A stretch of 64,000 nt of DNA from a virus (Duplodnaviria > Caudoviricetes), in IMG/VR virus record IMGVR_UViG_3300035522_000179, positions 160,001 through 224,000 of that record, one strand, 5' to 3'. Below are positions 1 through 64,000 of this stretch, in pieces. The position numbers were made by a program, and so were the translations under genes. Within the stretch, counting starts at the first letter, position 1, and the number at the start of each line of letters is the position of its first letter. The notes below the pieces were generated by a model, which was not told where the DNA came from, ran no database searches, and saw only the letters and a program-made list of their open reading frames with translations.

Positions 1-1533
1 TAAGGAATACAGATCTTCAATCTTTGTTAAGATTCCCATCTCGTAAAGCTCGTCTACCGTCGCATAAGAGATATCCTGAATCCGAAGTTTCACAAGATAA
101 TTTAGTATCTTACCCTTCCTTCTGCAATCACAATCTGGATTGGTACAGAATAAGAATGCACCTTTTCTTTCCAGTTTCTCTCCACAGCTAGGGCACTTCT
201 CTTTCGGACGAATCATCTTATTGAGACTCCTGTGTTCTTCACACTCATTATCCAAAGTAGCATACGGAATGATATCATAAAGAATCTTAATCTTATCTCC
301 CTTTGCTAACTTCAAATACTCCAATCTGTCAATACTACTAAGAGACGCAGAGTTGATCGTATTTCCTTTTAACTTCACCGGTTTTACTTTTACCACTGGA
401 GTAATTCTCCCAAGAAGTCCTACCTGAAACTCTACATCTTCTACTTCTGTATACGCATACTCTTCCGTAAACTTATAAGCAACCTCAAAACGATTTTTGT
501 CGTTTGCTCTTCCTAAGATCTTTTGTATTTCCGGATCGATGATATGAATCACTGCTCCATCACAACGAAGCCCTCTGGTAAACCGATGCTCTTGCGCGAA
601 TGCTTCGATGGCATCAAATGCTCCAAGCTTACAACGAATATACGGACTATCAAATACCTGAGGGCAGAGACTTTCAATCTCTTCTCCTTCCTTCATATAA
701 CGAAGCTGAACGATCACAAGATAGTTATTTCTTTCATCCGGTTTATCCGAATTTAAGATTCCGGAAACGATTGCTCTAGACTGCTTGTAATCTTTTTCAT
801 ACATCTTGTTGTATTCAATCACAGAAGACTCTAACATCATTACTTCTGTCTTAAGACCATACGGAACGTTTTCCTCAATTGGTCTTGTTAATCCTTTGAA
901 ATGTCTGGTGATGTTTTCTGCAGTGTTTAATTTGGTATATCCTCTAGTAAGTGCTTTCTCAATCTTACCATCTTTATCAAACTCAAAGATCACAGAACAT
1001 CCATCCCACTTCGGGAACACATAACATTCCACTTCTTTGAAATCCAAATGTCTTCCCGTTCTTTCCAGATACAATTTCTCGGTAGATTCAATCCAGGATT
1101 CCAAAGATCTTCTGGACTTTGCAGCCTTCTCTTTCGGCTGAGCAAGATAATGAATCTTAGAAAGAGTTCCTCTTAATACCGGATACTTATGATAATCCAC
1201 ATTATCATTTGTTTCATCTTCCAATATAGGAAGTGATACAAATTCTTCTTTCCCATTTAACACAATTAACTCATAGAGCTTATCGTATTCCGTATCCGAC
1301 ATTCCTGTCTCAGATGAGCTATAGGTGTAAATGTAATATGCAATATAGATTGCATCTGCTAAGGTCTGCAATGTGGAATCTTCTAATGCAACTACTCCTT
1401 CATCAAACTGAGAAACCATGTCATGAATAAAATCCTGACTATCTAGTCTTCTCATAAATTTCGAAGCATCTTGTGGCGTAAGGATTCCAGATTCTAACCC
1501 CTCTTTTATCGATGTGAAATCTGCATTTGCCAT
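1..1533 (-). CDS. ligA: NAD-dependent DNA ligase (runs off the left edge; missing from the ORF track)
   Basis: Manual translation from ATG at 1533 (SD AGGAGG): MANADF...SDTEYDKLY...FPKWDGCSV (KxDG adenylation motif)...ALTRG...GRITPV and a C4 zinc finger CPSCG...CTNPDC. Confidence 0.93.
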   Translation of the reverse strand, partial: MANADFTSIKEGLESGILTPQDASKFMRRLDSQDFIHDMVSQFDEGVVALEDSTLQTLADAIYIAYYIYTYSSSETGMSDTEYDKLYELIVLNGKEEFVSLPILEDETNDNVDYHKYPVLRGTLSKIHYLAQPKEKAAKSRRSLESWIESTEKLYLERTGRHLDFKEVECYVFPKWDGCSVIFEFDKDGKIEKALTRGYTKLNTAENITRHFKGLTRPIEENVPYGLKTEVMMLESSVIEYNKMYEKDYKQSRAIVSGILNSDKPDERNNYLVIVQLRYMKEGEEIESLCPQVFDSPYIRCKLGAFDAIEAFAQEHRFTRGLRCDGAVIHIIDPEIQKILGRANDKNRFEVAYKFTEEYAYTEVEDVEFQVGLLGRITPVVKVKPVKLKGNTINSASLSSIDRLEYLKLAKGDKIKILYDIIPYATLDNECEEHRSLNKMIRPKEKCPSCGEKLERKGAFLFCTNPDCDCRRKGKILNYLVKLRIQDISYATVDELYEMGILTKIEDLYSL

Positions 1534-1633
1534 TTCTTTCCCTCCTTTTAATCTAAGTAAATAATATATTCTTAAAATGAAATACATAAAAAATTAGTTG
1601 GATTCCATAAAAATACGGAATCCAACTAAAAAA

Positions 1634-2380
1634 TTATTCGTCGCTTGATTTACGATATTTTATTTCTCCATTATATCCATACAGTTGTAGGTTCTTTAAG
1701 ATGATTGCAGCGGTAGAAGGACTTTGTTGTTTTCCAATCTCCAACGTATAAAGCCCATCACTTGCTTTGATATACATATCATCCATACTAAAATTCTTAT
1801 CTCTTAGATCAGACCTAAGCTGTATGATTTCGGATTTACTTGTAGAGGATTTTACTCTCACATAGTAATACTTATTATTTCCACCGGCTTGCCATTCTGG
1901 GTTTCCTTTTCTGGTTCTCTCGATCTCACGAATGATTTTATTGAAATCATAAACGGTAAAATTCGTAAGTTCATCATACTTCCAAAAGCTAAACAAATCT
2001 TCCGTGGTTTTAATCTTTCCAGCAGGAACTCTTCGGTACAAATTGGAATGAGGTTTATCCGTAACATACTCTTCTGAATAACCTCTCTTTAAAATTTCCA
2101 TTTGTGCAATGATACAGTTTTCAATGGAATCAAAACCTTCCATAAAGGTTCCTTCTTCTTGTAAACCGATTCCAACCAGATTATTATCCATAATGCGGTT
2201 GTTGAAATAATTTGTATAAATCAAAGACATTGCATAAGCAACATCTACTTTGATATTAAACTCCACTGCATAAGTGATATATAAATTCAGGATGTCTTCC
2301 TGATAAAAATTATTTGTTTGTGAATACTTGACCAACTGGTATTCTGTAGCAGAACTTGGTCCAATAATCGATATACTCAT
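1634..2380 (-). CDS. GH73/glucosaminidase-like domain plus C-terminal SPOR-like domain; catalytic site looks degenerate
   Basis: IIGPSSAT..QL, DVAYAMSLIYTNYF, NNLVGIG and F.SIENCIIAQ fit the glucosaminidase pattern. The C-terminal YYVRV...GLYTLEIG...LQLYGYNGEI is SPOR-like. Start reassigned to ATG 2380 (SD GAAAGGAAG). Confidence 0.6.
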   Translation of the reverse strand: MSISIIGPSSATEYQLVKYSQTNNFYQEDILNLYITYAVEFNIKVDVAYAMSLIYTNYFNNRIMDNNLVGIGLQEEGTFMEGFDSIENCIIAQMEILKRGYSEEYVTDKPHSNLYRRVPAGKIKTTEDLFSFWKYDELTNFTVYDFNKIIREIERTRKGNPEWQAGGNNKYYYVRVKSSTSKSEIIQLRSDLRDKNFSMDDMYIKASDGLYTLEIGKQQSPSTAAIILKNLQLYGYNGEIKYRKSSDE

Positions 2381-2503
2381 ACAGGCATTCTTCCTTTCAT
2401 GTTGATTAAAAAAATGTTTTTTCACTGTTTAAATACAAAAAAAGAAGAGGCTGAAAATCAACCCCTCCTTTCTTTTGCTTGCTTCAAGAGCTAGCACGGA
2501 TCA

Positions 2504-2788
2504 TCACTCAGCAAACTCGTCATCACCGATAACCTGGTTTGCAAGGTCCTGCATCTTCTTCTCCTCCTCCTTCCTCTTCTTGCACTCATCATTGGCTAAT
2601 CTCACCTGATGGCGGAATGCTTCAATGCAAGACCAGAAGAAGATGGAGCCAGCAGCAGTTAAAGCCAAGTCGAAGACCAAATGCCGATCACGAAAAGCCC
2701 TAACGCCAGACTTGTTAGCTGCAGAGCGCGCATTTGTTACATCACAAAGCTCACGATAATCCTTTACAAAATCCTTCATCTTACTCAT
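2504..2788 (-). CDS. small protein with one hydrophobic segment, early class
   Basis: SD GGAGG before ATG 2788; hydrophobic LALTAAGSIFFWSC; structured leader of about 130 nt; own terminator at about 2440-2475. Confidence 0.7.
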   Translation of the reverse strand: MSKMKDFVKDYRELCDVTNARSAANKSGVRAFRDRHLVFDLALTAAGSIFFWSCIEAFRHQVRLANDECKKRKEEEKKMQDLANQVIGDDEFAE

Positions 2789-3013
2789 AATCATTTCCCT
2801 CCATGATTGAATAAATTCCAGAATCGTTCGTAAACCTACTAGATATTCTGGTTGGTATGTAATATGAAATTTCATTCTGAATAATATAACTTTCTCAAGG
2901 CTATATTTATTCGAATTCACAATAATGATATATCAATGATAAAAATGACTTTACGCCTATTTTAAATCAAAAAAAAACAATTCTTTAATATTGATACTGT
3001 GAGGGATTATACT

Positions 3014-4117
3014 ATGGACCAAGAAAAAATTTACGAAATGTTGGAGTCTTGTAAATCGTTAAAAGAAGCAAGAGAACTTGCTTCGAAAGTAAAGAAACTC
3101 GCAAGTAAATATGATGCGAATTTTTATTTTGTTACAGATGGCGCTTCCTGTACATCCAATAAAGGAAATGAAGCAGTAAAGGTTGCCAGAGATGCTGTAG
3201 CAAAATGGGAAAAAGATCACGGATTTGACGATAAAGAAGACTGGAGTAAAAATCCAGATGACTTCTCAAATTATCGTTTGAAAAAAGAATCAGAAAACTT
3301 AGGAGGTCTTGAGATGTCGTACTTATACGATGATGATTACGATCTTTATGAAGAAGATGTGAAGAAAACAATTGGTCAGACCTATGTTAAAGGAAAAGAG
3401 ACAGTTTCTAAAGTAAAAAGTAATGTTAAAGATGGATATGAGAATGTAAAGAACTCCCCTGCTGGTGTGGTTGTAAAACCGATAGCATCTGCCGGAAAAG
3501 GAATTTCAAGAGCTCAGATGGGTGCTAGATATGGTGTAGGAAAAGTAGCGGCTACTGTTGCAACTCCCATTGTAAAAGCTCAAGTGGAGAAGGATGTAAA
3601 AAGTGGAAAAATTTTGGAAGATGACAAGTATGAAGAGCTGAAGAAAAAACTGCAGATTGTCGCTGATTCTGCTTTTATTGCAGCTACTGCATTTGAGCAG
3701 TTTTTGATTCCCGGACCTTTAAATCCTATTTTGTATACCATGGATGCGATTGCTAGATCTTACATTAAATCTCCGGAAGAAAAAGATAAAAATATGAAGA
3801 ATTGTGTAACTGCATATTTCGCACTTTTCGCTACTATTAAAAAAGCACTTGAAAAAATTAAAAAGACGAAAGAGCTTCCGTCTCAGGAACAAAGAATGAC
3901 ATGGATTCAGAAATTGGATAAGACTTTAATGACTTGGGCAAATCGTGGAAATGATAAACCGGTTCAGTTTAAGCCAATGAAAGGACCTGAATACAAGAAA
4001 GCGACTTTCAAAAAGAGTGCTCCAGAAGAAGTAAAAGAAGCTGCTATGGTAGAAGTCTATGAAAGTGGTTATATTTCAAAAGAAGAGAAACTTTATCTGT
4101 TAGAATCCCTTCGATAA
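3014..4117 (+). CDS. putative internal head protein (modular, possible internal start at 3314)
   Basis: AACA-N6-TA promoter at 2976; C-terminal VYESGYISKEEKLYLLES motif shared with proteins near the prohead protease; several xES/xEA sites. Confidence 0.55.
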   Translation: MDQEKIYEMLESCKSLKEARELASKVKKLASKYDANFYFVTDGASCTSNKGNEAVKVARDAVAKWEKDHGFDDKEDWSKNPDDFSNYRLKKESENLGGLEMSYLYDDDYDLYEEDVKKTIGQTYVKGKETVSKVKSNVKDGYENVKNSPAGVVVKPIASAGKGISRAQMGARYGVGKVAATVATPIVKAQVEKDVKSGKILEDDKYEELKKKLQIVADSAFIAATAFEQFLIPGPLNPILYTMDAIARSYIKSPEEKDKNMKNCVTAYFALFATIKKALEKIKKTKELPSQEQRMTWIQKLDKTLMTWANRGNDKPVQFKPMKGPEYKKATFKKSAPEEVKEAAMVEVYESGYISKEEKLYLLESLR

Positions 4118-4119
4118 AT

Positions 4120-4155
4120 AATGAGACTAGTTGGAAATATCCAACTAGTCTCATT
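4120..4155. terminator. bidirectional terminator
   Basis: Perfect 16-bp inverted repeat between convergent genes. Confidence 0.85.
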
Positions 4156-4161
4156 TTATTT

Positions 4162-5169
4162 TTACACTACATGGAGTGCGGTTTTGTAGGACTTGCCTTT
4201 TGCAGTCCATTCTTTATCCGGATTTTTTAATTTTACGATATTACTCTGATACAAAGCAGTTGCTTTCGCCATTCCATTTCCAAAGACAGGTGTCTTTCCG
4301 GAATCTGCTTCAATGCTTCCAGTATAATATCCCATGGTTTTCATCAGTCTCTCAAGAGCAGTAACCGACTTGTGACTCTTATTCTTGGAAGTGCTGATGG
4401 TGACTGTTTTTTCCAGTACCTCTTTTGCAGTTCCATTGGGAAGTCCAAGAAGACTTGCCATCTCTTTGTAGAAACCAGTCGATACATAATCCGTAGCAGT
4501 TTCTTTCTCTTCAGTTGTCTTTATAGCAACGGTAGCAGTCTCCAAAGCTTTTGCTTCGATATCGACATACCACTCATTCAAATCTACCACACCGGAAATT
4601 CCGTTTACGACACCAGAAGAAGACCACTGCCATCCATAAATCGTTTTGTTAAGACTAGGACGCTTACTAGCGTCAGGATCTTTCTCATTATCTACTTTTG
4701 CACTTGAGGGGTACTTTGCAACCCAGAACGGGTAGTCCAGTTCACTCTCATACTGCTTCAAGTAAGAGTTGTAGAAGGAAATATAGGTGTAAACACCAAA
4801 TTCCAACCCAGCCGCTTTAATGACTTTTCCATACTCTTTGATTCCCTCAACCAACGTATGACCAAGGGTTCTAAGGGACTGATCCTCAATATCAATCCAT
4901 ACCATTGTCTTTCTTCCGTTCAAAATCTTAACAACTGCTTCTGCATCGGTTTTGAACTTCGCAACAGTGGTAGCATACGAATAGTTGTAAACACCTTGAA
5001 TAGGAACTCCCTGATTCGTGAATCCCTCCCAGTGAGTTTCAAACAACTTATCCGGGTTTAAGTCTTTACGAATAACCTTCAAGATAACAAAATCCACGTT
5101 ATCTTTTGCAGCCGCTTCGTAATCTTTTACTACGTTATAACAGCTTAAGTCAATACCTTTGTAGGTCAT
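4162..5169 (-). CDS. GH25 muramidase endolysin with C-terminal cell-wall-binding region
   Basis: KGIDLS, WIDIE, GVYT, WVAKY, WQWSS.G.V.GI...VDLN are GH25 motifs; PG-binding-like MGYYTG...FG..MAKA; directly downstream of a holin-like gene. Confidence 0.9.
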   Translation of the reverse strand: MTYKGIDLSCYNVVKDYEAAAKDNVDFVILKVIRKDLNPDKLFETHWEGFTNQGVPIQGVYNYSYATTVAKFKTDAEAVVKILNGRKTMVWIDIEDQSLRTLGHTLVEGIKEYGKVIKAAGLEFGVYTYISFYNSYLKQYESELDYPFWVAKYPSSAKVDNEKDPDASKRPSLNKTIYGWQWSSSGVVNGISGVVDLNEWYVDIEAKALETATVAIKTTEEKETATDYVSTGFYKEMASLLGLPNGTAKEVLEKTVTISTSKNKSHKSVTALERLMKTMGYYTGSIEADSGKTPVFGNGMAKATALYQSNIVKLKNPDKEWTAKGKSYKTALHVV

Positions 5170-5173
5170 AATC

Positions 5174-5560
5174 TTACTCCTCCGTAGTCTCTTCTGTCTC
5201 TGTACTCGTTACGGAATTATTAATCTTTCCATCATCCAGAAGATCCTTTACTGCAACAAACCACTTCTGAATAATAACTCGCAAGGTATCCTCACTTACA
5301 AAGACCTGAACATACTTGGGAAGAAGGGAATAGGCGGATGTAACAACCCAATCCATCTTCTTCACACCTGCTCCAGACTCAGTGAAAGACTTCTCTGCCT
5401 GAAGGAATAATTTATAAACATCCTCTCTGATGTCATTGATGGATTTGTTTCTAAGATACAGATACCCCAGAAGCAAAACAATCACAATCGCACCAACGAT
5501 GACGCCTACAACGGTAACATCTGTGTTTGTAGTAACGGTATCAATGATTGACTGAATCAT
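5174..5560 (-). CDS. holin-like membrane protein
   Basis: Single N-terminal TM segment, AEK....GAG..K motif typical of Firmicute phage holins, adjacent to the endolysin. Confidence 0.7.
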   Translation of the reverse strand: MIQSIIDTVTTNTDVTVVGVIVGAIVIVLLLGYLYLRNKSINDIREDVYKLFLQAEKSFTESGAGVKKMDWVVTSAYSLLPKYVQVFVSEDTLRVIIQKWFVAVKDLLDDGKINNSVTSTETEETTEE

Positions 5561-5696
5561 AATGATTACCTCCTTATAAAAATAAATTTATCCCTCTTGG
5601 GATTATGTAATTGTCTGAGATTTATCTTCTTAGATTTGATAGATTTGACCCCGAAAAACAATCTACTTAATATAGAAGAAAGGTGGAAACTAAGAG

Positions 5697-6674
5697 ATGA
5701 TAGGAACAAACTATGATTCTTCTGTTTTTATGGAAGCATCCATGTCAGACTCTTTTATATATGGACTATTTAATTCCTCCGGTGAAATTCAAAAAAGAAT
5801 TTTGCAGGCATTAAAAGAAGGAATTCCCCTTGGAGAAAGTTATATCGAAGAACAGCTTCTTCAGATGGAGAGAAGTCGTATTTCTCCATTACTGAGTAAA
5901 GTATTGGAAGCTTATAAAGACGGATACGTTCGTTTGGTGTATTGGAAGTCTACTACCCAAAAGATGACGAAGTCCATTCCGTTTGTACTTCACAAATCTC
6001 AAAATGGACCTGTGGTAAGTATCTTTATCAGTTCTTTTGGAAAATTGACTGCTGACGAAACCAGATTAAATATTGATATGAAGACGCTTTATATCTTAAT
6101 GGAAGCTGGATTCGTTGCTTTGAATCTACAGATTCGACCAAATGTATTTAAAAGAAATACCACGATCATGCGTTGTTGTAATGAAGTGTACACGAATATG
6201 TTCATGCGAGTTTTAAACCGAGACTATGCATTGTCTTTGGACACTGCGCTTCATGATAAAGTATCCTTTACCATATCCAAATTCTTCTTGGATAATATCT
6301 GGGAACTTGGAAATTCAGATATGTCAACAAACTATGCATTGCAGACAACAACTGAAAAGAATCTACAGAGTTTGGATTTAACGTTGGCAGATTATCAGAA
6401 TGCAAAAGCTACGACCGTGGAAGAACTCTTTGGTGTATTAAAACAGATCTCTCCTAGAATGCAATCTCTTACGGTGCGGTATTTTGTAGAGAGATTCTTA
6501 AATACGTATGGTGGATCTTCCATTCTTGCAATTGATTATTTACCTTATGTATTTTTTATGATTCAGAATACCCTTGCTGGTGGATTCTTAGTAAGTCAGA
6601 CAACCTTGTCCGATATTGTAAAGAATACGAAAGACATAAGAAAGTTCTATCCAGAACTTTCCAAATCTGTTTAA
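5697..6674 (+). CDS. hypothetical, probable virion protein
   Basis: 325-aa ORF with SD AAGGTGG and an AACA-type promoter variant; heads the fibre gene cluster. Confidence 0.6.
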   Translation: MIGTNYDSSVFMEASMSDSFIYGLFNSSGEIQKRILQALKEGIPLGESYIEEQLLQMERSRISPLLSKVLEAYKDGYVRLVYWKSTTQKMTKSIPFVLHKSQNGPVVSIFISSFGKLTADETRLNIDMKTLYILMEAGFVALNLQIRPNVFKRNTTIMRCCNEVYTNMFMRVLNRDYALSLDTALHDKVSFTISKFFLDNIWELGNSDMSTNYALQTTTEKNLQSLDLTLADYQNAKATTVEELFGVLKQISPRMQSLTVRYFVERFLNTYGGSSILAIDYLPYVFFMIQNTLAGGFLVSQTTLSDIVKNTKDIRKFYPELSKSV

Positions 6675-6691
6675 GAAAGGAATAAGAGAAA

Positions 6692-7357
6692 ATGAAAAAT
6701 TTGTTATCCGGTTTTTTATTAACTCGTGATAAAAATACAGAAACCTTAAAACCGATGGTTTTAAGAGTACTTGCACGTTGTGTTTATTTCCCAGATGGAA
6801 ATACACTTCTTGATAAATGGAACGAATATGTTTCCGCTGGGGTTACGGTTGTTCACAGTTCCGAAGTTGCTTCCTACGATAGCAATTCTTATAATTGGTC
6901 ATGTCTTACTTATGGAAGTGAGAAGTACCAACTGAGTGGACATTTCCGCCCGAGTATTGCAAATCAATATAAGGAAATCACAAATCCAGCTGCAGAGCAT
7001 GGAAGTAGTATTTCCATTACGAAAACCAATTCGGATGGATCCACTACACAAGAAGAGATTCCTTATGGAACGACTGGTGAAATTCATCAGTATCAATTCG
7101 TTCTTCCTCTTCCTTCCAAATTTGCTAATGGGAAGAATTATGATTACGAAGATGCAACGGTGATTGTAACGGAAGGACCTGATTCCAACTTTATTAAAAA
7201 CCATACATTCCATAATGTAGCAGTAGAGCAAAAAGATGGATCTCTTTTAATCTGTGTAAATCATTACAATGGTTTGGATGGAATTGATCTTGATGCCCTT
7301 CCTTATATCACTGGAGATTTTAATGTCTATGTAGATGGACTGTTTTTAAATGTATAA
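6692..7357 (+). CDS. probable tail-fibre-associated protein
   Basis: N-terminal VLARCVYFPDGNTL resembles the fibre anchor motif; lies upstream of two fibre genes. Confidence 0.5.
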   Translation: MKNLLSGFLLTRDKNTETLKPMVLRVLARCVYFPDGNTLLDKWNEYVSAGVTVVHSSEVASYDSNSYNWSCLTYGSEKYQLSGHFRPSIANQYKEITNPAAEHGSSISITKTNSDGSTTQEEIPYGTTGEIHQYQFVLPLPSKFANGKNYDYEDATVIVTEGPDSNFIKNHTFHNVAVEQKDGSLLICVNHYNGLDGIDLDALPYITGDFNVYVDGLFLNV

Positions 7358-7363
7358 TACCTA

Positions 7364-7428
7364 GGATGTTTTGAAATGATGGGAACTACTGGAAAACCAG
7401 CCAAGCCCTCATTTCAAAACATTCTTTT
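7364..7428 (+). terminator. long branched hairpin followed by a T-tract, with a late promoter in its 3' arm
   Basis: GGATGTTTTGAAATGA pairs with TCATTTCAAAACATTC and encloses GGG/CCC and CTGG-AAAA-CCAG; AACA-TTCTTT-TA at 7418-7429. Confidence 0.6.
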
Positions 7429-7505
7429 AATGTGAAAACCATAAGAAATTCAAAATTATGGTACGAAATATATAGGAATTTATTCATAAGGAGGTCTTTA
7501 AAAAT

Positions 7506-9170
7506 ATGATTAAAACAACAAGACATCATATTGAAATGACTCAACTTGATTCCAAAGGGAATCAATATATCTTATATCCAAAAAATACATTAGATGATGT
7601 AAAAATGACTTCGAAGAGTGGGGAATCCATTCGCGGGAAAATTATATTTTATGGGGTATGTGATACAAGTGCTACTGAGAAAGGAAAGGTAGTAGATGGA
7701 GTTGAAGGATTTACTTTAACTTCCGGTCAGCATATCACCGTAGCATTCACTAATGAGATCTCAGTAGATGGGGTTAGTCTGAATGTGAACTCTCTGGGAG
7801 CAAAGCCGTTGTATCGAAATGGTGCTCCTTTGGAAGCAAATATCATTCCTGCTGGTACTAATGTGGAATTAGTATATGATGGTGAGAATTTCAATATCGT
7901 TGGTGGAACTAGCATTGATGCATCCGATATAAAAACTGGTATTTTAAGCAGTGATAGATTAGAAACAAGCGGGGTTACGGCTGGAACTTATGGTCCTAAT
8001 AAAAATTCATCACTTTACTCGAGAGCAACGTTTTTAGTTCCAAAAATAACAGTAGATGAATATGGGAGAATTGTATCATCAGAAAATATTAAGTTCACGT
8101 TTCCTCCTATAACAGATAGCAATGTGTCAACAGAAACTGAATCGACCGAAATTTTCTATATTGCTGGAACTACTGATAAAGAAGGGGAGACTGGAACTCT
8201 TAAAATTCATCCAGATATTTATATAGATTCAAAATGGAGTTTGTTGACTGCTAAAAATATGTATGTAAGAAATACACTTGAATTCGGGTTAGATGGAAGC
8301 GATAATGATGATTATATGGAAGGGTCTATTTCTGCATCGCAATATACTGGTAATGCAAACACATCATCTAGAACTGGAAGCATAACTGATCATATCGTCG
8401 ACAGTTGTGATTTCGATGATGCGTATGGAAGATCAGAAAAAGCTCTATCAGCTAATCAAGGGTATTACCTGCTTAATAAATTAGATACAACATTTTCTAA
8501 TCTGGATGATCGAATCGATACTGTAAAGGATACCGTGTCGGATTTGGAATCCAACTATGGGAATTTAGATACATCTGTCAATGAAATAAGTGATGGTTTA
8601 TATAAATCTGAGGAACTGATACCAAATCTTATCAGTATAGCAGGAATATACCCCAAAGCATATTTATCAGAAAACTCATCATATACTGATTATAAGCACG
8701 TATATAACAATTTATTTGGGCTATCTCATCTGATGATGTATGATTACCCAGAATATTTTAATCTTGAAACCTATAGTGGACTTGTTATTGGAGAAAAAGG
8801 ATCATCAATATCAATTACCCTTCCTATAGATTATGATGAAGATACTGAATATATTTCGTCTATCAGGAAATCATCAGATACTAATACCTCTTATTCACCA
8901 TTTACTAACAAACTCGTGCACATTATCGAGAGTGGTAATGCAAAATTCGCATCTTATATAAATACAGAAAAATCTGGACTTTACCAAGATGATATAGTTA
9001 ACTCAATAAATTCTGATCTGGAGGATAACCAGATCACCTTTGACATAGAATTAAAAGAAAATAGTGGAATCGCACTAGGATATTTCTGTTACTATATATA
9101 TAGACAAAACAGTAATGTTTATCCTTATCCTCTAATGGTAAATCAATGGTTTGTAATTCTTTCAGTATAA
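7506..9170 (+). CDS. tail fibre / receptor-binding protein 1
   Basis: YPKNTLDDV anchor, SGVTAGTYG..VPKITVDEYGRI and ALSANQGY.L fibre motifs, coiled coil, divergent C-terminus. Confidence 0.75.
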   Translation: MIKTTRHHIEMTQLDSKGNQYILYPKNTLDDVKMTSKSGESIRGKIIFYGVCDTSATEKGKVVDGVEGFTLTSGQHITVAFTNEISVDGVSLNVNSLGAKPLYRNGAPLEANIIPAGTNVELVYDGENFNIVGGTSIDASDIKTGILSSDRLETSGVTAGTYGPNKNSSLYSRATFLVPKITVDEYGRIVSSENIKFTFPPITDSNVSTETESTEIFYIAGTTDKEGETGTLKIHPDIYIDSKWSLLTAKNMYVRNTLEFGLDGSDNDDYMEGSISASQYTGNANTSSRTGSITDHIVDSCDFDDAYGRSEKALSANQGYYLLNKLDTTFSNLDDRIDTVKDTVSDLESNYGNLDTSVNEISDGLYKSEELIPNLISIAGIYPKAYLSENSSYTDYKHVYNNLFGLSHLMMYDYPEYFNLETYSGLVIGEKGSSISITLPIDYDEDTEYISSIRKSSDTNTSYSPFTNKLVHIIESGNAKFASYINTEKSGLYQDDIVNSINSDLEDNQITFDIELKENSGIALGYFCYYIYRQNSNVYPYPLMVNQWFVILSV

Positions 9171-9211
9171 AATCTGTATTATATTAAAAAATCAAGGAGG
9201 TCTTTAAAAAT

Positions 9212-11092
9212 ATGAGTACGACAAGACATCATATTGAAATGGATCATTACGATTCCGATGGGAATCGATATATTTTATTTCCAAAGAATACTTTGGACGA
9301 CGTCGTCATGACGATGAAGAGTGACGAAACCCTTCGGGGAAAGATTATCTTCTACGGTGTTTGTTCTACCCCTGCAAGCACGGTTGATAAAACCGTGATT
9401 GCAACAGGGTTCACGTTAACAAACGGACAACATATCACCGTAGCATTTACCAATGAAATTTCTGTAGCGAGTGCTACATTGAATGTGAACTCCTTGGGTG
9501 CAAAACCGTTGTATCGAAACGGAGCTCCTTTGGAAGCAAATATCATTCCTGCTGGTGCCAGAGTAGAGATGGTATATGATGGAACCAATTTTAATGTGAT
9601 CAGTGGTGCTAGTAACACCATCACTTCGAAATTGACGAATAAGAAAATTTATTTGACTGGTACAACCTCAGATGAAACATCTGTAAGGAAAAATGAGTAC
9701 TATGATACCGGTGTATATATTACAGCAGAATCTGGAACTCTCCATGCAGAATCCTTTGAAGGAAAAGTGAATGCTGATAATATCACGGATGGAACTTTAG
9801 ATCCCGAAAGATTGGGATTAAGTGGAGTGACAAGTGGAACTTATGGCACTCCTAGTGATCAGGATATCGATCTGGGAACTGGCGGTTTCTTTATGGTTCC
9901 GAATCTCACAATTGATAGTCATGGAAGAGTAACTTCTGCTAGCGAAGCACAGGTGTATTTTCCCGCTGCACCGAATGATAAAGTAAAAACAGAATTATGG
10001 GAAAACGATGGAATTATTAAATTGGTAGGAACCATCGATGGCGGGACAGGATCTCTTTTGTACTATCCCGGTATATACATTGAATCACAATATGGACAAT
10101 TGTGTTCTCGTAAGATATATACAAAAAATATAGAATTTGAAATAGATTATGGCGACAATGATTATGCTTATATTGATGGAATAGATTACAGTGGAACTGC
10201 AGCAAAATCAAAAACAACTAATAGCATAACAACTCACATTGTCGATAGTACAGATGAAGATACTAAAGGAGAAACATCCAAAGCTTTGTCAGCAAATCAG
10301 GGATATTTACTAGATAAAAGAATTACTAATGTATCTGAATGGATACAAAATAATTCTTCATGTATTTCGACATATGGTACTAAAATCAAAACACTTGAAG
10401 AGTCTGTAACTGACCTGGAATCAGAATATGGTGATTTGCAAAATGACTTCGACGAGTTTAAAGAGTCTTTTCAAAATGGCTGCTTTGATGGTATAGCTTC
10501 CGCTCTTGCAGCCTTAGTAGATTATACCGGAAGCAGTGACTCTAACTATTTTTTAACTGATAATACAAAAGAGTATTATTGGAAAAAAGTTGCATCGGCA
10601 ACATTATTACCAAATTGGAGTAACCTATTAAAATTCATGGCAATGAATAGATCAGAATTTGCAGGAACCGATCCTAGTGTATCAGGGATACAACCTGTTT
10701 ATTTTTGTAGACCGGGGGAGTTATTAAAAATAAAAGCATACTTTTCATTTTCAAATACATCAGATACTATTGAAATAACTACTCGTAATGACGATACATA
10801 TTACTTAGATGGAGAATATATATCACTATTATCTAATTATGGATTTAGTAATGATGATATTGTTTACAACGTTAGCCACTCAACATCATCTGGTAACTAT
10901 TGTTGGTATATGGATATGACTATAAGTATATATGACAATGAAACGACAGACGACAGTGGATCCCTTATTTCCAAAGGGCATTCTACTGAGGGAATATCTA
11001 TATTCCAAATAAGCTTCAAGCATCGATCTAGTAGTTCAGTTATCTTTATTAGGGGTAATTTCCTTTTTGCGGTAGTGTCGTCCTCGTATTAA
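9212..11092 (+). CDS. tail fibre / receptor-binding protein 2 (paralog of 7506)
   Basis: Same motif order as 7506; first ~130 aa highly similar; identical RBS region AAGGAGGTCTTTAAAAATATGA. Confidence 0.75.
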   Translation: MSTTRHHIEMDHYDSDGNRYILFPKNTLDDVVMTMKSDETLRGKIIFYGVCSTPASTVDKTVIATGFTLTNGQHITVAFTNEISVASATLNVNSLGAKPLYRNGAPLEANIIPAGARVEMVYDGTNFNVISGASNTITSKLTNKKIYLTGTTSDETSVRKNEYYDTGVYITAESGTLHAESFEGKVNADNITDGTLDPERLGLSGVTSGTYGTPSDQDIDLGTGGFFMVPNLTIDSHGRVTSASEAQVYFPAAPNDKVKTELWENDGIIKLVGTIDGGTGSLLYYPGIYIESQYGQLCSRKIYTKNIEFEIDYGDNDYAYIDGIDYSGTAAKSKTTNSITTHIVDSTDEDTKGETSKALSANQGYLLDKRITNVSEWIQNNSSCISTYGTKIKTLEESVTDLESEYGDLQNDFDEFKESFQNGCFDGIASALAALVDYTGSSDSNYFLTDNTKEYYWKKVASATLLPNWSNLLKFMAMNRSEFAGTDPSVSGIQPVYFCRPGELLKIKAYFSFSNTSDTIEITTRNDDTYYLDGEYISLLSNYGFSNDDIVYNVSHSTSSGNYCWYMDMTISIYDNETTDDSGSLISKGHSTEGISIFQISFKHRSSSSVIFIRGNFLFAVVSSSY

Positions 11093-11132
11093 TTTATTAG
11101 TCACACATTTAATATGTGAGCATAAATGATTA

Positions 11133-11174
11133 AATAAATGATACTAACAATTTTGATTGTTAGTATCATTTATT
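11133..11174. terminator. bidirectional intrinsic terminator
   Basis: Perfect 19-bp inverted repeat AATAAATGATACTAACAAT/ATTGTTAGTATCATTTATT between convergent genes. Confidence 0.85.
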
Positions 11175-11178
11175 CTTT

Positions 11179-13299
11179 TTAAAATGAAATCATATTTGTG
11201 AAGTTTTCGGTTTCTCTGTTTACTCCATTCTTTGAGTATCCAGTAACCACACAATTTAATTTCAGCAAATCTGTTACGGATTTAAACGGTCCCATAATGT
11301 TTCCAATCACACTTCCGTAATCAATATAAGGTTTTACCCAATCAGGGATTTGTCCATTTGCAGGAAGTGCTAACACTTGTAATCCTTTGGATTTTACATT
11401 TACTTTTCCGTCTTTTATTTTTTGTGTCACGAAGATTCCACTCTTATCTTCAAACACTTCTTTTTTCAAAACTCGATAAATCTCAGGGTGAGTTCTTTTT
11501 AACGGTTCAATATCTTCTTCTTTAAATAACGTCAGTTTTAACATCTTTACTTTTGCTGGTAAATCAATCTTACTATCTGGATTTAAAGAGTTCCATGCAA
11601 TCACTCCTCGTACGGATTGTTCACTGCCAGGGTCTGCATAAGCACTTAACTCTTTTGCATTTGCAATCGGTAAGTAAGTCAAATTTCCAGCTTCAATATC
11701 AGCTCGGATTTTATTCTCCAGTTTCCGTAATTCTTCTCGCAATCCTTTTACATCAATGGTGTCTGCTTTTAGCAAATAATCTTCGGATAATTTCGTAAAG
11801 ATTTTCTCACACACATCCGACGTAGAGGCTTTCTTAAAGTCAAATCCTTTGATATCGGTTTTCGGAGGATTTAACAAATTTCCTTCTCTTAATTTAAACA
11901 ACGACATATATCGTTTCTTTACTTCAGATACCACCAGTCTTCTCATAAAGAACTCATTCTTCATATTGTATCTAGGGCGAAACTCTTCTGGAATATTCGA
12001 GCATTTCCCATAATAAAGTAACGTATCTGTAATCAGAGTTGTGAGAGCGTAGGTGATGGTATTGATGATAATAAACTCTTTGTTTTCTTGGTCTTTATCC
12101 GAATCGGTTATAACTTCATTTAAGATAAAGGACACCCATCCATCTAATACCAAGATATTACTATCGGTATCAATAACCATAACGGTTTTTCTTCCGAAAT
12201 TTTTCAGTCGATAAATTCTATCAAATACCAAATATCTGGTATAAACATATTTCATGTAATATCCAGTCAACTCCTCAATCTCTTCTTTTACCGATTCTGG
12301 AATATTATTCGGATCCATGAATGCTTCGTTACAAGCAAATGCATTGTACTCATTTGCTGTACTAAACGTTCCTCTAAATTTCTTAGGGATTTGGTCTTCC
12401 CAGTTCTCATCATGTTCCACTGTATCTTTTGATAATACTGGGTAAACATTGATATTTTTCATAATTGTCCTATGAAGAGATTGAATGATATTATGATCTC
12501 TTGTAAACTCTTCTAGTCTATTTCTATAATAAATTCTCGTAAGTTCATTCTGACTTAAATGAGAAACATATTCTCTTAAAGGTTCTTCGTAAGAGTCTTT
12601 CCACTCTACAAACATTCCTCGTAACTTTTCATATACTTCATTGGTATCATGAGGCACTACCCAAAAATCCGTTTCCGGGTCTTCCTCTATTTGTTCTCTT
12701 ACGATTTTCAACCAATTCATACATTCATTCAAATCGTAAAACAAAAAGTTGTCACAGATAAATCCTTCAAACGTGGAATAACATGTTGAAATAACAGATT
12801 GAGCAGAACTTGTTGTAGCAGGTCCGCTCCATTTCGAAAAGAATGCAGAAGCCGGCATACCAGAAGCACCATAGTATGAGTTGGCGTTGACTTTCTGAAT
12901 TTGCTGTTTCAAGTCCAAATCCTTGTATTTATCTGACGTCTTATCTTCTACTTTAAACATCTCTTTCTTAAATGCTTTTCTTTTCTTTAACATACCATCC
13001 AACATATTCGCAATAGGATTTTCTCCATCATATTGATTCTTATAAAACGTTCCATTTCCAGCAATCAATGCTTCATCATGTCCTAATGACCAATCAAATA
13101 TGGTAAGTAATTTTGAAGCTTCTGTGGAATGGATAAAGTTGTTATCAATTACAACATCTGGATTAGAGAAGTTTTTCTTCATTTCATTATAAACGATTTC
13201 TTCCACGTCTTCTCTGTTCCATTCTGGGTTCATTTGAAGAAGTGCATTTACTGCATCTTCTTTATAATTATCTAAAAACGCACTATTTACTTTTTTCAT
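11179..13299 (-). CDS. polB: family B DNA polymerase, C-terminal subunit of a split enzyme
   Basis: QKVNANSYYG (motif B), IDTDS (motif C), KKRY, IKGFD; no exonuclease motifs or motif A recognised. Start reassigned to ATG 13299 (SD AAGGAAG). Confidence 0.88.
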   Translation of the reverse strand: MKKVNSAFLDNYKEDAVNALLQMNPEWNREDVEEIVYNEMKKNFSNPDVVIDNNFIHSTEASKLLTIFDWSLGHDEALIAGNGTFYKNQYDGENPIANMLDGMLKKRKAFKKEMFKVEDKTSDKYKDLDLKQQIQKVNANSYYGASGMPASAFFSKWSGPATTSSAQSVISTCYSTFEGFICDNFLFYDLNECMNWLKIVREQIEEDPETDFWVVPHDTNEVYEKLRGMFVEWKDSYEEPLREYVSHLSQNELTRIYYRNRLEEFTRDHNIIQSLHRTIMKNINVYPVLSKDTVEHDENWEDQIPKKFRGTFSTANEYNAFACNEAFMDPNNIPESVKEEIEELTGYYMKYVYTRYLVFDRIYRLKNFGRKTVMVIDTDSNILVLDGWVSFILNEVITDSDKDQENKEFIIINTITYALTTLITDTLLYYGKCSNIPEEFRPRYNMKNEFFMRRLVVSEVKKRYMSLFKLREGNLLNPPKTDIKGFDFKKASTSDVCEKIFTKLSEDYLLKADTIDVKGLREELRKLENKIRADIEAGNLTYLPIANAKELSAYADPGSEQSVRGVIAWNSLNPDSKIDLPAKVKMLKLTLFKEEDIEPLKRTHPEIYRVLKKEVFEDKSGIFVTQKIKDGKVNVKSKGLQVLALPANGQIPDWVKPYIDYGSVIGNIMGPFKSVTDLLKLNCVVTGYSKNGVNRETENFTNMISF

Positions 13300-13387
13300 A
13301 TTCTCATCTTCCTTTTTATTTGAATTTGGTATTTTCAATATTAGGAAAATGTCAAAAAAGATATAAAAAAGAAAGATTCGTAATTTT

Positions 13388-13600
13388 TTATACAAATCTT
13401 TCTATGGTCACTCCGCTCCTTTCATCTGGATCAATATCCTTTATGATTATCTTATCCGAAGAATTTTTTATCTTTCGGTTCTTCTTTTTCTTATACACGT
13501 CTTGATATTTTACAAGAGGTGGTTTACAATCACGTTTCTCGAATGCCTCCTGATGTTTTACAGGATCTTCCCGATCTTTTTCAGGAATTGCATCATTCAT
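13388..13600 (-). CDS. small basic hypothetical protein
   Basis: ATG overlaps the stop of the upstream ORF (TAATG coupling). Confidence 0.5.
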   Translation of the reverse strand: MNDAIPEKDREDPVKHQEAFEKRDCKPPLVKYQDVYKKKKNRKIKNSSDKIIIKDIDPDERSGVTIERFV

Positions 13601-13899
13601 TATTTCAGCATGTTATGTGATAACAAAGTTTTCTGCATGGGAATCATTGCATCATTGATTTTCATCACGTTGCTATCCAGTGTCGCAATGTTCGTATTGA
13701 TGTCCGTGATCATGCTCTCACATTTCGACACATGCATTCTCAGTTCATCAATCTCCTGTTGCATCTTCTTATTCTTATTCGTTGTGGCTGCAAATGTCAC
13801 CGCCGACATGGTTATTCCAACTACTCCACAAGCTACCCCAGCCCCTGCAGCGATCATAAGATTTCTTTCTCTTCTTTTTCTTTTCTTCGACATAAACAT
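13600..13899 (-). CDS. single-TM coiled-coil protein, early class
   Basis: Basic N-terminus, Gly/Ala TM segment, heptad region; ATATATTAT at 13949-13957; SD GAAAGGAA. Confidence 0.7.
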   Translation of the reverse strand: MFMSKKRKRRERNLMIAAGAGVACGVVGITMSAVTFAATTNKNKKMQQEIDELRMHVSKCESMITDINTNIATLDSNVMKINDAMIPMQKTLLSHNMLK

Positions 13900-13965
13900 A
13901 GCAAATTTTCCTTTCTTTTTACTGTTGTTTTCTAGTATTTTCAAATAAATAATATATCATTTAAA

Positions 13966-14009
13966 AACGAGGAATTTTTCCATATTTGCGTATGGAAAAA
14001 TTCCTCGTT
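13966..14009 (-). terminator. intrinsic terminator
   Basis: Perfect 19-bp stem AACGAGGAATTTTTCCATA/TATGGAAAAATTCCTCGTT. Confidence 0.8.
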
Positions 14010-14023
14010 ATGTTGTTAGAAAG

Positions 14024-14446
14024 TTAGGTCAAGTTCAGTAAATAACTGACAAGAATATACATTCCACCCGTTACCAAAACCTGAGCCATATGGGCAAATT
14101 GATCTTCGCATAAATTGATGGAGTGTTTATTTGCTTTCTCATTATCAACGATTGCATGAATAACCGAATTTAACAAGGTAGTCGTCAAAAAGAGTTGCCA
14201 CATTGTGCCAAAGATTCGTTCGCTGAGCATCTGGTACAGATAAATTGCTACCGGGATGTGTATGAAGATTGACCAGTAAAGGGAGTGCTCGATTAAAGCA
14301 CAAAGATAATCTTTATTATACATCTCGTCTGAACAATTCTCCTTCCACCATTCTTTCTGTTTTGCAGATGCCAACCAACCTTGTAGATTGTAGTCAGCAA
14401 TCAAATGAAATAAGATCATTCCCAAAATCATCAGTAACTGTTTCAT
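14024..14446 (-). CDS. DUF3307-like membrane protein
   Basis: HLIADYNLQ, HSLYW, HAIVD and DQFAH His/Asp pattern. Confidence 0.75.
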   Translation of the reverse strand: MKQLLMILGMILFHLIADYNLQGWLASAKQKEWWKENCSDEMYNKDYLCALIEHSLYWSIFIHIPVAIYLYQMLSERIFGTMWQLFLTTTLLNSVIHAIVDNEKANKHSINLCEDQFAHMAQVLVTGGMYILVSYLLNLT

Positions 14447-14476
14447 CGTTTCGTTCCTTTCTCGGTATTAATCATT

Positions 14477-14695
14477 CTAGAAGTTATACAAAAACGGACG
14501 AGTGCATTCATCAATCCTAGCTTTCAAATCGTCCACCGTTGCAGAATCTGGTAATCTTTCATAATTGTAAGGGCGGACCAACGTATGCAGTTGACCCTCT
14601 CTTGGTTTAATATCAACTCTAAGCCCTTCAATTTCTTTCACCTGTTTCATGAGCTCTTCAAGCGTAACCAGATCCGGACTTTCTTTCTTCTCCAT
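14477..14695 (-). CDS. hypothetical protein
   Basis: SD GAAAGGAG; part of a co-oriented operon. Confidence 0.7.
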   Translation of the reverse strand: MEKKESPDLVTLEELMKQVKEIEGLRVDIKPREGQLHTLVRPYNYERLPDSATVDDLKARIDECTRPFLYNF

Positions 14696-14731
14696 TATTC
14701 CGTCTCCTTTCGCTTTTATCGAATTCCATTG

Positions 14732-15040
14732 CTATAACGATTTTCCAAATTCTATCGCTATAACTTGGTCTTCGTACGGCTCAATGGATCGGTATTGCAT
14801 AATTGATATATCTCTAGGAGACTTTTTGATATATTCCTCTAACAATGCTTTCGCATCAACTTCCGATTCTGCTAAAACAAATGCAGTTGCAAACCGAGTC
14901 TTCACTTCATCCCGGACCTGGACTTTTTCATCATTATCTGCATATCGGAAATCGACTTCAAACATCCGTTTTTCTTTCTTCTTGTCAGGTCCTTTCTTTT
15001 CAAAGAACTTGTTCCAAGGCTCAAGTGTTAATTCTTTCAT
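14732..15040 (-). CDS. hypothetical, paralog family A (WNKFFEKKG)
   Basis: MKELTLEPWNKFFEKKG...FEV.F.Y.D...AFV.A.SE.D.K..LE shared with 15090; SD AAGGGTGG. Confidence 0.75.
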   Translation of the reverse strand: MKELTLEPWNKFFEKKGPDKKKEKRMFEVDFRYADNDEKVQVRDEVKTRFATAFVLAESEVDAKALLEEYIKKSPRDISIMQYRSIEPYEDQVIAIEFGKSL

Positions 15041-15089
15041 ACTGATTATTCCACCCTTCTTTTTATTTTTTATAAGCACAAGATTTAGA

Positions 15090-15389
15090 TCAAAGACCAC
15101 ACACGAAGACAACAGGCTCATTATATGGTATAATACTTTTATATAATGTGATCCTCTTCCTAGGAAAGCGCTGTCGGAAGATATTCTCTAACACAGTTTT
15201 CACGTCCTCTTCTGATTGTGCAAAAACAAATGCGTCAACAACCGTGCTTTCAAGATATTGACCGTTTCCAGTGTCCTGATCTAAATCAGTGTACGTGAAA
15301 ATAACTTCAAACGTATGATTTTCTTTCTTTTTTGCATGTCCTTTCTTTTCAAAGAACTTGTTCCAAAGTTTAAGTGCTGATTCGTTCAT
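15090..15389 (-). CDS. hypothetical, paralog family A (WNKFFEKKG)
   Basis: Tandem duplicate of 14732; shared DNA TTTTCAAAGAACTTGTTCCAA. Confidence 0.75.
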   Translation of the reverse strand: MNESALKLWNKFFEKKGHAKKKENHTFEVIFTYTDLDQDTGNGQYLESTVVDAFVFAQSEEDVKTVLENIFRQRFPRKRITLYKSIIPYNEPVVFVCGL

Positions 15390-15413
15390 ACGGATTGTTA
15401 CACCCTTTCATTT

Positions 15414-15896
15414 TTATAAGTAATCAACATACTCTTCGTATTCATATTGAATCACGTCTTCTCTTTCGTATTTATAGGGATGATAATTAGACGCCACAGT
15501 GGTTCCATCTGGCATTAAATAACAAAGGTCAATATTCACTTCTAATGTGTCCTTGACCTTTCGCAGTCCCTCTGCAATATCGTACGCCTGATTATAATCC
15601 GTGTAAGTATTCTGATAAGAAAAGGGAGCCATTACCCCATGGACATCCATTTGAGTATTTACCGACATAACATAAAATTCAATGGGGGTTACTCTGTTTA
15701 AATGCTTTTCTGATGCAATCACATTGCGAACGTTAATGCAAGGGATTTCGGCTAAAATAGCATTCTCGATTACCTTCTCGACTGATCCATCTTGTAACAA
15801 CCACTCTTTAATATCCAGACCATCAGACGTTCCTTCATCAAGATAAATACTCAGCTCCATTGTTACCTTATGTATTGTTTTGGACATTTTTTTCAT
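15414..15896 (-). CDS. hypothetical, distant member of paralog family B
   Basis: Similar length and layout (…TYTDYNQAYDIAE…) to the ORFs at 15917-17229. Confidence 0.65.
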   Translation of the reverse strand: MKKMSKTIHKVTMELSIYLDEGTSDGLDIKEWLLQDGSVEKVIENAILAEIPCINVRNVIASEKHLNRVTPIEFYVMSVNTQMDVHGVMAPFSYQNTYTDYNQAYDIAEGLRKVKDTLEVNIDLCYLMPDGTTVASNYHPYKYEREDVIQYEYEEYVDYL

Positions 15897-15916
15897 CCTC
15901 TCTTTCTTTCTGATAT

Positions 15917-16342
15917 TTATACGAAAGCAAGTCCATCCCTTACATAGGAATACAAATTCTCCTCACAAATAAGTTTTCCGTTAGAATTATAGATGTAGTT
16001 ATCTACGCTAATAAATAAGATTACATCACTCTTCTCAAGTTCCTGTGCATCTCGCAATGCTAAATCCTTATCATGGTAAGTTGTCTTTTTGTCAAAGATT
16101 TCATTCTTCCCATTAATAGTCCGGATACTTTTAACTTGTAATACATATCTACTCTTAATGGATACTCCTGCTTTTCCATTTTTATTGGAAGACTTGAGTT
16201 TTTTCGTTTCGATATGCTGTATACCTGCAGATTCCAAAACACGACAAACCGCACTATGTATTCCCATCGTGAAATCAAACACTCCAATCATGTTATCCTT
16301 TACATCAAAAGATACCTCATATTTTACTTTTTTCATTTTCAT
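15917..16342 (-). CDS. hypothetical, paralog family B (MKKVKYEVSF)
   Basis: N-terminus identical to 16358; V.S...ING..E...K.T motif. Confidence 0.75.
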   Translation of the reverse strand: MKMKKVKYEVSFDVKDNMIGVFDFTMGIHSAVCRVLESAGIQHIETKKLKSSNKNGKAGVSIKSRYVLQVKSIRTINGKNEIFDKKTTYHDKDLALRDAQELEKSDVILFISVDNYIYNSNGKLICEENLYSYVRDGLAFV

Positions 16343-16357
16343 TCATCCTCTCTTTCT

Positions 16358-16774
16358 TCATTCCTTATTTCTTTTATTATATAAGAAAACACATCCTATA
16401 CTGGAATACGTAGATCTATACTCAGTAATACTCACCCGTGAGGTCGCATCTTTCTTTACAAATTGTCCAGCCCTTTCCAATGCTAAAGGTAAGTCATAAA
16501 AAGTTTCTTTATGTTTAGATACCTCATTATTTATACCATCGATGTTTTTAACACTTGTGACTTCCATTATCCACTCTGTAGAGTCTTCTGTGTGTTGATC
16601 TTCACCGGAATCGACAGGAATATGTTTTATATCAATCTCTTTCGCATTCAATTTATCCATGAAACACAAAATTCTATCACCAATCTCTTGGTGAGTGCGA
16701 TGATACTCGGAAGTACGTTCTTCTTCCGAATAAACGTCCATCACAAAAGATACCTCATATTTTACTTTTTTCAT
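16358..16774 (-). CDS. hypothetical, paralog family B
   Basis: MKKVKYEVSF; ~30-nt DNA repeat AAAGATACCTCATATTTTACTTTTTTCATT shared with 15917. Confidence 0.75.
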   Translation of the reverse strand: MKKVKYEVSFVMDVYSEEERTSEYHRTHQEIGDRILCFMDKLNAKEIDIKHIPVDSGEDQHTEDSTEWIMEVTSVKNIDGINNEVSKHKETFYDLPLALERAGQFVKKDATSRVSITEYRSTYSSIGCVFLYNKRNKE

Positions 16775-17229
16775 TCGTCACCATCCTCCTCCAATCCATG
16801 TTTTTTATATAAGAAAACGATCCCACCATCCGTGGTGACAGGAATTTCTGTTTTATTCTCTGAAAAGAATCCCTGATAAAAATAAGTGTGGACAGTAAGT
16901 TCTACCATTAAGGTAGTATCACTTTTTGAATAATCCTCCGCAGTTTTCAACGCTATATCACGACTAAAGAAAATGGTTTCTCTTTGGAATACTTCTCTTT
17001 TTCCATTGATATTCAAAAAACTCCTAACAGTTAATTTCCAAAAATCCTCATGGAGTTTCTCTTTAATATTAAAATTCTCAGGTTTCATACTTTTCACTTC
17101 GATGTTCTTGACACCATTAAATCTCGAAATAGGATAAAGGGCATCCAATATCTTACGTCCAAACACGATTTCAAAACGGTCTGCCTCAGAATCATCGGTA
17201 TCAATAGCCACTTCATATGTTAATTTCAT
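16771..17229 (-). CDS. hypothetical, paralog family B
   Basis: YEV, VRS..NINGKRE, ALKTAE and G.VFLY.K shared with neighbours. Confidence 0.7.
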   Translation of the reverse strand: MKLTYEVAIDTDDSEADRFEIVFGRKILDALYPISRFNGVKNIEVKSMKPENFNIKEKLHEDFWKLTVRSFLNINGKREVFQRETIFFSRDIALKTAEDYSKSDTTLMVELTVHTYFYQGFFSENKTEIPVTTDGGIVFLYKKHGLEEDGDE

Positions 17230-17482
17230 TCACTTTTCCTTTCCATCTGTAAATTTCAACAGATCCATTTACTGTTTCCGCAAGAAGAACAAAATCCCCT
17301 GTTCCATATTCCATCCCAGTGTAGGTCATGAAGATATCATCATTGAGAAACTTCTTCAATTTCCTTGAAAATAAGATATGTTTTCTATCGCAATTTCTTA
17401 CCACTGCATAAGAAAACAAACCTGTTTTTTCTACATGGGAAATACTTTCTTTTCCAAATATCGTTATATCTTCTCTCCGCAT
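17213..17482 (-). CDS. hypothetical protein
   Basis: SD GAAAGGAG; first gene of the paralog array. Confidence 0.65.
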   Translation of the reverse strand: MRREDITIFGKESISHVEKTGLFSYAVVRNCDRKHILFSRKLKKFLNDDIFMTYTGMEYGTGDFVLLAETVNGSVEIYRWKGKVNEINI

Positions 17483-17599
17483 TTTTATCTCCTTTCTAAT
17501 GCATGTAATACAAATAAATATTACATCATTATATTTCCTGTCAAAAATCGATATTTTTAAGGGATGTATGATATAAATACATCCCTTAAAATAAGTAAC

Positions 17600-19933
17600 T
17601 TAATCAATTTCTACATTGATCAAATCCACTTCAGAAGTAATCTCTTCCATAGATTTAATCTCTTTTCTTACAGGTTCTACTTCAGTGCAATTCACGAAGA
17701 AATCTTTCTTATCGTCCCAAGCACCAATAAAGTACTTTCTAGATTCAATCTCTTCATCAATCATTTCCTGAAGCTCATCGTTGTTTAAGATTCCATACTC
17801 ATGCAAAATCTCTTCCGCAATTTCATTTCTTCTATCCAGAAGATATTTTTCGTACGGAGTACAGATACAACTTTTTCCGTTACTCAGTTCAAAGAACTCC
17901 AATTCATCCGAAGAGAGTTCCACAAGATCATCATCAGAATCTAAGAAGTTAATCTCAAATCCCAAAGACTTTAAAATAATCTCAAAGAACTCTGCCACAC
18001 GAGAATCATAAGACTTGTCAACATCAATCACCGGCTTATTACTAAGCAGTGCTTTTCCGAGATCTCTACGACCTTTTACAGAAGTTCGATACAGTGCATG
18101 AATTAATACCACCTCTTCAGGCATACATCCGATTGAAAAATTCAATGTTTCGAATTCTCCGAAGCGTATAGCCGTTGAAGAGAATAGGTCTTTATGAGAT
18201 TTCGACTTGTAACTTCTTTCTGGTATTCCTTTTGCATTTACAGCTCCAATTCCTCTTACACTGAATCCTTTCTTTGCTGTTTGTTTCAGCATCAAGATGT
18301 ACATATTTGCGATATAAGAAGGTTCGATACATTGTATCTCTCTACCAAACTTTTGTATGTACATTGTATCCGGTGCTAGTAGATCTTTGTATTTCTCCCG
18401 GATAGCATCAAGTCTGTAGAAGATTGGTGATTCTTCTGTCATAGACGGTTGATGGAAATGAATTTTATGATTCATACAATAATCCATCCACGCTTGTTTC
18501 TGCTTAGTAGATAAATTCTTATACTTATCCTTTAAATACTTCGCTTCTTTGGAGTTGAACATGGTAAGAACATCGAAATAGATTTTCTCACGTTCTTTCA
18601 ATGTAGTAAGTTGTGTTCTCATATATTCACTGATTCGTTTTCCAATGAAGTTTGTAGCAAGTTCAAAGATTGGTGCGGCAGTGGTTCTATTGACAATTGC
18701 TAACAGATTCAAGATTAACTGTACATGAACTTTATTTCCATCTGCATTATAGTAATACGGCATATCCTCTTTCTTACGAATCTGAGATATAACAGATTTG
18801 TTTCCACTTCGTCCAGTAATCTTTTGACCAACTGAAGGACCAACTTCCCTTTCCACTAGGATGTGAACCTGAACATTGGAGAAAGCACTGTCTTTTTCTT
18901 TCCATTTCTTTTTCAAATCCAACATCTCGTTTGCTCTCTTGTAAAGATAATCTATATCCGCTGAGTAATCCTCTCCGGAAGCAAAGATCTCTTCACAAGT
19001 TTCTACAATCTTGGTATAGTATTCATTCTGAGCTACCCAGTAAGTATAAATCTGGTGATAGAAAGAATTATCCTGCAAGTCCTCATTATTGCAATAGATA
19101 TCAATATCCATCACTTTTCCTTTCAGATAATACTTTGTATCCGTATCAAGTACTTTAGAAAGCATATCTGCCTTAAAATCATGGAGGACTTGGTTGTTAA
19201 TCTTTCTTCTGGAAGCTACCAAGATACCATTGGATTCCTCTCCGATGTCTGGGAAGGTTTTGTAATTTACTTCATCTCCATACAGATTTAACGGATAATC
19301 ATTGTCGTTAAAGGTTGCAATGTTTTCTTCCGATTCGGTACAAACCAGTTTATCCATCAAATCATCAGAGATGACTGCAGCGTCCTCAGATGTATAGGGA
19401 TCCAAAGAATACATGGTCACCACATCTCTTCCATAAGAGTAGTTCATACTCTGGTCATAAGAAACGGATTTGTATGCAACGGTTCCCTGATCGATTTCTT
19501 GCCCCTCAACAAAGGAGTCAATCATCTCGTTGTTATTCCGATATCCGTATACTTCGGATAAATTCTCTAGGGGTTTTCTTTCCAATACCTCATACCGATT
19601 CTTCTTTTTGTTAAAGAGAAACAGTTTGTAAACTGTAGGATTTTCTACCAATCCCTCGAACTTTACAATCTTTCGAAAGATAATAGATTCGTCCAATACT
19701 TTGTAGGAGGTATTGTGCTTTCCTACCACATTTTCTCCACCAGAAAAGAACTGGGGGAAATCAGAATAAAGCTGCGTCTTAAACTGATTTAAGTGAGAAG
19801 CAAACATGACACTTCTCATACTATTTACGTATTGCGGGAATGTCAACATTCCTTTTCCTTCAATGGAAGGATCGCCGCGATATTTCTCGTCGGCTGCTAA
19901 TAATTCCTCTCGTAAATTATACTTCTCTTTCAT
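17600..19933 (-). CDS. phage multisubunit RNA polymerase, beta-like C-terminal subunit (probably non-virion RNAP)
   Basis: SEDAAVIS, GQKITGRSGNKSVIS, LNLLAIVNRTT, LKQ and IRFGEFET correspond to conserved beta regions; early-type promoter variant ACATATTAT at about 19972. Confidence 0.9.
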   Translation of the reverse strand: MKEKYNLREELLAADEKYRGDPSIEGKGMLTFPQYVNSMRSVMFASHLNQFKTQLYSDFPQFFSGGENVVGKHNTSYKVLDESIIFRKIVKFEGLVENPTVYKLFLFNKKKNRYEVLERKPLENLSEVYGYRNNNEMIDSFVEGQEIDQGTVAYKSVSYDQSMNYSYGRDVVTMYSLDPYTSEDAAVISDDLMDKLVCTESEENIATFNDNDYPLNLYGDEVNYKTFPDIGEESNGILVASRRKINNQVLHDFKADMLSKVLDTDTKYYLKGKVMDIDIYCNNEDLQDNSFYHQIYTYWVAQNEYYTKIVETCEEIFASGEDYSADIDYLYKRANEMLDLKKKWKEKDSAFSNVQVHILVEREVGPSVGQKITGRSGNKSVISQIRKKEDMPYYYNADGNKVHVQLILNLLAIVNRTTAAPIFELATNFIGKRISEYMRTQLTTLKEREKIYFDVLTMFNSKEAKYLKDKYKNLSTKQKQAWMDYCMNHKIHFHQPSMTEESPIFYRLDAIREKYKDLLAPDTMYIQKFGREIQCIEPSYIANMYILMLKQTAKKGFSVRGIGAVNAKGIPERSYKSKSHKDLFSSTAIRFGEFETLNFSIGCMPEEVVLIHALYRTSVKGRRDLGKALLSNKPVIDVDKSYDSRVAEFFEIILKSLGFEINFLDSDDDLVELSSDELEFFELSNGKSCICTPYEKYLLDRRNEIAEEILHEYGILNNDELQEMIDEEIESRKYFIGAWDDKKDFFVNCTEVEPVRKEIKSMEEITSEVDLINVEID

Positions 19934-20031
19934 AATAGTGTAATTACCCCTTTCTAAGTCGTTCTCAATTTATAATATGTGATTATAAATATAAAACGAA
20001 GATTATTTGATTGTGAAAGAGAAAATAAAAA

Positions 20032-20068
20032 AGAAAAGGTGTATACGCAAAACGTATACACCTTTTCT
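20032..20068 (-). terminator. intrinsic terminator
   Basis: 16-bp stem with a T-tract on the minus strand. Confidence 0.8.
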
Positions 20069-21307
20069 CTAAACGATATCCCAATCAACAATATCATTTT
20101 CCCTGCCTCTTCGAAGTAATTCTTCTTTTACTCGAAGATGTCTGGCTTTTAAAGATTTTTCATCTTTTAACTCAAATACTTTGGAAAGAATCACGGGATC
20201 GGTTTCCCGTGCAAATACCTTCATAAAGTTGATCAATTGTTGAGTTGCAACAACGGATACTCTTACTCCTTTCTTCGGAAAGGGACCAAACTCGGATCGA
20301 ATTTGTTTCACTTCTTCATCGACTTCATTCTTCTTAGGAGCAATCTCTTCAGGAATTTCAATCTTGCTGATTGCTTCATCTTCCGATGAGTACACTGTTT
20401 CGTTTATCTCTCCTTCTGAAATTGGATAAGGTTTTGTGTATTGTGTTGGTCTCATATGAAGCAGTGCTTCTTCTTCCGGAGTAAATTTCAGATCCGAAAG
20501 AATCGGATCTTTCGTAAGCAGATTTTTTGTCTCCTGGTAGGTTCCAGGTTTATCCTTTCTCCGTTTCACATGTCTGTTTTTCTTTTTCTTGGAAACTGGA
20601 GATTGAGAAGTAGTTACCCTCTCCTTATTTGATTCATTCTTTACCGGCATTGGTTCTTGAGGTTTCGGAAGCTTCATAATTTCTCTGTTATGAAGATTTC
20701 TTTTACAAGCTGCAGAAGCAGAGGATAATGCGCCATCCACAAAACAAATGGTTTGGACTTGTGTTTTCTCTCCTTCCGCAAAAACGTCTCTTCCATCTGC
20801 ATAAAGAATCCGGTCGGTTCCTCTCGCATACGGGAAACGAATATAACTAATCTCATGATTCTTCATGAATTTGAGTTTGTATTCTTTTATGTCCTCCTTG
20901 ACTTTTTCATATTCTTCTTCATCGGATGCAATGATTGCTCTACTGGATCGAACGAACAAATCAAATACTTCATCCGGGCATACGGAATAAATTGAGGTAT
21001 GAAATTCGATTGCATCACTTAACGTAATCGTTTTTATGTTTCCAGGGTTAATGAAAGATATCCAACTAGAAGACATATCCGTATTGGAAATCTGAAAGAT
21101 TGGAATATCCATTTCATTACTCGGTGAAGTATAAAGCGGACAGTACGTAATCTTCGTTCCAAATTTTCCATAATCTAGCATATTGGAATCACTTACAATT
21201 AGGCACGGTCTTTCTTTATTCTCTGGTTTGATCCCTCTCACAATCGTTCTTTTGGCAAGACCATGTGCCATACCAAAATATTGGTTTAATTGATATTCAT
21301 GTGACAT
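20069..21307 (-). CDS. hypothetical with a PemK/MazF-like N-terminal motif
   Basis: KERPCLIVSD...ITYCPLYTS...SFINPGNIKTI resembles the PemK fold signature; basic, low-complexity middle region. Confidence 0.45.
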   Translation of the reverse strand: MSHEYQLNQYFGMAHGLAKRTIVRGIKPENKERPCLIVSDSNMLDYGKFGTKITYCPLYTSPSNEMDIPIFQISNTDMSSSWISFINPGNIKTITLSDAIEFHTSIYSVCPDEVFDLFVRSSRAIIASDEEEYEKVKEDIKEYKLKFMKNHEISYIRFPYARGTDRILYADGRDVFAEGEKTQVQTICFVDGALSSASAACKRNLHNREIMKLPKPQEPMPVKNESNKERVTTSQSPVSKKKKNRHVKRRKDKPGTYQETKNLLTKDPILSDLKFTPEEEALLHMRPTQYTKPYPISEGEINETVYSSEDEAISKIEIPEEIAPKKNEVDEEVKQIRSEFGPFPKKGVRVSVVATQQLINFMKVFARETDPVILSKVFELKDEKSLKARHLRVKEELLRRGRENDIVDWDIV

Positions 21308-21374
21308 AAGTATTCTCCTTTCTTTTTATATAGAAAAGGGAAGTATGGAATCTACTTCCATACCCCCACTTTTT

Positions 21375-22658
21375 TTAATAATCCATTTCTTCAGGAACCA
21401 CTTCCAACTCTTCCTGTTCGATACTAGAGAGTTTGGATTCCAATTCCGGACGAATATTATCAAAGAGAATCTTATAAAGGTTCTTTCTTACCCGGAACTC
21501 ATGATGAAGATTCTTCAAAGAGAATTTATCATCTTTATCGGAGTTAAAATAAAAGCAGTTCTTATTTCCACCGGTAAGTCCAAGATCTTTTGCAAAGTTG
21601 ATAGAAGAACGGAGGGTATCAATTCCTCTTACCTTATCATACACCAGATTTACAAATCGACCTGCCTGGTTTCCTCTGGATTTAATTACCAAAACTCTTA
21701 CACCAAATCCATCGAATCCATCGTCTTCTTCGTTGTATTTCTCTGATCCAACAGCGATAAACTTTAACAGAATATGACATAAGAACTGAGGAGATTTTCC
21801 CCCAGGCAATGCCTCATCCGGAGACAGATAAAAAATCTCAGAGGGTTCATGCGTAAATCCAAGTTGGGGTTTTGCTTTAATCTGGTTGATGCAAAGCAAA
21901 ATAATATTTGCTCTTCTTAAATAAGGAAGAATCTCATTAAAGAATCTTCCAATCTCTCCAGTGATTCTCATTCGTTCTGTCTGGCTACCAACCTCTTCCA
22001 ATCGAGCGACATCCTTTTTGTCATTCTCATTAAATCCAACAGACATGGATGCAATGGAATCAATGATGCATACCGTGGGTTCGAATACTTCAATTTCTTC
22101 TCCAAACTCATTTAACTTACCAGTTTTATAACGATATTTGTCGGGGTTTCTCGTCTTCTCAAAGTAAATATCCATGATAGACTTCTTAATGTCGTTAATC
22201 GTGGTAAGCTCTTGTCTTAAGATATATTTACCAGCTTTCATCTGAGTCATGGTAAATTTCGTTAAGTTCTGAATACGAGAATAGTTCATTGCCTGCTCCA
22301 TATCAAAGTGCACAATGATTCCATTCTCAAATGGTCTTACAATGTTTGCAGCAATCTGTACTGCAGTGGTTGTCTTTGAGGTACTAGGTTTTCCAATAAA
22401 GGTTACCATGCATCCTCCAGTGATTCCAATCGACGGATAGGAATCGATGACTTCGTCATCATCATTATAGACATTCACCCGATATCCCAAGTAATAATCT
22501 AACTGGGGAATACCTGTCTTGTAGGTGACAACCGAAGCATTTCTCTCAAAATAATTCTCACCTTTCTTTCCGGTTCCCTGCAAATTGGAAACCAGATCAA
22601 TTGTCTTTTTTGGTTTATTTACCAAATCTTCTTCTTCGATTTCTTTCTTGGTTGCCAT
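21375..22658 (-). CDS. uvsX: RecA/UvsX-like recombinase
   Basis: TGIPQLDYYLG, Walker A GKPSTSKTT, FDMEQA, IIDSIA, INQI, PGGK. Confidence 0.88.
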   Translation of the reverse strand: MATKKEIEEEDLVNKPKKTIDLVSNLQGTGKKGENYFERNASVVTYKTGIPQLDYYLGYRVNVYNDDDEVIDSYPSIGITGGCMVTFIGKPSTSKTTTAVQIAANIVRPFENGIIVHFDMEQAMNYSRIQNLTKFTMTQMKAGKYILRQELTTINDIKKSIMDIYFEKTRNPDKYRYKTGKLNEFGEEIEVFEPTVCIIDSIASMSVGFNENDKKDVARLEEVGSQTERMRITGEIGRFFNEILPYLRRANIILLCINQIKAKPQLGFTHEPSEIFYLSPDEALPGGKSPQFLCHILLKFIAVGSEKYNEEDDGFDGFGVRVLVIKSRGNQAGRFVNLVYDKVRGIDTLRSSINFAKDLGLTGGNKNCFYFNSDKDDKFSLKNLHHEFRVRKNLYKILFDNIRPELESKLSSIEQEELEVVPEEMDY

Positions 22659-22758
22659 TTAAGCACTTCCTTTCTCTATGAATTAGAGAAATGTAAAAAA
22701 AGAAATAGAAAAAGAGGTAAGAAGTGATGAAATAAAATCATCACTTCTTACCGAAGGT

Positions 22759-23097
22759 TTAAAAGGTAAATCGATACCCGTCTTTTGCAGAAGAGCTCAT
22801 ACCTTTTTCCAAAATTCCGAGAAGTTCCAGTCTGTCAATGGCTTCTTTTACTTTCTTCTTTTTGATTAAGAGTTCTTCTGAAATCACAGACGGAGAAACC
22901 GTAAGAAAGTTCAAAGGGTCTTTGTTATTCCTTTGGGTTTTTCTCCTCTCATAATTATAACCATTCAAAATGGTTACTAAGTACATGAAGACTCTCAACT
23001 CTTCTTTTGATAAGTCTTCGTTTACGATGATATCTCGAAATCTTTGTTTCGGAATATGCGTCGTGTCACTGTATTGCGTGATCTCTATGGTTGCCAT
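22759..23097 (-). CDS. winged-HTH DNA-binding protein, early class
   Basis: LSKEELRVFMYL...ISEEL.I....V..AIDRLELLGILEK pattern; CTATATTAT promoter at about 23129. Confidence 0.7.
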   Translation of the reverse strand: MATIEITQYSDTTHIPKQRFRDIIVNEDLSKEELRVFMYLVTILNGYNYERRKTQRNNKDPLNFLTVSPSVISEELLIKKKKVKEAIDRLELLGILEKGMSSSAKDGYRFTF

Positions 23098-23156
23098 CGC
23101 AATTCTCCTTTCGTGTTTATCTATGAAAATAATATAGCTTTCAAATAGAATCTCGT

Positions 23157-24344
23157 TTATAAAACCAACGTGATTTTATCGGATGCTCTGGTAACCATGG
23201 TATAAAGACTTTTCTTTTGGAAATCTTTATCTCCATAGAGTTCTGCAAGTGCTGTTACATTCTCCCACTGAGAACCCTGTGCGGAATACACGGTGATGGC
23301 ATTTGCAAACTCGAAGATATCCAACCGGTCAAATGGATTTCCAAGTTGCGCTTCTGGGTGTTTATAACTCATCAGTGCTTTATAGTCAATTAAAAGATTT
23401 CGGAAAGTCTTTGTAGTAAAGTCTGGTTGGAAATCAATCTTTATGGATTTTCCATTGTAAGATTCTCGATCCACATAAGTAACATAACCAACAGTTCCAT
23501 TGGTTAAAAAGAGATTATCTCCTACACTCTTCTTCCAGTTATTTCTTCTACAGATGATCTTCTCTCCCACATAAGGAAATTCCTGTCTTGCATAAGCATA
23601 GTATTCTTCTCTAAAAATCTTATTAATTTCATGTCTGAGTGCATTAGTTCCACTTAAAATAATATCACTGCTCTTTAAAGTGTACTCATTCAAATCTTTC
23701 TTACGAATGATTGCACTCTTTCCATAAATTCCAAACTTCAAATCATATCCATCTAAGATACGATGAGCAATATAGATAATCGGGTCGTCTTCTGCCTGTC
23801 TCATCAGTTTTCTTAACGTGACATTTGGATTCACCAAGAATACGGATTTTCCAAAGACAGGAGGTAACTGATTGGTATCCCCTAATGCAAAGATGGGAAT
23901 CCCAAAAGATTCAATCACGCTTTTCATTTCCTGATTTACCATCGTTGCCTCATCAATACAAATTGCTTTGTAACTCTTATCCAGATATTCTTTCGGTTTG
24001 AATACCATCTTCTTTTTGATTTTTCCATTTGGTAAAATAATCAAACTTCCATTTTCATCCCTATCTGGTTCTTTACAAAACTCATAGAATGCTGAGTGAC
24101 AGGTTCTTGCAGGCAATCCGTTTCTGGATAACTGCGTTGCTGCTTTTCCTGTATATGCCACAAACAAAACATCCTTTAAAGGATTCAAACCAATCTTTTG
24201 TAAGATGTATTTGATGGAAGTAGTTTTTCCGGTTCCAGCTGCTCCTGAGATTTCAAATATCTGATCAGAAGAAGCAGACTTCCACCATTTCTCAGCTTCA
24301 TAAGAAGCAAATATTTGATCGGAGTTTAATTCAATGGCTCCCAT
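23157..24344 (-). CDS. dda: Dda/RecD-like SF1B helicase
   Basis: GAAGTGKTT, AYTGKAA, IDEATMV, GDTNQLPPV, MRQ, AITVYSAQGSQW, YTMVTRA. Confidence 0.92.
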   Translation of the reverse strand: MGAIELNSDQIFASYEAEKWWKSASSDQIFEISGAAGTGKTTSIKYILQKIGLNPLKDVLFVAYTGKAATQLSRNGLPARTCHSAFYEFCKEPDRDENGSLIILPNGKIKKKMVFKPKEYLDKSYKAICIDEATMVNQEMKSVIESFGIPIFALGDTNQLPPVFGKSVFLVNPNVTLRKLMRQAEDDPIIYIAHRILDGYDLKFGIYGKSAIIRKKDLNEYTLKSSDIILSGTNALRHEINKIFREEYYAYARQEFPYVGEKIICRRNNWKKSVGDNLFLTNGTVGYVTYVDRESYNGKSIKIDFQPDFTTKTFRNLLIDYKALMSYKHPEAQLGNPFDRLDIFEFANAITVYSAQGSQWENVTALAELYGDKDFQKKSLYTMVTRASDKITLVL

Positions 24345-24362
24345 GTCTGGTCTTCCTTTCTT

Positions 24363-24770
24363 TTATACATCAGTTATTTCTATAGATCCTGCTAAGGAAC
24401 TAATTCTTCTGATTGCTTCCTCAGGTGTATGACCATCCCATTTCGGGGCTCTCTCCAATTCCTTTACATGGAACATATCCCAGTAAGGTTCAATATCATA
24501 ATGATACGTTGCTGGACCCTCTGGTGTATCAATCCCAACGATAAACATTCCGTCATACATATCCCCGGTATCATGCCGCAAGGATTTCCAAGCCGAATCT
24601 TTAAATAAACTGCATATCACAGAAAATAATACCGCTCTATGATGATACAACTCATCAAAGGTATGATACCCATCCGATACCTTTCCAGTTTTTGTAAGGA
24701 GCTTATTGATTTCAATTATTCCATTTTCATTTTTACAAATTCTTTCTACTTCATTTTCTACAAAACTCAT
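24363..24770 (-). CDS. conserved phage protein (SDGYHTFDELY...WDGH type)
   Basis: SDGYHTFDELYHHR, GMFIVGI.TP.G..TYHY, WDGHT. Confidence 0.7.
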   Translation of the reverse strand: MSFVENEVERICKNENGIIEINKLLTKTGKVSDGYHTFDELYHHRAVLFSVICSLFKDSAWKSLRHDTGDMYDGMFIVGIDTPEGPATYHYDIEPYWDMFHVKELERAPKWDGHTPEEAIRRISSLAGSIEITDV

Positions 24771-24892
24771 TTTCATTTCTCCTTTCATGGATTTTTGTTA
24801 GTACAACGTTAAAAAACAAATAGATTGCTACTAGAAATTTCAGGAATAAAATTGACATTCTTATAAGTCATATAGAAAGGGGAACTAAAAAG

Positions 24893-25924
24893 ATGGCTAA
24901 GAAAGATTGTACGCTTTTTGGATTTATCGGTCAGGTCTGTAAAGATCTGTCAGATAACATGAAAGAAGATGGTGGAACGATTCCTACAACAGAAGATGTA
25001 AAATCCTTGGTAAGTGAAATTGTTACCGAGACTTATATACATTCTTTGTCTGCTAAAGTAGATGCTCCTACGATCGAGACGATTGATGGTGCTACCTATG
25101 TATTTGCAAATGGTACACCGGTTACGATTGAAGCAAGAGAAGATGGTGAAGACGGTGCAATCATTAAGTGGAATGGTGGAGAGGAAGTTGTAACTCCCAA
25201 CACCAATGTATTTGGTGGTAGACACGATGATGATACCTACACCAATTCAAATATTACTGTCAATGGTGGTTATGTGAATAACGTTGTTGGTGGTGGACTT
25301 CATAAGTCTCACACGGTTTCTGCAACGATTCATATGAATGGTGGTAAAGTCAAAGGAATCAATGGTGGTGGTTGTTCTTCTCTTACAAAGAAGTGTGGAT
25401 GTGAGAATGCAACTACTTGGTATGCTGGAGATCCGAAGGAGAGTCCTTGTGTAACTGAAGAAGCAAATATCGTTCTTCTTGGTGGAACCTCTACTTCCCT
25501 TGTCTTTGGCGGTGGTGAAGGAATCTCCTATACGAAGAAAGCTTCCATTACCGTTGGTGGAACCTTCGAGGCTTACTATCTGACCGTTGGTGGAAGCAAT
25601 GGTGAGACAACCGTTGGTTCTGTTGTTGTCAATGGTGGTAAGATTAAAGTCCTTCAGGGAATTAACCGTGGTAACATGGAGCAGATCAACATCGTTGTTA
25701 ATGGTGGTAAGATTGAGTCTGCTTATGCTGGTGGCGAGGTTCCCTTCGTTGGAACTTCTGAGAAACCTAATGGTAATGATGCTAGTGGTAGCTTTACAAA
25801 ATCTACCATGGAGATCAATGGTGGAACCATTACGACTCTTTCTCTTGGTGGAAATAACTATCAGGCGATTGAAGAGGGAACTGAAGAGGCAAATGCCGTT
25901 ACGCTTGTCGATAATCGTAAGTAA
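24893..25924 (+). CDS. Gly-rich beta-helix protein, probable virion surface/adhesin
   Basis: Repeats of I.VNGG.V..V.GGG; GACA-N6-TA promoter; own terminator at 25927-25963. Confidence 0.6.
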   Translation: MAKKDCTLFGFIGQVCKDLSDNMKEDGGTIPTTEDVKSLVSEIVTETYIHSLSAKVDAPTIETIDGATYVFANGTPVTIEAREDGEDGAIIKWNGGEEVVTPNTNVFGGRHDDDTYTNSNITVNGGYVNNVVGGGLHKSHTVSATIHMNGGKVKGINGGGCSSLTKKCGCENATTWYAGDPKESPCVTEEANIVLLGGTSTSLVFGGGEGISYTKKASITVGGTFEAYYLTVGGSNGETTVGSVVVNGGKIKVLQGINRGNMEQINIVVNGGKIESAYAGGEVPFVGTSEKPNGNDASGSFTKSTMEINGGTITTLSLGGNNYQAIEEGTEEANAVTLVDNRK

Positions 25925-25963
25925 TAAGAAAAGAGGTATACGAATTTCGTATACCTCTTTTCT

Positions 25964-27217
25964 TTACATTTTTCTTAGTTCAATTGCTCCAGCAATCTGG
26001 AAATCACCAGTAGCATTCTCATTCAAGAATTTATACGTAACTGAAGTTAAGAAATAAGTTCCATTGTATTTATTTCCAATGCTTCCATCTTCAAATACCA
26101 AAGTCATCTTTTTGTTTGGAGCAAGAGCAGAGATATCAAAGTCTGCTATGGTTCCACTCACGACGACGGAGGAAGAAGATGTCTGTGCAGTATAAGTAGA
26201 ACCTAACCACTCATTATCGGTTGTATTTTCAATCACTGCTTTATTTGAACTTCCATTGGTCACCGTATTACTTGATGAAGTTGTAGTGGTTCCATCGGTT
26301 GCGTTTACTACCACAGCATCTGTTCCTTTTAATACATCGGTGGATACGGATTTATTAGAAAACGTAACTTTATCGTATTGCCAAGCAATGTAATACTTAT
26401 CGTTGCTATCATTATCCACACTTCCTGCATTTGCAGTATTGTCCGATTCTGGAAGAGGGATTAAGAAAACCGTTTCTTGTTTTTCTCCACTTTCATATGC
26501 AGTACATCCACCTTTGTATTTCAGGATGTAACTTCTTAAAAAATCAAAAAAGATAATGGATCCAGTTTTGTAAAAACCATAATAAGCATCCAGATGTGCA
26601 AGGCATCTGCTTACTGTAAGCGGAGGAAGTAGCATAGTATCATAGGTCTTGTTATTCTCCAAAGGACTAATCAAACAGTTGTTAATTCCTCCTTTGGTCA
26701 GTAGATACCCAATTGCAGATGTGAGTGTGGTATTTACTAGGACTTCATTAATCTGGGTTTTCATTGTCGTTGCTACTTCTTCTCTATATAAATACAACTC
26801 TAATTCATTCTGTGGTTCCTTCAAATTGTAAGTACTATCGGTTTGCGTTTGATTTTTTAACAATAACTGACTGGAATCTCTTTGAATATTTAAATCGTCT
26901 TCAATGGTTGCAAAAGTTGCATTGATAAAATCTTTTCTAGGAGAGTTATAAGTTTTCTCCGGATTTTGAAAATACTTTTGAAGATTCAAATTAATCTTTA
27001 ATGTCGTTTTGTTTTGGGAAGCTGCATAATAAACTTCATTGTCCAATAAGAAAACGACTTTTAAAATCGAAAATGTATTAGTAAGAAAATCTGATTCGAT
27101 CTCAATGGAAGAAACGTTTCGCCCTTCCAACGAATAGGACTTTCCATTGATAATCATTGTGCAAGCATTTACTACGTATCTCCATTTCTGGATTGCACTT
27201 GGATTAAATAATGCCAT
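25964..27217 (-). CDS. probable baseplate hub / tail structural protein
   Basis: Beta-rich and Thr/Ser-rich; ends ...P.K.......KYNGTYFLTSV.YKF as in hub-type proteins; late-type promoter. Confidence 0.45.
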   Translation of the reverse strand: MALFNPSAIQKWRYVVNACTMIINGKSYSLEGRNVSSIEIESDFLTNTFSILKVVFLLDNEVYYAASQNKTTLKINLNLQKYFQNPEKTYNSPRKDFINATFATIEDDLNIQRDSSQLLLKNQTQTDSTYNLKEPQNELELYLYREEVATTMKTQINEVLVNTTLTSAIGYLLTKGGINNCLISPLENNKTYDTMLLPPLTVSRCLAHLDAYYGFYKTGSIIFFDFLRSYILKYKGGCTAYESGEKQETVFLIPLPESDNTANAGSVDNDSNDKYYIAWQYDKVTFSNKSVSTDVLKGTDAVVVNATDGTTTTSSSNTVTNGSSNKAVIENTTDNEWLGSTYTAQTSSSSVVVSGTIADFDISALAPNKKMTLVFEDGSIGNKYNGTYFLTSVTYKFLNENATGDFQIAGAIELRKM

Positions 27218-27271
27218 AGTATTCCGTCCTTTCTATAAAAAAATAACCTTAGGAAATTGTCTTTCCTAAGG

Positions 27272-28366
27272 TTATACAGTTAATTCTTCAAGCATCAGTC
27301 GATTTTCAAAATATGCGTGGTTATTATATTCCAAAAGTCCGTTGTTATTCGACCGATCAATCAGTTGCGCTTTGATATCATAGATCTGTTCTAGCGTCAA
27401 ACGAGACACCATTGATTCAATATCCAAACACAAATAATTTGATTCCACATCCGGTTGAAGGTCTTCTGGAAAGATGGTCTTAAGCATATCGATTCCATTG
27501 GTATTCATAGTAAGATCATTGTTTCTCATACCATCTACAATCATTCGAAGAAGTCTACCACTTCCAATGTTTTGAATTCCATCTACACTTCGGTACTGTT
27601 CTCCAAGGGTTGCAAATAATAAAGAGTAATATCCTTTGTTCGAATAGATATTAATCTCTTCACTATAATCCTCATTGCTCTTCCTGATTAAAGAGCGTAA
27701 ATGACCATCTACGGAACAACTGATGGTAGATGCCATAGGACTTCTCCTTATGTAATGGCATAAGAATCCACTGCACATGGAATACTCCGTGTCTACATAT
27801 TCTGAGGTAACCACCAGATTTTTTCTGGAACTATCCACTTGAGAGACAACAAACGGAACGACTGAACTATCAATATTCCGTGATGTAACGAAATAGACTC
27901 CACGAATATTTTCGGTAATCATTTTCACCCTAGGAATAATTTCATTTATTAGTTTCTCCCCCATCAAAGAATACTTTGGATTTTTCAAATACTTCACCAG
28001 ATAATACGAACGAAAATCTGGATTGAATTGTGATTCATTAAATACGGTGGAATTGACGTCTGTCATATACAAAATGACATTAGTATCAAGTCCATCTGCT
28101 CGAAAGAATTTTCGATAATGTGCGGCAAGGTTCACAAGATTCGCCGCAATCATCATAGAAAAGGTATCTCCCGCATTGTAAACCTTTTTATCTACATCCT
28201 TCAAACTCGATAGCAATTTAAGAACAGATTCTACATTGACAAATACGTTGACTTTATCTCCAGGTCGCAAAAAATGAGAATCTTCAATGGTTTGAGCATA
28301 TTGTGCATATCGAATTTTCATGATATTGAAACAAATTGAAAAGGAATCAAAGTCCTGTGGTTCCAT
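27272..28366 (-). CDS. 5'-3' exonuclease / T4 RNase H (FEN-like) homolog, acidic motifs divergent
   Basis: H3TH-like VDGIQNIGSGRL; N-terminal VFVNVES; NLAAHYRKFF. Confidence 0.55.
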   Translation of the reverse strand: MEPQDFDSFSICFNIMKIRYAQYAQTIEDSHFLRPGDKVNVFVNVESVLKLLSSLKDVDKKVYNAGDTFSMMIAANLVNLAAHYRKFFRADGLDTNVILYMTDVNSTVFNESQFNPDFRSYYLVKYLKNPKYSLMGEKLINEIIPRVKMITENIRGVYFVTSRNIDSSVVPFVVSQVDSSRKNLVVTSEYVDTEYSMCSGFLCHYIRRSPMASTISCSVDGHLRSLIRKSNEDYSEEINIYSNKGYYSLLFATLGEQYRSVDGIQNIGSGRLLRMIVDGMRNNDLTMNTNGIDMLKTIFPEDLQPDVESNYLCLDIESMVSRLTLEQIYDIKAQLIDRSNNNGLLEYNNHAYFENRLMLEELTV

Positions 28367-28466
28367 TTTATTCCTTTCCTTTCTTCATATTTTCTTAACA
28401 AAAAGTTCTTGTGTTGAAAAACGAGTATGGAGTAAACCAAAATGATTTACTCCATACCCTTTTATC

Positions 28467-29180
28467 TTACTGACGATTCAAGCTGCCGCGCAGGATCTTA
28501 GAAAGTTTATCATTAACTCCCTCGTTCCTCTTTCTCTCACGGGGCTTCTTCATCACTCGGTAACTACAATTATCCCGGTCGATCTTCTCATATTCTGCCT
28601 CAACCACATAAGCCGGAGCATGAGTCTTCGGATTAATCTCACTCTGATTTTTCTTCACCATGGTGGAGAATACACGAATCGGGTCAATCAGGAATACCAC
28701 CGTCTTAGAGTTGTGGTCTCCGATTCTCATCATCTTAGGAGAGCACAGTCCTGCAATCTCTCTTGCTGCTGTTGTGCTGATTCCAAGCTTTGCCTTGTAG
28801 TCACTGCTGTTTAAGAATGCTTTCTTATCACCCTTTACATAAACGAAGGAAGATACGGCATCCCAAACCGGCTCCTGCAAATTTGCAAGCTCTCTGTTTT
28901 CATCGTTCTGGAACACTTTCATTACATGGTCTCCAGATTCACTGGTTCTCTTCTTGATTGCTTCCTCAGGAAGAACCGCTACGAAAGGAGCGAACTTCTT
29001 GGAATAAGGCATACTGATCAAAGTGATCTGCACATCTTCGCAATTGCTCCCTTTCTGTCTTGCAGCGTTAATCATCATATTGATTCTTTGCTGCAGAAAA
29101 TCTCTTACATCGTTCGTAGTGAACTTGTAAGTCTCAACAGTTTCAATCGGTGAATATCCGATTCTGTTTGTGTCGCTCAT
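28467..29180 (-). CDS. hypothetical early protein with structured leader
   Basis: ATATATTAT at 29257-29265, SD AAGGAGG, own terminator at about 28423-28457. Confidence 0.75.
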   Translation of the reverse strand: MSDTNRIGYSPIETVETYKFTTNDVRDFLQQRINMMINAARQKGSNCEDVQITLISMPYSKKFAPFVAVLPEEAIKKRTSESGDHVMKVFQNDENRELANLQEPVWDAVSSFVYVKGDKKAFLNSSDYKAKLGISTTAAREIAGLCSPKMMRIGDHNSKTVVFLIDPIRVFSTMVKKNQSEINPKTHAPAYVVEAEYEKIDRDNCSYRVMKKPRERKRNEGVNDKLSKILRGSLNRQ

Positions 29181-29315
29181 AGTTTGAGCCCTCCTTTAAT
29201 ATAAATGATATGATACTCAGATAGGAAATTTTTATCCCTCTGCTATATCCAAGTAAATAATATATTGCTCAATCGATTTTTTCGATTACAATCTTGTTAT
29301 GATTGGTATGCTTTT

Positions 29316-30086
29316 TTATTTAAAGAAGGAATGTCCAACCTCATCTGTAAACAGATAAGTTCCATAAAACTCTGTGACAGAGTTTGCTGCAAAGTAAAGT
29401 GCTCCATTGGTGTAATCCGGAGTACTTGCATCCAATGCTTCTTCTACTGCTTCTTTTGTTAAATCCGTAATTTCTACAGTGTAGTATCTTCCATCATTAA
29501 AGGAAGAACTTGCATTTGGATAGGTGAGTGCATCATAGAGATTGTCCACACAACTGAAGGTTTCATCGTTTTCTACACGATTCATAAATACTTGGGCAAC
29601 GCGAATTTTTGCTAGTTTCATTTCTTCTTCATTCACGTTATTTCCTTTGTACTTATACTTTTCTCCAGTGACTTCTGCTTCCACAACTCTTAATAGCACA
29701 TTATAAGTTTCTTCATCGATTTCCATTCGATATGCTACGGTATCTTCTACTTCCTCTTCTGGAATTTCTTCTATAACAGGTTCGAAGATTTCATCTCCCT
29801 GTAATTCCATGAAACTAGGATCTGCCATAATTGCATGATTGTAATACAATTTGTTTGTGACGACAACTACTTCGGAAGTAATTGGTTCACACTCTTCTTC
29901 CGGCGTAATCTCAATAATTTGAGATTTGGTATGCCCAAAGAAATCTGTTATGTTTGAATACGTAGTGAATGCAAAAACGAATGATAACGCAAAAACAAGT
30001 TGTACCATAGATACTCTAAGTAGTACCTCGATTTCATAGATGTCTTTCATGATGTTTCTCGGGTTTCGCATGTATGCGTTGTTCAT
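29316..30086 (-). CDS. SleB/Hydrolase_2-type cell wall hydrolase with N-terminal membrane anchor
   Basis: LLRVVEAEVTGE, VAQVFMNRV, TNGALYF, GHSFF; hydrophobic LVFALSFVFAF. Confidence 0.85.
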   Translation of the reverse strand: MNNAYMRNPRNIMKDIYEIEVLLRVSMVQLVFALSFVFAFTTYSNITDFFGHTKSQIIEITPEEECEPITSEVVVVTNKLYYNHAIMADPSFMELQGDEIFEPVIEEIPEEEVEDTVAYRMEIDEETYNVLLRVVEAEVTGEKYKYKGNNVNEEEMKLAKIRVAQVFMNRVENDETFSCVDNLYDALTYPNASSSFNDGRYYTVEITDLTKEAVEEALDASTPDYTNGALYFAANSVTEFYGTYLFTDEVGHSFFK

Positions 30087-30135
30087 GATTTTATGCCTCC
30101 AAATTCATTAATTAAGTATTTTCAGTTCTCTCTTT

Positions 30136-30483
30136 TTAGCTCTCGTCTTTTATCCTCTCGATCGCCGCCATATCACATTTTCTCATCCATATTCTTCCAC
30201 CTTCCGCATGAATATTTGTAATTTTTTTATCATAGATTTCAAAATCAGAGAATAGCTTGTCTTGTGGATGAAGGAAGGATTTATCCAAATTTTGAGATAT
30301 TAATAACGCATCCGCATTAACATATGCACGACGAGATCTAGGACAAGTTTTTGCCCATGCTTCTCGGTAGATTCTATTTTCTTCTAATTGGTATTTGGTT
30401 GCATTTGCTCGATACCCATTTGCCTCTCGAGAGCACCTGATCATATCCAGGAAGGCTTCTACGTCTTCCCCTGTGTATATCAT
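30136..30483 (-). CDS. hypothetical early protein
   Basis: ATGA overlap with the upstream ORF. Confidence 0.6.
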   Translation of the reverse strand: MIYTGEDVEAFLDMIRCSREANGYRANATKYQLEENRIYREAWAKTCPRSRRAYVNADALLISQNLDKSFLHPQDKLFSDFEIYDKKITNIHAEGGRIWMRKCDMAAIERIKDES

Positions 30484-30896
30484 TTCTCTTCTCCCATCAT
30501 TCCATATTGATAATTTCCAATAAAATGCCGAATCGCACTTTCTACACTAAGGACGCTAGTGTAATTAAAAATACTTTCCGTTTTTCTGGTATATGGAACC
30601 ATCTCATATCGGATAAATACCATCGAAGATAAAGATTTGTGGGGTCTACCATCAATATATGGCAACGACATATGCGCAGTCGTAACATAGTGCAATAAAC
30701 TATCATATTCCATTAAACTTGCACGGTTATCAACTATCGCCAAATAACGTTGAGAGTTTTGTATAGCATTCACATCGAGACCCATTGAATGAACATTTGA
30801 AATCTTCTTATTAAATGCCCTCTCACCAATATCATCAATTCGATAAAATTCTTTTAAATCGTGAAGATTCTTAAATATGTTTAAACTTTTATCCAT
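30480..30896 (-). CDS. hypothetical early protein
   Basis: SD AGGAGG. Confidence 0.65.
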   Translation of the reverse strand: MDKSLNIFKNLHDLKEFYRIDDIGERAFNKKISNVHSMGLDVNAIQNSQRYLAIVDNRASLMEYDSLLHYVTTAHMSLPYIDGRPHKSLSSMVFIRYEMVPYTRKTESIFNYTSVLSVESAIRHFIGNYQYGMMGEEK

Positions 30897-30921
30897 AGCA
30901 TTTGTCCTCCTTTCCTTTTAC

Positions 30922-31341
30922 TTAACAGTGTGAACACCATTTTAAAGTGTAAGCGCCATTAACAAGAGTGCTACGACTCATAGAACGATATAAAACCTCT
31001 CCGGAAATAGCTTCTTCTAGTATATCAGAAGAACTGTGTAAGTTACTCGAGTGGCGATTGGTAACCGTTACATATTCACGATGTGTCAATAATGATGAAG
31101 ACCGACTATTACATTCATAATTGTGTATACCCACAACACAAGTAAATTTAAGATAAGGAGACTCAAATGGAGTGCAGTGGTTTCCAATCACCACTGCACG
31201 TTCATCCCAAAGCAATCTGGTATCATCACACTCCGGATTACTATTGATATAAATTTCATTCTTTTCATGATCCCCGATTTCTTGATCATGACCCACAACC
31301 CTATTACAACATTTATTTATTGATATTCTTTCTTGTAACAT
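30922..31341 (-). CDS. hypothetical Cys/His-rich early protein
   Basis: SD GAGGAGG. Confidence 0.6.
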   Translation of the reverse strand: MLQERISINKCCNRVVGHDQEIGDHEKNEIYINSNPECDDTRLLWDERAVVIGNHCTPFESPYLKFTCVVGIHNYECNSRSSSLLTHREYVTVTNRHSSNLHSSSDILEEAISGEVLYRSMSRSTLVNGAYTLKWCSHC

Positions 31342-31392
31342 TATACTCCTCCTCGATTTTATTTTATGCTGATATTATATCCATGCATAGTT

Positions 31393-31749
31393 TCAAACAT
31401 CCATAGTTTCGTAAAAACAACTCTCATTGTTTATTTTTCTTATACTTTCTCTTCTTTCAAATGCATTCCAAGGGACTATGTCAAGCCACTTGTATTGTGT
31501 AGGGGTATTGTACGGCTTACTATAGAAAATAGGGGTACCTCTTTCTTCTCCATAATTAAAATTCATCTTTACCCTAACGACTTCACCGTATTTATCAACT
31601 TCTTCAATCATAGATGTAAATACATTCGTTGTATTATATTCATTTATAGGATACTCACTTGTTCCTATAAGATTACAACTTATATAATCACCACAACGCC
31701 TGTTATAGGTTGCAATGATTTGATGTACGGGTTCATAAGATTTATCCAT
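31393..31749 (-). CDS. hypothetical early protein
   Basis: ATATATTAT at 31797-31805; SD AGAGGA. Confidence 0.6.
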   Translation of the reverse strand: MDKSYEPVHQIIATYNRRCGDYISCNLIGTSEYPINEYNTTNVFTSMIEEVDKYGEVVRVKMNFNYGEERGTPIFYSKPYNTPTQYKWLDIVPWNAFERRESIRKINNESCFYETMDV

Positions 31750-31838
31750 TGATTATCCTCTTTCTAACTTTATCTTACTTACACAAACTCAATAAAATAA
31801 TATATCGATATTTGAAAAATCTGAATTTCCGTATTTAA

Positions 31839-31850
31839 AACAATCCTTTA
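31839..31850 (+). promoter_or_regulatory. late-type promoter AACA-N6-TA (representative copy)
   Basis: Perfect copies at +2976, +7418, +31839, +38103, +62089, -2418, -35893, -38077, -42615, -43331, -46561, -48220, -53213, -60836, -63958, plus GACA/TACA/CACA variants. Confidence 0.85.
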
Positions 31851-31909
31851 ATGCAATGAATTCAATTTATTGAAATAAAATAACTATTTGAAAGTGAGGA
31901 TAAAAGACT

Positions 31910-32791
31910 ATGTATAAATTGGTCATGAACGACTCTACTACTTATGCATTGGCTTCGTTGCCCTATGAGGATACAATCACAAAGAAGGGTGTACAAAAGA
32001 GAGTATGGAGTATTCCTTTCGGAAAAGAGATTACCACCATTGAGCAGGTGAAGACAATCGTAAATGATGAGCTTAAGTCATCGAATATGAAAGTTCTGGA
32101 GAACGATATTGAAGTCGCTGAGAGAAGCAATTATACCGTTCTGGAGCAGATCACAACTGGTGAGTATTCCGAAACCGTTGATGGTGAGGAGACAACCTAT
32201 GATATTCTGATTGCTAAGGTTTCTCAGAGTTCTACCATTCCTGAGCAGATCCTTGCACTGGAAGATCAGTTGAAGGCTTTCAATGCCGCAGTAAATAATC
32301 TGTCTGATCAGAATGCAAGTATCGTTACAGACAATACAGAGATCAAAGAGAATCTGAATGCTGCCACAACGGCTGTAGCAGAGATTCAGAAGAAAGTCGC
32401 TGATGTAAACGAGGATGATCTTTCTTTGGAAGATCTGAAAGCTTATCGGATTGCTCAGAGTAAGGTAAACCTTGCAAACTATCTGGCAACTCATCCAGTA
32501 ACCAGTACTGCTCACAAGAATACCGAGGCTTCTTACAGCATTACTCAGGAGAAGCAGAGTCTGCTCGTATCCATGATTATGATGTGCACCATCAATCCTG
32601 ATTATCAGCCTAGCTGGAACGCAACGGGTGAGGCTTGCACCTATGATTGGACTTTGGAAGAGCTTCAGACTCTTGCAGCTGACATTGAAGCAGTGGTAAG
32701 ACCTTTGGTATCCAAACAGCAGTCTATGGAAGTTGAAATCAACGCTGCTAGCACCATTGCTGCAGTAAAGAAAGTTTCGATTACTTTCTAA
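31910..32791 (+). CDS. tail-fibre-associated coiled-coil protein, DUF4376-like C-terminus
   Basis: LEDLKAYRI...W.......WTLEEL..LA..I......VSKQQ..E..I.AA.T...V..V.I; AACA-N6-TA at 31839. Confidence 0.65.
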   Translation: MYKLVMNDSTTYALASLPYEDTITKKGVQKRVWSIPFGKEITTIEQVKTIVNDELKSSNMKVLENDIEVAERSNYTVLEQITTGEYSETVDGEETTYDILIAKVSQSSTIPEQILALEDQLKAFNAAVNNLSDQNASIVTDNTEIKENLNAATTAVAEIQKKVADVNEDDLSLEDLKAYRIAQSKVNLANYLATHPVTSTAHKNTEASYSITQEKQSLLVSMIMMCTINPDYQPSWNATGEACTYDWTLEELQTLAADIEAVVRPLVSKQQSMEVEINAASTIAAVKKVSITF

Positions 32792-32891
32792 AATAAATTT
32801 GACAAGGAAGAGTATTTGATTACTCTTCCTTGTCTTATATCTTATTTCTTTTTGCACAGTTTTGTAAGTATGAGTAAAGAAGGAATAAAAA

Positions 32892-34091
32892 ATGAAAAGA
32901 ACCTATGAAAACGAATACGCTGGAATTGTACTAGCAGATTTACATTTTGGTGCGTCAGATCCAAATGATCTTAGACGAGAACTAAATGAGAATTTTTTCA
33001 AACCTCTCAAAGAGGATCGATATGATTTTATTATTATCGCTGGAGATTTCTGGGATAAGAAGATGTATTTAAATGATAGAGCGTGTGAGATTGGTTTATG
33101 GTTTATGAAAAAACTTACCGTTCTTAGTAATAAGATTCGTGTGATTTATGGAACCGAATCACATGAAGTAGACCAGTATCATATCTTCAATGTATTTGGA
33201 GAACAAACGGATATCGATTTTAAAGTAATCAAGACAGTTTCGGAAGAAGAATTGTTTCCCGGATTTCATGTTTTGTATCTTCCGGAAGAATATATCCAGG
33301 ATAAAAACGAGTATTACAAAGAGTACTTTGATAAGAAGGATTATTATGATTATATCTTTGGTCATGGGGTGATTGCAGAAGCAATGACCATGATAAAAAG
33401 AACCAAAGAAACAAAGAAAGATGGAAGATTAAAACCAGCTACTTTTACCACTGCAGATTTTAAGAAGTGTGTAAAAGGAGAAGTTTACTTTGGTCATTAT
33501 CATATCCATACAGATATTACGGATTGGTGTCACTACGTTGGAAGTTTCACGAGATGGATTCATGGAGAAGAAGAACCCAAAGGATTCTTTACTATTGCTT
33601 TTGATTATGAAGATAAAAAATATTCTTCGGAGTTTCATGAAAATATGGATGCTCCTACTTATAAAACCTATTCTTTTGGATACAAGGATGAAATCTTTAA
33701 ATCAGATGAGGAGTTTCATGGAAGATTGATCACCTTGTCTAATATTACAAAAACAGAGGATGAACCTCATGTAAGATTCATTTTTAACATACCAGAGGAT
33801 TATCCAAATCCAGAAGCATTCATGGATACCATAAGAGAAATATTTCGGTATTCAAAAAACGTAACTTATGAGTTCGTAAATGGATATGTGGAAAAGAAGA
33901 AAGTAACCAATGCGAAAGCATTAAGTGAAATCTCAGATAAATATGATTATTTGTTTAATAAGAATTTGTCGGTAGGAGAAGTAGTAAATTCCTTTATTAA
34001 AGATACCAATGGAAAAGACCTTGGCGGAGATAATGTGAATACCTATCTTCATACCGATGTGATGCGATTAATAAATGAAGAACTTAGCTAA
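32892..34091 (+). CDS. sbcD: SbcD/Mre11-like metallophosphoesterase nuclease
   Basis: ADLHFG, AGDFWD, GTESHE, GHG, GHYH, YVGS...E..KGF. Confidence 0.9.
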   Translation: MKRTYENEYAGIVLADLHFGASDPNDLRRELNENFFKPLKEDRYDFIIIAGDFWDKKMYLNDRACEIGLWFMKKLTVLSNKIRVIYGTESHEVDQYHIFNVFGEQTDIDFKVIKTVSEEELFPGFHVLYLPEEYIQDKNEYYKEYFDKKDYYDYIFGHGVIAEAMTMIKRTKETKKDGRLKPATFTTADFKKCVKGEVYFGHYHIHTDITDWCHYVGSFTRWIHGEEEPKGFFTIAFDYEDKKYSSEFHENMDAPTYKTYSFGYKDEIFKSDEEFHGRLITLSNITKTEDEPHVRFIFNIPEDYPNPEAFMDTIREIFRYSKNVTYEFVNGYVEKKKVTNAKALSEISDKYDYLFNKNLSVGEVVNSFIKDTNGKDLGGDNVNTYLHTDVMRLINEELS

Positions 34092-34118
34092 ATCAGCTAA
34101 GTTCTTCATTATTGTTTT

Positions 34119-35855
34119 TTACTCATCAAATTGAATTGACTTGTCCACATCGAATGGATCAAAGTCCATCATCTGATACATTTGATTTGCAGTTTTTACT
34201 TTCTCTTCTCTTTCAACCGCATTCTTCTTTCCTCTCTTCACATCTTCCAAAGCCATCATCTGATTACTCATACTCAATGTCATAAGAGGTTTCGTTAATC
34301 CTACATCATCCATTAATTTGATTTCATTTCCTGGTTCATAAGGTTGGTTGAAATACTGAAGTTTCCGCATGTTCTCGTCTTCATCACTAGAACGGTATCT
34401 TCGTTTTAAAAGTTTAAAAGTCATAAATAATTCAAGAGTATCTTGCTTTACTTCTTGGTTCAATACGCACACCCAGTCTGAATTTTCAATTATCTCCCAG
34501 GCACCAGCAACACCATCTCTTCCAATTAACTTTGTTACATCTTCTTTCTTTGCTTGAAGTGCAGTATCTACCACACTAGATGCGACACGGTTTAGCTGTT
34601 GTGCTGTAATGACTGGGATGTCATAATACGTTGCAAGATTTTTCAATTCATTTGTAATATTCTTTAATTCTTCTTTTTCACTAGGAGCACTTTCTGCTGG
34701 AGCAATTCTCTTTACATAATCCAGAATTAGTGCAATGGTTTCATCTCCACCATCATCCAACTCTTGGATAATTCCATACAGATCATTGGTGCTGATACTC
34801 CTATTGGGATAGTACTTAATAATGATATTGATATTATTTTTATCTGTTAAAGTAAGTTTTCCATTGTTTCTTAACTTTTTGATTACTTGGTCCGGAGTAA
34901 AGTTTCGAATATCATCTTGAGAAGCAACCATATTAAAGATTCTCTCAATGGTCTCTTCGATACTATTCTCCATTGTAATAAATGTGACACAAGGTCTTTT
35001 GTTTGGGTCCTTTGCTTTTACGTGCTCATTGTATTTCTTGATATCCAAAGCACTCTTTAATAAGATTTGAGATTTACCACCACCTGGGAATGCCAAATAC
35101 ATATAAAGACGTTTGGATAAATAAGCCGGAGCAAGAAATACATTTAACCCATAAATACCAGTCTTTAACATCTTCATTCTATCTTGAAGTTTTGTTACCG
35201 CACTGGTAATCAAATCGTCCATTTTATCTGGATCCAAAGTAAACATCTCTTCGGAATCCATGCTATTTACATTTCGTCTGATATTTACAATCGAAATGCA
35301 AAGCTGTTCCAAATCATTGGAAATCTCTTGAAAACTAGAATACTCTTCATCATCGATTGCATCTAAGAAATCTCTTAGAATTTCTTTTACGGTAATCACA
35401 TACCCAAAGCGTAATCTGTCGTCAATACGCTTTAATAACTTCTTACTATCTTCATATCCAATCTTTAAGTTCTCAATGGTATTTACATATTTACGAATCT
35501 CATCGTTTGCTTCCTTGTCTTCTGTCAATTCTGCTTTGATGGCATTCATAGATTCCAACCTACTATCTACCATGAGTGCCAAAGACTTTAAAATCACCCA
35601 GAACCTCGTATTCAAATCAGGATTCTTGCTGTATGGTTCTGGGTTTATATTCAAAAATAACTTATAAATATTCTTTAAAGCTTTCGGTGTTCTTAACACA
35701 CTCTCTTTGTAGATAAATGCTACAATTGAATCTAAGGAGAAAATTTCAAATCGCAAATTCACCTGTTTTAATTTTAAAGACTGAAAATTTGTGGATTCCC
35801 GGATTCTAAGCGATATATCATTCTCCTTATCTTTTTTATTATTTTCGTTTGCCAT
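34119..35855 (-). CDS. dnaB: DnaB-like replicative helicase
   Basis: LKTG, AFPGGGKS, ITMEN, ILDYV, LKNLA....PVITAQQLNR. Confidence 0.9.
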   Translation of the reverse strand: MANENNKKDKENDISLRIRESTNFQSLKLKQVNLRFEIFSLDSIVAFIYKESVLRTPKALKNIYKLFLNINPEPYSKNPDLNTRFWVILKSLALMVDSRLESMNAIKAELTEDKEANDEIRKYVNTIENLKIGYEDSKKLLKRIDDRLRFGYVITVKEILRDFLDAIDDEEYSSFQEISNDLEQLCISIVNIRRNVNSMDSEEMFTLDPDKMDDLITSAVTKLQDRMKMLKTGIYGLNVFLAPAYLSKRLYMYLAFPGGGKSQILLKSALDIKKYNEHVKAKDPNKRPCVTFITMENSIEETIERIFNMVASQDDIRNFTPDQVIKKLRNNGKLTLTDKNNINIIIKYYPNRSISTNDLYGIIQELDDGGDETIALILDYVKRIAPAESAPSEKEELKNITNELKNLATYYDIPVITAQQLNRVASSVVDTALQAKKEDVTKLIGRDGVAGAWEIIENSDWVCVLNQEVKQDTLELFMTFKLLKRRYRSSDEDENMRKLQYFNQPYEPGNEIKLMDDVGLTKPLMTLSMSNQMMALEDVKRGKKNAVEREEKVKTANQMYQMMDFDPFDVDKSIQFDE

Positions 35856-35943
35856 TTCGTCGTCCTCTTTCTATAAGAGATTAAAACTTTGTTAAACCTA
35901 TCATAAGACATTATTATAACTATGAAAAAGGAGTGAAGGCAAT

Positions 35944-36381
35944 ATGTTACTTCCATTTGGTAAGGTCATTTCAGGGGGTGTCGTTAGTCCCTTTAAAGGA
36001 ACCAAAGATTATATATCCGTAGGATTTAAACTAAAAGAATATGAAAAGAAAAATAAAATAACCCCTCTAAAAAAGATGAAGAGGAAGTTATTTAAGTCGG
36101 ATGAAAGAAATGTGGATTTGAATCAACAGATTGCAAATCCGTTACTGGTATTACTGAAAAGAAATTCTGCAAATACCACCGATGTGTTCTTTGTTGGAGA
36201 TCGAGCAATGGTATCTTGTTCCTATCAAATGAAACAAGGAATGATGAATAAGAAGACAAAGATTATCTGTAATTGTATTTCGGATGAAGCGAAAACTCAC
36301 TCTGCTTATTACTACATTGCTCTTTGTAGAAAATACAATATCGTCACAAGTAATATGGACGAATTGCTTGCAAAGCTTTAA
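35944..36381 (+). CDS. hypothetical basic protein
   Basis: SD AAGGAG; GACA-N6-TA promoter at about 35907. Confidence 0.65.
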   Translation: MLLPFGKVISGGVVSPFKGTKDYISVGFKLKEYEKKNKITPLKKMKRKLFKSDERNVDLNQQIANPLLVLLKRNSANTTDVFFVGDRAMVSCSYQMKQGMMNKKTKIICNCISDEAKTHSAYYYIALCRKYNIVTSNMDELLAKL

Positions 36382-36461
36382 TCGTATTTTCGGTGAAAAT
36401 ACTTCGTCATACTTTTTTATTTGTTTCTTCCCGAGAAATGAGTAGGCTAGTGTTACCTAGC

Positions 36462-36959
36462 CTACTCATTCTCCTTCTTTTTAAAAAGCTTTGATAATAA
36501 TTTAAACGTTACTACGTTGTATTTCTTCATTGGTTCATTGAATATCCACCACCGAATAAAGTCATCCGCAATGATTGCTGGAATCGCTAATAAAAACCAA
36601 AGAAATGCAAACAACAAGCAAATCTGTCCATCTATATTCAGTGGTAGGCTAGAGTAATCCCACACATTTAATTCAAACGTCACATTGATAATTAAACCTG
36701 ACAAATATTCAATTGCAGTTACAACTAGGGAAGATATTAAACATTGTAATTCTAAAGCCATTTCATAAGTAAATAATTCATTGATTAATCCAATTAACGT
36801 AAAGCATATTCCACCAACAATATTCATTGTCCAATGGGAATGCCCTCTCCATAACATCTCAACCAGTACATACAAAAATCCACCGATAAAGAATAACGTT
36901 AACTCTTTGCATAAGTAGCAAACAGATTTATGAATTTTTTCTAAAGCGGAATCAAACAT
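36462..36959 (-). CDS. CmpB/putative ABC-permease-like membrane protein
   Basis: GGFLYVLVEMLWRGHSHWTM, E..SG, WDYS.LP.NI.GQIC; about four TM segments. Confidence 0.8.
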   Translation of the reverse strand: MFDSALEKIHKSVCYLCKELTLFFIGGFLYVLVEMLWRGHSHWTMNIVGGICFTLIGLINELFTYEMALELQCLISSLVVTAIEYLSGLIINVTFELNVWDYSSLPLNIDGQICLLFAFLWFLLAIPAIIADDFIRWWIFNEPMKKYNVVTFKLLSKLFKKKENE

Positions 36960-37027
36960 ACCTTATCCCTCCTTTAAAAGAACCCCAGGTATAAATTAAT
37001 ATACCTGGGGTCATTGGTTGGTTTAAA

Positions 37028-37603
37028 TTAAACCTCCTGGAACAACAGATCGCTCTCAGTAACGTCGTCAGGAATCTGACTTTCAACATCGATGAACAGA
37101 ACACGAGCACGTGCGCCTGTTGCAGTCTTCAGCTCTTCGATTGCATCCGCATTGGTCTTGATATCGGTCTCAGCAGTATCAACACGACCAGTCAGAGCAT
37201 CCAGAGCATCCTTGTTAGCAGCAATCGCCTCTTTGTTGGTCTTGATATCAGCTTCGTTGGTATCAACACGACCAGTCAGTGTCTCAACGGTGCCAGACAG
37301 AGTATCAAGAGAATCACCCAGCTCTTTCAGTCTACCAGCTACGGATGTAGCAACGTCCTCTTTGGACAGGTAATCGATAATCTCTCTCAGAGTATCCAGT
37401 GCAGAGTCAGTTCCTGCGAAGTCAACAGAAGCCTTGAAGTTGTTCCAAGACTCCAGATCCGTGTAAACAGTTGCCAGAGTAGTAGCCAGACTCTGTACAG
37501 TAGCACCGTAAGTTACGGTAACCTGCTCGCCAGTGGTCTTGGGCATCAACTCATAAATATCATTAGCGATTTTACGCTTGATAATAACATTTTTAGCACT
37601 CAT
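37028..37603 (-). CDS. short fibre / coiled-coil virion protein
   Basis: MPKTTGEQV anchor, LDTLREI motif, 28-aa repeat LTGRVDT.E.DIKTN. Confidence 0.65.
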   Translation of the reverse strand: MSAKNVIIKRKIANDIYELMPKTTGEQVTVTYGATVQSLATTLATVYTDLESWNNFKASVDFAGTDSALDTLREIIDYLSKEDVATSVAGRLKELGDSLDTLSGTVETLTGRVDTNEADIKTNKEAIAANKDALDALTGRVDTAETDIKTNADAIEELKTATGARARVLFIDVESQIPDDVTESDLLFQEV

Positions 37604-37693
37604 AGCATTTATCTCCTTGAATAAAATATTAATAGAGAAACATTTATTATGCTTCTCTATTAATATTATTGTTTTAAAAGTCTATAGGGATAT

Positions 37694-38020
37694 TTACTCG
37701 TCGTCTACCTCAGAGGTGGTTGGATCGTAAATGTTGAACCAATATCCACCAGAACTAAGAGAAGGCTTCACACTATCGGTAATGATTGTATTCTGAGCCA
37801 TCTTATCATACTGCTTTTTCATATCCGGGGTAATAAACCCAGGTTTGTTCGTACTTGGATCCACTACTGCCAACTGATCCGTAATGTCTGAGAGTTGGTC
37901 TCTAAGGGGTACTCCACTTATCGGGTCAAGTACAGCATCAATCTGTGTCTCAGGATGGATCACATCTCTGTTACCACTCGAATCCTGAGGTGTATATTGT
38001 CTTCCGATTATTGTTCCCAT
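37694..38020 (-). CDS. small fibre-associated protein
   Basis: DVIHPETQIDAV...G..L anchor, GFITP..K; AACA-N6-TA at 38077. Confidence 0.6.
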   Translation of the reverse strand: MGTIIGRQYTPQDSSGNRDVIHPETQIDAVLDPISGVPLRDQLSDITDQLAVVDPSTNKPGFITPDMKKQYDKMAQNTIITDSVKPSLSSGGYWFNIYDPTTSEVDDE

Positions 38021-38141
38021 AATCAGTTTCCTCTCTTTCTTAACTTATTGAATTGGAAATCATTTTAGATAATTGTTTTCCATTCCTTTTCAGTGACGGA
38101 AAAACAACTGTTTAACAATGTACGGAAAGGAAGTAATGAAT

Positions 38142-38768
38142 ATGCGATATCATAATATCGAAACAAATAATATGGAGAATGGATACGGACTAAGAGTATT
38201 GGTTTGGATATCCGGTTGTTTTCATAATTGTGATGAGTGTCAAAATCCCATTACTCATGATCCTAACGATGGTCTTGAATTTGGGGAAGATGAATCATGG
38301 GAAGTGTTAGATAATTTAAAACCCGATTACATCAACGGTGTTACATTTACTGGTGGAGATCCCCTCTGTTATAGTGCACAAGACGTCAATCGTCTTATTT
38401 ATAGAATTCGGAATCTATTTGGTGATTCCAAAACAATTTGGATCTATACCGGATTTAAATTCGAAGATTTGTTAAAGAAAGCACTTGATGATAATCAGAA
38501 AGAAACCAAGGATATCATAGACTCGGTTTCTATCGCTAGGATTCTCAGCCATATCGATGTTCTCTGTGATGGCAAATATGAAAAAGACCATGCTTCCAAA
38601 GGATATCATTACGTAGGAAGTACCAATCAGAGAGTGATTGATGTAAAGAAAACTTTAGAAGAAGAAAGAATTGTATTCTTAGAGCCTGATCAGGAACAGT
38701 ATTGTACTGCAAAAAAGATGGATGATGATGAGTTAAAAGATCTGATTCGGAAATTCAAAGAATTATAA
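38142..38768 (+). CDS. nrdG: anaerobic ribonucleotide reductase activase (radical SAM)
   Basis: NGYGLRV..W.SGCFHNCDECQN, GVTFTGGDP, IWIYTG, DVLCDG, GSTNQRVID. Confidence 0.93.
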   Translation: MRYHNIETNNMENGYGLRVLVWISGCFHNCDECQNPITHDPNDGLEFGEDESWEVLDNLKPDYINGVTFTGGDPLCYSAQDVNRLIYRIRNLFGDSKTIWIYTGFKFEDLLKKALDDNQKETKDIIDSVSIARILSHIDVLCDGKYEKDHASKGYHYVGSTNQRVIDVKKTLEEERIVFLEPDQEQYCTAKKMDDDELKDLIRKFKEL

Positions 38769-38811
38769 AAAAATAAGTGAATAGAAGTTTTGTCTTCTAT
38801 TCACTTATTTT
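38769..38811. terminator. bidirectional terminator (nrdG / beta')
   Basis: AAAATAAGTGAATAGAAG/CTTCTATTCACTTATTTT. Confidence 0.85.
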
Positions 38812-38817
38812 CTGTTT

Positions 38818-40914
38818 TTATAAAACCCCTTTGGATTCGTATTTGGGTTTCATCTTTTTGGGTCCATAAATATCATAAAGGTTCGGAACCTTCGGTTTCA
38901 AGAACGGATCAATATAAGAAGTTCCAGTCCTTTCTGTGACAATTTCATCACTCAACAACTGCCTCTTGATGTACTGAACCGATAAACCAAGCCCCGGAGA
39001 TTTGTTCTCTTCCAAAGCTTTTGCAATTGTGATAATCTCGTAAGGCTCCAATTCTGGATTGGTAAAATCAGGTCTATCGTATTTATGCTTGATTGACCGA
39101 ATCAACCGATTGATAATAATCTCACCAGATAATGCGGATGCTTTAATTCCTGAGATCACTAAAAGCTCTGTAAATTTCTGTACCATTTCATCAATGGTTT
39201 GAATCTCACCATCTTTATGACTCTTATTCAAAAGACCCATCATCTCATAAAGAGGTTTCGTAAGTTCATCGTTTAAGATACTCATCTCAAAGATCTTTGT
39301 ATCGTTCTCCAGATCCTTGAATTTGATATATCCTTTTCCTTTCTTCATATAATCGATTACATCATCTGCAAGGAAGATTGCTTTTCCTTCGTTTTCCAAT
39401 TTGATTTCTGTCATCTCTTTGGTATCCAGATTTACAACGTAAAACATCCCGCCGCTGATGTAAGTATTGTAAGAGGATTCTTCGTCCATCTCATCCACTT
39501 TGTTAATTGTAGAAGGAGAGATGTAGATTGCATACTTGTTGATATCCACTTCATCATTGTCTTCTACAATAGGATAGACTTCTCCAGAATCCAAAGTAAA
39601 GAACTTGTCAAAGGCATCGTTAAACTTAAGCACTTCTGAGTGCGTTGTCAGTAGATGCTTTGAGGATAAGACATTCTGCTCCAATTCCTTTGTAATCTCT
39701 TCCGATTCAAATCCAGAGATACCGGCAGCAATATCATAATTAAGACCAGCCGTTCTTCCAACACATTTTGCACAGATTTTATCTCCCAGTGCACAAGTCA
39801 CAGGAGAGCGAAGAATGATCTCTTCTCCAATTAAGAACTTATCGTTGTCTCCATCCAAGAGTTGGAAATCCTGATCTTCGGATACTTTGTAGTATCTGTG
39901 GTCGAACTTATGAAGCATCTTCTTATCCTGAATCTTAATCCTCAAGAAATGCTTGGTATCGCAGTCGTTTAACGTTGTAGATAATTCCAGAGTTCTCGCA
40001 AGCTGTAAGGTCAGCTTACCGAAGTTTCCAGCAGTTCCCATAACGGTCTTATTTAAAATCAAAGATTTTCTTGCTGCAGATCCGTCTATGTAAACATAAG
40101 AGGGTCTGTCCAATCCGCGAATCAAAGTACTATTCTCAATGGGATGCGTCATGATCGCTCCATCCAAAGTAGGCTTCAATCCTTGTGCAATGGTGAACTC
40201 ACCAAACTGCTTGATCTTAATTCCTGTTTGGGCATTCATAATCACACCGATTGCATTTCTTGACTTCTTGTAGATATCTACCTCTTCTGCTAAGAGATTC
40301 TCAATCTTTAATTCTACGTCTCTAGGTTGCATCGCATCATCGAAAGAACACTCCATAATATCTTTTATCCTATCATTGTTGCGATACATATCATCAAAGG
40401 TGAAATATGAAAAATTGAGATTCATAATCAAGGAAAAATCCAAGGAAATCCCTCTCAATTTATAACAAACCTTTGACACTGCCTTATTGATAGATACTTC
40501 CCTCACATTGAAATTACGAAGGGGAATAATGATACGATAACTAATCCAGTTATCCAAATCATATTCCTTGGTCGCAATGATCTTCGTACCATCCATAATG
40601 TAATTCTTATTTAAGAACTTGATTGTATTTACCAATACAAACGGCTCCCATAAAATAAGATTGATGATGAAGTGACGAAGCTGAACCGTATAGGTTTCTG
40701 TGTCTTTCGTATAAAACTTAAAGGTAATCGGATACTCCCTACATTCTTTTATCTCGAAGCATCCTTTGATGATATTATACATCTTTTGGAAGAAGTCTTC
40801 ATAGATCTCTTCCGTTGCCATAATCGGCTCTAGTGTGTAACACTTTTGAGTAAGTTTCTTTAAATCTTCCACACCATGAATTTCTGGTATGTTTTCATTT
40901 TGTATTGTATCCAT
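38818..40914 (-). CDS. phage RNA polymerase beta'-like C-terminal subunit
   Basis: ARKSL...K....AG (bridge helix), DCDT, LRSPVTC....ICAKCVG zinc site, QNVLSSKH (trigger loop); no NADFDGD; in an ATATATTAT operon. Confidence 0.88.
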   Translation of the reverse strand: MDTIQNENIPEIHGVEDLKKLTQKCYTLEPIMATEEIYEDFFQKMYNIIKGCFEIKECREYPITFKFYTKDTETYTVQLRHFIINLILWEPFVLVNTIKFLNKNYIMDGTKIIATKEYDLDNWISYRIIIPLRNFNVREVSINKAVSKVCYKLRGISLDFSLIMNLNFSYFTFDDMYRNNDRIKDIMECSFDDAMQPRDVELKIENLLAEEVDIYKKSRNAIGVIMNAQTGIKIKQFGEFTIAQGLKPTLDGAIMTHPIENSTLIRGLDRPSYVYIDGSAARKSLILNKTVMGTAGNFGKLTLQLARTLELSTTLNDCDTKHFLRIKIQDKKMLHKFDHRYYKVSEDQDFQLLDGDNDKFLIGEEIILRSPVTCALGDKICAKCVGRTAGLNYDIAAGISGFESEEITKELEQNVLSSKHLLTTHSEVLKFNDAFDKFFTLDSGEVYPIVEDNDEVDINKYAIYISPSTINKVDEMDEESSYNTYISGGMFYVVNLDTKEMTEIKLENEGKAIFLADDVIDYMKKGKGYIKFKDLENDTKIFEMSILNDELTKPLYEMMGLLNKSHKDGEIQTIDEMVQKFTELLVISGIKASALSGEIIINRLIRSIKHKYDRPDFTNPELEPYEIITIAKALEENKSPGLGLSVQYIKRQLLSDEIVTERTGTSYIDPFLKPKVPNLYDIYGPKKMKPKYESKGVL

Positions 40915-40930
40915 TTTGTAAACCTACCTT

Positions 40931-41452
40931 CTAAAAATTATAAAGAACGTCATCATTGTTAACTGATTGTGGAAGCCATACTGAGTTTTCATAGTGATCA
41001 TATTCTTTCTCCTCAATAAAAGTCTTCTTATTCAAATCAATAAACAACGACAAAGTATCGATTACCAGATGATTCTCACCATCATCGATAGTGGTTAGTC
41101 TAGTAATCGATTCCATGTATTTCTTTTTCACAGGATACTTTCGAAATACTTTCTCTATTTCTTCTACCATCTTTTCGATGTTCTCAATCTCTACAGATAA
41201 ACGAACATCCTCATCATAAGTTTCTGCAAAATCAATTACTGGAACTCCTTTTGTTTCTAAAGGAAATTTCCCAAGCATCTTTGATTTGTTATAACTCATG
41301 AATGCTCTTCCTTCGATGTCAGAAACTTTCTTTTTCTGGTAGATGAAGCATTTCATATTCCTTTGTAACATGAAGAGCTCAGCTGTCTCTTTCGTTAACG
41401 TATAGGCATAAAGTTCTTTCGTGGACTTTAAATAAAACATATAGATTTTCAT
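40931..41452 (-). CDS. hypothetical protein (LYAYT...A..F...RNM)
   Basis: Co-transcribed with the beta' subunit. Confidence 0.7.
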   Translation of the reverse strand: MKIYMFYLKSTKELYAYTLTKETAELFMLQRNMKCFIYQKKKVSDIEGRAFMSYNKSKMLGKFPLETKGVPVIDFAETYDEDVRLSVEIENIEKMVEEIEKVFRKYPVKKKYMESITRLTTIDDGENHLVIDTLSLFIDLNKKTFIEEKEYDHYENSVWLPQSVNNDDVLYNF

Positions 41453-41458
41453 CGTTTC

Positions 41459-41770
41459 TCATCCTATCCATGTTTTTACGAATATGGGATCATTTGCAAT
41501 GGATTCTTCCACCCGGTCAATATCAAATACCGTTTCAAGATTCTTTCCTTTCCGAAGTTTCTTGATTGCTTTCTTAATTTCTGAAACCGCCTCCTCATAT
41601 TCTTTCTTGGTTAAGTTCTGACAATACAACAGATTATCATACATCTCAATATAAGTCTCTAACTGATCTGCCATAAGGTTTAACTTCTCTTGCGGAAATG
41701 GATTTTCCCAATCTTCATCAGTGAATCTCCCATAATAAGCTTCTCTTTTCTCCTTTTTCTTTTTGCCCAT
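41459..41770 (-). CDS. hypothetical early protein
   Basis: ATATATTAT at 41813-41821; SD AGGAGG. Confidence 0.7.
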   Translation of the reverse strand: MGKKKKEKREAYYGRFTDEDWENPFPQEKLNLMADQLETYIEMYDNLLYCQNLTKKEYEEAVSEIKKAIKKLRKGKNLETVFDIDRVEESIANDPIFVKTWIG

Positions 41771-41881
41771 ATTTATTACCTCCTAAAAGTTATATTTTCT
41801 GTATTCAGAAAAATAATATATAAGCAAAAGAAAAAGAACGAAGTGAATGTGATTTTTCACATTCACTTCGTTAAGTGGATT

Positions 41882-42550
41882 CTACTTATCAGCAATCTGC
41901 TTAGCAGCGTTTGCAATGGTAGGAGACTTAGATCTTCTCAGTCTCATTACATACTCTTTTGCTTTCTTCATAGCAGGCTGTTTGTATCTCTGACGAAGAA
42001 CTGCCTTAAGACGTCTTCTCATGCCCTGCACCTTAGCCAGCTTGAAGTATACCGGATCTCTCTTTGCACGAGCGATTGCCTGTACACAAACCTCAAACAG
42101 CTGATTGGTTCTTGCCTGTTTGGTAAATCTTACCATATTCTTCTGATAGAACTTTGCTTCCATAAACAGGGAGTTGTCTACCATGAAGTTCGAACGAAAC
42201 GCCTCCATAGCAAATCCCTCATCTACTGCAATGTCAAACTCAGAACTCTCAGCAAACTCATTTACCTCATCCTGAGAAAGTACATCCTTCAAGATAATGG
42301 GAGTAGCGGCAATGTTAATGATGGAATCTGCCTCAGCATCCTCATCCGGATTCAACTCCAGACCATTTTCAGGCTTCTCCATATCATCATTTACATCATC
42401 ATTCTCCACGGGAGTGGTTATATCATCATTGTCATCGTATCCGGCTTCATCATCCTCATATCCATTATTTATCTCATCAATACCCTCTCTAAAGTAAGGA
42501 TCATTGTGTCGACTAGGAAGAGGATTTCTAAGTTCATCTAAAAAACTCAT
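41882..42550 (-). CDS. probable head protein with acidic propeptide and basic C-domain
   Basis: Acidic N-half, sites AMEA/FMEA, then very basic AIARAKRDPVYFKL...; late promoter at 42615. Confidence 0.6.
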   Translation of the reverse strand: MSFLDELRNPLPSRHNDPYFREGIDEINNGYEDDEAGYDDNDDITTPVENDDVNDDMEKPENGLELNPDEDAEADSIINIAATPIILKDVLSQDEVNEFAESSEFDIAVDEGFAMEAFRSNFMVDNSLFMEAKFYQKNMVRFTKQARTNQLFEVCVQAIARAKRDPVYFKLAKVQGMRRRLKAVLRQRYKQPAMKKAKEYVMRLRRSKSPTIANAAKQIADK

Positions 42551-42643
42551 ATCTTTTCATTCCTTTCTTGTATTATATAAAATTACTTTTGTAATCTTAA
42601 TATTAACACATTGTTTTTATTAGAAAGCAGATATTTCTTTCCA

Positions 42644-43285
42644 TCAATCCTTATTATCCAACTTTTCTTTCAGTTCTTCGATTTTTTCTTTGGTAGACTG
42701 AATCTCTTTGTTTCCACCAGAAACCTGTTCTTTTTTCTTTTCTTTAAGAACAGATTTTGCTTTCTGAGAAACTCCTTTGATAACAGATTTCAGTTTTCCT
42801 TTAAGAGAATTCAGCTCTTGAATTTCATCTCTCACATCATCCAGTTGTTTGCTGTCGATATCATCATAAGATTTAACAACGATATCTGCATACTCATCTT
42901 TCAGTGAAACGGTTAACTTATTAAGTTCGGTATCCAGCTTTATAATAAACTCTTCACAACATGCCTCGATATCCTTATCTGTAGTAGATCTCTTTGATAA
43001 CAGGGACATGATTTTCTTTTCATATCCTTCCAATACACTTATAATACCTTTGAAATCACTAGCGTGTTTGGATTCTTTCAAATTCTTTATCTCGTTACGT
43101 ATAAGAGAAATGAACTTATAATCTGCGTAGGTAAGATCGTCACGAGGATTTCCCTCTGACATAACTCTCAAAACATCTCCAAGTTCCTCTATGGTCTCCG
43201 CACTTTCTACAACCTCTATCAGATCGGTATCTTCGTCGAGACCTCTCTCATAAATCATTAATTTTACTCTATCTCTAATATCCAT
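42644..43285 (-). CDS. probable internal head protein (coiled coil)
   Basis: KLMIYERG...VVESA motif; late promoter at 43331. Confidence 0.5.
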   Translation of the reverse strand: MDIRDRVKLMIYERGLDEDTDLIEVVESAETIEELGDVLRVMSEGNPRDDLTYADYKFISLIRNEIKNLKESKHASDFKGIISVLEGYEKKIMSLLSKRSTTDKDIEACCEEFIIKLDTELNKLTVSLKDEYADIVVKSYDDIDSKQLDDVRDEIQELNSLKGKLKSVIKGVSQKAKSVLKEKKKEQVSGGNKEIQSTKEKIEELKEKLDNKD

Positions 43286-43359
43286 TTGTATGATCCTCCT
43301 AGATATATTTTCACGATTTTAACAAATTGTTTTCTCCTGTTTTTATCAAGAAAATAAAG

Positions 43360-43368
43360 ATATATTAT
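43360..43368 (+). promoter_or_regulatory. early-type promoter ATATATTAT (representative copy)
   Basis: Perfect, correctly oriented copies at 1561(-), 13949(-), 29257(-), 31797(-), 41813(-), 43360(+), 53241(+), 56450(-), 57969(-); resembles the phiKZ early consensus TATATTAC. Confidence 0.8.
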
Positions 43369-43485
43369 TCCTATGAATCCGAATAGATATAGATGCATAT
43401 TTGCTCTAATATGATAAAAAACTATATCGAGTACACAATAATAAAATCTTGTGTATAAAATACATGAGCAGAAAGGAGATTTGAT

Positions 43486-43767
43486 ATGAGTGTCAAGAAA
43501 AAAGTAAACAAAACGTTTACAAAAGTCACCAAAGGAATGGGATTCAATGCACTTGAGAGACGCAAACTCAAAAAGACAGCAAAGCAGTTCACCTATGATG
43601 TTGCTGTAGAGTCTGCATCGGAACTGGTAGTGATGGGAACTTGCTGTGCCGCAAGGTATGCTTGGAATTTCGCTACTGCTGGAGTAAGGGTTGCAAAAGA
43701 CGCATGGACGAATGCTGTTATTGCAGCCGAGGTAAATGCGGAGATTTCTTCTGGTGAAGATGACTAG
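43486..43767 (+). CDS. small early protein
   Basis: ATATATTAT at 43360, leader of about 110 nt, SD GAAAGGAG. Confidence 0.75.
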   Translation: MSVKKKVNKTFTKVTKGMGFNALERRKLKKTAKQFTYDVAVESASELVVMGTCCAARYAWNFATAGVRVAKDAWTNAVIAAEVNAEISSGEDD

Positions 43768-43840
43768 TACTACTTGGGTAGAATGATTGAGATAATCTCA
43801 ATCATTCTATCATTACTTAAAGTTCATAAGGAGGACAAAG

Positions 43841-44017
43841 ATGAAAGCAATCAAGAAATTATGGAAATTCGTCAACCGTAGAAAGGTGGAGATTCTCTTA
43901 GGAGGAGCGGCTGTTTACCTTATCTACTTTCTTTGCAAAATTGTTTTTGACAACGGTACTACCAAAGATGGTAGTTATTACTATGCTGATTTTGATAATA
44001 TTATTGGGGAGGAATAA
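43841..44017 (+). CDS. 58-aa single-TM protein (not in the ORF track)
   Basis: SD AAGGAGG; MKAIKKLWKFVNRRKVEILLGGAAVYLIYFLCKIVF... Confidence 0.75.
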   Translation: MKAIKKLWKFVNRRKVEILLGGAAVYLIYFLCKIVFDNGTTKDGSYYYADFDNIIGEE

Positions 44018-44020
44018 ACT

Positions 44021-44197
44021 ATGAGACCGAGTGAAAGAAGAGCAAAAAGAGAGCAGCAGAAAGCAATTGGAACACTGATGGTTGGTGTTGGAACACTTGG
44101 ATTGGCTGCCAGTATTGGTATGAAGGTGTTTGCCGTGAAAAAGAAGAAAGCCATTGTTGATTCACTGAATGATGTGAAGGACGATCTGGCTGAGTAA
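44021..44197 (+). CDS. 58-aa single-TM protein (not in the ORF track)
   Basis: SD GGAGG; MRPSERRAKREQQKAIGTLMVGVGTLGLAASIGMKVF... Confidence 0.75.
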   Translation: MRPSERRAKREQQKAIGTLMVGVGTLGLAASIGMKVFAVKKKKAIVDSLNDVKDDLAE

Positions 44198-44266
44198 TCC
44201 GGCTGATCTATGTCTTATCTGGCACAGAATAAGGAGTACGCATTTATTTGCGTACTCCTTATTTTT

Positions 44267-45574
44267 TTAAATCATTCCAACTCTTTCCAGAGTATTCTTG
44301 ATCTGATTAATCTCTTCATCTGAATAGATGCCATCATCCGCAGCTTCCTGAACGTAGTTCCAGATCTCATCATTCATAGCACTCTCATTGGTAGAAGTAT
44401 CTCCAGAATCGTCAGAACCAGAATCATCGCTTCCATCATCGGCATTGTCACCGTCATCGCTCTTACTCTTCTTACCCTTCTTCTTACCAGAATCATCAGA
44501 GTCATCATCAGAAGAATCACCCGAGTCATCACTTCCGCCGCTCAGTGCTTTGGAAAGCTTCTCATCCAGCTTGTCAGCCAGCTTCTTCTCTTCGTCAGTA
44601 AGAGTGATTTTAGCCTCTTTAATTTTTTCTTTCAGACTAAAGGATTCTCCATCATCACAACCACCGTCATCTGCAGCATCCTGTACATCTTTTGCTTCAT
44701 TAATCTTCTTTGCAGCTTCCTCTTTTCCTTCTTCGTCACCAGCCTCAGCAGCTTCCAGATACTGACGAACATAGTCGGGAATACGATCAGGTGTTGCCAC
44801 ACTGTACATATAATCCTCGCTTGCAAGTTCAAGCATTACATCTCTTTGCAGATCTGTAATCAAACCAGCATTGTAAGACTCTACAATGTAATCTACGAAC
44901 TGATCTCTCTGCTCTTCGATTGCTGCCTCTACAACAGAGTTTACTGCCTCGTTTTTCTCGACTTCATTCTCAACACTCTCAAGACGGAGTAACAAATAAT
45001 CTCTGAAGTTATCTGAAATTTTTCCAGATGCTGACTCCTCAAATACATCGATCTTCATCTGTTTCAAATCCTGTGTTGTCATAGTTTTATACTCTCCTTC
45101 TTTTACAGATTCTTCGTATGTTTCATACTGAATTTTTCCATGCTTTAAAGCTTCCGGGTTTACATAAACTCCCATTTCTCCTAAAGCACGAACGATATCA
45201 CCCCTCTTTTTTGTCAGGGTGTCTGCATATTTTAATCTGCCAGTTTTCTGAATCCCATATTCTGCTTGCTTTCTGGGATTCATGGCTTCTTTTTCGTTAT
45301 CCGAAAGTTCTTTCATAGTATCGGACAGAGCTTTTTTCAAGTTCCGAACCGTTGCATCTACGTTATCGGAATTTAACCCTTTAAGGTAGTTTTCCTTTTT
45401 GTATTTTGTAGCAGCTCCGTGAATTGCATTTTTTCCATGGGGAGTTTGGTAGAATACCTTCTCTCCTTTTTTATTCAAGGAATATTCGGTGGAATTTCGA
45501 TCAGTAAGAAACGCTTTCGTATCACGCTTTGCTCTACCAATGACTTTCCACGCGTCATTAATAATATTCGGCAT
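44267..45574 (-). CDS. probable prohead core/scaffold protein (possible internal start at 45082)
   Basis: Directly downstream of the protease; three E-S/A-xx-G-x-I repeats; D/S/G low-complexity tract. Confidence 0.6.
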   Translation of the reverse strand: MPNIINDAWKVIGRAKRDTKAFLTDRNSTEYSLNKKGEKVFYQTPHGKNAIHGAATKYKKENYLKGLNSDNVDATVRNLKKALSDTMKELSDNEKEAMNPRKQAEYGIQKTGRLKYADTLTKKRGDIVRALGEMGVYVNPEALKHGKIQYETYEESVKEGEYKTMTTQDLKQMKIDVFEESASGKISDNFRDYLLLRLESVENEVEKNEAVNSVVEAAIEEQRDQFVDYIVESYNAGLITDLQRDVMLELASEDYMYSVATPDRIPDYVRQYLEAAEAGDEEGKEEAAKKINEAKDVQDAADDGGCDDGESFSLKEKIKEAKITLTDEEKKLADKLDEKLSKALSGGSDDSGDSSDDDSDDSGKKKGKKSKSDDGDNADDGSDDSGSDDSGDTSTNESAMNDEIWNYVQEAADDGIYSDEEINQIKNTLERVGMI

Positions 45575-45590
45575 TTATTTTTTCCTCCTT

Positions 45591-46529
45591 TTAAAATGAG
45601 CTGAGGAAATCTATAACACTATGCTTCGTTTGGGGAGATATCTTTGCATAAATGGTATTGTCTCCGTCTCGAATAATCGTATGATCCAAATTGGAATCAA
45701 ACCCAACCATATCTTCCAAAGATAAATCAAAGGATTCCATAATTGCATTGGTGTTTGGATCTTTGATTCCAACATGTTCCAAAATCTCTTTTAAGGGAAT
45801 GAGAATATCTTTTGTATAAGACTCTCTCATATCCTCATGTTTTCCGTTGTCCACTCCAGCGGACTCTAATGCAACCAAAGCAGAACTCTTACTCATAAAC
45901 TGAGGTGTTCCCTCCATATTTGCATCATGATGAGAAGGATAAAGAACCCAGTCGTAAGTAATCAACTTTCTTACGATTACATAAGGTTCCCCATTAATAT
46001 TCTGGATTCCCGCAATTGCTCTACAGCTAAAGGAAGGAATCAGACCCTGCAAAATTTCATCACAAAATCCTTTTCCCCATTCGGTTCCAGAAGCAGTTTG
46101 AATGGTTGCTCTCAATATATCGCCCTTTACAGCAGGGTTCATAATTTTATGGGAACGTCTTGACATCTCAATCAATTGAATTCTTTCAGGTGATAACTTC
46201 TGATCCTGATAAGCAGCGTAGGGATGATCCATCTCACCGTACCATGCATTTGTTCTTAACATCGTAACGATTCTTTCTGCTTTCAGCATATCATCAATAT
46301 TGGGACCCCAATATTTTCTTTTATTTCTATTTAAACATCTGAAAGTTTGCAAAATTGTATCAAACTGTGCAAATTTTACTCCAGCTTTTTCCTGATATTT
46401 CAGGCTGTCTACCACGTTATTCTCAGGGGAAACCTGCTCTGCGATAAACATAAGACCCATATCATCAGCCTTCTGGAGATTTGGCGCTACAGCTTGACTT
46501 GTAGCTAAACCAGCCATAATTTTGATCAT
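45591..46529 (-). CDS. prohead core protease (T4 gp21-like)
   Basis: NRNKRKY, GEMDHP, SH.I, PSFSCRA, YDWVLYPSH; C-terminal extension after ALES. Confidence 0.85.
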   Translation of the reverse strand: MIKIMAGLATSQAVAPNLQKADDMGLMFIAEQVSPENNVVDSLKYQEKAGVKFAQFDTILQTFRCLNRNKRKYWGPNIDDMLKAERIVTMLRTNAWYGEMDHPYAAYQDQKLSPERIQLIEMSRRSHKIMNPAVKGDILRATIQTASGTEWGKGFCDEILQGLIPSFSCRAIAGIQNINGEPYVIVRKLITYDWVLYPSHHDANMEGTPQFMSKSSALVALESAGVDNGKHEDMRESYTKDILIPLKEILEHVGIKDPNTNAIMESFDLSLEDMVGFDSNLDHTIIRDGDNTIYAKISPQTKHSVIDFLSSF

Positions 46530-46638
46530 CCTTTCTTAAAATTCTGTATTAGCTTAATGTTTTTCAACAAAAAACAATAACTACGTGAATCTGTAAGAAA
46601 AATCCCTAACTCCATAAAAGAAGTTAGGGATTTTGTTT

Positions 46639-48174
46639 TTAATATTTCTTTGCATAATCTCTAGCAAGTTCATCTACATCATGTAAGTGAAAACTCTCAA
46701 GATACAAAGCTTTCGACATATTAAGGAGTGTATACTCCACAACTGCATTATCAAAAGCAGACTCTTTTGCTTCGGTGTTAGAACCTTTCTTAATCAGATC
46801 CTCTGCGGTCTTTGCAAAAGACTCAATGAAGCTGATTGCTGCAGAATAAACACTCATTCTTGCCATGTAAACATCATGCGCAATCTGATAAATGGTAACG
46901 ACCTCTTTTGGAGTTGTGCACTTATTTGCCTTCGGAACCACAAATGCGTTTGCTTTGTTCACAAACTTCTTTCCATCGGGCTCCTTGAAGAAATCATCCA
47001 AAAGCTTTACGTCTTTCTTAAACTCCCCAATGGCTTCTCCGATAGAATATACCTGAGTCTTTCCCTTAGGGACTCTGTATTTCTGATACTTGATGTTATC
47101 AAACATGGTCTTTGACAATGCCTCATAAGCATCTGCAACCTCTCTTACTTTGGAAGTGGAGATAGGAGCTTTTACCGTAAGACCGGTGGTACTAGCAGAA
47201 AGAGAACTTGTCAGAGCGCTCGTCAACTTATCCGTGTTGATTTTACTTACGCTTGCTCTATAAGCAGTATAAACTGCTTTGTACATCTCATCCACCGTTG
47301 CCAAGAACTCAGAGTTCTTATTTGCAATTGCGTCTCTTGATTTATCTTCCAACTTCTGGTCGTGCTTTTCTTTCATGTTGCTAAACACACCCTCAAAGAT
47401 AGGAGCATACTCACAAGTTTCGGTAACTGCCTGATAAGGAGCAATCTTATTAAACTCATGAATCATCACAGACTCAAACAAAGAAGGAGTGTAAACAGAA
47501 GTCTTATTCAAACCTCTTGCTCTTACTGCCTCTTCTACATCGCTTTCAGAAGTGATAGACTCATCGTTGGTAAGTTCCTCTTCCAGTTTCTGTCGGTCTT
47601 CTTTTTCTTTCTTTGCAAGTTCTACCTCAGAGATTGCAGTATCTCTTACATTGTCTTTGATTACATCACTCAAATCATCCAGATTATTATCCCGGATAAT
47701 TGTCGCGAGTTTGTCATCGATCTCAGGAGTAATCTTAAAAGTATAATCCTCCTCGGTAATGGAATTCGGATCCATGGATTTTGCACGATACTGATCGGAT
47801 ACGATCTTCTCCACCGACTCCAAAATATTTTTCATTACCGAAGCATTCTTATTCTTCTTGATTGCTTCCTTTACATAAAACGTAGCATCATTTCCATTGG
47901 TTCTTCTGGAAATGTAATCTGCTACCACTTTATCCAAATCATCTACGGAAGCAGTTCTTCCGTTTATCTCAGGAATGGAATCCTGACAAACCTTTGTAAA
48001 AATACTATTCAAACAGGTGTTCACGCCATCCTTCTTAGTGTCCTCCAAACGGCGTGCTTTGATTACCGGATCTGCTTGGACATCGTCTATCGCATTCTGA
48101 TACCGACGCTGTTTGTTGAGTTCATCTATAAAGTTAATAACGCTATTTTCTGAATCCACAACTGGGTTACCCAT
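46639..48174 (-). CDS. probable head/core protein
   Basis: Late promoter at 48220; many xES/xEA/xEG sites; next to the protease. Confidence 0.55.
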   Translation of the reverse strand: MGNPVVDSENSVINFIDELNKQRRYQNAIDDVQADPVIKARRLEDTKKDGVNTCLNSIFTKVCQDSIPEINGRTASVDDLDKVVADYISRRTNGNDATFYVKEAIKKNKNASVMKNILESVEKIVSDQYRAKSMDPNSITEEDYTFKITPEIDDKLATIIRDNNLDDLSDVIKDNVRDTAISEVELAKKEKEDRQKLEEELTNDESITSESDVEEAVRARGLNKTSVYTPSLFESVMIHEFNKIAPYQAVTETCEYAPIFEGVFSNMKEKHDQKLEDKSRDAIANKNSEFLATVDEMYKAVYTAYRASVSKINTDKLTSALTSSLSASTTGLTVKAPISTSKVREVADAYEALSKTMFDNIKYQKYRVPKGKTQVYSIGEAIGEFKKDVKLLDDFFKEPDGKKFVNKANAFVVPKANKCTTPKEVVTIYQIAHDVYMARMSVYSAAISFIESFAKTAEDLIKKGSNTEAKESAFDNAVVEYTLLNMSKALYLESFHLHDVDELARDYAKKY

Positions 48175-48289
48175 AGTTTTTTCACCCTTTCCTTATTATA
48201 GTTAAATTTAATACAATGTTTTTTCAATATATACGAACTTGTGAAAATAAATCAGTAAAAAAGGGAGAGGAAACCCTCTCCCTAATAAG

Positions 48290-51200
48290 TTACTCCTCAA
48301 TATAGAACGTTAAGCAAATCTGATCTTTGTTAATGCAAAGCATTTCAGGTACATAAGCAAAACGCTCTTCTTTACTAAGTTCATCCAAATCTTTCGTAAT
48401 ATTTTTAATGGACTGATAATCAGAGGAATATCCCATCTCATCGGTTAATGCATAACTACCTGTAGACGATACTTCTCCATTGATACCAACGAACTTCAAA
48501 TGATCTACATAAGCAAAGTTATTCTCAATAGACCGCATAAGGTTTGAAATATGGAAATCATTACTTCCATTCTCATTTAAGGTCTCGATACTATCTTTGA
48601 TGTAGAGTTTGAGTTCATCTTGTACTTTCAGGATATCCGTACCGGCAACTAGATAAATACAAAATGCGATACTCATATTTACCCTGTCAATCAGTTCATC
48701 TTCATCTCCAATAATATAATTCTTACTCTTTCCGTAAGTATTATAAAACTTCAAATCAATATAAGAAGCTTGACACAAAGAAGAAGAAAGTACGGTTTCC
48801 AAATGTTTGTACTGATCATAAAACGTACTGATCATGTAGGTAAACATCTCAAACTGCGTTACTCCAGACTCATTCTTTGCAAGCTCTCCTCTGGAATCAT
48901 AATGCTGAAGCAGAGAGTATTTTACCATCGGAGAAGAATACAGATAAATATCTCCATAAGAGACATTATACAATCTGTCATCTCTAAAGTACATACTGCT
49001 TCGAACCATCGTCAGAGGTTTGATCAAATCCACTCGATCACTAAAGGTGGAATAAATATTGGTCCACTGATAGTTATAGAGGTTAAAGAATAATTCATTG
49101 GAAGGATAGTTGTTGGTAACACAATCATCCGGGTCCTCATATTCTTTGGTAAGTACGACAAATCGAATCTCCAAGTCTTCCATAGGAACCAACTTCGAAG
49201 AACTATTTGTTACATAAACAAAGTTTCCATGAATAGCAGAAGTATCTTCTTCCTCCTCATCGTCCTCTGTTTCTGTAGTAGTTCCTGTTGTGGAACTAGA
49301 AGAAGTGGACGAAGAACTTGAAGAAGTTTCACTATCCAGTGTGGAAACATCGGTTTCGTTATAGGATCCTTCTTCGGTTTCTCCGCTTTCGGATCCATCC
49401 ATATATTCTCTTTCATTCACCCATACCTTCAACACTTCGGATTCATCCATCGTGTATTCAGTTCCTTCATCTTCTTCCAGGTGAATGGTATATCCAAGTT
49501 GTGTTGGCGTATATTCATCCAACTGCATTTGATTTCCTAATGTCACATGGTCATTCACGATGAAACTACACTGGAAGGTAATCACATCATTTTCGGAATC
49601 ATAAGCACTGGGAACCATTTCAATATAACAAGCTTCTACTCCGCCATCCATAATCACCATCATCAAACGAAGATAATTGTTTTCCAACTGAGATCTTCTT
49701 GGTACATAACTTGATTTCGAAATTCCAGGAATCAATAGATCTGGATTCCACTGCATGGAACTCATCATCTTTACCGTCACGGTATATTTCTTTTCTTGTG
49801 CAAGAGGTCTTTCAAACTTTGCAGAAGTCATTACAAACTGTAACGGCGTATCAATATTGTAATTTGTAAAATCAAGCAAAGACTCTTGATTGATAATTGT
49901 TAAGTAATAATTCACTAAGCCAGGATGCTTCGTGATACTCATAAGAAACGGATTTGCATAAACAAAATCATTCGCTTGAATCCGATCTTCGATTTCATCG
50001 GTATCAAACACGGTACAACAAAAATCGTTGATATTCGTTTTTCCTTTGGAAATCATCTTCTGATGACAGCAATAACAAGTCTCTTCTCCATCTTCATTGA
50101 TGAAGGTCTTATGAGAATGATATCCACAATCCGGATTTTCACAGGTATACATGATATTATTTACATAGTAAAGAAGGGTTTCATTCTCTTCTTTTGAGTA
50201 AACCCAATTCTCTTCCCAATCGGGATCATCCTTATCATAATCCGGATTTACAGAAGGGTCTACCTCATGCAACCATGCAAAATAATCTTTTACGATACAC
50301 TCTGCAACGTTCTGACCTTGGAAGTTATGAATATATTTCACTTCATTAAATCCCAATTTGTAATAAGGTGTGACTCGATTTGTATTTCCATCATACGTAT
50401 AAAGATGACCAGGTTCATGGGTATAAATATATCCACCATCTGGATTATTCCAATACGTATAGTTCATCGAGATATCCAGTGTGTTTGTGGGATAGACATA
50501 ATCCTCATTCTTACAAACCATATATCCCGTATAAAGTCTGGATGCTAAATCATCTCTTCTCTTAATGAAGTTGATGATGTTGTTATTTCGATTCTCATAA
50601 GCATTGAAGTAAAGTTCCAAATCGTTGTCTGTACTAAGTACATTTGCGGTACTAAATTGATTGGTAACTAACGTTCTCAACTCTTCAATGTCAATATTAT
50701 CTTTACCACCAGAGGAAGCTCCATGAACCATTGCATTGATAATGAAGTTTTCATTATAAGAATAACTCTCTACATCTTTAGAAATGCTTACATCGGTTCC
50801 TGTATAAGTAGTAAAGTTTCCAGCTTCTCCTAACGTGGTATAAACGATTACTTTTACTTCCGAGTTAAACTCTGGTTGGAAGTAAGAATCTGACAAGGAG
50901 AAAAGTAATCGAAGGATGTTCTCATCCACGATCTTATAATAACAAAACGGATCTTTCTCCGGAAGGGAATTATCCACCTTTGTAATCATCTGCGTCCATT
51001 CGGTATCTCCAGGAGCTTTGTACCAAGCATCAAACCCAGCAATAATTCCACTAAACTCCACATCCACTACAGGATAGTTTAAAGCAGAGTTATCAATGAT
51101 ACTATAAGTCTCCTCATATCTCGTACACTGATGTGCGCGAATTTCCAAACCAAAGAATCCATCCACGGTTCTACGAATCTTGATATAAGGATTGGTAATT

Positions 51201-51745
51201 GTAGAAATGGAGTTGGTAAACTCTGTGGTTACATACTTTGCTCCATATACATATTCCGTAGAAGAAAGCTTCGTTTTCTTTCTGGTAATCTCAATATCAT
51301 AATCCAAAATAAATGGAATATCTTCTACATAAATCGTTGTGTTCTTTCCAATATAGATACAGTTTTCATTTCCCGGAGTAGCAGATAAGTTTGCTTCATC
51401 AAATACATCACTTAATTCGGACTCACTAAAAACCAAAAGGAAAGTACATTCAGCTGCAGAACCTTGCACGTCCGATAACTGGAAGATTGCTGCATAGCTA
51501 TAAATAGATTCTGGCAAACTTGCCTTCGTAATAAAGAATTCTTTTAAAAGTGTCGATACGGCATTAAATCCATCTTCGGATATGACTGCCAACTGCTCTG
51601 TTGTCAAACCCAGTAATCCTGACATTCTCGTTGAGATGTCTTGGTCTGGGAAATATTTCGGTATTAATACGTCTGTGGTCAACTCTTTGAAATCAAAGTT
51701 GTCACGGTAATTTCTTGTAACAGATTGATCTGCCAACAGTTTCAC
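48290..51745 (-). CDS. baseplate wedge protein (gp6-like)
   Basis: 1151 aa; A.LPESIYSYA, YTTLGEAGNF, SSGGKD....EELR, FHISNL...IE. Confidence 0.7.
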   Translation of the reverse strand: MKLLADQSVTRNYRDNFDFKELTTDVLIPKYFPDQDISTRMSGLLGLTTEQLAVISEDGFNAVSTLLKEFFITKASLPESIYSYAAIFQLSDVQGSAAECTFLLVFSESELSDVFDEANLSATPGNENCIYIGKNTTIYVEDIPFILDYDIEITRKKTKLSSTEYVYGAKYVTTEFTNSISTITNPYIKIRRTVDGFFGLEIRAHQCTRYEETYSIIDNSALNYPVVDVEFSGIIAGFDAWYKAPGDTEWTQMITKVDNSLPEKDPFCYYKIVDENILRLLFSLSDSYFQPEFNSEVKVIVYTTLGEAGNFTTYTGTDVSISKDVESYSYNENFIINAMVHGASSGGKDNIDIEELRTLVTNQFSTANVLSTDNDLELYFNAYENRNNNIINFIKRRDDLASRLYTGYMVCKNEDYVYPTNTLDISMNYTYWNNPDGGYIYTHEPGHLYTYDGNTNRVTPYYKLGFNEVKYIHNFQGQNVAECIVKDYFAWLHEVDPSVNPDYDKDDPDWEENWVYSKEENETLLYYVNNIMYTCENPDCGYHSHKTFINEDGEETCYCCHQKMISKGKTNINDFCCTVFDTDEIEDRIQANDFVYANPFLMSITKHPGLVNYYLTIINQESLLDFTNYNIDTPLQFVMTSAKFERPLAQEKKYTVTVKMMSSMQWNPDLLIPGISKSSYVPRRSQLENNYLRLMMVIMDGGVEACYIEMVPSAYDSENDVITFQCSFIVNDHVTLGNQMQLDEYTPTQLGYTIHLEEDEGTEYTMDESEVLKVWVNEREYMDGSESGETEEGSYNETDVSTLDSETSSSSSSTSSSSTTGTTTETEDDEEEEDTSAIHGNFVYVTNSSSKLVPMEDLEIRFVVLTKEYEDPDDCVTNNYPSNELFFNLYNYQWTNIYSTFSDRVDLIKPLTMVRSSMYFRDDRLYNVSYGDIYLYSSPMVKYSLLQHYDSRGELAKNESGVTQFEMFTYMISTFYDQYKHLETVLSSSLCQASYIDLKFYNTYGKSKNYIIGDEDELIDRVNMSIAFCIYLVAGTDILKVQDELKLYIKDSIETLNENGSNDFHISNLMRSIENNFAYVDHLKFVGINGEVSSTGSYALTDEMGYSSDYQSIKNITKDLDELSKEERFAYVPEMLCINKDQICLTFYIEE

Positions 51746-51754
51746 CTCATTTCA

Positions 51755-53167
51755 TTATTCAGGTCTAAACCTTAATTTATAAACGAGCTTTCCGTTTTCT
51801 GTAACGGACTCAATAAAGGGTGCTCCTACCCAGGTATTTCCTGTACCAAAAAACTCATCATTATAAGTTTTTTCGTAAGTAAATCCAGTTCCTACTTCTG
51901 AGTTTGCATTAAACTCAGTAATTAACTCTACTTCGTTATCTCTCTTCCAAGAGTATTGATAAGTAATGCTCATACTTGGATTTGATAGTTGTTCTCCCTT
52001 GGTCCAACTAAGGACAGAATCTGGAACATTGGTTGGAAAGATTCCATAAAGTTTCGCCCAATAGATAATATCTTCACCATTCTCTCCACATAAAATATAG
52101 TAGCAAGAAGCAGCATAATCCAATTCTTTGTTGAATAGATGGTTATCATTTGGACGATAGACTCCTTTTTTCACTCCATCAATGTAATTAATCCATAGTT
52201 GATGCAATCTTAAAATGCTAAGATTCTTATCCTCTGAAAAGCTAATAGATACATCTGATGCAGCAACAGAACTATCGATTGTTTTACCATAAGCAATTGT
52301 GTATCCATAAAAGTTTCTTCCATACACATCGGTATTTAAAGATCGATCTCTCGTCTCAAAACTAGTCACTTGGTTCGAAGGAAGCATCATGAAATCATGA
52401 TCAAACCCAACGGTACTACATAATTGCATCAATAGTTCTTTTCGGTTTTTAAATTCCAACTTAAAGTCACTATTATTGGCAACCGTTTTTGTCAGTTCAT
52501 AAGTATTCGAACCAAGGTAATTTAAGATATTACAATCTGGTCTGGTAAAAAATACATGACCAAAGGTTTTTGCCAATGCAATATCCGGAACTGGAACTTT
52601 GAACCGGTTATAAAGCGTTGAGTTTTTAGCAACTAAAGAATCCACGCTTCCTGTTATAATATTGACGCTTCTTCTTAAATCTTGCAATGCGTCAGATAAA
52701 TAATAAGAAGATCTCTCCAGTTTATCAAAACTTTCTAACTTTCCAGGGGTTACCTCAACCGTATTTCCTGTCTGTTCAGTTACGATATTACTAGCCATAC
52801 CAGATGTAGTTCTGGCAACTGCAACGTAAGAATCCGAAGAGGGATTGTTATCTCCTCCGGTTGCTTTGGAAGATACCGTCGTTGTAGAAGAACTTGTAGT
52901 AGATGCTGCTCTAGCTGCAGCTCTTCTGGAAGTAGATGCTACTTTTAAGTAAGCATAACTAAGAGATGGGTGTTGCTGTATAACCCATCCCGAATAAGTG
53001 TCTGAAGTAATTCTAGCCCACTGAATATTATTAATCACTTTGGTTTCTTCAATTGTCACAGTGGTTCCTTTTTCCAAGGTACCGATTAAGTTTGTATCTC
53101 TTGCACTTGCAACAGAGTAAACCTTTAGTGAAGATCTTTTGGTATCTACGACTGCTATTGTACTCAA
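51755..53167 (-). CDS. virion protein: SH3-like N-domain plus tube/baseplate-like domain
   Basis: IGTLEKGTTV.I.......WARI......GWV (SH3-like); FFTRPDCNI, GIFPTNVP; TTG start; late promoter at 53213. Confidence 0.6.
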   Translation of the reverse strand: MSTIAVVDTKRSSLKVYSVASARDTNLIGTLEKGTTVTIEETKVINNIQWARITSDTYSGWVIQQHPSLSYAYLKVASTSRRAAARAASTTSSSTTTVSSKATGGDNNPSSDSYVAVARTTSGMASNIVTEQTGNTVEVTPGKLESFDKLERSSYYLSDALQDLRRSVNIITGSVDSLVAKNSTLYNRFKVPVPDIALAKTFGHVFFTRPDCNILNYLGSNTYELTKTVANNSDFKLEFKNRKELLMQLCSTVGFDHDFMMLPSNQVTSFETRDRSLNTDVYGRNFYGYTIAYGKTIDSSVAASDVSISFSEDKNLSILRLHQLWINYIDGVKKGVYRPNDNHLFNKELDYAASCYYILCGENGEDIIYWAKLYGIFPTNVPDSVLSWTKGEQLSNPSMSITYQYSWKRDNEVELITEFNANSEVGTGFTYEKTYNDEFFGTGNTWVGAPFIESVTENGKLVYKLRFRPE

Positions 53168-53288
53168 TATCTATACACCTTCTTTCCGTCGTTTATACAC
53201 TTAACCTATTGTTTTTTCTAGGGATTTTAACCACTTATTGATATATTATATTCATAGAAATAAAGAAAAAGAAAGGATGGATTCAGTT

Positions 53289-53678
53289 ATGAAAATATCT
53301 TTAGACGTATTACTAGCTGCTGGAAAAGGGATTCTTACAGGAGTAGAAAAGCATATATCTGAAAGTGATGATGCTCAGAAAATGATATTTGGCTCCTATA
53401 CAAATGGAAAACCTAGAAGTCTTGCGGATGCAATCAGTGGGGAAATCATTCACCCGGAGGACAAGTTACTTATTACACAGCGGTTGGAAGAGCACAAGAA
53501 ATTAAAAGAAGCAAAGGAGAAGAAAGGAAAGAAGTATGCAAAGATAGACATGGATGAGTTGGATTCCGTATTTTATGACGATGATGAAGATGACGACGAT
53601 GAGTATGATGAATGGGATGATGATGACGACGACGAGGATGATGATGACGGTTATAATGTGAACGTCACCTTCTTTTAA
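53289..53678 (+). CDS. early protein with an extremely acidic C-terminal tail
   Basis: ATATATTAT at 53241; tail DDDEDDDDEYDEWDDDDDDEDDDDGYNVNVTFF. Confidence 0.75.
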   Translation: MKISLDVLLAAGKGILTGVEKHISESDDAQKMIFGSYTNGKPRSLADAISGEIIHPEDKLLITQRLEEHKKLKEAKEKKGKKYAKIDMDELDSVFYDDDEDDDDEYDEWDDDDDDEDDDDGYNVNVTFF

Positions 53679-53781
53679 ATAAACATAGAAAGAATAGCTG
53701 GTTTTATTGGGCTATTCTTTTTTTCGTTTCTTTTTAGATTTGGACAATTTATTAAAAATGAAATGAAAGGACGAAACGATT

Positions 53782-55011
53782 ATGGCATTCTTATTGGACG
53801 AAGAACGTTTTGTAGAAGAGAATATCCTTAAGTATGATGAACGCTTAGAGAATCCTTCTATTCGTTTTTTAGAGCAAACACCTACCTTCGTAACATATTT
53901 TCATATTAACATAAATGAATCCACATCCGATGAAGGATTCAAAGACATTGAAACCGTGATTGGAAATAAGTCTCCTCTTCGGTTTCAGAAGATTGAGAAG
54001 TTTCCGATTTATGGATTAGACCAAATCATTCTTCAGTTGGAAGATACTGATGTGGGAATTGATTCCTCTTATGAAGGGGAAGCAGTAATCCTTCCAAATA
54101 CTGTAAAAGCACTTCCGAATGATTACTTTGTGATTCCTTATGTGGGAGAATCTCATTTATTTCGAGTAACCAGTATTGAGCATGATAATATCCGACCGGA
54201 TAACTTTTATAAGATTCATTTCAAACTGGATACCATTGATGAAGATAAAAGAGAATCTTTAGATAAACAGGTTCATGATAAGTACACTTGTATCATGGAA
54301 AACATTGGAAGTGAAAACAAGTGTATCATTCAAGAAGATTACAAAGAGAGATTAGATATTATCGATAAGATGTATTCCGACATGGTAAGTCTGTATCTTT
54401 CTATTTTTTACAACGACCGATACAATATCCTTCTTGGAGAAATGGACAACGGATACAGTTTGTATGATCCGTACATGACAACATTCATCAACAACCATTC
54501 TTTATTCCAAAAGAAAAATAGTTTGGAAACGATCTTCTTAGAAGAAGATGAGTTCTTTGATAATAAGAAGACACTCAAATACGAAAGAAGTATTTATCGC
54601 TTCTTTGAAAGAAAAGATATCAATCTCTTAAAACCGTTTCTTTATACAACCTTTAAAGGAATGGGACGAAAAGAATCTGCATTTGCAAAGTGGGAAGATG
54701 AATCTGTTTATGTAGTGGATCTTCCTTCGATGATCAATCCGGAAAACTGTTATCGGATTCTTTCAGATCATGCAGTAGAAACGATTCGATTAAATGGACC
54801 AACCAATTCAAAGTATATGGAGTTGATCAAGAAGTTCATTCGAAATGAAAAGATTGGACTCTTTGATATTGATACTTCCTTAAACGATGAACTGATTAAA
54901 TTAGATGCAAATCTGGAAATGTTCTTTATTACTCCTCTTCTTCTTTATATCATTAAAGAAGTAATCAAAGAGTTTTATAAGACTGGTGTGGAATTTGCAG
55001 ATGAAGTGTAA
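53782..55011 (+). CDS. probable virion structural protein (neck/head-tail region)
   Basis: PTFVTYF, SPLRF.KI..FPIYG, EGEAVILPNT resemble jumbo-phage virion proteins; GACA-N6-TA promoter. Confidence 0.55.
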   Translation: MAFLLDEERFVEENILKYDERLENPSIRFLEQTPTFVTYFHININESTSDEGFKDIETVIGNKSPLRFQKIEKFPIYGLDQIILQLEDTDVGIDSSYEGEAVILPNTVKALPNDYFVIPYVGESHLFRVTSIEHDNIRPDNFYKIHFKLDTIDEDKRESLDKQVHDKYTCIMENIGSENKCIIQEDYKERLDIIDKMYSDMVSLYLSIFYNDRYNILLGEMDNGYSLYDPYMTTFINNHSLFQKKNSLETIFLEEDEFFDNKKTLKYERSIYRFFERKDINLLKPFLYTTFKGMGRKESAFAKWEDESVYVVDLPSMINPENCYRILSDHAVETIRLNGPTNSKYMELIKKFIRNEKIGLFDIDTSLNDELIKLDANLEMFFITPLLLYIIKEVIKEFYKTGVEFADEV

Positions 55012-55052
55012 AAATATCCCTACTCACAAAATATGTGAGTAGGGATTTCTTA

Positions 55053-55340
55053 TTACTGCTCTACCAGTGATTCATCATTAGAATCATCTTCTGTTGCATC
55101 ATAAACCACTTCATCAGCCGGTTTAAAAGATTCTGCTTCTACTACCTCAGCATTCTTTGTCTCATTGGGATAAACCACCTGAGCCTGCTGAACAGTACCA
55201 CCCTTGGAAAGGGTATTGAAGATGTCAACGATCACTTTCATGTTATCGATTCCTCTTACCGGAATCTCCGTATCAATTCTTTCCAGCAAATTTTCAATCA
55301 GATCCTTGTCATAAACAACAACGTCCTTCATCTCTGCCAT
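55053..55340 (-). CDS. small acidic protein, late class
   Basis: SD AGGAGG; TACA-N6-TA promoter. Confidence 0.7.
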   Translation of the reverse strand: MAEMKDVVVYDKDLIENLLERIDTEIPVRGIDNMKVIVDIFNTLSKGGTVQQAQVVYPNETKNAEVVEAESFKPADEVVYDATEDDSNDESLVEQ

Positions 55341-55424
55341 TTTAAATATCCTCCTTTTGGATTTAAAGTATTAAAGATATGTATTGATTCTAATAAAAAA
55401 TAAAAAAAGAGGGAAACCCTCTTT

Positions 55425-56423
55425 TTATACAATCTTTTGAATGATCTTTTTGATCTTCTTATTTCCAGATAAGAACCCGACATAACTGAGTGCTCTACAT
55501 CCTTCTCTCAAATACGGATTGTAGTTCACATCCGAAAAATCATATGCAAGAATCGGAAGGGATCCAACGTAGCACTGATACATCGTTTGCTCATTCCCAT
55601 AATTTTTCTTATCGAGAATGCAAGACCCCAAAACTTCCAAGATCGTTTTAATCGCATCACGATCTTTAAATCTGGTCCCTTCCGGCACCATCAACTTGTT
55701 CTTTACATCTCCACATCCAGTGGTTACAATATATCCCAACATACAGATGTTTTGAATGAATGCATCATCCGGAACTTTTGCTCCTGCGAAAAATCCAGTA
55801 TCTACCATTTCCTCCAAATGATCCAGTTCTTTAAGCACCACATTAACAACTTTCTTTTTCGCCTTCTGTTCCCTGGAGGTTCCCATAATGTCGAGTTCGA
55901 AAAGTTTCCTAAGTTCATCCTCACAATCTTCACCTTTCATAAATTTCGTAGAGAAATTCGTAATACACGAAGAGATCTGAAAGATCAAATTCAGTTCTCC
56001 TTTTGCTGTTGATTTCTCAGATCGATAAGACATCTCGCTTGCTAAGATTTCCGATATCCGATCATCAATAGAAGAGATGATCATACTGATAAATCTTCCT
56101 TTGAAGATTTCACTGTTTTCTTCAACAGAATTAAATCTCCCTTTCCAAAGTTTAGATGCATAGAATCTTTCTGATTCATCTAAACCTGTTGCTTTCCCAG
56201 TCTCCAAAAAGGTAGGACTAAGAACTGGAAATCCATGAACCACTTTCATCAAGTTCTCCACGGTTTTATGGAACTCTCTTAACGCCACATTCACCTTGAT
56301 TTCGTTATCTAGTCTTTTATTGATTGGTGTAAGAGCGAAGTTGGTATCACTGGATACGGAAGCTACTGGAGAAGATAGATACTGTATTACATCCATAGAT
56401 GTGATTGCTTCTTTCTTTTTCAT
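55425..56423 (-). CDS. hypothetical early protein
   Basis: ATATATTAT at 56450; SD AGGAGG. Confidence 0.75.
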   Translation of the reverse strand: MKKKEAITSMDVIQYLSSPVASVSSDTNFALTPINKRLDNEIKVNVALREFHKTVENLMKVVHGFPVLSPTFLETGKATGLDESERFYASKLWKGRFNSVEENSEIFKGRFISMIISSIDDRISEILASEMSYRSEKSTAKGELNLIFQISSCITNFSTKFMKGEDCEDELRKLFELDIMGTSREQKAKKKVVNVVLKELDHLEEMVDTGFFAGAKVPDDAFIQNICMLGYIVTTGCGDVKNKLMVPEGTRFKDRDAIKTILEVLGSCILDKKNYGNEQTMYQCYVGSLPILAYDFSDVNYNPYLREGCRALSYVGFLSGNKKIKKIIQKIV

Positions 56424-56490
56424 TTTAAAACCTCCTTTTCTCTAATAAAATAATATATGATTTCTTTCAAATCCCATCAAATCTAGATAT

Positions 56491-56868
56491 TTATGCAGGG
56501 TTGCAACACGGGCAGGTTTCTTCCGGTAACATAAAATCCCTTGAAACATATCCTGTGTGCCTTCTATAAAATATCGGATGATTAGATATTTCGGATTTAG
56601 CAGGATCAACATGATGACCTGATTCAAGATATCTTGTTAAATCACTTTCACTAACTGATAAGAAGAACCTATTTTCATCCCTTATGAATTTCGTACTTCC
56701 AGAGGATTGCTCATGAACATATCTTAAATTATGGGTTTTGAAGGTGTCATCAATAACATAATAGTTATCTTTACAAATTTCTACCTCTGACGTAAGTAAA
56801 ATATGATAAAATGAAGATACACATTGATTTTTGGCAGTATCTTCTGTCTTGTCTATATTTACATGCAT
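56491..56868 (-). CDS. hypothetical early protein
   Basis: SD GAGGGG before ATG 56868; overlaps the upstream stop. Confidence 0.55.
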   Translation of the reverse strand: MHVNIDKTEDTAKNQCVSSFYHILLTSEVEICKDNYYVIDDTFKTHNLRYVHEQSSGSTKFIRDENRFFLSVSESDLTRYLESGHHVDPAKSEISNHPIFYRRHTGYVSRDFMLPEETCPCCNPA

Positions 56869-57335
56869 TCTGATCCCCTCCCCTCTGCACATCCTTCCGT
56901 ATTGATAAATTCTCCACTTCCTTCCACTTCCATCATCATTGCATATCTTGAAACCTGCTTTGACATGAAATTGTATTTCTTAAGTTCCATATTCACTCCT
57001 AATATCGTATCTAGACCTGGATCAAAATCTTCTTCATCTCTTATCCATAATTCATGTGATGAGTAAATCAGATCTTCTTCACTCCTCATATATTTTCTTG
57101 TGATACGCTGACGTACATCATCAGATTTATAAATCTTTTGTCTTTCAATAGACAAAGACCTTACGAGTCTAACTTCATTATCAAATGCCTTAATTGGAGT
57201 TGTTTCTCTTAAACGAAAGTTTTCAGTCCATATCTGGCTTCTACTCGGGAATTCACGGGTTGGTAACATCACTATACTCCTTCGATTGGTTTTGGTGAAT
57301 AAATTCACTATGTTGCTCATTGTAACTTTTGTCAT
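56859..57335 (-). CDS. hypothetical early protein (true start may be about 57271)
   Basis: SD AAGGAG precedes the internal VMLPT start. Confidence 0.55.
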   Translation of the reverse strand: MTKVTMSNIVNLFTKTNRRSIVMLPTREFPSRSQIWTENFRLRETTPIKAFDNEVRLVRSLSIERQKIYKSDDVRQRITRKYMRSEEDLIYSSHELWIRDEEDFDPGLDTILGVNMELKKYNFMSKQVSRYAMMMEVEGSGEFINTEGCAEGRGSECM

Positions 57336-57657
57336 ACTCTATTAATGCCATATGTCTTGATTCCGTTTCCCTGAGTGCACATTCACATACTTCCGTGATT
57401 GTATTGGATATGATTCCACAGTCATCTGTTGGTATCGTGTTACCGGAATGTGCATAGATAGCTCTTTCTTCATAAAGACCTTCTGCAGGGACATAATGTA
57501 TTCCATAGAGTTCAGGATCTCCATGAGATGCTAGATAAAACGGAAATACGGAAACGATTCTGAAGGGAAACGTTGTTATGCCATCTTGGATTTCTGCATG
57601 GCATGAATACCTAAAATCATCGCTTTCATCATAATATTCTGTCAATTCTTCTGTCAT
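57253..57657 (-). CDS. hypothetical acidic early protein
   Basis: SD AGGAG. Confidence 0.6.
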   Translation of the reverse strand: MTEELTEYYDESDDFRYSCHAEIQDGITTFPFRIVSVFPFYLASHGDPELYGIHYVPAEGLYEERAIYAHSGNTIPTDDCGIISNTITEVCECALRETESRHMALIEYDKSYNEQHSEFIHQNQSKEYSDVTNP

Positions 57658-57675
57658 AATTTATCTCCTATTATT

Positions 57676-57924
57676 TTATTCACAGCAACCAGTATACCTA
57701 GATAATACAAGCTTGTAAAGATCACCAATCTGATCGTCAAATACTTTCGAGAACATACTTCTAGGAACAATCCTTTCTATTTCGCCAAGTTCAAAGGAAG
57801 TCCTATACAATCTGTCTCCACAAGTTTTCTCCCAATAGTGATTTACAATACATTGCGTATCTCGAAATATATTATCTGATTCGAAATCATGTAAAAAGAT
57901 TAAAGCATCTCCATTGTAGTTCAT
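57676..57924 (-). CDS. hypothetical early protein
   Basis: ATATATTAT at 57969; SD GAAAGGA. Confidence 0.6.
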   Translation of the reverse strand: MNYNGDALIFLHDFESDNIFRDTQCIVNHYWEKTCGDRLYRTSFELGEIERIVPRSMFSKVFDDQIGDLYKLVLSRYTGCCE

Positions 57925-58068
57925 TCTAGTTTTCCTTTCTAAATCTTTATCGTGTTATAATCAATAAAATAATATATTTCTATTTTACTTAATTAGATTT
58001 TCCTAAAAAATATGACTTCGTATTTCTTAGGGGACAAAACCTTAATCAATTTAGAAAGGGTTTACGTT

Positions 58069-60657
58069 ATGAAAATATGTGAACTTGAATTAACAAATTT
58101 TGCTGGTATCTATGCTACCATGCACAGAACTTTTGTAAGACTGAATTTAAGAAAGTCAAAAAATAAGATTTGTTTGATTACTGGTCCGAATGGACACGGT
58201 AAGACAGTGTTACTGTCACAGTTAAACCCTTTCGCCACACTCGGAACTGTGGATGAAAGGGATTCTCTTCAACTTATATTGGAAGGGAAAGAGGGACATA
58301 AAAAAATTATCATTCAAGATGAAGAAAACGAATATGAAATCGACCATTTCTATTCACCAAATAAATCCACACATTCTGTGAAGTCTTACATTAAGAAAAA
58401 TGGAGACGAATTAAATCCAAATGGAAATGTCACTTCCTTTAAGGAAATTATCAAGAATGAACTGGATATGGAACAAGAGTATATGAAACTTGTTCGTTTA
58501 GGAAATAATGTAACCAATCTCATTGAGCTTAAGAGTTCTGAGAGAAAGACCTTTATGTCAAAGATCTTAGAAGATGCGGATATCTATCTTAAGTATTATA
58601 AGAAGATTAATATGGAAGTAGGAACCTTAAAGACATTAATCTCTCATACAACGGATAAAATCAATAAGCTTAATGTAGATGATGTGGATGGAGTAAAAGA
58701 GAAACTAAAGAAAGAAGAAAAAGAATTAAAAGAACTGGACGAATCCATTTTGAAATTAAACGATACGATATCGGTAATTGAATTTCAGATTGGGTCGATT
58801 CCCCCAGTAGACATGGAGAAACTTCTGGATTCTGAAGTGAAACTAAAGAAGATGGAAAAGAAGCTAAAAGAGAAATCTTCAATATCTGTAGAATCTCTTA
58901 AGAATGACGAAGTGGAATTGTCTTTACGAATTGCTACAAACACAGAGAGATTACGGAGTTTAAAATCTTCTTTGGATAACTCTCTGGATACCATGGATTC
59001 CACAAGGTCTTCGATTAATATCTTGAGTCAACAGCTGAGTCGAATTGAAGATTCTACCGATATTATTGGTTTAACGAATATCATCGTTTCCTTAGAAAAG
59101 ACTATTAAGGAAGAAGAGGAACGTTTCAAACCTTATGGAGAAATTGGATATACTAGAAAAGATATTGAAAACTTCTTAGCATTCATTAAAGAAAAGCAAG
59201 AGGTTTTAAATACAACTTATGAGTTTGGTTCGGAAGTTGTAAAGAAAGTCTGTGATCTTTTGATGAAAGATAAGAACGTGATTTCTTATATTGAAGATCA
59301 TTTGAGGAAAGCAACTGAGGATGAAGAGATTGACAATGGAAAGTCGATTATTAAAAGAGTCTTTTCCAGATATCCGAAGTTTTCGATTCCTTCCAAATGT
59401 ACAAGTTGTGAAGCAATGGAAATCATCAACGACTTTCAGATGATTGCGAACATTGAAAAAGATAGTGAGTTAAAGTCAAAAGAGTTCTATACTTATATGA
59501 ATATGGCTTATAACAACATCAAAGGAGTTTTACTGTCTTTTTCGGAAAACAAAGAGTTGTTTTTAAAACTTCCTGAGTATATCAGGAAGGAATATAAAAC
59601 AGATGTCCTTCTTAAAAAGATTGGGAAAACCGAAATGGTTTATGATCAAAAGTTAATCTTTGATGAGTTATCGTTTATCACAGATTACGAGTTGTATTTA
59701 TCTCATCAAGAAGAATTAGAAAATAAAGAAACTGAATTAAAAACAATGGCTCATGAATCTTCTTTGAAATCTTTGAAAAAACAGATTAAAGAGCTGTCCC
59801 TGAAGTTAGAGCAAACAACGAGCAATTATTCCAAAGAGACAGAACTTTTCGCTGAAATTTCACGCAGTTTAGAGAAAGATAAAGATGAATTAAGTGAATT
59901 ACATACATTGATAGAGGCTCTGGAAAATAAAAACGAATTGGAATCTTTTGTAAAAGAAAGCAATGATTCTTTGAAAAAGAAAGATCAGTATAAAGAAGAG
60001 AAGTTTACCAAAACAAAACTTCGAGATTCCATGTCACTTGAAAAAAATAAAATCACAAGAGATATTTCCTTAATTCAATACACTTTAAAACAACTGGAAG
60101 AATTTAAAAAAGAATTAAAGGTTTATCAGAAATACTATGATGAATGGATTTTGATGAAGGAATCTCTTTCCGCGAATAAGGGAATTCCTTTGATCTTCAT
60201 TGACCTTTATTTAAAGAAATCTTTGAATGTGGTGAATGCATTACTGGATAGAATATATAATGGAAGAGTATATGTAGAGAAGTTTGATATTGCGGCAGAT
60301 TCGTTTACAATTCCTTTTGTAAAAGAGGGAACGAATGTACCGGATATTCGGTATGCTTCTCAGGGAGAGAAATCCTTCTTTTCCATTAGTTTATCTTTTG
60401 CAATCTCTTTTCAAAGTATGAGTAAATATAACATCATGTTATTGGATGAGTTAGACTCGGTGTTGGATGAGTCCAATCGATCGAACTTTATTCAGATTAT
60501 TGAAGAATTGATTGATATGATAAATGCGGATCAAATCTTTATTATCTCTCATAACAACATGTTTTCCATGTATCCAGTGGATGTGGTTTCTGTTGTAAAT
60601 GAATTACCGAAAGATAATAATCTTGCAAACTATATTGAAATCGAGTATGAGCAATAA
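58069..60657 (+). CDS. sbcC: SbcC/Rad50-like SMC ATPase
   Basis: GPNGHGKT, long coiled coils around a CTSC hook, signature ASQGEK, LLDELD..LD, IISHN; start ATG 58069. Confidence 0.92.
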   Translation: MKICELELTNFAGIYATMHRTFVRLNLRKSKNKICLITGPNGHGKTVLLSQLNPFATLGTVDERDSLQLILEGKEGHKKIIIQDEENEYEIDHFYSPNKSTHSVKSYIKKNGDELNPNGNVTSFKEIIKNELDMEQEYMKLVRLGNNVTNLIELKSSERKTFMSKILEDADIYLKYYKKINMEVGTLKTLISHTTDKINKLNVDDVDGVKEKLKKEEKELKELDESILKLNDTISVIEFQIGSIPPVDMEKLLDSEVKLKKMEKKLKEKSSISVESLKNDEVELSLRIATNTERLRSLKSSLDNSLDTMDSTRSSINILSQQLSRIEDSTDIIGLTNIIVSLEKTIKEEEERFKPYGEIGYTRKDIENFLAFIKEKQEVLNTTYEFGSEVVKKVCDLLMKDKNVISYIEDHLRKATEDEEIDNGKSIIKRVFSRYPKFSIPSKCTSCEAMEIINDFQMIANIEKDSELKSKEFYTYMNMAYNNIKGVLLSFSENKELFLKLPEYIRKEYKTDVLLKKIGKTEMVYDQKLIFDELSFITDYELYLSHQEELENKETELKTMAHESSLKSLKKQIKELSLKLEQTTSNYSKETELFAEISRSLEKDKDELSELHTLIEALENKNELESFVKESNDSLKKKDQYKEEKFTKTKLRDSMSLEKNKITRDISLIQYTLKQLEEFKKELKVYQKYYDEWILMKESLSANKGIPLIFIDLYLKKSLNVVNALLDRIYNGRVYVEKFDIAADSFTIPFVKEGTNVPDIRYASQGEKSFFSISLSFAISFQSMSKYNIMLLDELDSVLDESNRSNFIQIIEELIDMINADQIFIISHNNMFSMYPVDVVSVVNELPKDNNLANYIEIEYEQ

Positions 60658-60825
60658 AAAGGCTCCTAGAGAACTGAACGTTCTAAGGTTCTCTAGGAGT
60701 CTAGTAATGCGTCAGGCTTCACGAAAGGAGCGGTATTTTCAATAAATCATAAATTGCAAATTGCGAGTCTGTACATTTATTAAGAAGTTTACCATAGGCA
60801 AAAGACTTTTTCTACCCAACGCATT
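60655..60825 (-). ncRNA. candidate late structured small RNA 1 (rod-like, anti-SD bubble)
   Basis: AACA-AAATGT-TA promoter at 60836-60825; 5' AAUGCGUUGGG pairs with CCUGACGCAUU; own terminator hairpin at about 60660-60702 with a U-tract only on the minus strand; no SD-led ORF. Confidence 0.65.
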
Positions 60826-60841
60826 AACATTTTGTTTTTGA

Positions 60842-60883
60842 AAAATCCCCTGTATGAGAAATCAATCTCATACAGGGGATTTT
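60842..60883 (-). terminator. terminator of the NlpC/P60 gene, just upstream of the sRNA1 promoter
   Basis: AAAATCCCCTGTATGAGA/TCTCATACAGGGGATTTT. Confidence 0.85.
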
Positions 60884-60885
60884 AA

Positions 60886-61833
60886 TTACTTATTGGTTGA
60901 TGCGAACATCGCACGAAGTGTTGCACTTCCAGCGTATCCATCAGCAGCCAAACCTCTGGTATCATTCTGATATTTCGAAACATATGCTTTTGTGATGTCG
61001 CTATAATTGGTAGACACCTTCGTGGAATTGATAATTCCTTTCATGTCATATCTCATGACAGCATACAGATAAACATGAACGATATAAGTAATATCTGCAA
61101 AAGCAGTAGTGTTTTTCTTCATTGCAGAATAAGCAGGGCAAGCTGCAATTGTTTTGGTACCATACTTTCCATCAATCGAAAGCTTCGTGTTGGTCTTATA
61201 CTCTTTTACAAACAACGTCTGAAGAACCTTTACAGTTGCTTTCAAAGTGTTATCTCCGTAACTTCCATCTACTTTAATCTCTTCTTTTCCAAGTTTCGTA
61301 TTCACCCAAGTCTGATAATTGGTTACGATAACATCGGACGAAGTGGTATCCGTAGCTTTTTCTGTTTCGGTATACTCTACAAAAGAGGGAATCCCATAAT
61401 AATACCATCTACTGATCTTGAGATCCTCTTTGTAAACATTGAGTTTAGAGTCTCTCATCTCAACGGTACATCCATTTCCAAGGTATGCACCCATATGGGT
61501 CAGGTTTTTATTGAAAACCATACAAACCTTGTTTTTCGGAATGGCACCAATCAGACCCTTCTCTGTGCAATCGTTATAAAAGCCAGAGGCAGATCTGTCT
61601 ACACCAGAAAGAGGATAGAAGGCACCACTACAGTCTGCACCAATCTTTCCTTTTCCTTCTGCGAGTTTCGCATTGTAATAATCTTTGTTGTAAGTTGCTG
61701 ATCCAAATTGCTTGTACAATTTATCCGTAAGGGTTTTTGTGATGGTCTCACCGTTTGCTCCCCACAGATAGATTGCTCCATTGTTGTAAAGATCTTCGAA
61801 ATACTTTACGAACTTTTCACTACTTACACTCAT
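60886..61833 (-). CDS. NlpC/P60 peptidoglycan peptidase with PG-binding repeats
   Basis: YLWGA, ADCSG, THMGAY; repeats VDGSYG, IDGKYG, ADGYAG..T. Confidence 0.85.
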   Translation of the reverse strand: MSVSSEKFVKYFEDLYNNGAIYLWGANGETITKTLTDKLYKQFGSATYNKDYYNAKLAEGKGKIGADCSGAFYPLSGVDRSASGFYNDCTEKGLIGAIPKNKVCMVFNKNLTHMGAYLGNGCTVEMRDSKLNVYKEDLKISRWYYYGIPSFVEYTETEKATDTTSSDVIVTNYQTWVNTKLGKEEIKVDGSYGDNTLKATVKVLQTLFVKEYKTNTKLSIDGKYGTKTIAACPAYSAMKKNTTAFADITYIVHVYLYAVMRYDMKGIINSTKVSTNYSDITKAYVSKYQNDTRGLAADGYAGSATLRAMFASTNK

Positions 61834-62006
61834 GATAAATCTTCCTTTCTTATAATTGGTTTCTTCTTTATGGGATTTTTAACCACCCCTTGGTTACTTA
61901 AATAATAAGGTTTCCTTCTTCCACATATTTTTGCAGATTCAGGAACGTTTTCTTCTTTTGACATTTTTGTTAAATCATTATCTGAAAATTCTCTGTACTT
62001 CACCAT
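61830..62006 (-). CDS. 58-aa basic protein (not in the ORF track)
   Basis: MVKYREFSD...RKEDLS; ATGA-coupled to the NlpC gene. Confidence 0.5.
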   Translation of the reverse strand: MVKYREFSDNDLTKMSKEENVPESAKICGRRKPYYLSNQGVVKNPIKKKPIIRKEDLS

Positions 62007-62121
62007 GTCGTTTTACCATCCTTAACTATTTAATATTTACGAAGCAATTATTACAAAAAAGACTGACTTAGGATACTGTCCAATGCAAAACATATTTTTA
62101 ATAGAGAAATGAGGTGAAAAT

Positions 62122-62841
62122 ATGAATTTATCAAAACTCATGACACGTATTAAAACAGAACTTGGATTATATGCTATCGCTCTTCCGATAGATGATTTAG
62201 ATGGTACCATTCGAACTACAATCAAAGAAATGACACTTCGTGTGTATTCTCAGTATTTCCCACAGTATGAAATTGTGAGAAAGTCTGCTTCGGAACTTGA
62301 CAAAGCAGAACGAAATCTAGAGTATACCGATTTGTATTTGGATGTACCAGATGGAACGGAGATCTTGTCCATTGAAGATATCTATTATGATGCAAGTGAT
62401 ATATCTGGAATTGGATATTACGGAGCGGGTATGCCACTCTTTGAGCCAAATATGATTCAGGATTTGCTTACAACGAATATTGGAGCAAACATGTCAAACA
62501 TGATGTTTCCAAAACCTACTTGGGAATTCTTTTATCCCAGAAAGGTTCGCGTATATAACCTATATGGTGGAAGTATTTTCATTAAGTATGCAAAGCTTCA
62601 TGATTTATCTTTATCGTCCATTCCTTTTTCACAAGAAGAGACATTCACTCAACTTGCAATCTTGGATGTAAAGAAAGTTCTTTACAATGTCGTGAAGCAT
62701 TACAATGAGTTGGAAACTGCTCATGGTAGAATTACTCTTAAGATTGATGATTGGGCGGAAGCCGCCAATGAAAGACGAGATATTATCAACCAGTGGGATG
62801 ATAATTATCATCTGGAAAGAAAAACGATTTATTATGCATAA
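62122..62841 (+). CDS. probable neck / head-tail adaptor protein
   Basis: TLRVYSQYFP, F..P..V, LAILDVK..LY, I.L.IDDW; AACA-N6-TA at 62089. Confidence 0.55.
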   Translation: MNLSKLMTRIKTELGLYAIALPIDDLDGTIRTTIKEMTLRVYSQYFPQYEIVRKSASELDKAERNLEYTDLYLDVPDGTEILSIEDIYYDASDISGIGYYGAGMPLFEPNMIQDLLTTNIGANMSNMMFPKPTWEFFYPRKVRVYNLYGGSIFIKYAKLHDLSLSSIPFSQEETFTQLAILDVKKVLYNVVKHYNELETAHGRITLKIDDWAEAANERRDIINQWDDNYHLERKTIYYA

Positions 62842-62882
62842 TAAAAGAACTCATGCAATTTTTCGTTGCATGAGTTCTTTTA

Positions 62883-63329
62883 TTATTTTTCATATAGTTT
62901 TTCTGCAATGGTATTTACTACATTTACCAAATTGATATGAATCGTTCCATAAAATACACTTGATTCATTATTCGCAGCCAGTAATGTGAATAAGATATAA
63001 CTTTCATCCAAAGTATATTTCATCCATAAGAGAAATCGTTTCATTTCATCTTTTAGTATATGAAACTTCTCAAGTACTTTTTCATCATGAAATACTTTTA
63101 CAATGATCGCCGTCCAAACAACTTCAAATTTTGAGAAATCAAAGATTGGACGAATCCTCACTTGCTTCGTTTCTTTATCGATCTGCTCTTTGTATAAATG
63201 GGTAAAATTCTCATCATTTACAAATAACGATGGATGATCCATTACTACCTGGCAGTATTCTTCTGTGACAATATAATTGAATAAAGATTTGAATCGTTCT
63301 AAATCATATAAATCTTTATAGGTTGACAT
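62883..63329 (-). CDS. hypothetical protein
   Basis: SD AAGGAG; convergent terminator at 62844-62881. Confidence 0.7.
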   Translation of the reverse strand: MSTYKDLYDLERFKSLFNYIVTEEYCQVVMDHPSLFVNDENFTHLYKEQIDKETKQVRIRPIFDFSKFEVVWTAIIVKVFHDEKVLEKFHILKDEMKRFLLWMKYTLDESYILFTLLAANNESSVFYGTIHINLVNVVNTIAEKLYEK

Positions 63330-63405
63330 AATTAAAACTCCTTTATTTTGTTATTATACCATTAACGTAATAGTTAAATATAAAATGAGAAAGGAGACAT
63401 GAATC

Positions 63406-63702
63406 ATGGAAGATATGGAAATTTATAGGGGGATGTTCGCTAATACAAAATTTATGGTAGATACCTACACAAATCTTCTTACTATAATAGAACTCCTCTT
63501 AGAAAAAGGAATTTTGACCAATGAGGAACTTCTCACAATGAAAGAAAAAATGAAACAAAGACCGGAAATCGCATCCATGCAAAAGGTATTGGATGAGCAG
63601 GAAGAACTATTAAGTGGTCTGGAAAAAGATCCGGATGATGATCCTGAAGCATTAGATGATGCATTAGAGGAGTATTTAAATAATATAGTAGAGGAGGAAT
63701 AA
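63406..63702 (+). CDS. small acidic protein with SHOCT-like LLEKGILTNEE motif
   Basis: SD GAAAGGAG. Confidence 0.7.
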   Translation: MEDMEIYRGMFANTKFMVDTYTNLLTIIELLLEKGILTNEELLTMKEKMKQRPEIASMQKVLDEQEELLSGLEKDPDDDPEALDDALEEYLNNIVEEE

Positions 63703-63703
63703 T

Positions 63704-63859
63704 ATGGAAGAAAACCATGCAAAGAAAGCACACCATATTAAAACAATCAAACGATCTGAGATTAGTTCTTTGAAATCAGAATACATCAATACCTTAATTG
63801 ATCACAGTGATTCCACCTTACGATATATTAGAAAAAGAAAAGAGCAAAGGAATAAATAA
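63704..63859 (+). CDS. 51-aa basic protein (not in the ORF track)
   Basis: SD GAGGAGG; MEENHAKKAHHIK... Confidence 0.55.
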   Translation: MEENHAKKAHHIKTIKRSEISSLKSEYINTLIDHSDSTLRYIRKRKEQRNK

Positions 63860-63947
63860 TAACTATGGATCCATCGAGAATTTAATCTCGATGGATCCAT
63901 GTTGTTGAGGAAGGTTACATAGAATACTCTAAGCAAATTTAATTGCT
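63855..63947 (-). ncRNA. candidate late small RNA 2 (hairpin, anti-SD linker, terminator)
   Basis: AACA-ATTATT-TA at 63958-63947; 5' hairpin AGCAA-UUAAAU-UUGCU; linker containing AACCUUCCUC; 15-bp hairpin at 63865-63900. Confidence 0.5.
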
Positions 63948-64000
63948 AAATAATTGTTATTCAAAAATATAAAATAAGAACTAGAGTAGAAATGAATCTA

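Follow-up and report, generated by a model that had tools for sequence, protein, structure and literature searches.

What is produced from the short stretch of DNA that separates two converging genes in a gut AR9-like jumbo phage (249.6-kb genome, G000), and in what manner could the product serve the phage? The window, i.e., the whole stretch of DNA that was analysed, is 64,000 nucleotides long, and the gene order at this locus consists of an endolysin-like gene (60886–61833, minus strand) followed by a small RNA unit of ~170 nt, both of them converging on sbcC. Read from its sequence, the RNA unit (minus strand, 60825 to ~60656) stands alone, with a promoter and a terminator that are both its own. 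The upstream gene, which the earlier note had called an NlpC gene with its own terminator, is indeed followed by an 18-bp hairpin (60842–60883, minus strand), and this terminator of the endolysin-like (PG-binding) gene is kept in all of the syntenic relatives. The hairpin is flanked by an A-tract and, on its opposite side, by a U-tract, and it scores on the plus strand too in our terminator scan; hence, it is probably also a stop for the plus-strand transcripts of sbcC. The intrinsic terminator of the RNA itself (60656–60699, minus strand) consists of a 12-bp stem (60699–60688/60674–60663), a 13-nt loop and a CC-UUUUU tail (UUUUU at 60660–60656), and lies outside the reach of the scan, in which the loop limit was 8. 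Its U-tract exists solely on the minus strand, as had been claimed, the plus-strand sequence after the hairpin being UCUAGUAAUGCG, and it overlaps the stop codon of sbcC (TAA, 60655–60657) on the other strand.

The promoter of the unit is of the late type, served by the phage's non-virion RNA polymerase (nvRNAP), and has the form AAAACA-N5-TT (60826–60838, minus strand; AACA at 60836–60833, with the T at −1 at 60826). The late promoters of AR9 follow the consensus AACA-N6-TA/G, in which the last base is the transcription start site (PMC5312081). The segment 60836–60825 (AACAAAATGTTA) is an AACA-N6-TA sequence of this kind, in agreement with the earlier note, and by the AR9 rule (PMC5312081) the +1 is thus predicted to be A60825, with which the closing helix described below begins as well. 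The bare 12-mer AACA-N6-TA shows no enrichment in the window (39 sites vs 56 expected); the specific form is the 15-mer AAAACA-N5-TTAA, of which the 249.6-kb genome contains 28 sites, 25 of them intergenic. When the flanks of these 28 sites were read, the promoter of the RNA was the sole copy that is not followed by a Shine-Dalgarno (SD) sequence and a start codon, one other site (44481, plus strand) being ambiguous, and the genes downstream of the other sites include those for tail-fibre and virion structural proteins. The extended consensus is common to three other genomes (G001, G002, and G005), and in G000 RNA polymerase homologues are represented by two beta-like genes, whose Rpb2_6 matches exceed the cut-off. 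AR9- and phiKZ-like jumbo phages carry out their own transcription by means of two non-canonical RNA polymerases. The assignment of the unit to the AR9-type late-promoter class, with a predicted start at A60825, is well supported by these motif data, and in every one of the relatives the closing helix begins at +1 or +2. Metatranscriptome contigs from one run, which by their nature cannot show absence, cover only the 3′ part of sbcC (6300–6570) at the homologous locus L002.

A homolog search beside sbcC, as had been proposed, has identified the RNA unit in syntenic position in nine other metagenomic contigs, which together with the window form six lineages. The flanking genes in these contigs are strongly diverged, as the SbcC proteins are 50–54% and the endolysin-like proteins 35–64% identical, and the RNA sequences of the six lineages have diverged almost past alignability. 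Nevertheless, all six lineages keep the promoter, a closing helix (P1), a AAAAUACC box, a CU-rich box with 7–9 nt of the 16S rRNA 3′ tail, and both terminators. P1 is formed by a 5′ strand (AAUGCGUUGGGU, 60814–60825, minus strand) and a 3′ strand (GCCUGACGCAUU, 60706–60717, minus strand), so that nt 1–12 of the RNA pair with nt 109–120; it comprises 12 bp, including 3 G.U pairs, is predicted by the MFE and centroid folds alike, and begins at A60825, which bears out the claim that the predicted +1 coincides with the start of an 11–12-bp helix. In a MAFFT alignment of the 10 sequences, trimmed to the core, compensatory changes on both sides were found in 8 of 11 pairs, and 96% of the P1 alignment cells are able to pair, vs 39–56% (about 45%) in controls with the partner slid. 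The covariation score was reached by none of 500 shuffles, and six different helix sequences occur among the lineages. P1 is thus conserved in relatives through compensatory changes, and a lack of structural conservation there is what the earlier note had named as a refutation. Two further observations indicate which strand is under constraint (viz. a U-A pair that becomes U.G between L166 and L167, and a long hairpin in which 4 of 4 differences between L001 and L139 stay paired via G.U on the RNA strand only), and the RNA core by itself has a folding z of −2.0. For the held-out L001 and L139, a covariance model (R1) points to the correct position, but its scores are low (11.6 and 11.0 bits, E about 3). 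This clade is assigned to the family by its synteny, its promoter, P1 and the boxes. The same model found nothing in AR9, G004, and G005, and it also missed the known copy in G001, so that its negatives are no guide to absence. The endolysin-like protein has more than 100 homologues. Other searches returned no match (blastn against cultured phage genomes), no relatives (the endolysin-like protein against genome contigs) or unspecific hits (a bare 14-mer scan of IMG/VR).

The position of the unit opposite the end of sbcC could mean that it acts in cis, either by forming a duplex of ~170 bp with the sbcC 3′ UTR and changing the stability of the sbcC mRNA, or by insulating the converging transcription. 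The converging geometry suits such a role, as does the plus-strand tail of the second hairpin: since it has no U-tract there, sbcC transcripts are expected to reach 60883, where the first terminator scores on their strand, and their 3′ UTR would be fully complementary to the RNA. Moreover, every locus with the RNA has an sbcC gene converging on it, and L125, L162, L164, L165, L169, and AR9 lack the RNA at this position (in AR9, other genes lie behind sbcC), and late antisense transcripts exist in AR9 (PMC5312081). However, a purely cis-antisense role needs neither a compensatory closing helix nor conserved boxes, paralogous units are present elsewhere in G001 and G002, and the second terminator of several relatives has U-rich tails on both strands. 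We consider this role improbable.

Enclosed by P1, the interior of the RNA is predicted to be branched and differs between lineages, and the rod shape proposed by the earlier note is therefore not borne out. In the centroid structure of the window, an inner hairpin is formed by a 3′ arm (AUUUAUUGA, 60739–60747, minus strand) that pairs with 60783–60775. The inner GGUA/UACC helix was discarded, as its G residues are already paired in P1 and it lacks covariation support. These folds also bear on the suggestion that the RNA mimics an open promoter in the manner of 6S RNA and would thereby trap host or phage RNA polymerase. Its length of ~170 nt and its paired termini do resemble 6S RNA (RF00013), and an RNA made late would be suitably timed for shutting off transcription. 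Unlike in 6S RNA, the folds are branched and lineage-specific, neither a long rod nor a central bubble is conserved, a conserved template-strand-like UGUU element was not seen, and in the Rfam search (Rfam 15, 4227 families, positions 60300–61200, E up to 10) neither 6S nor another family was matched, the output consisting of chance matches of the miRNA/snoRNA type only. A 6S-like function is accordingly scarcely credible.

Two short elements stand out within this variable interior. The first is the AAAAUACC box (60732–60739, minus strand), the hallmark of the family, which in the general form AAAAU[AU]CC is the best conserved element across all lineages; in L002, L161, and L172 it is preceded by a hairpin of unrelated sequence. 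The second is the CU-rich box GCUCCUUUCGUG (60720–60731, minus strand), which contains CUCCUUUC, identical over 8 nt to the 3′ tail of Firmicute 16S rRNA. It is predicted to be mostly unpaired (0.73), and an 8-nt identity to the tail was matched by 12 of 2000 shuffles; in every lineage 7–9 nt are identical to the tail, with per-sequence shuffle p values of 0.005–0.08. A decayed first CU box, AAACUUCUU in the window vs ACACCUCC in the relatives, runs into the 5′ arm (UUAAUAAAU) of the inner hairpin (60775–60790, minus strand; alignment A6), and the AACUCCUUU of L002, L161, and L172 is the homologue of the window's second CU box. The lineages of L001, L166, and L173 lack this second box, and no single CU box is universal. 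Of the claim that a central bubble exposes a 16S-like sequence, the predicted unpaired state and the 8-nt identity have thus held, and the bubble as a conserved structure has not. As a genome-wide signature, the order of a AAAAUACC box and then a CU box was too noisy to use.

The unit could also be a messenger for a very small protein. The unit contains about 95 nt with no conserved ORF, the relatives share no ORF on either strand, and, as the earlier note had stated, no SD-led ORF follows the promoter. The leaderless 11-aa ORF MRWVEKVFCLW, previously named as a possible product, is absent in all of the relatives, in which the RNA starts with AAG and not AUG. One coding possibility specific to the conserved box is a Met-Lys-Ile-Pro minigene with a long structured leader, of which the peptide or the act of translation would be the product. 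In the window, the AAAAUACC box and a preceding UUG read UUG AAA AUA CCG, the beginning of a 7-codon “MKIP” mini-ORF without an SD; the general form of the box is [AUG/UUG/GUG] AAA AU[A/U] CCN, with UUG in the window, AUG in L002 and L161, and GUG in L166–168, the change from AUA to AUU is synonymous and the base after CC is free to vary. Moreover, ATGAAAATACC occurs 8 times in G000 vs about 0.3 expected (an estimate from base composition), and the paralogue at G000:58969 begins a 44-aa Cys-rich ORF. However, all of the mini-ORFs at the box are without an SD, no start codon is present in L001, L139, L172 (UUU), L173 (AUA), and several paralogues, and the ORFs vary from 5 to 26 codons and after MKIP are conserved only where P1 constrains the nucleotides. 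A minigene therefore has little probability. The promoter class, the lack of a conserved ORF, the parts kept over six lineages, the compensatory changes and the strand-specific G.U pairs provide good support for the earlier reading of the unit as a late phage ncRNA, and it is very probably a real conserved ncRNA of an AR9-like jumbo phage. No ncRNA of AR9-like phages was found to be reported in the literature that we searched.

This RNA is probably a new regulatory RNA, for which a function can be proposed. In the mechanism that we propose, the nvRNAP would start the RNA at A60825 and stop at the hairpin and U-tract near 60656, giving a product of ~170 nt; P1 would close the RNA, and the variable interior would present the AAAAUACC and CU-rich boxes unpaired, while the molecule would owe its stability to the pairing of its 5′ end and to its terminator hairpin. 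The CU box (CUCCUUUC in the window; ACACCUCC and/or AACUCCUUU in relatives), as a copy of the 16S rRNA 3′ tail, would late in infection pair in trans with purine-rich SDs of the AAGGAG type, which mark early far more than late phage genes and are presumably common in host mRNAs too, and this pairing would lower the translation of such messages, the AAAAUACC box probably serving for contact with a protein or with the ribosome. Upstream AAGGAG sequences are found in 14 of 28 early vs 5 of 42 late genes in G000 (p = 0.0008), in 21 of 38 vs 9 of 47 in G001 (p = 0.0007), and in 18 of 43 vs 9 of 47 in G002 (p = 0.02); in G005, in which no such RNA was found, early and late genes do not differ in AAGGAG use. 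On the other side, when duplexes between the box regions and RBSs were predicted, their energies showed no significant difference between early and late genes (p = 0.13, 0.08, 0.97, and 0.63), and a seed of 7–8 nt that is directed at all SDs alike could matter only if the RNA were extremely abundant. The sole specific candidate for a target was the RBS of a wHTH gene (CACGAAAGGAG, 23105–23115), with an 11-nt match in the window. As a conserved target it was rejected, for its orthologues L176 and L178 match their own RNAs over the generic SD core only (7 nt in the L002 genome and about 5 nt in the L001 genome). The antisense RBS blocker of the earlier note thus gains from the conserved 16S-like CU-rich box and the AAGGAG bias of early genes and loses from the duplex energies and the unconserved target; RBS blocking is plausible and is the best guess at a function. 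As an overall explanation, a late ncRNA acting in trans on AAGGAG-type SDs is the best that we can offer, at somewhat less than an even chance, and SD pairing as its mechanism is held still more tentatively. It is distinctly unlikely that a small family of late RNAs in a clade of gut AR9-like jumbo phages, all with a closing helix, a AAAAUACC box and a copy of the 16S anti-SD tail, together constitutes an early-to-late translational switch. Such a switch would mask the canonical AAGGAG SDs of host mRNAs and of the phage's early mRNAs, and the late ones would evade it through RBSs of another flavour (the GAAGGUG/GGUG type).

Several known systems share parts of this arrangement. In Firmicutes, trans-acting sRNAs with C/U-rich seeds (viz. 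RsaE/RoxS, RNAIII, and SR1) occlude SDs, and the phage RNA resembles them in its own promoter and intrinsic terminator, a length within 100–200 nt and a pyrimidine-rich, unpaired stretch with complementarity to the SD; it differs in being transcribed from a late nvRNAP promoter, in having ends closed by a helix and in its hypothetical targets, and it is not related to them in sequence or by Rfam. The pRNA of the phi29 family (RF00044) is an RNA of 120–174 nt in which the 5′ and 3′ ends form a helix and whose fold has survived an almost complete divergence in sequence. Our RNA is likewise phage-encoded, with a terminal helix and a structure that outlasts its sequence, whereas there is no RF00044 match, pRNA belongs to small podoviruses, and no packaging gene is linked to this locus. 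In phage T4, the endoribonuclease RegB targets the GGAG in the SD of early mRNAs and ends early translation. The analogy is functional only, as RegB is a protein enzyme that cuts the SD and the RNA proposed here would mask it, but if the anti-SD reading is true, the RNA would be a counterpart of RegB. For the post-transcriptional shut-off of early gene expression in AR9- and phiKZ-like jumbo phages, the locus represents a testable candidate, in which the promoter and the +1 are predicted, a helix covaries, two short boxes can be mutated and the RBS types of early and late genes are split to match. Other virulent phages also make late small ncRNAs whose function is unknown, viz. sRNA1 and sRNA2 of PAK_P3 and the band C and D RNAs of T4 (PMC4933390). 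These too are intergenic, non-coding and strongly late, about 100 nt long and with a proposed role in translation (PMC4933390), but they are unrelated to the present RNA in sequence, host phylum and polymerase, and the evidence for them is transcriptomic where ours is comparative (covariation).

The most conserved element, the AAAAUACC box, is left unexplained by SD pairing, and since its complement GGUAUUU is present in none of 246 RBS regions, it is not a seed for pairing with the RBS. The box beside the helix could instead be a binding site for the ribosome or for a protein of phage or host origin; the RNA would then serve as a scaffold or decoy in which the CU box is secondary. Variants of this reading include pRNA-like late roles (packaging or virion cargo) and the sequestering of a factor with affinity for the 3′ end of 16S rRNA. 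The primacy of the box in all lineages points in this direction, and so do the units of the same architecture (late promoter, closing helix, terminator) that exceed expectation in G000, G001, and G002. The partner protein, however, is only hypothetical, sbcC and the endolysin-like gene are the only adjacent genes that travel with the RNA, no known RNA family in Rfam matches it, and the box is present in some mRNA leaders too. A scaffold or decoy is on this evidence rather unlikely, and action in trans on AAGGAG-type SDs is still our preferred explanation. The architecture scan found no units in AR9 and G005 vs about 1 expected by chance, and it found 2, 5, and 3 in G000, G001, and G002, respectively, where 0.5, 0.5, and 0.2 were expected. 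The RNA defines a new family with paralogues, found in uncultured phages from the guts of cattle and other animals, which provides material for Rfam-type curation. Eight of these 10 units contain a AAAAUACC-type box, for which the chance per 200-nt stretch is estimated at ~0.03, and in G000 the box is enriched 3.9-fold in intergenic DNA.

The window covers positions 160001-224000 of a virus record (249.6-kb, rated complete by CheckV) that encodes an SbcC-like ATPase (58012-60657, +) with ~41% identity to those of the Bacillus phages AR9 and PBS1, and two RNA polymerase beta-like proteins (Rpb2_6; 18239-19465, -, in the window and 138581-139324, +, in the whole genome, G000), which is what a phage with a virion and a non-virion multisubunit RNA polymerase should carry; on these grounds the phage belongs with the AR9-like jumbo phages. 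The closest relatives are uncultured contigs, and the sequencing runs containing the nearest of them (L002) are for the most part from faeces and cattle gut. The longest sbcC ORF begins 19 codons (58012-58068, +) ahead of the start common to all relatives (MKICEL...), and the true start is probably Met20. Convergent with sbcC, with 228 nt between, is a gene (60886-61833, -) that matches an endolysin PHROG; the "NlpC gene" of the earlier note is roughly right as a name for it, its own domains being peptidoglycan-binding and the NLPC_P60 domain occurring in one homologue.

Judging from sequence, the interval between these genes very probably holds a genuine, conserved and structured late RNA gene of ~170 nt (60825 to ~60656, -) that represents a new RNA family. 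The hairpins, promoter and closing helix listed in the earlier note were all recovered in place on reading the sequence, viz. a terminator hairpin 3' of the endolysin-like gene (60842-60883, -), a late promoter AACAAAATGTTA (60836-60825, -), a 12-bp closing helix, P1 (60825-60814/60717-60706, -), present in both the MFE and centroid folds, and a second, 12-bp hairpin (60699-60663, -) with CC-UUUUU behind it solely on the minus strand and a U-tract that overlaps the sbcC stop codon TAA. The AR9 late consensus is AACA-N6-TA/G, with transcription starting at its last base (PMC5312081), and by this rule +1 is A60825, the opening base of the helix. The bare 12-mer is no evidence in itself, since it is not enriched in the window (39 copies vs 56 expected). 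The longer consensus common to the genome's own late promoters, AAAACA-N5-TTAA, has 28 sites in the genome, 25 of them intergenic, where intergenic DNA makes up only 8%. Reading of the flanks places a Shine-Dalgarno (SD) sequence and start codon ~10-75 nt downstream of these sites, except at the RNA's own and at one unclear site (44481, +), and within the window the downstream genes include those for a tail-fibre protein and for three structural proteins of the virion. The RNA's promoter agrees with the extended consensus at 15/15 positions and has no SD-led gene downstream. The rod shape proposed earlier gives way to a branched predicted fold, and the guanines of the proposed inner helix GGUA/UACC are already paired in P1; the stability of the core by itself is just modestly above that of shuffles (z = -2.0; 8/200 fold equally well).

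The order endolysin-like gene, RNA, converging on sbcC, is kept in nine further contigs (L001, L139, L002, identical to L003, L161, L166, L167, L168, L172, and L173), whose identity to the window is 50-54% for SbcC and 35-64% for the endolysin-like protein, and which together with the window form six lineages. No such unit was found at this position in L125/L140, L162/L163, L164, L165, L169/L170, or AR9, all of which are without a converging sbcC. In all syntenic relatives the terminator is followed by AACA-N6-T[A/T] (AACT in L172), a helix from +1 or +2, and a second terminator 6-16 nt past the helix 3' strand. The helix sequence is unlike between the six lineages compared (window, AAUGCGUUGGG; L172, AAGGC...GAGUAC; L002 and L161, AAGUAAUUAGAA; L001 and L139, AAGUGAUUAG; L166, L167, and L168, AAGCAAAUAAAAACG; L173, AAGCAAUA), and RNAalifold on a trimmed alignment gives 11 pairs for P1, 8 of which have changes on both sides. 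In a model-fitted alignment, which holds one chance row from another place in the window, 96% of P1 cells pair vs 39-56% with the partner slid 1-3 columns, and the covariation score was reached by 0/500 shuffles. The strand is indicated by G.U pairs: the window's P1 has three, a U-A pair in L166 is U.G in L167, and in the long inner hairpin the four positions at which L001 and L139 differ all still pair via G.U on this strand, where the other strand would have A.C mismatches. No ORF is shared across the relatives on either strand.

No Rfam 15 family matches the RNA, and the 6S-like reading entertained earlier is not supported, failing by the Rfam model as well as by architecture. Among the nearest analogues are the PAK_P3 late ncRNAs and the T4 band C/D RNAs, which have no assigned function (PMC4933390); phi29 pRNA is similar in shape only. 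The text of the AR9 transcriptome paper does not use the terms noncoding, non-coding or small RNA (PMC5312081).

Beyond P1 the sequences are barely alignable between lineages and three short motifs are kept. AAAAU[A/U]CC is found in all lineages, usually directly 3' of a hairpin of unrelated sequence. One CU-rich box, ACACCUCC, is shared by five lineages, with AACCUCC in L173 and AUCACCUCGCUUUCU in L172, and has decayed to AAACUUCUU in the window, while the other, AACUCCUUU[C], is found in L002, L161, and L172 and has the form GCUCCUUUC in the window. The Firmicute 16S 3' tail is GAUCACCUCCUUUCU, and both CU boxes are substrings of it, with 7-9 identical nt per lineage, an identity reached in 0.5-8% of dinucleotide shuffles per sequence, although the lineages are homologous and these values not independent. 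The weight of the match lies in its being kept while the surrounding sequence has diverged. In the predictions the boxes are also less paired than the RNA is on average. Of the readings considered, an anti-SD mechanism fits best, albeit tentatively; SD-occluding Firmicute sRNAs, also among the nearest analogues though unrelated to this RNA, act in the way proposed here.

Under such a mechanism the CUCCUU box of a late RNA would mask early-type SDs. With early-type promoters defined by TATATTAT, AAGGAG occurs in 14/28 early vs 5/42 late genes in G000, and in 21/38 vs 9/47 and 18/43 vs 9/47 in the genomes of L001- and L002-type relatives (G001 and G002; Fisher p 0.0007 to 0.02), a split that fits such masking circumstantially. 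It is absent from G005, a further genome, in which no such RNA turned up. GGUG-type sites are favoured by late genes (early 0/28 vs late 13/42 in G000), and AR9 has this split and not that of AAGGAG; late-promoter genes use GAAGGUG/GGUG-type sites genome-wide in G000, G001, and G002. Duplex energies of the box regions did not differ significantly between early and late RBSs. One candidate target is an early 112-aa wHTH gene (22762-23097) whose RBS CACGAAAGGAG (23105-23115, -) is complementary over all 11 nt to CUCCUUUCGUG in the RNA; by our estimate, an 11-mer of this kind would turn up by chance somewhere among 46 AAAGGAG leaders with a probability of ~0.1-0.2, and in the orthologues L176 and L178 the match to their own RNA is the SD core alone (7-nt in G002, ~5-nt in G001).

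The motif AAAAUACC is not an RBS seed, since its complement GGUAUUU occurs in 0/246 RBS regions. Together with the triplet upstream, it can often be read as a start codon and then Lys-Ile-Pro (start AUG, UUG, or GUG in 4/6 lineages), the AUA to AUU change being synonymous and the base after CC free, and the 11-mer ATGAAAATACC has 8 copies in G000 vs ~0.3 expected, by our estimate, from base composition. However, no SD precedes AAAAUACC, the start codon is absent in the L001/L139, L172, and L173 lineages, and the ORFs vary from 5 to 26 codons with nothing common after MKIP, so that a translated peptide is unlikely; the motif may still serve as a minigene or a ribosome contact. The ATGAAAATACC copies (e.g. 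60732-60742) are for the most part intergenic and near the genome ends, and every copy in G000 opens an ORF of 7-44 codons without SD.

The absence of a plus-strand U-tract at the window's second hairpin implies that sbcC mRNA probably runs antisense across the RNA, which would make a cis-antisense effect of the RNA on sbcC possible, but such an effect leaves the covarying helix and the paralogues unexplained. Late antisense transcripts are reported for AR9 (PMC5312081). On the plus strand (60716-60741) the CU-box complement folds into a 5-bp hairpin with GGUAUUUUCA after it; a terminator scan flagged this element, which could act as a weak terminator of sbcC read-through.

Five whole genomes were scanned for late units (late promoter, closing helix, terminator), with expectations from random positions: 2 vs 0.5 expected were found in G000, 5 vs 0.5 in G001, and 3 vs 0.2 in G002, the known RNA being recovered in each, and none in G005 (1.0 expected) or AR9 (0.8 expected). 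AAAAU[A/U]CC is present in 8/10 of these units, including G001:257246 (-), G001:44344 (+), which contains AAAAUACU, G002:56171 (+), and G000:58912 (+). Since the box recurs, the window's RNA is a member of a small late-RNA family, of which AAAAUACC is the hallmark.

The units G001:44344 (+), 257246 (-), and 142148 (+) and G002:56171 (+) are paralogous, with a 10-14-bp closing helix from +1, AAAAUAC[C/U], CU-rich stretches, and a terminator; the 3' end of G001:44344 (...UUGGGACAAAAAU) resembles the post-P1 tail of L001 and L002. The unit G000:C1:58912-59230 (+) is 242-nt and GC-richer, with closing helix AAUACUCAG/CUGAGUAUU, a 14-bp terminator, a T-loop-like GGUUCGA stretch near the helix 3' strand, and GCAAUGAAAAUACC, the start of a 44-aa Cys-rich "MKIP..." ORF. 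Two simpler orphan late units, G000:C1:41667-41800 (+) and 89454-89570 (+), are short, with AAAAUACC near the 5' end and strong terminators; the former begins A-AUG-AAA-AUA-CCA and is leaderless, and the latter lies directly upstream of a gene-driving late promoter. A second orphan unit in the window (63855-63958, -), without downstream gene, closing helix or AAAAUACC and with a promoter that fits the extended consensus less well, consists of AACAATTATTTA, a 5' hairpin (GCAAUUAAAUUUGC), a linker with AACCUUCCUC, and a 15-bp terminator hairpin.

What the first reader, a model, noticed from the sequence alone, without database searches (positions are those of the whole stretch)
63855..63958. Second orphan late unit with an anti-SD linker, suggesting a small-RNA family
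Seen: perfect AACA-ATTATT-TA on the minus strand with no gene behind it. The ~90-nt transcript starts exactly with hairpin AGCAA-UUAAAU-UUGCU, has a single-stranded linker containing AACCUUCCUC (complement of GAGGAAGGUU) and ends in a 15-bp hairpin with the same UUAAAU loop. The layout matches sRNA1 3 kb away, and what may be half of an upstream terminator starts at the window edge. Inference: a set of late sRNAs that occlude ribosome-binding sites; the twin loops could bind a protein partner.
Basis: partly seen in the sequence, partly recalled or inferred. Interest (0 to 1): 0.75.

Follow-up and report, generated by a model that had tools for sequence, protein, structure and literature searches.

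The report
Orphan late small-RNA gene behind capsid gene
Just after the major capsid gene of an uncultured 250-kb gut phage related to Bacillus phage AR9 lies a gene-less promoter-to-terminator unit, kept in related phages, that probably makes a stable RNA of about 95 bases; the idea that this RNA blocks ribosome-binding sites did not pass its own test.

Summary
The window is part of a 249,613-bp AR9-like jumbo phage.

On the minus strand the order is:
- the major head gene;
- its two-way terminator;
- a late promoter, AACAATTATTTA, with +1 at A63947;
- a 5-bp hairpin at the 5' end;
- a 31-nt open linker;
- a 15-bp hairpin whose U-rich tail exists on this strand only.

No minus-strand gene follows, because two plus-strand genes converge on the unit.

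The promoter scores 13.2 on a matrix for which all 47 genome sites scoring 12 or more are intergenic. Shuffled intergenic DNA gives 1.9 such sites, against 41 real ones.

Ten contexts in related phages (major head protein 69-83% identical) keep the same architecture. Eight also keep GUAUUC-N-ACCUUC in the linker. The unit keeps its architecture when separated from either neighbouring gene. The downstream membrane-protein gene has its own conserved promoter motif.

My best reading is an autonomous late non-coding RNA (about 0.5). There is no expression evidence.

The twin loops are not conserved. There is no sequence family shared with "sRNA1".

This scan reported similar orphan late units in another AR9-like gut phage (e1-5467142).

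The parts
63976..64000 (-). Intrinsic terminator of the major head (capsid) gene. It is a 15-bp hairpin spanning 63976-64011 that runs past the window end. It is followed by a T-rich run on both strands, so it can terminate in both directions.
   Evidence: The upstream gene (window coordinates 64018-65769, minus strand) matches phrog_20655, major head protein, at E 1.8e-38.
63947..63958 (-). AR9-type late promoter AACA-N6-TA (AACAATTATTTA). The predicted start is A63947.
   Evidence: The matrix score is 13.2, rank 42, and all 47 sites scoring 12 or more are intergenic. Shuffled intergenic DNA gives 1.9 hits against 41 real ones. The identical 13-mer AACAATTATTTAG is found in relatives L004, L047, L007, L077, L078 and L079, with one base changed in L080 and L081. 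The AR9 consensus is AACA-(6N)-TA/G, with the last base as the start site (PMC5312081).
63932..63947 (-). 5'-terminal stem-loop AGCAA-UUAAAU-UUGCU, starting at +1.
   Evidence: Every relative has a stem-loop within 1-5 nt of +1: GCAG/CUGC, GCAG/CUGU, or GCAA/UUGC in this phage.
63901..63931 (-). Linker predicted to be largely unpaired. It carries the two conserved blocks GUAUUC (63927-63922) and AACCUUC (63916-63910).
   Evidence: Folds are. The composite GTATYY-N2-8-ACCTTC occurs only 3 times in about 500 kb (both strands) of this genome. It sits at the same distance from +1 in own, A, B, L078, L079, L080 and L081.
63865..63900 (-). 15-bp perfect hairpin with loop UUAAAU: the terminator of the unit.
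   Evidence: The terminator scan accepts it on the minus strand only. The homologous hairpin in 7 relatives keeps 10 pairs, 6 of them through compensatory changes.
63851..63864 (-). U-rich tail AGUUAUUAUUUAUU, the probable 3' end region. It overlaps the stop codon of the converging 51-aa ORF.
63704..63859 (+). Converging 51-aa ORF with a strong SD (GAGGAGG). It has no orthologue in relatives A or B.
63406..63702 (+). Converging 98-aa ORF with an SD. It is specific to this lineage.
   Evidence: Only one homologue (90% identity) was found among 5.8 billion proteins.

Best explanation
This is an autonomous gene for a small non-coding RNA of about 93-97 nt, expressed late in infection.

Inferred mechanism:
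1. The phage's own non-virion multisubunit RNA polymerase starts at A63947 from the AR9-type late promoter.
2. The first 16 nt fold into a 5'-terminal stem-loop. In Firmicutes such a structure protects an RNA from 5'-end-dependent decay (general knowledge).
3. A roughly 30-nt single-stranded segment carries the conserved blocks GUAUUC and AACCUUC. This is the working surface, most likely pairing with another RNA, or else binding a protein.
4. Transcription stops at the 15-bp hairpin and its U-rich tail.

The unit is a module that normally sits between the major head gene and a small membrane-protein (weakly holin-like) gene. In this phage that gene has moved 58 kb away and the unit stayed behind.

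Shown: the sequence anatomy, the quality of the promoter match, the polarity of the terminator, and conservation of position, of architecture and of the two blocks.

Inferred: that it is transcribed, where its ends lie, that it is stable, and what it acts on. The target is unknown.

Sub-odds: it is transcribed as a discrete RNA, about 0.65. It acts in trans through the linker, about 0.3-0.4.
For: Promoter:
- AACA-N6-TW is the late motif of this genome. 95 of 425 copies are intergenic, and most lie 20-80 nt before start codons.
- 23 orthologous genes keep the motif in all three complete genomes.
- The candidate scores 13.2. No coding site reaches 12, and the shuffle expectation is 1.9 against 41 real.
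- The genome encodes two RNAP beta-like genes, as AR9 does.
- The AR9 late consensus is the same motif (PMC5312081).

Terminator:
- It is accepted on the minus strand only.
- The homologous hairpin shows 6 of 10 pairs with compensatory changes.

Conservation, in genomes whose proteins are only about 52-54% identical at the median:
- The same order (head-gene terminator, promoter, 5' hairpin, linker, hairpin, U-run) is found in L004, L047, L007, L077, L078, L080, L081, L009 and L204.
- It is also found in L079, 1 kb further away.
- The composite linker motif occurs 3 times per genome, so finding it at that spot by chance has odds of about 1e-4.

Autonomy:
- The membrane-protein gene has its own conserved (G/A)ACA-N6-TAA motif after the hairpin in every relative. 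It also has it in this phage, where no unit precedes it.
- The unit stays with the head gene in own, L009 and L204, but with the membrane-protein gene in L079.

There is no conserved ORF on either strand.
Against: - There is no expression evidence. Two gut metatranscriptome runs held only fragments of the head gene.
- The base after +1 is G, where about 90% of late promoters have A. The same site scores only 8.5 and 9.4 on the matrices of relatives A and B.
- A covariance model built from 7 relatives recovers this phage's copy only weakly: 19.2 bits, E 0.039 in 10 kb, no better than two ordinary terminators. Homology therefore rests on position, the promoter and two short blocks.
- The linker blocks are lost or altered in L009, L077 and L204.
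- No conserved complementary target was found in phage translation start regions or in the head-gene leader.
- The unit is missing after the head gene in five relatives: L046, L048, L082, L083 and L205.
Confidence: 0.5

Rival explanations
1. It is the relic of a cis-acting 5' leader or attenuator. On this reading, in the relatives the strong promoter, linker and terminator form a premature-termination leader that doses or times the small membrane-protein (weakly holin-like) gene just downstream. In this phage that gene moved away, and the leader is a leftover that may still be transcribed but has no target.
For: - In 8 of the 11 phages with the unit, the membrane-protein gene follows within 60-130 nt on the same strand.
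- That gene's own motif is the weak GACA variant, with matrix scores of 0.7-6.3.
- In type A the linker CCUUCAUUAUUUU is complementary to the gene's ribosome-binding region AAAAUUAAUGAAGG. This is my own reading of the sequence.
- Short RNAs derived from 5'UTRs by premature termination are documented in the jumbo phage 201phi2-1 (PMC11512511).
Against: - This phage's copy is intact: 13/13 promoter bases, the 5' hairpin, both linker blocks and a perfect 15-bp stem. This is despite saturating divergence of the flanking intergenic DNA.
- L009 and L204 also keep the architecture without that gene.
- The gene keeps its own promoter-like motif in all lineages, including this phage, where it has no other late motif upstream.
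- Cis complementarity is strong only in type A.
Confidence: 0.2
2. There is no separate transcript. The region is only a stack of terminators between converging genes, with a back-up terminator for the heavily transcribed head gene. The promoter-like 12-mer is non-functional.
For: - The unit lies between converging genes, where hairpins are expected.
- The base after +1 is off-consensus.
- The covariance model cannot tell this phage's copy from ordinary terminators.
- There are no expression data.
Against: - The 13-mer is identical or differs by one base in eight relatives. By comparison, only 2 of 23 orthologous late promoters are fully identical across the three genomes.
- About 0.004 chance matrix hits are expected in a stretch this size, from the figures.
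- The conserved linker blocks have no role in a terminator stack.
- The hairpin lacks a U-tract on the plus strand. It is therefore not the natural terminator of the 51-aa ORF, which can use the two-way head-gene terminator 75 nt further on.
Confidence: 0.1
3. One reading: a late small RNA whose CU-rich linker acts as a general anti-Shine-Dalgarno sequence and occludes ribosome-binding sites, with the two UUAAAU loops binding a protein.
For: - ACCUUC can pair with GAAGGU, and with GGAGGU through one G-U pair.
- It is exact in 8 of the 11 phages with the unit.
- A neighbouring orphan unit (sRNA1) and its orthologues carry CUCCUUUC or CACCUCC tracts.
Against: - Pairing of the linker with a consensus SD is no better than for its own shuffles (41% are as good) or for control intergenic 32-mers (21% are as good). 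None of the nine linkers tested reaches 5%.
- GAAGGT is a rare SD in these phages, with 4-8 genes per genome.
- The core is changed to ACCAUC or ACCAUU in two lineages and is absent in one.
- The loops are not conserved.
Confidence: 0.1
4. A cis-antisense role specific to this phage. Plus-strand transcripts of the 98-aa and 51-aa operon that pass the hairpin (which has no U-tract on that strand) would end at the head-gene terminator. They would then be fully complementary to the small RNA, which could trigger their decay.
For: Geometry only. The hairpin is not terminator-like on the plus strand, whereas the head-gene terminator is. In this phage, the 51-aa gene's start region ranks 4th of 243 in predicted pairing with the linker.
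Against: - This cannot be the conserved function, because the relatives have no converging gene there.
- The 51-aa protein is hydrophilic, unlike the membrane toxins of type I toxin-antitoxin pairs that have this geometry.
Confidence: 0.1

Closest known systems
ORF-less start-to-terminator units ('sRNAs') of the jumbo Pseudomonas phages 201phi2-1 and phiKZ, found by ONT-cappable-seq (PMC11512511)
   Same: Both are short units transcribed by the phage's own multisubunit RNA polymerase, with a terminator soon after the start site. In 201phi2-1, 3 are intergenic and 8 come from premature termination in 5'UTRs. One is conserved by position in front of an orthologous structural gene across genera. 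Their function is unknown.
   Different: Those RNAs were observed as transcripts; this one is only predicted. They come from a different phage lineage and host phylum, and use a different promoter type (TATG-type late promoters in phiKZ). No sequence relation was tested or is expected.
Late transcription of Bacillus phage AR9: promoter AACA-(6N)-TA/G, including internal and antisense late promoters (PMC5312081)
   Same: The promoter motif and start position are identical. The genome has the same size class and encodes two RNAP beta-like genes. The major head proteins are distantly related (23% identity).
   Different: In AR9 and the Staphylococcus jumbo phages, the head gene is followed within about 70-85 nt by the next gene, so there is no such unit there. 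The passages I searched in that paper hold no mention of 'noncoding' or 'small RNA', and no stand-alone non-coding late unit appears in them.
Small RNA made by early termination of the Shiga-toxin phage late transcript (PMC7547250; seen only as title and abstract)
   Same: A phage late promoter followed at once by a terminator yields a short RNA that acts as a regulator.
   Different: That is a lambdoid prophage using host RNA polymerase and Q antitermination. Its target and function have been shown experimentally.
Firmicute small RNAs with C/U-rich seeds that mask ribosome-binding sites, such as RsaE/RoxS (recalled from general knowledge, not tested here)
   Same: The layout is a promoter, an exposed pyrimidine-rich segment and an intrinsic terminator.
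   Different: Those seeds are C-rich motifs conserved across genera, with validated targets. Here the pairing with SD sequences is no better than chance. Rfam gave no match.

Membership tests
AR9-type late promoter (recognised by the non-virion RNA polymerase) | AACA at -11 to -8, with T at -1 and A/G at +1 | tested here: met
   AACAATTATTTA lies at 63958-63947. The consensus is taken from PMC5312081.
AR9-type late promoter (recognised by the non-virion RNA polymerase) | The motif is used genome-wide in front of late or structural genes of the same phage | tested here: met
   54 training sites lie 15-100 nt before start codons. All 47 sites scoring 12 or more are intergenic. 23 orthologous promoters are kept in three genomes.
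AR9-type late promoter (recognised by the non-virion RNA polymerase) | Extended consensus of this phage: A-rich at -14 to -12, and A after +1 | tested here: inconclusive
   The candidate has T at -12 and G after +1. Both are minority bases. The score is still 13.2 in its own genome, but 8.5 and 9.4 in relatives A and B.
AR9-type late promoter (recognised by the non-virion RNA polymerase) | The phage encodes split multisubunit RNA polymerases | tested here: met
   There are two Rpb2_6 (beta-like) matches above the cut-off. The Rpb1_2 profile found nothing, as can happen with such diverged subunits.
AR9-type late promoter (recognised by the non-virion RNA polymerase) | A mapped primary 5' end at the predicted +1; uracil-containing template DNA | not testable with these tools
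   No raw-read RNA data cover the site. DNA base modification cannot be read from the sequence.
Intrinsic (factor-independent) terminator | A G+C-containing stem, a loop of 3-8 nt, and a U-rich tract directly after the stem on the transcribed strand | tested here: met
   15 pairs (7 of them G-C), a 6-nt loop and the tail AGTTATTATT, on the minus strand only. The stem is kept by compensatory changes in relatives.
Trans-acting base-pairing small RNA | Own promoter and terminator, no ORF, and a conserved single-stranded segment | tested here: met
   There is no conserved ORF on either strand.
Trans-acting base-pairing small RNA | A conserved complementary target | tested here: inconclusive
   No phage start region stands out across the three genomes. 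The best combined z-sum is -4.15 among 143 orthologue triples, which is within expectation. The head-gene leader pairs no better than with shuffled seeds. The host is unknown, so host targets were not tested.
Trans-acting base-pairing small RNA | The RNA is detected | not testable with these tools
   Only assembled contigs from two metatranscriptomes were available, and they do not cover the unit.
Anti-Shine-Dalgarno (ribosome-binding-site masking) RNA | Complementarity to the SD consensus beyond what composition gives | tested here: not met
   The energy is -8.3 kcal/mol. 41% of shuffles and 21% of control intergenic 32-mers are as good or better. None of the nine linkers tested falls below 5%.
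5'UTR-derived short RNA by premature termination (as in 201phi2-1) | A start site followed by a terminator, upstream of a same-strand coding gene | tested here: not met
   No same-strand gene follows in this phage. The feature is met by sequence in 8 relatives.
Type I toxin-antitoxin pair (converging, 3'-overlapping antisense RNA) | A small hydrophobic membrane toxin encoded on the converging strand | tested here: not met
   The converging 51-aa ORF at 63704-63859 is highly charged and has no hydrophobic segment. This is my own reading of the DNA shown; no tool translated it.
Any Rfam family | A match at or near a family's gathering score | tested here: not met
   The best overlapping match is 22.3 bits, against a gathering score of 45, to a trypanosomatid snoRNA. 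That is a chance match.

The most novel reading that the evidence does not exclude
A positionally fixed riboregulator family, driven by the phage's own polymerase and specific to one clade of AR9-like gut and rumen jumbo phages. Its conserved open segment GUAUUC...ACCUUCAU would recognise a host or phage RNA, or a protein, to control a late step of infection. One example would be lysis timing together with the weakly holin-like gene that normally follows it.
Probability: 0.25. Interest if true: 0.6.

Novelty: new member of a known kind. Interest (0 to 1): 0.4.

Why it matters
Non-coding RNAs of jumbo phages that carry their own RNA polymerases are only starting to be catalogued, and none has a known function. 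This unit is a compact candidate, delimited by comparison between phages, in the AR9 branch that infects Gram-positive hosts.

It has a clear predicted 5' end, a clear predicted 3' end and a short conserved segment to mutate. It also shows that the AR9 late-promoter motif can be used to find gene-less transcription units in uncultured relatives.

If it is only a spare terminator stack or a dead leader, it has no wider importance.

Tried and rejected
- **Rfam**, at a permissive threshold, on 60000-64000 and on the second promoter copy (genome 17.5-19.5 kb): chance matches only. No tRNA or tmRNA was found.
- **Near-identical phage records** in GenBank: none.
- **Public RNA runs**: two gut metatranscriptomes held contigs of the head gene only, and none on the unit. 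A 95-nt RNA would not be assembled from such libraries, so this says nothing either way.
- **Covariance model** from 7 relatives. It found the L079 copy (E 1.4e-7). This phage's copy appeared only with filters off, at a score shared by ordinary terminators.
- **MAFFT alignment** of all nine units misaligned own and L009, so no formal pair count was made for hairpin 1.
- **Target searches** gave nothing conserved. I tried duplex energies against all start regions of three genomes with orthologue mapping, the head-gene leader, and exact complementary words genome-wide.
- **Wider pattern scans** of viral contigs (GTATT-N-ACCTTCATT) and of prokaryote genomes (promoter plus ACCTTC) returned only chance matches. 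The first viral scan returned only the relatives already known.
- **Micro-ORFs.** On the RNA strand the only one is AUG-UAA. On the opposite strand, A and B start MKVL-type 12-14 codon frames, but this phage has AGG in place of ATG and no SD precedes them. Rejected. An SD-like GAAGGT followed by a conserved ATA on the opposite strand was noted, but the peptides are not conserved and no promoter faces that way.
- **Host sigma-A-type promoter** (TTGAAT-17-TAAATT): 8 of 12 matches, below the scan threshold, and the -35 part is not conserved. Rejected.
- **Type I toxin-antitoxin**: rejected, because the converging protein is hydrophilic.

Full report
**What the DNA is.** The window is bases 160001-224000 of a single 249,613-bp IMG/VR virus record. 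The record has 36% G+C and is rated complete by CheckV. GenBank holds no near-identical phage record. The gene just beyond the window end (window coordinates 64018-65769, minus strand) is the major head protein, matching phrog_20655 at E 1.8e-38. Its nearest annotated relatives are the head proteins of the Staphylococcus jumbo phages and of Bacillus phages AR9 and PBS1, at only 20-25% identity. The genome has two RNA polymerase beta-like genes, as expected for a phage of the AR9/phiKZ kind with virion and non-virion polymerases.

**The observation.** Reading the minus strand from the head gene, the order is as follows.
- The stop codon of the head gene.
- A 15-bp hairpin at 64011-63976, followed by a T-run. 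This is the head-gene terminator, and it looks like a terminator on both strands.
- AACAATTATTTA at 63958-63947.
- An RNA that would begin at A63947 with the stem-loop AGCAA-UUAAAU-UUGCU.
- A 31-nt linker containing GUAUUC and AACCUUCCUC.
- A perfect 15-bp hairpin at 63900-63865, with loop UUAAAU.
- The tail AGUUAUUAUUUAUU.

The predicted 97-nt RNA folds as described, with the linker largely open. Its energy is -33 kcal/mol and its z-score against dinucleotide shuffles is -6.8, mostly because of the long hairpin. Beyond the hairpin, the minus strand runs antisense into two plus-strand ORFs with strong ribosome-binding sites (63704-63859, 51 aa; 63406-63702, 98 aa). 'No gene behind it' is therefore correct.

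**Is the promoter real?** AACA-(6N)-TA/G, with the last base as the start site, is the published late-promoter consensus of AR9 (PMC5312081).
- In this genome 95 of 425 copies of AACA-N6-TW are intergenic, although only 11% of the genome is intergenic. Most lie 20-80 nt before a start codon.
- The extended consensus is A-rich before AACA, T-rich in the spacer, then TAA.
- A matrix trained on promoters that lie in front of genes finds 47 sites scoring 12 or more in the whole genome, and all are intergenic. The candidate was not in the training set. It scores 13.2, rank 42.
- Shuffled intergenic DNA of the same composition gives 1.9 sites at this score, against 41 real ones. That is roughly 0.004 expected in a stretch the size of this one.
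- Its weak points are T at -12 and G after +1, where about nine in ten promoters have A.

**Polarity of the hairpin.** The consensus scan accepts the 63865-63900 hairpin as a terminator on the minus strand only. On the plus strand it is followed by GTTGTTGAGG. The converging plus-strand operon can use the two-way head-gene terminator 75 nt further on.

**Relatives.** Searches with the head protein gave a family of uncultured phages from gut and rumen samples.

*Divergence.* Two complete relatives, A (275.5 kb) and B (278.8 kb), share 143 reciprocal best-hit genes with this phage. The median identity is only 52-54%. Neutral intergenic DNA should therefore be randomised, and indeed the three head-gene terminators have unrelated sequences.

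*Where the unit recurs.* Directly after the head-gene terminator the same unit recurs in L004 and L047 (type A), L007 (type B), L077, L078, L080 and L081. Diverged forms are found in L009 and L204.

*What is kept.*
- The promoter 13-mer AACAATTATTTAG is identical in six relatives and differs by one base in two. For comparison, only 2 of 23 orthologous late promoters are fully identical across the three genomes.
- Every copy has a stem-loop within five bases of +1: GCAG/CUGC, GCAG/CUGU, or GCAA/UUGC here.
- Every copy has an open linker and a strong hairpin followed by a U-rich run.
- In seven relatives the long hairpin aligns, and 6 of its 10 pairs show compensatory double changes.
- The linker keeps GUAUUC and ACCUUC(AU) at matching distances from +1 in eight sequence types. 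The composite GTATYY-N2-8-ACCTTC occurs only three times in the roughly 500 kb of both strands of this genome. Its presence at that spot by chance is of order 1e-4.

*A caveat.* A covariance model built from the seven relatives recovers this phage's copy with exactly the predicted ends (63947-63852). The score is only 19.2 bits, however, no better than two ordinary terminators. The body of this copy is diverged, so homology rests on position, the promoter and the two blocks.

**Leader or independent gene?** In eight relatives a 121-137-aa protein with one N-terminal membrane segment follows on the same strand. It matches phrog_15303 and has a weak holin match at E about 8e-4. This raises the possibility that the unit is that gene's leader. 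Three findings favour independence.
- That gene carries its own conserved (G/A)ACA-N6-TAA motif between the hairpin and its ribosome-binding site. This holds in every relative and in this phage, where the gene lies at window 5174-5560 with no unit and no other late motif upstream. In L009 the motif is a canonical AACA.
- The unit stays with the head gene when the membrane-protein gene is elsewhere (this phage, L009, L204). It stays with the membrane-protein gene when a 1-kb insertion separates it from the head gene (L079, model E 1.4e-7).
- This phage's copy is fully intact despite the old divergence.

The two plus-strand genes that now face the unit are specific to this lineage.

- The linker's predicted pairing with a consensus Shine-Dalgarno sequence is -8.3 kcal/mol. 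41% of its own shuffles and 21% of 4,308 control intergenic 32-mers do as well or better. None of the nine linkers tested reaches 5%.
- GAAGGT, the exact complement of the conserved hexamer, is a rare ribosome-binding sequence in these phages.
- The hexamer is ACCAUC in L009 and ACCAUU in L077, and is absent in L204.
- The UUAAAU loop of hairpin 1 is unique to this phage. That of hairpin 2 recurs only in L047.
- The unit shares no sequence with 'sRNA1' (promoter at 60836, minus strand) or with the other orphan late units of this genome. They form a class, not a family.
- No conserved target emerged among phage start regions, in the head-gene leader, or from exact complementary words.

**Expression.** The only public runs that hold this DNA are two gut metatranscriptomes, available as assembled contigs. 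They cover parts of the head gene and nothing of the unit. This is uninformative for a 95-nt RNA.

**Comparison with what is known.**
- Rfam has no matching family.
- The closest documented things are the ORF-less start-to-terminator units of the jumbo phages 201phi2-1 and phiKZ. Eleven were reported in 201phi2-1, eight of them from premature termination in 5'UTRs, and one is conserved by position before a tail gene (PMC11512511).
- AR9 itself has late promoters that drive internal and antisense transcripts. In AR9 and in the Staphylococcus jumbo phage Machias the head gene is followed within about 70-85 nt by the next gene, so the unit is confined to the new gut clade.
- An earlier follow-up in this scan (e1-5467142) reported several conserved gene-less late units in another AR9-like gut phage, and also found the anti-SD idea weak. 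My results agree with it independently.

**Verdict.** The most likely reading is an autonomous gene for a late, stable, non-coding RNA of about 95 nt, whose conserved open segment is the functional part (0.5). Rivals:
- a relic leader or attenuator of the membrane-protein gene (0.2);
- a mere terminator stack (0.1);
- a general anti-SD occluder (0.1);
- an antisense role specific to this phage, against the converging operon (0.1).

It is a new member of a known kind. Its interest is moderate, and it is limited by the lack of any expression or target evidence.

Noticed in passing
whole genome; in the window e.g. 13335 (-), 60739 (-); beyond the window end at window-equivalent 65861 (-), in the head-gene leader: The word AAAATACC, usually preceded by TG (TGAAAATACC), is strongly enriched in intergenic DNA: 17 of 31 copies, where 3.5 are expected. 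It often lies 10-60 nt before start codons. It also occurs inside four other orphan late units (sRNA1 and genome positions 58923, 89465, 18818), but not in the unit studied here. It may be a second promoter class or a shared RNA motif.
   Followed up: partly
window 60655-60836 (-), with orthologous intergenic regions in relative A (126273-126616) and relative B (113413-113687): The 'sRNA1' orphan late unit is conserved by position, between the endolysin-like and SbcC-like genes, in both complete relatives. Shared blocks include TAATTAGAAAGCTGCA and tracts identical to the 16S 3' tail (CACCUCC in A and B, CUCCUUUC in this phage). Its promoter scores 16.4.
   Followed up: partly
genome 18380-18830 (-), outside the window (locus L206): The only other copy of ATAACAATTATTTAGC in the genome is followed by a short hairpin whose loop holds GAACCUU, then a T-run. 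After that comes about 450 nt of ORF-free, G+C-richer sequence before the next gene. There are no Rfam, tRNA or tmRNA matches. This promoter copy is not present in relatives A or B.
   Followed up: partly
genome 44494 (+), 58923 (+), 89465 (+), outside the window: Three further late promoters (matrix scores 10.4-14.6) are each followed by a strong terminator hairpin before any SD-led ORF. The genome therefore has at least five orphan late units.
   Followed up: partly
window 5561-5620 (-); L004 about 4940-4960; L007 about 4965-4985; L009 6745-6760 (-): The small membrane-protein (weakly holin-like) gene keeps an orthologous promoter motif that reads GACA-N6-TAA in most lineages and AACA-N6-TAA in L009. 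GACA variants with a positive matrix score are themselves enriched in intergenic DNA (7 of 20, 8 of 14 and 9 of 14 in the three genomes). This suggests a weaker promoter subclass.
   Followed up: partly
locus L204, 3330-3460: A more distant relative (head protein 69% identical) has the same architecture after its head gene: late promoter, 5' hairpin, linker, terminator. The sequence is unrelated, and GUAUUC now forms the 3' arm of the first hairpin. More promoter-like motifs follow in a 470-nt gene-free stretch.
   Followed up: no
window 63406-63859 (+): The two converging genes have no orthologue in relatives A or B. Only one homologue (90% identity, on a 2.6-kb contig) exists among 5.8 billion proteins. 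They mark a rearrangement that joined the head-gene module to the 62122-63329 module in this phage.
   Followed up: partly
window-equivalent 64043-65884 (locus L003 2043-3884), beyond the window end: Contigs from two gut metatranscriptomic runs of different studies match the major head gene at 95-100% identity. This phage, or a very close relative, is therefore present in those animal-gut samples. The data do not prove transcription.
   Followed up: no
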